A DNA stretch of 20,000 nucleotides from an uncultured virus (IMG/VR IMGVR_UViG_2579779031_000002) (Duplodnaviria > Heunggongvirae > Uroviricota > Caudoviricetes): positions 54,684 to 74,683 of IMG/VR virus record IMGVR_UViG_2579779031_000002; one strand, 5' to 3'. Positions 1 to 20,000 of the stretch are shown here, piece by piece (position 1 is the stretch's first letter; every line of letters begins with the position of its first letter). The notes under the pieces are model-generated. The model did not search any database. It saw nothing but the letters and a program-made list of their open reading frames with translations, and was not told where the DNA came from. The position numbers and the translations under genes were made by a program.

Positions 1-1
1 C

Positions 2-643
2 AGCAGCACGGCGTACAGGTGAAAGTAAGTGACCAACTTCATTTATTGCATCAACTGTAGGATCAACACCTTGTGGTGAGTTCGGCATCACACCTTTTAC
101 CGCCGTGGTAATAGTTTGTGCAACTTTGCTAATAGCGGATTGGTTTTTAACATCATCTTGATTAGAAACAAAACGCCCTTTCTCATCACGTTCTGGTGTT
201 GATGAGCTTACGATCTTACCCAAATCTTCATGACTATTAATTTCTATAGCTGGCTTTTGTACCTTAGGTTGGTTGATTCGTTCTTTATTTGCTGAATTAA
301 GGTCACTAACTGATTGCTCTAATACATCAGCAAAGTCTTTCACAAACTTGTCGGCTACAACAAAAGACTGCGTGATAGGATTTGCTTTTTCTTTTAATAA
401 ATCTTCAAAGTCTAAAGCTGGTCTATTATTGACAGCATTAAGCATCTTTTGAAATTCAGTCAGTTTTGGCTGAGGCTTAGCAAACTGGGCTTTTTGCTCT
501 TCAAAGCTTTGAGTAAGTATTTCGATAATCTTTTCAATATTTGAATCAATCGTACTTACTTTTTTTTCAACTCGTTTCATACCGATGATAAAGCCAAGAT
601 CATCGTAGGATAAAACTGGTTTATTGTGATTTAAATCTGTCAT
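2..643 (-). CDS. N-terminal part of a large virion protein, possibly tape-measure-like (runs off the window edge; absent from the ORF track)
   Basis: ATG at 643, frame open to the edge: MTDLNHNKPVLSYDDLGFIIGMKRVEKK...PERDEKGRFVS...HLLSPVRRAA. Helical-looking, with an RDxxGRF motif seen in phage structural proteins. Product is inference. Confidence 0.6.
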   Translation of the reverse strand, partial: MTDLNHNKPVLSYDDLGFIIGMKRVEKKVSTIDSNIEKIIEILTQSFEEQKAQFAKPQPKLTEFQKMLNAVNNRPALDFEDLLKEKANPITQSFVVADKFVKDFADVLEQSVSDLNSANKERINQPKVQKPAIEINSHEDLGKIVSSSTPERDEKGRFVSNQDDVKNQSAISKVAQTITTAVKGVMPNSPQGVDPTVDAINEVGHLLSPVRRAA

Positions 644-648
644 AACGA

Positions 649-678
649 AAAATGCCCCATATTGATATAAGGCATTTT
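649..678 (-). promoter_or_regulatory. Stem-loop immediately 5' of the ATG at 643 that includes the GGGG RBS
   Basis: Minus strand AAAATGCCTTATAT-CA-ATATGGGGCATTTT; arms pair with two G-U pairs. Confidence 0.55.
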
Positions 679-680
679 GA

Positions 681-720
681 ATTATAGATATATTGTGAAA
701 ATTTAAGTGTTCCAATTAAT
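681..720 (-). promoter_or_regulatory. Candidate late promoter, copy 1 (ATTAATTGGAAC-N22-TATAAT)
   Basis: Perfect -10 at 681-686 and GGAAC at 709-713; same layout recurs at 3411-3450. Confidence 0.55.
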
Positions 721-727
721 GATCAAA

Positions 728-991
728 TTAAAACTTAATATTTACAATATAATTTTCAGGATGCAAAACATCTAATTCTACGTCATATCCTAAATCAAGA
801 AGAATTTGTTGAAGTTCAATAACAAGAGCAACTGATGCTCTTGATTTTAATACAGGAAAATGAAGGATCTTTTCCCCTTTTGAAGCTATAGTAGAAATTA
901 CAGAACCTACTTCATCCTTAAGTTCTTCAATAGTATATTGTTTTGCTACTTGTGAAATTCTAGCAGCTTCTGAAGCTGACATAATGCTCAT
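728..991 (-). CDS. Hypothetical 87-aa protein, moron-like
   Basis: Intact ORF preceded by a very AT-rich 126-bp intergenic region containing TATAAT boxes. Confidence 0.7.
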   Translation of the reverse strand: MSIMSASEAARISQVAKQYTIEELKDEVGSVISTIASKGEKILHFPVLKSRASVALVIELQQILLDLGYDVELDVLHPENYIVNIKF

Positions 992-1117
992 ATTTAACTA
1001 CTCTTAAAAAATAAAAAATTAAACACATTTCTAATATAAAATGCATTTTGCATTATAGTTAGTATTTTAATAATTATTTCTATAGATCTTATTATAATTT
1101 AAATATTATTCATCAGT

Positions 1118-1945
1118 TTAATCATCAGGCTCTACTTCACCAGCTTCGACAAGCGCTAGCTTACGCATAAACGCCTCTTCTTTTTTCTTTTTCATATTTG
1201 CTTTAGCTATTGCCATTCTTTCTTCAGCACCCGAAATAACAGAACTACGCCGTGCTTGAACTTCTGACTGGTCTTTAAGATCATCTACATCTAAGCCCCA
1301 GAACATTGCTTCTGTCTTGGCAATGTTAGAAATGCTGATACTTTGCTTAACGTTTAAATCTACAACCTGACATATAAGTCCCATCTTGAATTTAACTAGC
1401 GCTAATTGTTCTTCTGTTGGGTTATTTAGATTCAGTACTTCATCTCTAATATGAATAACACTGTCGATTGTATCAGTAATTAACTCACCTAATTTGTGAG
1501 CTCTTATACGGTTATTTTTTACAACTAATGCGGACTTTAAATAGTTCTCATTGACTGAAGAACTACCGCCGTTGGATTGACCGTTATTTTTGGAGTTTTG
1601 ACTATTAAATTCAGCTATATTTGACGTTTTTTTGACTGAATTTTGACTATTACTTTTTTCTTTATTTTCAGATTCTTGTGACACATCTTGACCATTGTTT
1701 TTATTGGTCAATTTTTTAATCTCTTTATTGAGTTCTCGGGCAGTCTTCTTGACTAGAGATTTAGCTTTCTTTTTCCATTTTTCAGCAAGTGCTTTACGGC
1801 GTACTACTGATGGTGAAGGCATCTCACAACCGAGCTCTTCACCAACATGATCAACTAAACCTTGCCATGTAATCTTAGGTGAAGATTCATAGACTTCTTT
1901 TAGTCGGTTCCAAATTTCTTCCGAATATTCAATCTTGCGTGCCAT
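1118..1945 (-). CDS. Putative terminase small subunit-like DNA-binding protein
   Basis: N-terminal W..L...YE...SVVRRKA..EKW pattern resembles TerS-type HTH domains; N/S-rich linker, helical C-terminus; located at the early/late boundary. Confidence 0.45.
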   Translation of the reverse strand: MARKIEYSEEIWNRLKEVYESSPKITWQGLVDHVGEELGCEMPSPSVVRRKALAEKWKKKAKSLVKKTARELNKEIKKLTNKNNGQDVSQESENKEKSNSQNSVKKTSNIAEFNSQNSKNNGQSNGGSSSVNENYLKSALVVKNNRIRAHKLGELITDTIDSVIHIRDEVLNLNNPTEEQLALVKFKMGLICQVVDLNVKQSISISNIAKTEAMFWGLDVDDLKDQSEVQARRSSVISGAEERMAIAKANMKKKKEEAFMRKLALVEAGEVEPDD

Positions 1946-1958
1946 TTGTGTCTATCCA

Positions 1959-2645
1959 TTACTCTGTAAATAGACCTATTTGTTTTACTTCCGCTATAGC
2001 TTGTTGCTGTAAAGAAGCCTTACTAAAACGCTTTTTATTTTGAATAAGGTCAATCAATGCCTTTTCTTGTAAATCGTTTTCGTCACGTTGGAAAACATCA
2101 TCAATAGCCATTTCTAGGTTACGGATTTGTTTAGCTCTATTTTGTTCACATTCACGAACAATGAGCATTAAAGCTTGTAATTCAGGTAATACTTTGTCTT
2201 GAATAGACTGGTCTTGAGATAAGCAAGCCTGAATAAGCTCTTTTGAAGCAGTTAGTAACTGTACAGTTAAAGCTTTTGGAAATGACGTTATGTGTTGTGC
2301 AGCGGCCATGCTTAATTGAAAAGCCATAGCTTGAGTATATTCACTCATCATATCGCCTAGACTATTAAACAAAATACCTGCTACAGAAGCAGTTTTATCT
2401 AGTTCAGGCTCAACAGTAAATCCAAGTACCCAATCAGAAGACACACCATATTTTTGGCATAGCACAGATAATAATTCTGCATCTGGCATTAATTTCCCAT
2501 TTTCGATTTCACTCATTCGATTCTTATGTGGTGTACCGAATATCTCTAATGCTACGTCTTCTTGACGTAATTGAACCATGTCACGCGCCATTGCAAGTTT
2601 TCTACCGATAAGTACTCGACGTTGCAAATCGCTCTTTTTCGCCAT
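1959..2645 (-). CDS. XRE-family helix-turn-helix regulator with extended C-terminal domain
   Basis: LAMAR...LRQEDVA...RMSEIENGKLMPDAELL..LCQKYGVSSDWVLG is a typical HTH_3 signature. Confidence 0.85.
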   Translation of the reverse strand: MAKKSDLQRRVLIGRKLAMARDMVQLRQEDVALEIFGTPHKNRMSEIENGKLMPDAELLSVLCQKYGVSSDWVLGFTVEPELDKTASVAGILFNSLGDMMSEYTQAMAFQLSMAAAQHITSFPKALTVQLLTASKELIQACLSQDQSIQDKVLPELQALMLIVRECEQNRAKQIRNLEMAIDDVFQRDENDLQEKALIDLIQNKKRFSKASLQQQAIAEVKQIGLFTE

Positions 2646-3335
2646 TTAAATGCTTCTCCCAGCTAACCAATCAAAATCTACAGTTTTAGATAACCAATCA
2701 GTTTCATCTGTAAAAACACAAGAAAGCCAGACACAACCATCTTCACATGGTTCTGCCAGCTTAATTTGTTCACTTATGAAAATATTGTCATCTTTGAATA
2801 ACAAGCCATCACCTTTGACACTATCAATAATAAGTTTGGGATAGTTATCAATATCAAATCGCGGATATGTCTTAGCGCTGTAAGATCGAGTTTTAAGTGG
2901 GGGTTGAACAATTAATCGTATTTCACAAAGTTGATCGATAGCTTTTAACTTAAGTGCTCTAAACATAGGTCCATATTGTTTTTGAACCTTGTCTTTATAC
3001 TTTTTAGCACCTACTGAAAGACTATTTCTTTGCTTTCCATTCTGATCAATTGTAGCCCGCCAAATCTCGTTAGCGCTTAATCCATAAGGCAATTTGATTG
3101 TGATGTATTGCTTACCAGAAATGATAACACCGCCTGTGCTTCCCCTATATACACTATTTTCACCTTCATTTTCTTTTTCTACATGGCATGGGAAAAACAC
3201 GTGTTTAGATGAGCTAGATTTTTGCTTTTTAACTTTGTCATTACCTGATGAAACACTGAAATCTTTAAAGAGTTCCTGTCTTTTATTATTTGAGAAAAAC
3301 TCACTCCACTGACGGCGACTTTTATTATTGGGCAT
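2646..3335 (-). CDS. rusA: RusA-family Holliday junction resolvase
   Basis: LPYGLSANEIWR and DIDNYPKLIIDSV...FKDDNI catalytic Asp/Lys motifs. Confidence 0.85.
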   Translation of the reverse strand: MPNNKSRRQWSEFFSNNKRQELFKDFSVSSGNDKVKKQKSSSSKHVFFPCHVEKENEGENSVYRGSTGGVIISGKQYITIKLPYGLSANEIWRATIDQNGKQRNSLSVGAKKYKDKVQKQYGPMFRALKLKAIDQLCEIRLIVQPPLKTRSYSAKTYPRFDIDNYPKLIIDSVKGDGLLFKDDNIFISEQIKLAEPCEDGCVWLSCVFTDETDWLSKTVDFDWLAGRSI

Positions 3336-3410
3336 TATTTCGCCCCAACTGCATCAGCAAATAAAATTTCATAATTAAAGCCCTGCAATCTTAGAAGAAC
3401 TTTAATTATG

Positions 3411-3450
3411 ATTTTAAGATTAAAAACTAATTTTGACTGGTTCCATTAAT
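3411..3450 (-). promoter_or_regulatory. Candidate late promoter, copy 2 (ATTAATGGAAC-N23-TAAAAT) upstream of rusA
   Basis: GGAAC at 3440-3444 and TAAAAT at 3411-3416; matches the motif at 681-720. Confidence 0.55.
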
Positions 3451-4456
3451 TATTTAGTAGAAAAGAAGTAGATGCGCTAAAGAAGTGGATATGACATTGA
3501 TATACAACCTGAGTGTTGTAACCTCTCAAAGCTTCTATATTATTTTTACTAACTAGCAATTCAATTCTAGGTTTATGATCGCTAATTTCATCAATCGTCA
3601 TGTTTCGACTATCAATTGCAGGAGCTAGATCTGGACAGAACAACTTAATATTTTCCAAAGTATTTTCAAATAACATAAAACTTAGAAAAGAATTTTTATT
3701 GAGATTAAAAGCAAAGCAAAAAAATTCTTTCGGCAATGCTGGGCCATAATCTACAAAGCTACGATCAGATAACAAGCAAATTTCCTGATCATAAGAATGT
3801 ACACCAACATAGATTCTCTTTTTATTAATATCTAACCATGCATCAATAATTAATTCACCTAAATATCCTTTTGGCATTTTTACGGAAAAAAAAATAAATA
3901 TTATCTTCAACCATTGAATGTATTTATCTTCAGTTATGTTTAACTGAGATAATACATCTGGGCTAACATGTATATTTTCCTTTTTTATTTTTTGAAATTC
4001 TCTTAATGCATGAGTATCTGTAGGACTAACCGTTGATAATTCACCAAAAGTGTTAAGGCACTTTTCAATACAGAACGGGTTTCTTATAAAATTCATCATC
4101 TTACAAAAAACCAAGTCTTTAATTTCTTCAATTGTTATTGCCTCATTTTTAGCAATTTTATCTAGAATATTATTTGTAAATTCTTCAATTTTATCTTCAT
4201 ATTTTCCAAAAAAAGCTTCAAAATTATTTCTAGTTCTATCGGAAAAAACATCGAAAGTATATAAGTCATTAAAGCTTAAGTTTTTTTCAATTTTAACTCC
4301 TAAAGGGTTTACTAAATTAAAAGTCAATTCTTCCCTATCATCAATTTTAAACTTATAAATCCTTCTTCTCTCCCTTGGCAAAGTTGGATCAATACAATTT
4401 AACTTTTGCTCAACTTGAGAAATAAAATGTTGATTTCTAGTTTCATTATTAAACAT
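3446..4456 (-). CDS. DUF4238-like protein, candidate anti-phage effector (moron)
   Basis: N-terminal RNQHFISQ resembles the DUF4238 QH(Y/F)(V/I)PQ motif; later DLY, FEAFFGKYE, RNP and LLSDR motifs fit; ~330 aa; visibly more AT-rich than the backbone. Confidence 0.65.
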   Translation of the reverse strand: MFNNETRNQHFISQVEQKLNCIDPTLPRERRRIYKFKIDDREELTFNLVNPLGVKIEKNLSFNDLYTFDVFSDRTRNNFEAFFGKYEDKIEEFTNNILDKIAKNEAITIEEIKDLVFCKMMNFIRNPFCIEKCLNTFGELSTVSPTDTHALREFQKIKKENIHVSPDVLSQLNITEDKYIQWLKIIFIFFSVKMPKGYLGELIIDAWLDINKKRIYVGVHSYDQEICLLSDRSFVDYGPALPKEFFCFAFNLNKNSFLSFMLFENTLENIKLFCPDLAPAIDSRNMTIDEISDHKPRIELLVSKNNIEALRGYNTQVVYQCHIHFFSASTSFLLNN

Positions 4457-4501
4457 ATGATTACCCCAAAAATTTTAATTCTAAGTGAACAATGTTAGCA
4501 G

Positions 4502-4535
4502 AAAAAAAGTCCGCACCTTGGGGAAAGTACGGACT
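4502..4535 (-). terminator. Rho-independent terminator
   Basis: Minus strand AGTCCGTACTTT-CCCC-AAGGTGCGGACT (12-bp stem with two G-U pairs) running into a T-tract. Confidence 0.85.
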
Positions 4536-4570
4536 ATAAAACCAATAAAGGCCTTTAACGATAAACAGTT
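4502..4570 (-). ncRNA. Putative ~68-nt small RNA or attenuated leader upstream of the DUF4238-like gene
   Basis: Bounded by a sigma70-like promoter (4576-4604) and the terminator at 4502-4535; no ATG within it. Confidence 0.5.
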
Positions 4571-4575
4571 CACAT

Positions 4576-4604
4576 AATATAAAATATATATCGAATTTAA
4601 TCAA
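4576..4604 (-). promoter_or_regulatory. Sigma70-like promoter TTGATT-N17-TATATT
   Basis: -35 at 4599-4604, -10 at 4576-4581, 17-nt spacer; AT-rich context lowers specificity. Confidence 0.55.
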
Positions 4605-4612
4605 TATACATT

Positions 4613-4828
4613 TTAATGTTTTGTTCTTATTATTTTTGAAACGATTTGTGAGGCTTCATGAAAATCTATATCAAAACAAATCCAAAACCTAAATCGCTTA
4701 TCTCCAAGAATATAACTTTGAATGAAATACTCTGACTTTTTCTCTGGATCAATTTCAGCAGCTTTAAATGAATAAACATCTTTCTCAACTACCTGACCAT
4801 TAAGATCGCCACCAATACATATTTTCAT
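4613..4828 (-). CDS. Hypothetical phage protein (~71 aa, MKICIGGDLNG...)
   Basis: ORF track 4613..4864; the internal ATG at 4828 gives an N-terminal hydrophobic-GG.L.G pattern common in small phage proteins. Confidence 0.65.
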   Translation of the reverse strand: MKICIGGDLNGQVVEKDVYSFKAAEIDPEKKSEYFIQSYILGDKRFRFWICFDIDFHEASQIVSKIIRTKH

Positions 4829-4865
4829 AAAATAAGCCAAGAGAGTTAAATGCCGATGGTTCACT

Positions 4866-5642
4866 TTACCCCTTTTCTATCACTTCTGGGGATTGTTTTA
4901 TTAATTTTGCACCAGCAAAAAGAGATTCCCTTATTTGTCGGTGTGTAAGTATCTCTACATAAGGAATGTAAACTTCATTACTACCTATATCTAGAAATCC
5001 ATTCTTTGTTGTATTTGAAAGTTTCAAATTACCAAAATATATTTCTACCAGATACCCTTCAAATGTCATTGTAGACATAAAGCCATTTAGGAAAGCTTCT
5101 TTATAAGGTGCAATAATTAATTGCTTTAATGAGATTTCATTAAATTTGTTTGTTGAATCTCTAAACAATCTAATTCTAACCTTAATTAGATCTGGAACTA
5201 TTTTTAACTTACCATTAATAATCTCTTTTAGAACATTTTCGAGTACGGGTTCATTTATACAGTCAGCAAAAGCATGATGTTCTGAATGCATTGCTCTCCA
5301 GTAAATTGAAAGAATAAAAACTGCAATTTTTTCTGCATTTATATTTTTATATTTTATTCCCTCTGGACCTTTTATTACTTCAACATCATTTCTTTTTTCC
5401 CTAAGGCATGAAACAGAATAATTTTCATATTTTTCATTAAAAAATCGCTCACATGTACTACATAGCAATCGCGTAAACCAAGTGTCATTTGTAGTGTCAA
5501 CTTGCTCTTTTTGGAGCTGAAATTGATAAGCAACATTCTTTTCAGAATCTCGTAGTATGTGACTAAAAAAAGTTTTCCCTATTACATGTGAGCGCTGTAA
5601 CTCTTTTTTTTCACCACAAAGTTTACAAATTTCTAAAGTCAT
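4866..5642 (-). CDS. Zn-binding HNH-like nuclease-domain protein (moron)
   Basis: CKLC...SHVI...LLCSTCE motif set typical of HNH/zinc-finger endonuclease-like proteins; AT-rich. Confidence 0.6.
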   Translation of the reverse strand: MTLEICKLCGEKKELQRSHVIGKTFFSHILRDSEKNVAYQFQLQKEQVDTTNDTWFTRLLCSTCERFFNEKYENYSVSCLREKRNDVEVIKGPEGIKYKNINAEKIAVFILSIYWRAMHSEHHAFADCINEPVLENVLKEIINGKLKIVPDLIKVRIRLFRDSTNKFNEISLKQLIIAPYKEAFLNGFMSTMTFEGYLVEIYFGNLKLSNTTKNGFLDIGSNEVYIPYVEILTHRQIRESLFAGAKLIKQSPEVIEKG

Positions 5643-5657
5643 TTAATTCACTGTTTT

Positions 5658-5687
5658 AAAAAAAGCCCATCTATTATTGATGAGCTT
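5658..5687 (-). terminator. Rho-independent terminator-like hairpin
   Basis: Minus strand AAGCTCATC-AATAATA-GATGGGCTT followed by TTTTT; 15 nt upstream of the ATG at 5642. Confidence 0.7.
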
Positions 5688-5722
5688 AATCTGTTATTCA
5701 TTTAAAAACTATATGTTACATA

Positions 5723-6007
5723 CTATCTTTGATTATGCCAGATCCTTTCACCAGTAGTTTCAGATTGACCAAATCCACATAATAAACATGCAACATCGTA
5801 CCCATGTATACATAACTCATGAATCAGTTTTACATCTGTTGATGGACAACCAAAATAACCACCTTTATCTAGTCTACCTATTAGAAAATTATTATCTTCA
5901 TCTACCCTATCAATCTGACCTTCACCGAAAATATGAGTTCCATCAGTTTCCATACTATTAGAAGATTTGAAATCAACATAAACTCGATCACCGATTTTAT
6001 ATTTCAT
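5723..6007 (-). CDS. Hypothetical phage protein
   Basis: MKYKIGDRVYV start (KOW/SH3-like) overlapping the upstream stop (ATGA); Cys/His-rich C-terminus. Confidence 0.7.
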   Translation of the reverse strand: MKYKIGDRVYVDFKSSNSMETDGTHIFGEGQIDRVDEDNNFLIGRLDKGGYFGCPSTDVKLIHELCIHGYDVACLLCGFGQSETTGERIWHNQR

Positions 6008-6411
6008 TGGCAAAACTCCACTTTCATTCCGTCAAACTCTTGATCAATTACCGACATTCCACGTGTAATAGCTGCTTGAGAAGGCAATTTTTTAAAATCA
6101 ATTTCATTAACCTCATGACAGCTTTTACACATAAACTTGTTTTTCTTTTCAAGCTTTGACTGAATTACTCTTACCTCAGCTAACATTCTGTTATTACGCT
6201 CTGTAACTTGGTTAAGTTGTCTTAGATATTTAGCTAGCCAATGAACAGGGTTTAATTTTGTTTTGCAGTCAATGCAAAGTACTTCGCTCTTTTCTTCCGA
6301 AATTTGGATATGTTTATGATCACATTTAATTAATTCACGTTTTCGAGTGAACTTAATAACTTGCTGCTCTTCATCAATTTGTATTAACTGTTTTTCTTGA
6401 AAACGATTCAT
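6004..6411 (-). CDS. Hypothetical Zn-binding phage protein with coiled coil
   Basis: CDH...CIDC...LNP and CKSC motifs; ATGA coupling. Confidence 0.75.
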   Translation of the reverse strand: MNRFQEKQLIQIDEEQQVIKFTRKRELIKCDHKHIQISEEKSEVLCIDCKTKLNPVHWLAKYLRQLNQVTERNNRMLAEVRVIQSKLEKKNKFMCKSCHEVNEIDFKKLPSQAAITRGMSVIDQEFDGMKVEFCQ

Positions 6412-6779
6412 GCCGCAGCTCCTTTTTCATGACTTGATCGTTTTTGATATTTACCCCTTGATAAATTCGGACGATAGGCATTGTCATAACAACCTTTACA
6501 AGCTGAATCTGGTCGAAGTACGACGGATCCATCTTTAAGCTTAGCTTTAACCATGAACCAAAATTCAGAATCAATGGGCCAATATTCTTGACAATGTTTG
6601 CAAAGCTTCTCTTTCCCTAGTTCTGTGAAGATATATCTAGGTTTTGCAGATTGTGCTTGTAGTTCTTTAGGAGCAATAGCCTCCGAACTTTTGAAGGTAC
6701 TTGTCTCCCTAGAGTTGCTTTGCAACATCGCAAAAATACTGCGTTGTTGGCGCTGGCGTTGTCTTAGTCTTTTCATCAT
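6408..6779 (-). CDS. Hypothetical Zn-finger phage protein
   Basis: CKHC...CKGC; Arg/Gln-rich N-terminus; GGGGA RBS; ATGA coupling. Confidence 0.75.
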   Translation of the reverse strand: MMKRLRQRQRQQRSIFAMLQSNSRETSTFKSSEAIAPKELQAQSAKPRYIFTELGKEKLCKHCQEYWPIDSEFWFMVKAKLKDGSVVLRPDSACKGCYDNAYRPNLSRGKYQKRSSHEKGAAA

Positions 6780-7513
6780 GCTGCATCCCCAAGACCAAGC
6801 GATTTACCGTTCCCTATAATTTGATCAGCAATCCAAAGCTGGCGTAATTTTTCCTCAGCTACACCACTGTTTACCCATGCAGCAACACTCAAAAATTCTT
6901 TATACGCTGACACACTTTTGAATTTTGAGGAGGTACTTATTTCTACCTCTATCAAATCGATCCCAAAACCATCAGGTATATTTTTATTTTGGTCTAATGC
7001 CATTAATATCTCAGCATTTAATCCTTTCCAGCCTTTTCTACGTAATCCACCACCTATATCTACGTAACAGTCTGCTTTTCCTTCTGAAAACTCAAAATAA
7101 TTCATTTTCGGTGCGGTAAATGGCTGGTTTATTATTAGTTGCCCTTCATATTGATCAGTTCTATCGGCCATAGTGATAGTTAGTTCAACATTCCATTTCT
7201 CACACTCTTCTACATGTTCAAGAACTTGGACAATTGCTAAATCTTGGTAACCGTAAGCTGCAATACTGAAGTGATATGGTATTGTTAAGCGATTAGGGAA
7301 ACGCTCAAGTAACGCAGCCTCTTCAACTTTCTTTGCTTCGATATAGTCCCGTACATCTTTTGAAACGAACCGCATGCTGAACTCATATTCTTGAGCGGCT
7401 TCTCTACGCATTTCAGCCTTTCTCTGATTAGCTTGAACTTGTGCTGGTGTTAGCTTATTTGGATTGTATTTTTTTGACCGTTTTCTACTGGTTGAATTAG
7501 ATTTCATTTTCAC
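6776..7513 (-). CDS. Hypothetical phage protein
   Basis: 245-aa ORF coupled on both sides; basic N-terminus RKRSKKYNP. Confidence 0.8.
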   Translation of the reverse strand: MKMKSNSTSRKRSKKYNPNKLTPAQVQANQRKAEMRREAAQEYEFSMRFVSKDVRDYIEAKKVEEAALLERFPNRLTIPYHFSIAAYGYQDLAIVQVLEHVEECEKWNVELTITMADRTDQYEGQLIINQPFTAPKMNYFEFSEGKADCYVDIGGGLRRKGWKGLNAEILMALDQNKNIPDGFGIDLIEVEISTSSKFKSVSAYKEFLSVAAWVNSGVAEEKLRQLWIADQIIGNGKSLGLGDAA

Positions 7514-8040
7514 ACTCCCCCATTAGCTTTTAATTTTTCAGCAACTAACTGGTCTGCAATCTTTTTCACGTATTTCCATGTAAAAAACTGATCGATTTCT
7601 GACTTCCCTTGATATACCCGCTCAAGTTGATAAGCCGTAACTGCATAACCAATCTCAAATGCCAATAATTGCCAATTTTCTTTAAATACCTTAGCGAACC
7701 TATCTAAACCTTGTTTTTGTGCCTGTATACGCTTTTGGCGTTCATCCGGACCACGTTTGACATCTAATTTAGGCTTAGTTTTTACAAAACCAGTTGAAAT
7801 GGCCCAAGTAACACAAATTTCACAACGGCAACCCATTCGTTTATACGTTGATGCTGTACCATGAGTAACTGCAATAATTTCAACTTCATCAGAGGTAATT
7901 TTTTTAATTTTATTACCTGGTTTTTTTAACCATTTTTTAACTGCTTTTTCTAAAGCTTTACGCTCTTTTGATTTAGCTGCAACGTTTGAGTAAGCAACTA
8001 ATGCGTATTCCGATTTTTTCATATCAACAAATGCGTTCAC
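7510..8040 (-). CDS. Hypothetical phage protein with HGT..Y..GCRC..C metal-binding motif
   Basis: HGTASTYKRMGCRCEIC; coupled to the DnaC-like gene. Confidence 0.75.
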   Translation of the reverse strand: MNAFVDMKKSEYALVAYSNVAAKSKERKALEKAVKKWLKKPGNKIKKITSDEVEIIAVTHGTASTYKRMGCRCEICVTWAISTGFVKTKPKLDVKRGPDERQKRIQAQKQGLDRFAKVFKENWQLLAFEIGYAVTAYQLERVYQGKSEIDQFFTWKYVKKIADQLVAEKLKANGGV

Positions 8041-8801
8041 TGTGCTTTACCTCCACCTATACGAGCATCATCCCAATCACATTCCACAATATCTAAGCCA
8101 TCATGCTGAAATCTTGACCATAGTCGATCCCCAAGATCTTCGCGGACCTCAGAAAGACTTAGGTTTGAAATCACTACTGTTGGCTTCAACTCGTCATAAC
8201 GAGTGAGTAGAACCTTATGAACACTCTCAAGCAGTTGAGGACGTTTTTCAGCACGGTCATGTAAACCGTATTCGTCAATAATTAATAAATCTTTTTTCAC
8301 ATAGCGTTTTAGCGCTTCATCTTCACTATCACCGCTACGGCGATAAGCACCAGCGATATCTTCAGCTAGGTCTGCAGACGTGATGTAAATAGCTTCCCAG
8401 TTTTTAATGATGATATTTTTCAGAATTGATGAACCAAGATGGGTTTTACCCGTACCAGTGCGACCAACAAGAAGTAAATTTCTAAAAACTCGTGCATTGA
8501 AATCCATAGTGAATTTTTCACAAGTTTTACGAGCTTTGTCTTGTCCTTTGTGACTGACCGCATAGTTACTAAAGCCGCTATTTACATGTCTTTTAGGAAT
8601 ACCAGCTCGAGCCATTTTTAAAGTCAAAATACGTTTGTTCTTCTCACTTTCATATTTTTCATTTGACTGCTGCATGGTTTCCTCAACACATGACTGGCAA
8701 ACGATTCGACCGTGAACATTGATCATGTGTTGATTGTGTATCGTACAAATCTGATTTGTTTGAGTAATTTTATAATCCAATTTCTGAGGCATTGCGTTCA
8801 T
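8037..8801 (-). CDS. DnaC/IstB-like AAA+ helicase loader
   Basis: Walker A GRTGTGKT, Walker B LLIIDE, PTVVISN, LGDRLWSR; directly follows the initiator. Confidence 0.93.
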   Translation of the reverse strand: MNAMPQKLDYKITQTNQICTIHNQHMINVHGRIVCQSCVEETMQQSNEKYESEKNKRILTLKMARAGIPKRHVNSGFSNYAVSHKGQDKARKTCEKFTMDFNARVFRNLLLVGRTGTGKTHLGSSILKNIIIKNWEAIYITSADLAEDIAGAYRRSGDSEDEALKRYVKKDLLIIDEYGLHDRAEKRPQLLESVHKVLLTRYDELKPTVVISNLSLSEVREDLGDRLWSRFQHDGLDIVECDWDDARIGGGKAQ

Positions 8802-9841
8802 ATCAATCCACCCTTCACTTCTGTGTGAGTTACTGGTTCATATTGTTTTGGTGCTCCCCATTGTTCATTTACGTTGCGTGGTAATGATTGATGGTTTTGC
8901 TCATGACCAGTAGTCATTTCGGGATTTTCGTTTTGGTACCAAGAAGCTTTGAATGCTCCCCATGGATTTTGTCTTTTCAAACAATATTCAACCGCTTCCT
9001 GAAGGGTGATTCCTGCTTTTAGGGCTTCATTCAAAAGTGCGTCAAAAGCGTTTTCGGTATTCTGAGCTTTCTTCGCTTTACGAACTTGCAAGAACTCAGC
9101 AGCGTCTTTCTCAGGTACACCATTTTTTTTCAAAGCACTCTTGAAACTAAATTTTGCTTGAGTCGATGAATCAACTACGCAAACGGCGGAGTTGTTATTA
9201 CCTTCTGGATTCTGATTAAAGGATTCAGGATTCAGTGAATCAGGATTCTGATTAAAGGATTCAGGATTCAGGGCGTTTTGGTCTGAGATAGAAACAGTGT
9301 TAGAACCGTTATCTAACTGTTCTTGTGCGTTCCCATTAGTGTTTGATTGATTCGATTCGTTATCTTGATAACTGTTTTCAACAGCAGAACCAGTATTTTG
9401 AGGGGCAAATGGACCTGTTTTATCGTAAAAATGCTTCAAATCATTCTTATTTAACTGAATTGGCTTTCCTACAATCGTTTTGTTTTTGGGATTACGATAG
9501 TACACAGTATAGATACCATTACGGTTTGGTAGTTCACTATCTTTCTCTAGGCCGTGTGGGTTTTGATGCTTAACAAAGTTAACGATTTGGATAACATCAA
9601 TACCATCCGCGTTGTATAACTCGATAAAACCGAACTTCGAAATGTTCTCTAACTGTTCTGCAACGTTTATATCGTCTGCAGGAAATAAAGACATTTTGAT
9701 TTTCTTAGGTCGATTTTCTAAACGACCTTCACGGTCTGCTAGTATCCATAGCCCGATAAATAACAAACGAGCTTCAAAAGGTAATTCAATAATGTCTTCA
9801 TTCATAAAGAATGAGGGCTTAATATTTCTAGATCTTGCCAT
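8798..9841 (-). CDS. Phage replication initiation protein (lambda O analogue)
   Basis: MARSRNIKPSFF...ARLLFIGLW..ADREGRL N-terminus typical of phage initiators; repeat-containing linker; upstream of the loader. Confidence 0.88.
   Translation of the reverse strand: MARSRNIKPSFFMNEDIIELPFEARLLFIGLWILADREGRLENRPKKIKMSLFPADDINVAEQLENISKFGFIELYNADGIDVIQIVNFVKHQNPHGLEKDSELPNRNGIYTVYYRNPKNKTIVGKPIQLNKNDLKHFYDKTGPFAPQNTGSAVENSYQDNESNQSNTNGNAQEQLDNGSNTVSISDQNALNPESFNQNPDSLNPESFNQNPEGNNNSAVCVVDSSTQAKFSFKSALKKNGVPEKDAAEFLQVRKAKKAQNTENAFDALLNEALKAGITLQEAVEYCLKRQNPWGAFKASWYQNENPEMTTGHEQNHQSLPRNVNEQWGAPKQYEPVTHTEVKGGLI
9207..9271. repeat. Two identical 29-bp direct repeats (period 36), likely origin iterons
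   Basis: GGATTCTGATTAAAGGATTCAGGATTCAG at 9207-9235 and 9243-9271, each with three GGATTC cores, inside the initiator gene. Confidence 0.8.
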
Positions 9842-9844
9842 TTC

Positions 9845-11404
9845 TTAAGCTGCCTCATTTTTGTTTGTATTTGAAAAGGGGTTATTCGCTCGAGCAATTG
9901 CAGCCATAGGCAAAGGTGAAACGCTATTGCCACACATATGTACTTGGTCTTTTTTTGACAACGGTTTGCCGCAATAAATCGGATCGATGATGTAAGAATC
10001 TGGAAAACCTTGCGCTTTATAAAGCTCTCTTGGCTTAAGCATTCGCAAACGTATATCAACAATTACCCAAGGCTCTCCTTTGATCCATACAGTGACTAAT
10101 GCAAGTCGATCTTTGGTCGTTAAGGTATCCATAGGTGCAGTGATGTCTCTTGCATCACCATTGCCGTAATAATTAATCAAGAAGGCCGCCACTCGTAAAG
10201 CACCCTCGAAATCGTCTTTGCTTAGTTTTGCAGTTACTAAACCATGATGGCCGCCTTTAACTTGTGCACAAATCGTTGATAGTGGTTGATCTATAGACCA
10301 ATTACGCTGTTGAGATGAATTGGCAAATTCAGTTAGAAACGGGGCTAAAATTGGACACACAAGTTGACTATGCCCACCATAGCTTGCAGTTGTGGTTGCA
10401 AGAGGCTCAGTAATGTTATGACCTATGCTTGTATTAAAATCACGGCAAATAAATGGAGTTGAAGAATTGACGAAATATGGATTTTCAGCATCAATCACAA
10501 ATCGCTTCAAACCTTTCGCTAAACGTTTAAGTGTAGCTGGAACAAGTGGTCCTTTCGGACGATTAAAAATGGAATTACCTAAATCAGACCAATCAATAGA
10601 ATATGCCGTAGGAATCCACTTACTCTGTTTAGCCTTAGGTTGTTTTGCAAAATACTGTTCAGGCCAAACAATTGGATTGCCATCACAACGGGCGATTAAA
10701 AATAATCGTGAACGAATTGTTCCCGCTCCAAAATCAGCAGCAACAATATTTGCACGCCATTCAACAATGTACCCAAGACCCTTTAATGTCTTAATAAATC
10801 GTTTCCAAGTTTGACCAATACGTTTTGGATCTGGGATCAAGAACTGTAAATTTCTTGGTACAACTTCACCAGGCTCTGCAATACGATTTACCAGCTTTCC
10901 ATTTACTTCAATTTTTTCAAGGGTTACAACACGGCCTGTTGCTTTGTCACGTTTTGCAATTAATGGTCCCCAATTAAGCATCTGGCGAACATTTTCCATG
11001 CTAATAACATCCGGTTTTACTTTCCCTGCAAATCTTGGGATAACCCATGCAAGATCTCTAATTTCTTTTTTCCGCGGTTGACCACCAGCTGCTTGTGAAT
11101 GGTGGGTACAATCCGGGCTCGCGTGAAACCAACCAACTTGATAACCGTCACAAATCTCAACGGGGTCAACTGCGAAAACATCCTGAACATAGTGGATCGT
11201 ATGAGGATGATTTACTTCATGCATTGCAACAGCTTTAGGATTATGGTTTACAGCTACATAGACCGGACGGTTAAGCCCCATTTCTAGACCTGTACTGGCT
11301 CCGCCTCCACCAGCAAAAAAATCAACAATAATTTTCTCGGAAAAATTCAAACCATATTGGGTTTTAAATAACCGTGAAGTTTCAAAAAATACCTTATTGT
11401 TCAT
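9845..11404 (-). CDS. DNA (cytosine-5)-methyltransferase, orphan
   Basis: Motif I DFFAGGGG, IV SPDC, VI ENV, VIII RSRLF, X GNSV. Confidence 0.95.
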   Translation of the reverse strand: MNNKVFFETSRLFKTQYGLNFSEKIIVDFFAGGGGASTGLEMGLNRPVYVAVNHNPKAVAMHEVNHPHTIHYVQDVFAVDPVEICDGYQVGWFHASPDCTHHSQAAGGQPRKKEIRDLAWVIPRFAGKVKPDVISMENVRQMLNWGPLIAKRDKATGRVVTLEKIEVNGKLVNRIAEPGEVVPRNLQFLIPDPKRIGQTWKRFIKTLKGLGYIVEWRANIVAADFGAGTIRSRLFLIARCDGNPIVWPEQYFAKQPKAKQSKWIPTAYSIDWSDLGNSIFNRPKGPLVPATLKRLAKGLKRFVIDAENPYFVNSSTPFICRDFNTSIGHNITEPLATTTASYGGHSQLVCPILAPFLTEFANSSQQRNWSIDQPLSTICAQVKGGHHGLVTAKLSKDDFEGALRVAAFLINYYGNGDARDITAPMDTLTTKDRLALVTVWIKGEPWVIVDIRLRMLKPRELYKAQGFPDSYIIDPIYCGKPLSKKDQVHMCGNSVSPLPMAAIARANNPFSNTNKNEAA

Positions 11405-11407
11405 GCA

Positions 11408-12049
11408 TTAGTCCCCCACTTGCCCACAATGATCACAGTGATCAAAGTCATAGGGGTTGTATTGCCAAACGATTTTTCCACAACTTGGACAGTTAAATCG
11501 TGTTTGAGGATTTTTGACTTTTCTCTTGGCTCTTTTAAGGTGCTCAGGCATTTTTAAGCCCGCGCCCTGAGTCATGATTCGTGGGTTATATTGCTCAAAA
11601 TCAAAAGTTCTACGTTTTGCTTTCTCAGCTAAAGAAAAAGGAATAGCAACATACTTTCCACCTAGTTGATTTACTTCGTCTTTGGAAAAATAAGATGCTT
11701 TTTCAAAATCAGTAGCTATGTCATAAGTACCTTTATTTAACCAATAGACATCATTTCCCGAATATTTTCCTTGAACGAAAACAGCATAACCAAAAACACC
11801 ATCAATAATTTGAGTGCTATTAGGCAAAGTTTGATGATCAACTTTCCATACAGCTAATGCATCAACATGATCAGCAGAAATAGGACGTTCGAACTCTCTG
11901 GCTTGATTGAAATGACGTTGTGCTTCGTCAAATGTACAAACATATGCTTGATCAATATCAGTGTGATAGCCTGCAAATTGATGACGATGAAAACTTACAT
12001 TAGGACCGACATTATCCCTAAAGCATGCGATGTAAAAACGATCTCTCAT
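11408..12049 (-). CDS. Hypothetical phage protein with C-terminal zinc ribbon
   Basis: CPSC...CDHC at the C-terminus; ATGA coupling. Confidence 0.8.
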   Translation of the reverse strand: MRDRFYIACFRDNVGPNVSFHRHQFAGYHTDIDQAYVCTFDEAQRHFNQAREFERPISADHVDALAVWKVDHQTLPNSTQIIDGVFGYAVFVQGKYSGNDVYWLNKGTYDIATDFEKASYFSKDEVNQLGGKYVAIPFSLAEKAKRRTFDFEQYNPRIMTQGAGLKMPEHLKRAKRKVKNPQTRFNCPSCGKIVWQYNPYDFDHCDHCGQVGD

Positions 12050-12501
12050 GCTTCACCTTCCTGAGCTGGCTTATACAAGCTCATCTGTTCAGCATAATTC
12101 CAAGCACGTTCACAGATGTTGTTAAAAGATGAGCGGCGTTCATCTAACCATTGTCTACGCCATTTGTTTTGTTCAGCTGGATGTTTAATTAAGTTATAAG
12201 CTTTGAAAAAAGCTGTCCGGTCAATGTATGAACCTAATAAAACGCTATTAAAGCTATCCACTAAATCTTGTTTTTCTGCATCTCGAACTTGGATAAGTGT
12301 TTCTTCAAAATTTGTTCCAAATTTAGAGACAAACCACTCTTCATGTCCTCCGAAAAGAAAGAACGGAACATCTAAATCATGCTGTATTCCCTTCGCTGAA
12401 TATTGTCCATTTCCAAGTACACACGTAACTATCGCAGCAATTTTTAAATTTGTTGCTTCAAATGTACATTTATCACTAAGGTTTATTAATTCAAAAATCA
12501 C
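12046..12501 (-). CDS. Hypothetical phage protein
   Basis: 151-aa ORF with GTGA/ATGA overlaps. Confidence 0.75.
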   Translation of the reverse strand: MIFELINLSDKCTFEATNLKIAAIVTCVLGNGQYSAKGIQHDLDVPFFLFGGHEEWFVSKFGTNFEETLIQVRDAEKQDLVDSFNSVLLGSYIDRTAFFKAYNLIKHPAEQNKWRRQWLDERRSSFNNICERAWNYAEQMSLYKPAQEGEA

Positions 12502-12680
12502 TGATCTGTACCCACTTCAAAACGAGAATTTAAGAAAGCTTTATTCACCAGCCCCACGTAACGTGACCAGCCAAAGTTTTCTTGCCAAAACCACCAATTG
12601 TTCTGATCGTCCCGTTTCCACGGTGTACCTTCAGAATCTGTATGGTTAGTTCCTGACGGCCAAACCTTTTTAGATGTCAT
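12498..12680 (-). CDS. Small Trp-rich hypothetical protein
   Basis: 60 aa, GGGAG RBS, ATGA overlap; WPSGTNH...WWFWQ. Confidence 0.7.
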   Translation of the reverse strand: MTSKKVWPSGTNHTDSEGTPWKRDDQNNWWFWQENFGWSRYVGLVNKAFLNSRFEVGTDQ

Positions 12681-12853
12681 GAAATCTCCCTTTGTGCTGA
12701 TAAAGCACGATTGAGAAATTTGTCTTCATCGGTTTGAAGTTCTGCGATTTGATGCGGGGCATCTTGTTTGATTAAACAAGTCGAGCACTGTTCTTCATTA
12801 AAATCAGTGCATTTGCCTGAGCAAGGATGATTTGCTAAATTACTCACGTTCAT
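12677..12853 (-). CDS. Small Cys-rich hypothetical protein (~56-58 aa)
   Basis: Likely start ATG 12853 or GTG 12847 after GGAAG; CSGKC...CSTC. Confidence 0.65.
   Translation of the reverse strand: MNVSNLANHPCSGKCTDFNEEQCSTCLIKQDAPHQIAELQTDEDKFLNRALSAQREIS
12813..12841 (+). promoter_or_regulatory. Antisense sigma70 promoter TTGCCT-N17-TAAATT with extended -10 TGn
   Basis: -35 at 12813-12818, TG at 12833-12834, -10 at 12836-12841. Confidence 0.6.
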
Positions 12854-12913
12854 TTCTTCCAAGGTTTTGAACTGCCATGACCATTTCCTGTTGGCGCAGG
12901 AAATGGTTTTTTT
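12848..12913 (+). ncRNA. Putative OOP-like antisense RNA (~65 nt)
   Basis: Lies between the antisense promoter and a plus-strand terminator at the 3' end of the cII-position gene. Confidence 0.55.
12880..12913 (+). terminator. Rho-independent terminator antisense to the early operon
   Basis: ACCATTTCCTG-TTGGCG-CAGGAAATGGT perfect 11-bp stem; T-run only on the plus strand. Confidence 0.85.
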
Positions 12914-13286
12914 ATTTCCAGCTAAGAAGATCCAGCTGGACTGATTTGTCACATGCATTTGAATGCCGTGATTTTTCGGCCCGTAAAGGCACTAATTCAA
13001 AGGTATCTTCGGTATACCCGGTTTGTTTTGACCCAATAAAAACATTTCTGAGAAACTCGAATTCAGTTTCTGCTTCTGAGATTTTTCTTGTGCAAATGTT
13101 TTTAATTACGTCTAGAGAGCTTTTATTAGCCATCTCACTTTCTACTTCAGAAATCTTCTTCTTACACATAGAGCGGATGAGATTAGATATGGAGTTCTTG
13201 CCTTCAAGTTTGGCGATCCATTCCATCTTTGCTTTTTCTTCTAAAGATAATTTTGCTGAAGCATTTGCTAAAAGTTTTTCAGCCAT
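12912..13286 (-). CDS. CII-position regulator, ribbon-helix-helix-like
   Basis: Directly after cro with GAGG RBS; ASAKLSLEEKAKMEWIAKLEGKNSISNLIR fits an RHH pattern; function inferred from synteny. Confidence 0.6.
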   Translation of the reverse strand: MAEKLLANASAKLSLEEKAKMEWIAKLEGKNSISNLIRSMCKKKISEVESEMANKSSLDVIKNICTRKISEAETEFEFLRNVFIGSKQTGYTEDTFELVPLRAEKSRHSNACDKSVQLDLLSWK

Positions 13287-13321
13287 ACATACCTCATTAC
13301 ATAGATATAGAGAGAAAACCT

Positions 13322-13525
13322 TTAAGAAGTTTTGGATTGGACATTTTTCTTTTCACGATTTACGAAAGCATCTAATGCCACACCTTTTTCATATCCAATA
13401 TTTTTTTGGGTGTTATTTAAAATCCGAGAAACTGAACTTTGTTCAATCCCGGTTTCCTCACTTACTTGTTGTTGGGTAAACCCACGAGTACTTGTTAAAA
13501 AAAGAATTTTTTCTTTAAGTGTCAT
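13322..13525 (-). CDS. cro: Cro-like HTH repressor
   Basis: 67 aa, GFTQQQVSEETGIEQSSVSRIL HTH, divergent from cI. Confidence 0.88.
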   Translation of the reverse strand: MTLKEKILFLTSTRGFTQQQVSEETGIEQSSVSRILNNTQKNIGYEKGVALDAFVNREKKNVQSKTS

Positions 13526-13550
13526 AATTAGCTCTTACGTCTAGACCGAT

Positions 13551-13634
13551 TTATGCAAATTATTATGCATATTTGCATTATCGTCAATGCATAAGTGAGT
13601 TATTTTACCCAAATTATGCGTTTGCGCATAAAAT
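13551..13634. promoter_or_regulatory. OR-like operator region with divergent promoters
   Basis: Operators TTATGCA-TATT-TGCATTA (13563-13580) and TTATGCG-TTTG-CGCATAA (13614-13631), half sites at 13551-13557 and 13588-13594; minus-strand TTGACG-N17-AATAAT (13587-13559); plus-strand -10 TAAAAT at 13629-13634. Confidence 0.8.
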
Positions 13635-13652
13635 GGATTCGCGGAATTACTG

Positions 13653-14426
13653 GTGAAATCTATGAATTACCTGAAATCGAATCTTGAATACTTGCTTAAT
13701 AAACATGAAACAAATCCAAATGATCTTGAGCAAAAGAATCCAGAGATTAAGCAATCGACTGTTTTCCGCATTTTGAACGGAATTACTAAAGATCCTAGAC
13801 GCTCTACATTAGAACCTATTGCTAAATGGGCAGGCGTTACTGTTAATGAATTATTTGATAAAGACTTATCTTTATTAGAAAGAAATCAAAATCAACATAA
13901 TCCAGGTCCTGATAACAATAAAATTTACGATACCGAAATTCATTTATATGAAGAAGGTGACCCCATCCCTGATGGTTATGTAGCTATTGATTTCTATAGT
14001 GAAATTAAAGTTAGTGCCGGAGGTGGATACTTGAATATAGAGCAGCAAAGCCCACATAAATTCTTATTTCCCGTAAATGAAATTAGAAGATATGACGTGA
14101 AACCAGATTGTGCAAAAGTCATCGTTGTTGATGGTGAAAGCATGGTGCCAGACCTTTATCCAGGACAACGAATATCTATTGATACTTCAGCAAAAAGAAT
14201 TTTTGATGGTGAAATTTATGCCTTTTTAAGAGGCGATGAATTAAAAATCAAGATGTTATTTGAATGGAATGAACAAGGTAGAGGTGGCTTTAAAGCTGTA
14301 TCTCGTAATACAGATAAAGTTAAATATCCTGATGAATATTACTCACCAACTCGTATTGAAGCTGAAAATGTACAAATCATTGGTCAATACTGGTGGAAAT
14401 CAGAAGGTCGTAAGGTGAGACGATAA
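13653..14426 (+). CDS. cI: CI-like repressor (HTH plus S24 autopeptidase)
   Basis: HTH QSTVFRILNG; VSAGGG Ala-Gly cleavage site; GESM catalytic Ser; IKML catalytic Lys. Confidence 0.95.
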   Translation: MKSMNYLKSNLEYLLNKHETNPNDLEQKNPEIKQSTVFRILNGITKDPRRSTLEPIAKWAGVTVNELFDKDLSLLERNQNQHNPGPDNNKIYDTEIHLYEEGDPIPDGYVAIDFYSEIKVSAGGGYLNIEQQSPHKFLFPVNEIRRYDVKPDCAKVIVVDGESMVPDLYPGQRISIDTSAKRIFDGEIYAFLRGDELKIKMLFEWNEQGRGGFKAVSRNTDKVKYPDEYYSPTRIEAENVQIIGQYWWKSEGRKVRR

Positions 14427-14429
14427 GTT

Positions 14430-14714
14430 ATGAAGAATAATGAACAGAACACCGCTGATTTGATTGGTAGACAAGCATTACTCACAACATTTGTTGAAGA
14501 GGTTGTAAGGTCATCACCAGACATAGCTGCAACGATTCTAATGAAGATAAAAGAACTCTCTAATGAGCATCATCCTCTTGTAACTCAAGCATTTACAATG
14601 GATCATTTTGAAAACCATGATATGGCGGGTAACGTCATTAAGAATGCCTTACACGGTTTTGACATGGAATTAGCAAAAATGCTTAAGCTTACAGTTGAAA
14701 ATTTAAAGATTTAG
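14430..14714 (+). CDS. Hypothetical protein co-transcribed with cI
   Basis: Starts 3 nt after the cI stop and precedes the terminator at 14772. Confidence 0.75.
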   Translation: MKNNEQNTADLIGRQALLTTFVEEVVRSSPDIAATILMKIKELSNEHHPLVTQAFTMDHFENHDMAGNVIKNALHGFDMELAKMLKLTVENLKI

Positions 14715-14771
14715 TCTATTAATTTAGTAAATTAACTTTTTAAATTAATACTCTAGCTTTCATTTTAATTT

Positions 14772-14794
14772 ACCGCTCTTGTAGCGGTTTTTTT
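14772..14794 (+). terminator. Terminator of the cI operon
   Basis: ACCGCT-CTTGT-AGCGGT followed by TTTTTT. Confidence 0.8.
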
Positions 14795-14820
14795 ATGCCT
14801 ATTGATAAACACTCAAAAAA

Positions 14821-14874
14821 TAATGCACATTTGCATAATGCAGTATTGCATTAAGTTATGCACTTATGCATAAT
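14821..14874 (+). promoter_or_regulatory. OL-like triple operator overlapping a PL-like promoter
   Basis: TAATGCA-CATT-TGCATAA (14821-14838), TAATGCA-GTAT-TGCATTA (14836-14853), TTATGCA-CTTA-TGCATAA (14856-14873); TTGCAT-N17-CATAAT (14846-14874). Confidence 0.85.
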
Positions 14875-14908
14875 AATTTCACCAACACATCTAACGGTGA
14901 ATAAATAG

Positions 14909-15241
14909 ATGATTAATTTACGCCCTACAGATTGCGAAGAATTCATTAATGACATAGACGGCGGAGAATTTGCTGAACAACTAAGTCGTGCAGTCAGTAA
15001 AGTTGCTACTGCTGCAATGGAAACTCAAAAAGCAGGCGTAATTACAATTCAACTTAAGTTCACTAAAGGTGCTGGTCACAACAACATAACCGTTGAACAT
15101 AAATTAGTTTCGAATGCCCCACTTCCTAAAGGCAAATGTGTGGAAGAGCATAGAGATAAAACGCCCATGTATCTAAATACGGGCGGAGATGTATCGCTAT
15201 TTGCTAAACATACTGAGCAGCTTTTTGAAGTAAATGCTTAG
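14909..15241 (+). CDS. YfdP-like prophage protein
   Basis: TD..EFI.DIDGG.F...LS.A...VA......K.G.I.I.L...TPMY...GG pattern recognised from memory as similar to prophage YfdP-type proteins. Confidence 0.55.
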   Translation: MINLRPTDCEEFINDIDGGEFAEQLSRAVSKVATAAMETQKAGVITIQLKFTKGAGHNNITVEHKLVSNAPLPKGKCVEEHRDKTPMYLNTGGDVSLFAKHTEQLFEVNA

Positions 15242-15246
15242 AAATG

Positions 15247-15287
15247 AAAAAAGCCCAGAAAACTTTGGACGGCTATCGGGGCTTTTT
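15247..15287. terminator. Hairpin flanked by A- and T-runs (possibly bidirectional terminator)
   Basis: AAAAAAGCCC-AGAAAACTTTGGACGGCTATCG-GGGCTTTTT. Confidence 0.65.
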
Positions 15288-15312
15288 CCTACCAATACTG
15301 TGCGTATTAAGG
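15247..15312 (-). ncRNA. Putative antisense small RNA (~65 nt) in the PL operon
   Basis: Minus-strand promoter TTGACT(15348-15343)-N18-CATAAT(15324-15319) firing into the hairpin and U-run ending at 15247. Confidence 0.5.
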
Positions 15313-15321
15313 CGAATTATT

Positions 15322-15651
15322 ATGAATCAGAAATATATAGGCAGTCAATCTGCCCCATCTACCCCTATTTGTTTTGTACCTGAACTTAGTGGGAATAAAA
15401 CTAATAAACCAGCTACTTCTAAGCTTTATCAACATCCGTCAGCACAGGATCTAAAGTTTAAAAAAGATAGTAAATGGCCGTATTTTTTATGTTTTCTTAT
15501 ATTTAGTGCATTAGCAATTGCCTTTCTTTACGCATGTGATGCAGAAGCCCAAATGCGTGAGCAGAAGGCACAACATTGGCAAGAACAATTTAACTCAGGC
15601 GAACCAGTTGAAGTCCAAGTACGAGTAATTAAATTAGGTGGTGCCCAATGA
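15322..15651 (+). CDS. Hypothetical single-pass membrane protein (~109 aa)
   Basis: Likely start MNQKYIG after AAGG; hydrophobic stretch WPYFLCFLIFSALAIAFLYA. Confidence 0.7.
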   Translation: MNQKYIGSQSAPSTPICFVPELSGNKTNKPATSKLYQHPSAQDLKFKKDSKWPYFLCFLIFSALAIAFLYACDAEAQMREQKAQHWQEQFNSGEPVEVQVRVIKLGGAQ

Positions 15652-16019
15652 GAACTAATTTTTTACGTGGCGCTAAAAGAACCCAAAATTTTACGAATAA
15701 TCAATCAGGCCATAAATCAACATTCCGTGAATATATAGGTAAAGATGAAGAGCAAAATTTATATAAAGTACGTTTAGGCTACACCATCTATGCTGCACCA
15801 CATACGTTAACCCGTGTTTATACTGTGGATGCAACTGGTGTATTAACTCCCGTTTCTCAACATACCCTTAATTCAAGAGAATGGATTCTCCGCAACTTGG
15901 AAGAAGAAATTTCGCGACAAAGAAAGCGCGAATTAGGTCAAATTCTCGGTAAAACGCATATTCCCTCTCCAGACCGCAAAGCTTACAAAATGCGTCGTGG
16001 TTTTCTTGGTACACGGTAG
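15648..16019 (+). CDS. Hypothetical phage protein
   Basis: 123 aa, GGTGG RBS, ATGA overlap. Confidence 0.75.
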   Translation: MRTNFLRGAKRTQNFTNNQSGHKSTFREYIGKDEEQNLYKVRLGYTIYAAPHTLTRVYTVDATGVLTPVSQHTLNSREWILRNLEEEISRQRKRELGQILGKTHIPSPDRKAYKMRRGFLGTR

Positions 16020-16033
16020 TTGGGGTCAATTTT

Positions 16034-16714
16034 ATGAAAGCACTAATTGTTGATACTGAAACCAATACTTTAAACGGATACCCAATCGAAATTGCTTACA
16101 CACCATTTAGCTTTGAAAGCGGCCAGATTCTGATTAACAAAGATCATGCCTTTAGCAGGTATTTCTCTTGCCCAGAACCAATTGATATTGAGGCAATGTC
16201 TGTACACAACATCATTGAAGCAGATATTGAAGGTCAACCCAGTTGTGAAACATTCCGATTCCCCGAAGGTGTTGAATTCATAGTCGGCCACAATATTGAT
16301 TATGACATTAAAGCTCTAAATAAATGTGGACCAGCAATTAAGGCAAAGACTATTTGTACTTTAGCTTTAGCAAGGGATGTTTGGCCTGATTTACCAAGTC
16401 ATAAATTGGCTGTTCTGTACTATTTCGTAATGACCAACCGAGAAGAAGCACGTAAGCATTTAAGACATGCACATTCAGCTCGAGCGGATGTTTATTTTAC
16501 GGGGATTATCCTAATAGCTCTAATAGAACGACTAGGAATTAAGGATCTGAATTCTTTATACCTTATGTCTGAAGCAGTTCGTTTACCAAAAATTATGTCT
16601 TGGGGCAAACACAAAGGAACCCCTCTTAAAGATTTACCGCGCCCGTATATCTCATGGCTACTGAATAAAGAAGACCTTGACCTACATTTGCGTAAAGCGC
16701 TTCAAAATATTTAA
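16034..16714 (+). CDS. DEDDh 3'-5' exonuclease (ExoX-like)
   Basis: ExoI VDTET, ExoII GHNIDYD, ExoIII HAHSARAD; C-terminal MSWGKHKG...YISWL module. Confidence 0.92.
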   Translation: MKALIVDTETNTLNGYPIEIAYTPFSFESGQILINKDHAFSRYFSCPEPIDIEAMSVHNIIEADIEGQPSCETFRFPEGVEFIVGHNIDYDIKALNKCGPAIKAKTICTLALARDVWPDLPSHKLAVLYYFVMTNREEARKHLRHAHSARADVYFTGIILIALIERLGIKDLNSLYLMSEAVRLPKIMSWGKHKGTPLKDLPRPYISWLLNKEDLDLHLRKALQNI

Positions 16715-16726
16715 AGGTTAGAAACT

Positions 16727-17767
16727 ATGAAACCTACTCTATTTACGCCTGAAGCATGGGCGGAGTTTACCCAACAACTCAAAAATTCTTGGGAAAATGA
16801 TAACGCTGGTACAGATTCACCTATTTTCGTTGTTCAATCAAAAAATATTGTTTGGGGTTTAGACCCAGCAAGCGATTCAGTTGAAATTACGAATATTGTC
16901 GATGTAGATCAAGAATCAAAATATAAGTCAGTTGAAGAGTTTTTTGATTCACTTAAAGCTGCAGAAAAACATGATTTAAATGGCTTGGCTATTGATGAAG
17001 AAGATGAGCTTTTCCTTGATGTCAAAGTATCAACACAAATTAATATTTTATCGGAATGGAACGAACGCAACGTCTATATTTGCCATGGTAAATATTTTTG
17101 GGAAGATATTAATTGCCATCTAACACGGTCAGCTGCTGAAGCATTTATTAATCGTAAATCACATGATTATGGTGAGTTACGTGTATTTGTAAAATCACTT
17201 TATTGGTGTGATGAGTTTAAAAATCTACTGAATGCAATTATTAATGGTGAAGTAGGTTTAACTAGTAGAGATGATGACAACATTCTAAATGTTTTGGGTC
17301 CAAGTGATTCTAAAGTAGGTTCTGAAACCGAATCTACATCTGTAGGTAAAACACCTAAGAAATCAAAAAAAGCAGAGACTAAAGTGGAAAACTGGACACG
17401 TTACCATAACGGTAAACCTGTACAGTCTAGCCCTTTATCTGAACTTATGGAAAAGCTAAAGAAAACCAAAACTGCTGATGATGCTAATAGTCTCATTGAG
17501 GAAATCAAAGACTGGGCTACTGAAGATCAGAGTTTATTTAAAACCGAACTAAATAAGCATTTAGTAATTATTGCTGGTCACTCTAAAGAAAATATTTCAA
17601 TTGGGGAAAAGATCAGACAAGCAAAGGACCTGACTACATTAGATGCCCTTGAAATTGATATTTCTGAAGCTGATGAACGTATTCAAGAACGTCTAATGGA
17701 GCTGGTTCTAAAAAGAAGAAAAGAACTTGAGGTTGAAGGTAACTTTTTATTGGAGTCGCCTCAATGA
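16727..17767 (+). CDS. Two-part hypothetical phage protein (possibly Ead/Ea22-like N-terminal domain, helical C-terminal domain)
   Basis: T..PIFVVQ and CHLT..AAEAFI.RK.HDY motifs; low-complexity S/T/K linker. Confidence 0.6.
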   Translation: MKPTLFTPEAWAEFTQQLKNSWENDNAGTDSPIFVVQSKNIVWGLDPASDSVEITNIVDVDQESKYKSVEEFFDSLKAAEKHDLNGLAIDEEDELFLDVKVSTQINILSEWNERNVYICHGKYFWEDINCHLTRSAAEAFINRKSHDYGELRVFVKSLYWCDEFKNLLNAIINGEVGLTSRDDDNILNVLGPSDSKVGSETESTSVGKTPKKSKKAETKVENWTRYHNGKPVQSSPLSELMEKLKKTKTADDANSLIEEIKDWATEDQSLFKTELNKHLVIIAGHSKENISIGEKIRQAKDLTTLDALEIDISEADERIQERLMELVLKRRKELEVEGNFLLESPQ

Positions 17768-17904
17768 TTCAAATTTATAACAGCAAAACCAGAACTTTCA
17801 CTGTGATCGGTAAACGAACCCAAGTTTTCTTAAATGTATCACTTAATGAAACTGAAGCTTTGCTCTTCAAAGCAAAACTTAAAGATTCTATTTGGAGATT
17901 CTAA
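17764..17904 (+). CDS. Small hypothetical protein (46 aa), not in the ORF track
   Basis: GGAG RBS, ATGA overlap; MIQIYNSKTRTFTVIGKRTQVFLNVSLNETEALLFKAKLKDSIWRF*. Confidence 0.75.
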   Translation: MIQIYNSKTRTFTVIGKRTQVFLNVSLNETEALLFKAKLKDSIWRF

Positions 17905-17905
17905 C

Positions 17906-18199
17906 ATGATGAAATTCATCCCTGACTCTATGTCATACCCATTCACAGTTTGGATGTCAGAAAGTGGTTTCTATCCTTCTTATAAAAAAGGATACATCGT
18001 TATGAAGCGTGGCAAAGAAGTAGCAAAGATATCCCTAATAGAAACAAAAAAAGGTTTTGAAATGAATGAAGTTTGTCAAAAAAGATTTACTTCATTTTGC
18101 CGGGTTTGGATGAATAAGGATAAACGTTTTATTAACCAGCTTCGGATGCGTGGCATTTCTAATTCAATGAAATTCAGTTATCAAAAGGTGGCAGCATGA
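17906..18199 (+). CDS. Hypothetical phage protein (~97 aa)
   Basis: Start MMKFIPD after GGAG, 1 nt after the previous stop. Confidence 0.7.
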   Translation: MMKFIPDSMSYPFTVWMSESGFYPSYKKGYIVMKRGKEVAKISLIETKKGFEMNEVCQKRFTSFCRVWMNKDKRFINQLRMRGISNSMKFSYQKVAA

Positions 18200-18633
18200 C
18201 GTTGAATGAAAGAGAGTCTTTTTTAGGATTTCTTAGAACTAAAGGTGTAATTAAAGTTGGCTGGAATAGTTTAGGCGTTTTAACAAACCTAGTTCGTGAA
18301 GCTGGATGTACTCTTAGCTATAACGATATTGAATTAATGCAAGAAGTTTGGTTAGCAGCTAAAGAACCACAAAATAATTGGATTCTTGCAGCTGAACATT
18401 TACCTGAGACAGAACCAAATTCTGATGGAATTGCATGTGCCGTTATTGATGAATATGGAAATATTTCTCGAGCACGCTATATGCATGATGTCTATGAAGG
18501 TGGTGAGGCTAAATATTGGTCCGAATTTACTTTTTCGAAAAATGGTTTTGAAAATGAGCACTATGAAATAAATGAAAAAATTATTTTTTGGTTGCCCCTT
18601 CCTGATTCTTCTCTTACCGGAGCGAAGTTATGA
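18196..18633 (+). CDS. DUF551-like domain protein
   Basis: WILAAEHLPE...IIFWLPLPD matches the WI.V.ERLP...VTHW.PLP pattern. Confidence 0.65.
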   Translation: MTLNERESFLGFLRTKGVIKVGWNSLGVLTNLVREAGCTLSYNDIELMQEVWLAAKEPQNNWILAAEHLPETEPNSDGIACAVIDEYGNISRARYMHDVYEGGEAKYWSEFTFSKNGFENEHYEINEKIIFWLPLPDSSLTGAKL

Positions 18634-19166
18634 TTGATTTAGCGAATCAGCGAGCTGCGTTAATGGCAGAAGTTGCTGTCTTTAAAAAAGAATGTATGGA
18701 ACTTTGGTTCGTTCCAGAACTTGCAGCATCTTATTCAAATAGGGACTTCTTTTCTTATTCCATTTTTGAAGATGATCAGGTCTTTTTTATGATCGAACAA
18801 GCCCGTCAATTGTGGGCCTTCTGGAATAAAGCAAAAGCCAATGCAGTACCTAAAGGTTCGATTTTAGTTACGGAATCTGAAATTGATACATTTTGGCAAG
18901 ACGATGAAGAACCAGAAAATTGCGTTAATAAAGAAAGTGACTTCAATAATTTGGGTGATTGTTTAGACATTGAAGATATTACTTCAATTACAAAGCGTCG
19001 TGTTGCATATTTAACTGCAAGTAAAGTCTACGGCACATGGGTAACTAAATTAGAAGCCGGCCAATTGAAAAAAGATTATTTCTTTGTTGGTAGCCAAGAA
19101 GAATGTGAAGAAATTGTTGAAACTAATAAGTCTCTCTATCAATCTAGATCGGGAGCACATCAATGA
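18630..19166 (+). CDS. Hypothetical phage protein
   Basis: 178 aa, ATGA coupled; W.FW.KAKANAVPKG module. Confidence 0.75.
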   Translation: MIDLANQRAALMAEVAVFKKECMELWFVPELAASYSNRDFFSYSIFEDDQVFFMIEQARQLWAFWNKAKANAVPKGSILVTESEIDTFWQDDEEPENCVNKESDFNNLGDCLDIEDITSITKRRVAYLTASKVYGTWVTKLEAGQLKKDYFFVGSQEECEEIVETNKSLYQSRSGAHQ

Positions 19167-19576
19167 TTGACATGACTAAAGAAAGAGAGCTTTTCGAAGA
19201 AGCTTACTTAAGTGTTGGTGGTAAGCAGCGTGAGCTTGAACTTGAAGATGGTGAATATACAAATTCTAAGTCTCTACTAGGTTGGGAATTGTGGCAGATA
19301 AAAGCTAATGCTCAGGCGGTGCCTGAGGGTGTACTTGTTACCAAGGATCAAGCAAAAGATACAGCGCGCTTAGATTTCTTGCTTCAAGAGCCGAGATTAG
19401 TCACAACTGATATTAATTACGATGAAAACTATGACAAAACTGGTGAAGGGTTTTGTGTAAATGCTGTTTATTGGATTAGTGGATGGGAACGTTTAACTGA
19501 GACAGTTCATCAAACGAAACGTGAAGCAATTGATAAGGCAATGATAGTAGAAAGTGAATCTGGAGCTGAAGTATGA
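19163..19576 (+). CDS. Hypothetical phage protein
   Basis: 137 aa, GGAG RBS; ERELFE...WELWQ...AQAVPEG and D..RLDFL...REAIDKAM motifs. Confidence 0.75.
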   Translation: MIDMTKERELFEEAYLSVGGKQRELELEDGEYTNSKSLLGWELWQIKANAQAVPEGVLVTKDQAKDTARLDFLLQEPRLVTTDINYDENYDKTGEGFCVNAVYWISGWERLTETVHQTKREAIDKAMIVESESGAEV

Positions 19577-19767
19577 GTGGATTTGACTTTGAGCAGCTTT
19601 ACTATTTAGCGATTCAGAATGCAACTAAAAAGCGTAAATCAGATACAAATTGGGTTCACGTTAGTAGATTGGGACCGGGTTCAACTAAGGCTCGTCAGAT
19701 ATGCGAATATTTTGGAGTTGATCCTGAAGGTACTGTTTTTAGAAAAGTGGAAAATAAGGAGGTCTAA
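19573..19767 (+). CDS. Small hypothetical phage protein
   Basis: 64 aa, GGAG RBS, ATGA overlap. Confidence 0.7.
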   Translation: MSGFDFEQLYYLAIQNATKKRKSDTNWVHVSRLGPGSTKARQICEYFGVDPEGTVFRKVENKEV

Positions 19768-19772
19768 ATTTA

Positions 19773-20000
19773 ATGGCAATTTATATCTCAACACCAGAGA
19801 TTTTACAGAGGTACAAAATTTCTAAAGGTACTTTAAAAAATATGCGGGAAAGGGGTTCCGACCCCTTTCCTGAGCCAATTGTTAGAGGTCATGGAAGAGC
19901 TACTAATTTATATGGTGTTAAAGCAGTGGCCTCTTGGGAAAGTAGAAACGGATACTTAGAAGCACTTGAAATTGAGCCTTTAATATCAAATCTTTCGTAG
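19773..20000 (+). CDS. Excisionase / AlpA-like winged-HTH protein
   Basis: YISTPEILQRYKISKGTLKNMR...PFPEP pattern; strong AAGGAGG RBS; last visible gene of the PL operon. Confidence 0.75.
   Translation: MAIYISTPEILQRYKISKGTLKNMRERGSDPFPEPIVRGHGRATNLYGVKAVASWESRNGYLEALEIEPLISNLS

Follow-up and report, generated by a model that had tools for sequence, protein, structure and literature searches.

A conserved leader with an Arp-family terminator beside a variable cargo slot in a lambdoid Acinetobacter prophage

Genomic context and organization of the locus

The window (the whole stretch of DNA that was analysed) comprises 20,000 nt of the IMG/VR record IMGVR_UViG_2579779031_000002, and the module of interest lies on its minus strand. 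The genomic context is that of a lambdoid early-right operon, with a cro-like gene, replication genes, a DnaC-like gene, a methylase and RusA; a CI-like S24 repressor is encoded on the other strand. Phage ABMM1 exhibits the same gene order, co-directional into the late genes. The backbone that carries the leader and the terminator is that of a lambdoid Acinetobacter prophage. From upstream to downstream, the locus is formed by a phage gene, a promoter-like site, a short leader closed by a hairpin, an AT-rich gene and a RusA-like resolvase gene (Table 1).

Table 1. Features of the locus, ordered along the minus strand
Feature	Position	Strand	Basis or remark
Upstream phage gene, phrog_1523	4613..4864	-	PHROG match, E 1.1e-25
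Sigma-70-like promoter candidate	4576..4604	-	TTGATT (4604-4599), 17-nt spacer, TATATT (4581-4576); putative function
Conserved 17-nt 5' segment ATGTGAACTGTTTATCG of the candidate RNA	4559..4575	-	Predicted single-stranded
Variable 16-nt linker with 12-bp palindrome TAAAGGCCTTTA (4557-4546)	4543..4558	-	Allele comparison
Arp-family 3' module, intrinsic terminator	4495..4549	-	Fold and covariance model
Variable cargo slot	3328..4501	-	Homology to phage ABMM1 interrupted between 4502 and 3327
5' region of the cargo ORF	4457..4501	-	-10-like TAGAAT (4483-4478), poor -35; SD-like GGGG (4467-4464)
DUF4238-like ORF, 336 aa, AT-rich cargo, candidate single-gene anti-phage defence protein	3446..4456	-	Profile and context
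RusA-like resolvase gene, conserved right border of the slot	2646..3335	-	Proteins 92-94% identical across loci

The strong terminator that a sequence-only reading had placed at 4535-4502 is present. The 3' module comprises the U-rich UUUUAUAG and a 12-bp stem (4535-4508) with 5 G-C pairs, whose CCCC loop lies in the conserved apex UUUCCCCAAG. A U7 tail follows, the T7 run of the DNA ending at 4502, and the hairpin is predicted at -15.7 kcal/mol. As to the apex that had been assigned to 4523-4516, its CCCC half (4523-4520) is unpaired, but AAGG lies inside the stem in the predicted fold. An exact copy of the 26-nt hairpin is present in phage ABMM1 and in 25 Acinetobacter proviruses of IMG/VR. 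Among these 26 loci, 19 are devoid of the DUF4238-like ORF, 6 possess it, and one harbors a 51%-identical allele. The hairpin had been proposed to be dedicated to the ORF, and its presence in related prophages lacking the ORF had been named as the observation that would speak against this; hairpin and leader are indeed identical in the 19 ORF-free prophages. Of the 26 loci that were aligned or displayed, 25 have the phrog_1523 gene linked to the leader and the hairpin. The hairpin lies 78 nt past the stop codon of this co-directional gene and also closes its transcription unit.

The proposed TTGATT-N17-TATATT promoter is found as described, with 9 of 12 matches in the scan, and begins 9 nt past the stop codon of the upstream gene. 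Promoter-like sites show no enrichment in the AT-rich window: the scan counted 28, as compared to 69.5 +/- 7.4 in shuffles. Both hexamers keep their positions, with 17 nt between them, in the two diverged leader alleles and in locus L104, reading TTGATA, TTGATT, TTGAAT or TTGAAG and TAAATT, TATATT or TATTTT; the -35 is lost in L106. The 5' segment that follows is identical in nearly all 26 loci, as compared to only ~80% identity in the adjacent coding sequence, and a variant of it is retained in L106, whose upstream gene differs. The consensus fold leaves this segment unpaired and contains no conserved structure in the leader upstream of the terminator. The linker has the same length but a different sequence between the allele groups and is deleted in L104. 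Its 12-bp palindrome, noted earlier, does exist but is specific to this window: related loci read TAAATGCCTTTA or TAATACCTTTA, or lack it. Both leader alleles occur with and without cargo. Taken together, a short transcription unit conserved as a block, comprising the promoter-like site, ~69 nt and the strong terminator, is plausible.

The terminator and the Arp hairpin family

The hairpin belongs to a genus-wide family with a common plan: UUUAUAG, a covarying stem, the UUCCCCAAG apex and a U-run. Its members include sRNA40/Arp and sRNA76 of A. baumannii. Matches to the hairpin, mostly over the hairpin alone, were obtained in 83 of 247 Acinetobacter species genomes, and the pattern TTCCCCAAG followed by a T-run occurs at 5-8 distinct sites per genome in five genomes, versus 0 for the reversed control. 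Within the family, 97.2% of the cells are paired and compensatory changes are observed in 8 of the 12 pairs, with 0 of 500 shuffles as good; the invariance of the apex is partly by construction, because the search pattern itself contained it. A covariance model (R1), built from 18 chromosomal members only and no phage copies, matches the window at 4549-4495 (-) over the full model length, with 68.3 bits and an E value of 2.8e-13, the next best match in the 20 kb reaching 17 bits. Rfam does not provide any family in the part of the window from 3000 to 6200, nor any at 23 loci of the hairpin family apart from two tRNAs and sub-threshold chance matches.

The same apex is found in sRNA40 and sRNA76 in Table S3 of Kroger 2018, in which at least two members of the family are sRNAs annotated from dRNA-seq, 72-147 nt long. 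The Arp preprint (PMC12338739) identifies sRNA40 as Arp and locates its seed in the terminator apex; pairing of the apex CCCC with the GGGG Shine-Dalgarno (SD) of pilA is demonstrated there by compensatory CCCC/GGGG mutations. The mode of pairing that the sequence-only reading had invoked is therefore documented, for a paralogous hairpin. Given the family membership and the apex mechanism of Arp, the segment 4604-4502 is therefore best read as a candidate phage-borne Arp-class sRNA together with its terminator. It shares with Arp and sRNA76 the whole 3' module (UUUAUAG, covarying stem, UU(U)CCCCAAG apex and U-run), and its predicted length, ~69 nt, is close to the 72 nt of Arp. Conversely, its 5' two-thirds are unrelated, its lower stem is different, and it immediately follows a phage gene, within a prophage. 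Several chromosomal loci per genome and a prophage unit share the 3' module of Arp, a pilin-repressing sRNA described recently. This sharing is not mentioned in the available parts of the Arp and Kroger papers. A full-text search with the apex sequence and "Acinetobacter" returned a single, unrelated paper, and neither the supplementary files of Hamrock 2024 nor those of the Arp preprint contain the apex sequence, a search confined to text as the alignments of Kroger Fig. 3B and Arp Fig. 1 exist as figures.

A plainer explanation is that the hairpin simply ends the upstream early unit, no separate sRNA being made, and that apex and flank are conserved through common descent or because this terminator design is favoured. 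The position of the hairpin just behind a co-directional gene, its linkage to that gene in nearly all loci, the weak promoter match, and the location of one family member after two tRNA genes are all in keeping with this. However, the block running from the -10 to the terminator is conserved more tightly than the neighboring coding sequence, it is preceded by another gene in L106, and the key promoter positions with their 17-nt spacing are kept in the diverged alleles. Furthermore, for many family members the 400 nt upstream do not contain the end of any ORF on the same strand, and the dRNA-seq annotations mentioned above (Kroger 2018) show that hairpins of this family do close sRNAs. A terminator and nothing else is therefore a possible reading, though an unlikely one, and the Arp-class sRNA candidate is preferred.

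The likeness to Arp is that of a paralogous hairpin. An Arp orthologue would be expected to pair with the SD and the first codons of pilA well outside the apex, and such extended complementarity was not found in the phage unit. The raw duplexes with pilA amount to -31.8 to -35.4 kcal/mol for the phage units of group B and -25.3 to -29.2 for those of group A, versus -50.8 for Arp; 13 other family members range from -23.1 to -40.8, which places the phage unit only at the family baseline. When accessibility is taken into account, the values are -6.3 kcal/mol for the phage unit versus -18.5 for Arp. The pilA SD, UUUGGGGAAAA, is predicted to pair with the apex of the phage unit over 9 pairs. It may be speculated that a prophage Arp-class paralogue damps GGGG-type ribosome-binding sites (RBSs) in trans through its CCCC apex, with pilA as a candidate target, and that the module UUUAUAG-stem-UUCCCCAAG-stem-U-run marks a family of anti-SD sRNAs; this proposal is doubtful on present evidence. 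Were it true, pilA repression would lower type IV pili, and hence pilus-dependent phage superinfection and DNA uptake, and the 5-8 module sites per Acinetobacter genome would constitute a whole anti-SD sRNA family of which Arp is the sole member studied. Expression of the phage unit, if it occurs, would provide the prophage with a regulator that has access to host RBSs, that of the type IV pilin included.

The 5' segment did not point to other partners. In a search for host targets in five genomes, sequences complementary to it, allowing 3 mismatches at most, were no commoner than the reversed control. A pairing of its GUGAACUGUU with AACAUUGUUCAC, located just 3' of the terminator, was considered and rejected as unremarkable: its energy of -8.8 kcal/mol has a P of 0.13 in shuffles and is equalled in 17% of windows, and the pairing is missing in allele 2 and in the empty loci.

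The cargo slot between the terminator and rusA

Homology to cargo-free phages ends exactly at 4502, the last base of the T-run. Downstream of it, the content of the slot varies between loci: a 148-nt spacer in the empty ones, allele 2 of the ORF in L013 (51% identical), a 101-aa ORF in L104, and in L106, L170 and L183 a reverse-strand bSEFIR gene (PADLOC PDLC03957, E 1.3e-81; Pfam TIR_2, 2.5e-17). The cargos include bSEFIR, a known defence gene, and a DUF4238-like gene, as in prophage moron and defence hotspots. The P2/P4 hotspots (Rousset et al. 2022) are alike in that alternative cargos occupy a fixed site between conserved phage genes. The present slot differs from them in its lineage, a lambdoid Acinetobacter prophage, in its site, from terminator to rusA, and in that the activity of its cargo is a candidate one. 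This terminator-to-rusA slot can be viewed as a cargo and defence hotspot in a common A. baumannii prophage family, and as a place to seek further defence genes.

The gene order of phage lambda and its PR'-6S-tR' unit provide a reference for another reading of the leader, namely a late-gene checkpoint, in which a strong terminator placed behind a constitutive promoter and a short RNA would be overridden by a phage antiterminator, and the cargo would sit at a lambdoid moron site. Everything downstream (rusA, an HTH regulator and, in ABMM1, the tail and late genes) is co-directional and must pass the terminator, and the cargo ORF of L104 starts only 23 nt past the T-run, so that its transcription must pass through the terminator. 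However, no Q-, N- or other antiterminator family was recognized in the two upstream proteins or in the rest of the window, rusA lies downstream of the terminator, unlike in the lambda order, and the same hairpin family closes chromosomal sRNAs unrelated to phage late genes. A checkpoint of this type is thus improbable. A Q-like antiterminator upstream was specifically searched for and rejected, neither the 258-aa nor the 83-aa protein having family or atlas support.

The DUF4238-like ORF

The cargo gene stands out by its GC content of 26-30%, versus 35-40% in the flanks. The HMM comparison with DUF4238 advocated earlier returned a match (E 9.3e-5, 22.4 bits), but below the Pfam (PF14022) cut-off of 27. 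Within the ORF family, Pfam DUF4238 is detected sub-threshold in 6 of 38 members (E<=0.01, none better than 9.3e-5) and is absent in 32. The sequence family of the ORF (120 matches; about 430 representative clusters) forms a separate clade, and the best 30 atlas clusters listed as nearest all carry DUF4238 (score 0.96). An hhalign comparison with three canonical Acinetobacter DUF4238 proteins, based on a low-diversity alignment, yields a probability of 0.2 and an E value of 0.3, which is not significant. The ORF has no match in PADLOC, PHROGs or NCBIfam, nor by tblastn against phage records; a single match was obtained in BFVD, to a protein of phage Smp131 (E 3.5e-5). The AF2 model has a pLDDT of 90.4. 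A fold match in the PDB is lacking (best Foldseek E 0.19), a wide search with VIA-align returned generic helical matches only (best Z 4.5), and a sequence-profile search of the PDB gave nothing at E<=1.

Homologues of the ORF reside on mobile elements and in defence islands, next to prophage genes, integrases, ArdC, CBASS-like E1/E2/JAB, SRA-HNH, RES and HicB. Rousset 2022 (PMC9122126) reports protection against T7 by one DUF4238 protein acting alone, encoded in a P2 hotspot, which supports, for that hotspot and that phage, the earlier mention of an antiviral DUF4238 protein from P2/P4 hotspots. Considering the slot, the context of the homologues and this precedent, the ORF is probably a single-protein anti-phage defence gene. 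A close described system is the single-gene DUF4238 defence system, named Rst_DUF4238 in DefenseFinder. Both are single, phage-borne proteins of ~330 aa with no partner gene, and they have in common the N-terminal motif N-x-H-[FY]-[IV] and the motif S-D-[RH]. Residues N8, Q9, H10 and D231 of the ORF are invariant. The ORF differs by its position below the Pfam cut-off, the lack of a PADLOC match and its separate clade.

In the 5' region of the ORF, the -10-like hexamer reads TATAAT or TAAATT in the other allele-1 loci, and a promoter function of this region, judged from sequence, is a weak suggestion. In the window scan the ORF is not followed by a terminator, and transcription from a constitutive promoter would therefore run on into rusA.

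Complementarity between the apex and the Shine-Dalgarno region

The complementarity of CCCCAAGG (4523-4516) to TTTTGGGG (4471-4464), in the SD region of the ORF, is real: 8 contiguous pairs, including 2 G-U, amount to -10.7 kcal/mol. It is only mildly unusual. When the 45-nt spacer was shuffled 5000 times, runs of at least 8 pairs arose in 1.2% of cases; windows of 45 nt placed arbitrarily on the two strands contain such runs in 10 of 444 and 12 of 444 cases, an equal or better duplex energy is reached in 5.9% of 644 windows, and the complementarity is one of 12 inverted repeats in 261 nt. When accessibility is included, the pairing of the apex with the SD of the ORF falls to ~-3.4 kcal/mol, as compared to -18.5 for Arp and pilA. 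The RBS of the ORF ranks 13th of the 35 genes of the window for pairing with the apex, and GGGG is found near the SD in 7 of these 35.

UUUUGGGG is retained in all 7 allele-1 loci; in the 51%-identical allele 2, located in the same slot, only GGGG is kept, that is 4 pairs. A GGGG SD is present in both cargo alleles at the slot and absent from three other Acinetobacter homologues, which leaves some room for regulation by the apex. Co-variation between apex and SD is not possible, because the apex is invariant genus-wide. As to whether homologous ORFs keep the hairpin, a check proposed earlier, none of the 58 homologue loci outside this phage slot possesses a terminator-like hairpin within 200 nt upstream.

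The resemblance to type III toxin-antitoxin systems (ToxIN, AbiQ/antiQ, CptIN) that had been pointed out extends to the order of promoter, non-coding RNA, terminator and downstream protein gene, and not further. The antitoxin RNA of these systems is made of tandem direct repeats, and none was found among the direct and tandem repeats sought in 4400-4660, as the sequence-only reading had already observed for the leader. Their toxins belong to the ToxN/AbiQ/CptN endoribonuclease families, whereas the ORF has no ToxN-like domain, gives only a sub-threshold DUF4238 match and has no PADLOC family. Finally, type III RNA and toxin are inherited together, in contrast to the RNA and hairpin occurring here without the ORF. 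From its sequence, the locus is not a type III toxin-antitoxin system.

In the gating model proposed earlier, the apex masks the SD of the ORF, either with the short RNA acting in trans or as a cis pseudoknot formed in read-through transcripts, so that a toxic defence protein stays silent until infection. For all that the layout and the 8-pair complementarity are real, that both alleles have a GGGG SD and that the same mechanism has been demonstrated experimentally for Arp and pilA (PMC12338739), a dedicated gate or antitoxin is unsupported, and very improbable, given the many ORF-free loci, an apex that is a genus-wide trait, the weak pairing, the hairpin-free homologues, the absence of ToxI-like repeats, and the fact that a DUF4238 protein is functional as a single cloned gene (Rousset 2022, PMC9122126).

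Two independent elements side by side

These observations argue for a conserved leader with its terminator and a cargo gene standing side by side as two independent elements, rather than forming one module, a reading to which we assign a probability of roughly 0.7. The minus-strand segment 4604-4502 is a fixed part of the prophage backbone, made of the promoter-like site, a predicted ~69-nt transcript with a single-stranded 5' segment, and the intrinsic terminator, which would halt transcription arriving from the upstream early genes. Most likely, the unit yields a short Arp-class RNA. The region behind the terminator, up to rusA, serves as a swap site for cargo, occupied here by the AT-rich DUF4238-like gene, which may be expressed by terminator read-through or by its own weak promoter. 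That apex and RBS are complementary would simply follow from the generic, C-rich nature of the apex and the frequency of GGGG-type SDs. What looked like an RNA-gated toxin module would accordingly reduce to a chance juxtaposition, and a tempting false lead is thereby removed.

Public RNA data were also surveyed. The run search returned at most 9% of the sampled words in any run, and three raw-read RNA runs, in which the organism or prophage is not shown to be present, gave 0 reads on the stretch. To note, the contig set of one run contains the hairpin in another context, as well as a relative of the upstream gene.

Separable conservation of hairpin and DUF4238-like gene

The window lies at the right end of its IMG/VR provirus record, and its closest named relative is Acinetobacter phage vB_AbaM_ABMM1. 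On comparative grounds, the locus is a phage-backbone Arp-family terminator and small RNA candidate adjoining a cargo hotspot, which here holds a DUF4238-like candidate defence gene (the cargo ORF). Direct reading of the sequence recovers the minus-strand layout of the sequence-only reading, which had joined the leader, the hairpin and the cargo ORF in a single RNA-gated toxin module. That module is not supported. Homology with ABMM1 spans the upstream gene and the leader, ends exactly at 4502 and resumes at 3327 in the first rusA codons; between these breakpoints ABMM1 has 148 unrelated bases and lacks the DUF4238-like gene. A scan of IMG/VR located the exact 26-nt hairpin in 25 contigs. When ABMM1 is included, the T-run leads into a short spacer and then rusA, with no ORF, in 19 of 26 loci; six loci carry the ORF, and one (L013, allele 2) has a homologue that is 51% identical and differs in its 5' region. 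Many of the 19 ORF-free loci are near-identical prophages, yet at least seven distinct sequence variants occur among them, and the cargo is both present and absent in each of the two diverged leader alleles. Hairpins in ORF-free relatives are the very result that the sequence-only reading had set as its refutation. Outside the phage slot, 58 ORF-homologue loci were scanned, taken from collections of genomes and of viruses that overlap in a few contigs. None has a terminator-like hairpin in the 200 nt upstream, the requirement being 5 or more stem pairs, 3 or more G-C pairs, a 3-10-nt loop and, in the following 9 bases, 6 or more T.

To note, the alphaproteobacterial homologue loci L035, L036, L040, L041, L042, L044 and L074 share a conserved GC-rich hairpin, GCCGCCAC-NNNG-GTGGCGGC, some 40-50 nt before the DUF4238-like genes; it has no T-run and its loop is not complementary to their Shine-Dalgarno (SD) sequence.

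Features of the locus and of related prophage loci (L-numbers)
Feature	Position	Strand	Remarks
S24 CI-like repressor			divergent from early-right operon
Lambdoid early-right operon (profile searches)	from about 13525 downwards	-	Cro-like HTH, O-like replication initiator, DnaC/IstB-like ATPase, C5 methylase, small nin-like ORFs, RusA
Second terminator-like hairpin	5663-5687	-	9 pairs and T-run; directly upstream of phrog_7075 gene
Upstream ORF	4864-4613	-	TAA stop at 4615-4613
Inverted repeat	4580-4615		15 nt, 87% complementary, 6-nt spacer; TAAAATGTATATTGA / TCGATATATATTTTA on minus strand
Promoter-like site	TTGATT 4604-4599, 17 nt, TATATT 4581-4576	-	consensus scan, 9/12 matches
Non-coding stretch, ~68 nt	after TATATT	-	includes TAAAGGCCTTTA at 4557-4546
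Terminator-like hairpin	4535-4508, T7 run to 4502	-	12 pairs, 4-nt loop
-10-like site before cargo ORF	TAGAAT 4483-4478	-	poor -35
Cargo ORF	start 4456	-	336 codons; 45 nt beyond T7 run
Slot gene, 437-496 aa	L106, L170, L183	reverse	behind leader and hairpin variants; L106:1593-3083 (-)
Slot ORF, 101 aa	L104:1621-1926	+	same slot

A genus-wide hairpin family that includes Arp

The segment 4615-4495 matches 83 of 247 Acinetobacter species genomes by blastn, nearly always over its last 40-47 nt only and often in several places per genome. The copies have in common GUUUUA(U/C)AG, an apex (C/U)UUCCCCAAG and a U-run, while their lower stems differ but stay self-complementary. Each of five genomes has 5 to 8 distinct sites with the pattern TTCCCCAAG-N7-10-TTTTT (reversed control, 0); one match, L147, is not a hairpin. 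Across 21 distinct sequences, standard pairs make up 97.2% of pair cells, and both sides have changed in 8 of 12 pairs, the invariance of the apex being partly by construction as the search pattern included it. The covariation score was reached by none of 500 shuffles, and pairing drops to 17-56% when the 3' partners are slid. R1, a covariance model built from 18 chromosomal members only, finds window positions 4549-4495 at 68.3 bits (E 2.8e-13), against 17 bits for the next-best match within the window; no Rfam 15 family represents these loci. The family, with its UUUAUAG, covarying stem, UUCCCCAAG apex and U-run, is spread over loci L104-L163 and the window, one member (L123) being located after two tRNA genes.

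Three entries of Table S3 of Kroger et al. 2018 (PMC6182133) match the family apex: sRNA40 (96 nt, or 72 nt from a second TSS; locus type L145), sRNA76 (147 nt; locus type L159) and sRNA4, annotated on the strand opposite to a third family hairpin, an orthologous chromosomal locus in five genomes (L134-L138). As annotated in that table, sRNA4 would have at its 5' start the complementary loop CCUUGGGGAAAG, an SD-like GGGG. Possible readings are a wrongly assigned strand, a terminator working in both directions, or an RNA able to pair with CCCC-apex RNAs.

A preprint identifies sRNA40 as Arp and reports that changing the Arp CCCC to GGGG shifts the KD for pilA RNA from 29 to 140 nM, binding being regained (7.9 nM) when the pilA GGGG is changed to CCCC (PMC12338739). 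What the family conserves corresponds to the segments of Arp pairing with the SD and start codon of pilA. With the pilA leaders of four genomes (CAAUCUUUGGGGAAAAGGCUAUG), the computed Arp-pilA duplex energy lies between -50.8 and -51.3 kcal/mol, or at -54.4 when the pilA fragment is extended, in agreement with the -50.18 given in the preprint (PMC12338739). In Table S2 of Kroger et al. (PMC6182133), the 51-nt sequence of an internal TSS assigned to pilT (ACX60_13895) includes CTTGGGGAAATTATG, perfectly complementary to the family apex over 10 nt and in RBS-like placement; one such match is about what chance would give in that table.

Small RNA, plain terminator or regulator

The phage leader resembles Arp in its single-stranded conserved 5' end, variable linker, U-rich stretch and family terminator (~69 nt in total), and the odds that it makes a discrete small RNA are about even. 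The competing view is that of a plain terminator, and the hairpin, with a folding energy of -15.7 kcal/mol by itself, would terminate upstream transcription in either case. The promoter match is ordinary for the window and carries little weight alone, since promoter-like sites are fewer there than in shuffles (28 versus 69.5 +/- 7.4); the consensus fold of the leader has no conserved structure upstream of the terminator. Against a plain terminator, the block from the -10 hexamer through the T-run is conserved above the adjoining coding sequence (about 80% identical), and the -35 TTGA, the 17-nt spacing and the -10 T-A...T are kept in both diverged leader alleles and in L104. In L106 the leader block lies behind another upstream gene, but without a good -35. 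Many family members have no same-strand ORF end within 400 nt upstream. The inverted repeat at the promoter-like site covers the upstream-gene stop codon and the -35 to -10 region; it is possibly an operator.

A phage RNA might also mimic Arp and act on host pilA, as its apex is computed to pair with the pilA SD over 9 pairs. The match is, however, no better than that of other family members: raw duplex energies are -31.8 to -35.4 kcal/mol for group B and -25.3 to -29.2 for group A, and 13 other members span -23.1 to -40.8, versus -50.8 for Arp. Totals from a simple hybridisation-plus-accessibility search are -18.5 kcal/mol for Arp-pilA versus -6.3 for phage RNA-pilA SD, -6.4 for the phage RNA with the methylase start and -3.4 with the SD of the cargo ORF. 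Such modelled pairing may allow a trans effect on pilin or other GGGG-type RBSs.

A gate on the cargo ORF itself is not supported. The complementarity CCCCAAGG/UUUUGGGG is real, with 8 contiguous pairs including two G-U (-10.7 kcal/mol), and the CCCC (4523-4520) is unpaired in the predicted fold, whereas the AAGG that the sequence-only reading also assigned to the apex sits within the stem. The complementarity is only mildly unusual: a run as long occurs in 1.2% of 5000 spacer shuffles and, for the two strands, in 10/444 and 12/444 45-nt windows chosen arbitrarily; 5.9% of 644 windows reach a duplex energy at least as favourable, and a stretch of 261 nt contains 12 inverted repeats, this match among them. 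GGGG lies near the SD in 7 of 35 gene starts of the window, among which the ORF ties 12th-13th for apex-region duplex energy; the methylase and rusA are among the stronger partners, as is a phage ORF at 6779 (-18.7). In allele 2, complementarity is reduced to GGGG alone. Pairing of this type is real in Acinetobacter, being validated for the paralogue Arp with pilA, and is a trait of the family apex, not specific to this locus. The locus is not of the type III toxin-antitoxin kind, as the leader region has no repeats and the ORF no ToxN-like domain. A late checkpoint resembling PR'-tR' is disfavoured, as profile and family searches of the window and upstream proteins found no antiterminator family.

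The cargo slot and its DUF4238-like gene

ABMM1 has an identical gene order, continuing co-directionally into tail and late genes. With the second terminator-like hairpin, a terminator stands on either side of the two genes preceding the slot; scoring 10.5 bits with R1, that hairpin is outside the CCCC-apex family. A second leader/hairpin pattern search and species genomes yielded further slot variants. The L106 slot protein is a PADLOC bSEFIR (E 1.3e-81), matching also Pfam TIR_2 and SEFIR; its gene, like that in the same slot of L170 and L183, runs towards the phage hairpin on the other strand, with its 3' end 5 nt from the T-run. The L104 ORF, without Pfam or PADLOC match, is possibly another defence or counter-defence gene; its start 23 nt past the T-run argues that transcription of slot genes comes at least in part from read-through of the terminator. 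With at least five alternative contents across prophages, one being a recognised anti-phage system, the terminator-to-rusA stretch is a cargo hotspot. GC content is 26-30% in the ORF region versus 35-40% in the flanks, and the terminator scan of the window found none after the ORF.

The ORF belongs to a family of proteins of about 331 amino acids (120 matches in a sequence search; 430 representative clusters at E<=0.001), whose invariant residues include N8, Q9, H10, E16, Q17 and D231. Any relation to DUF4238 is remote: the Pfam match is sub-threshold, in 6 of 38 family members, while all 30 nearest atlas clusters among the matches listed carry DUF4238 and UniRef so labels some homologues. Shallow hhalign alignments with three canonical Acinetobacter DUF4238 proteins are not significant (probability 0.2, E 0.3). 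The AlphaFold2 model is confident (pLDDT 90.4, pTM 0.88) but has no convincing PDB fold match in structure searches; its one BFVD match (E 3.5e-5) is to a Stenotrophomonas phage Smp131 protein that is itself uncharacterised. Around distant homologues lie genes of prophages, integrative elements and defence islands, none of them a conserved partner, and a DUF4238 protein encoded at a P2 hotspot is described to confer, by itself, strong T7 resistance (Rousset et al. 2022, PMC9122126); by analogy, an anti-phage role is the best guess for this candidate. In an Atlantibacter prophage (L043), genes for RusA and a DinI-like protein lie close to a DUF4238-like homologue (L043:7108-7491, L043:6124-6492), a hint that unrelated lambdoid phages repeatedly carry such cargo in the nin/rusA neighbourhood.
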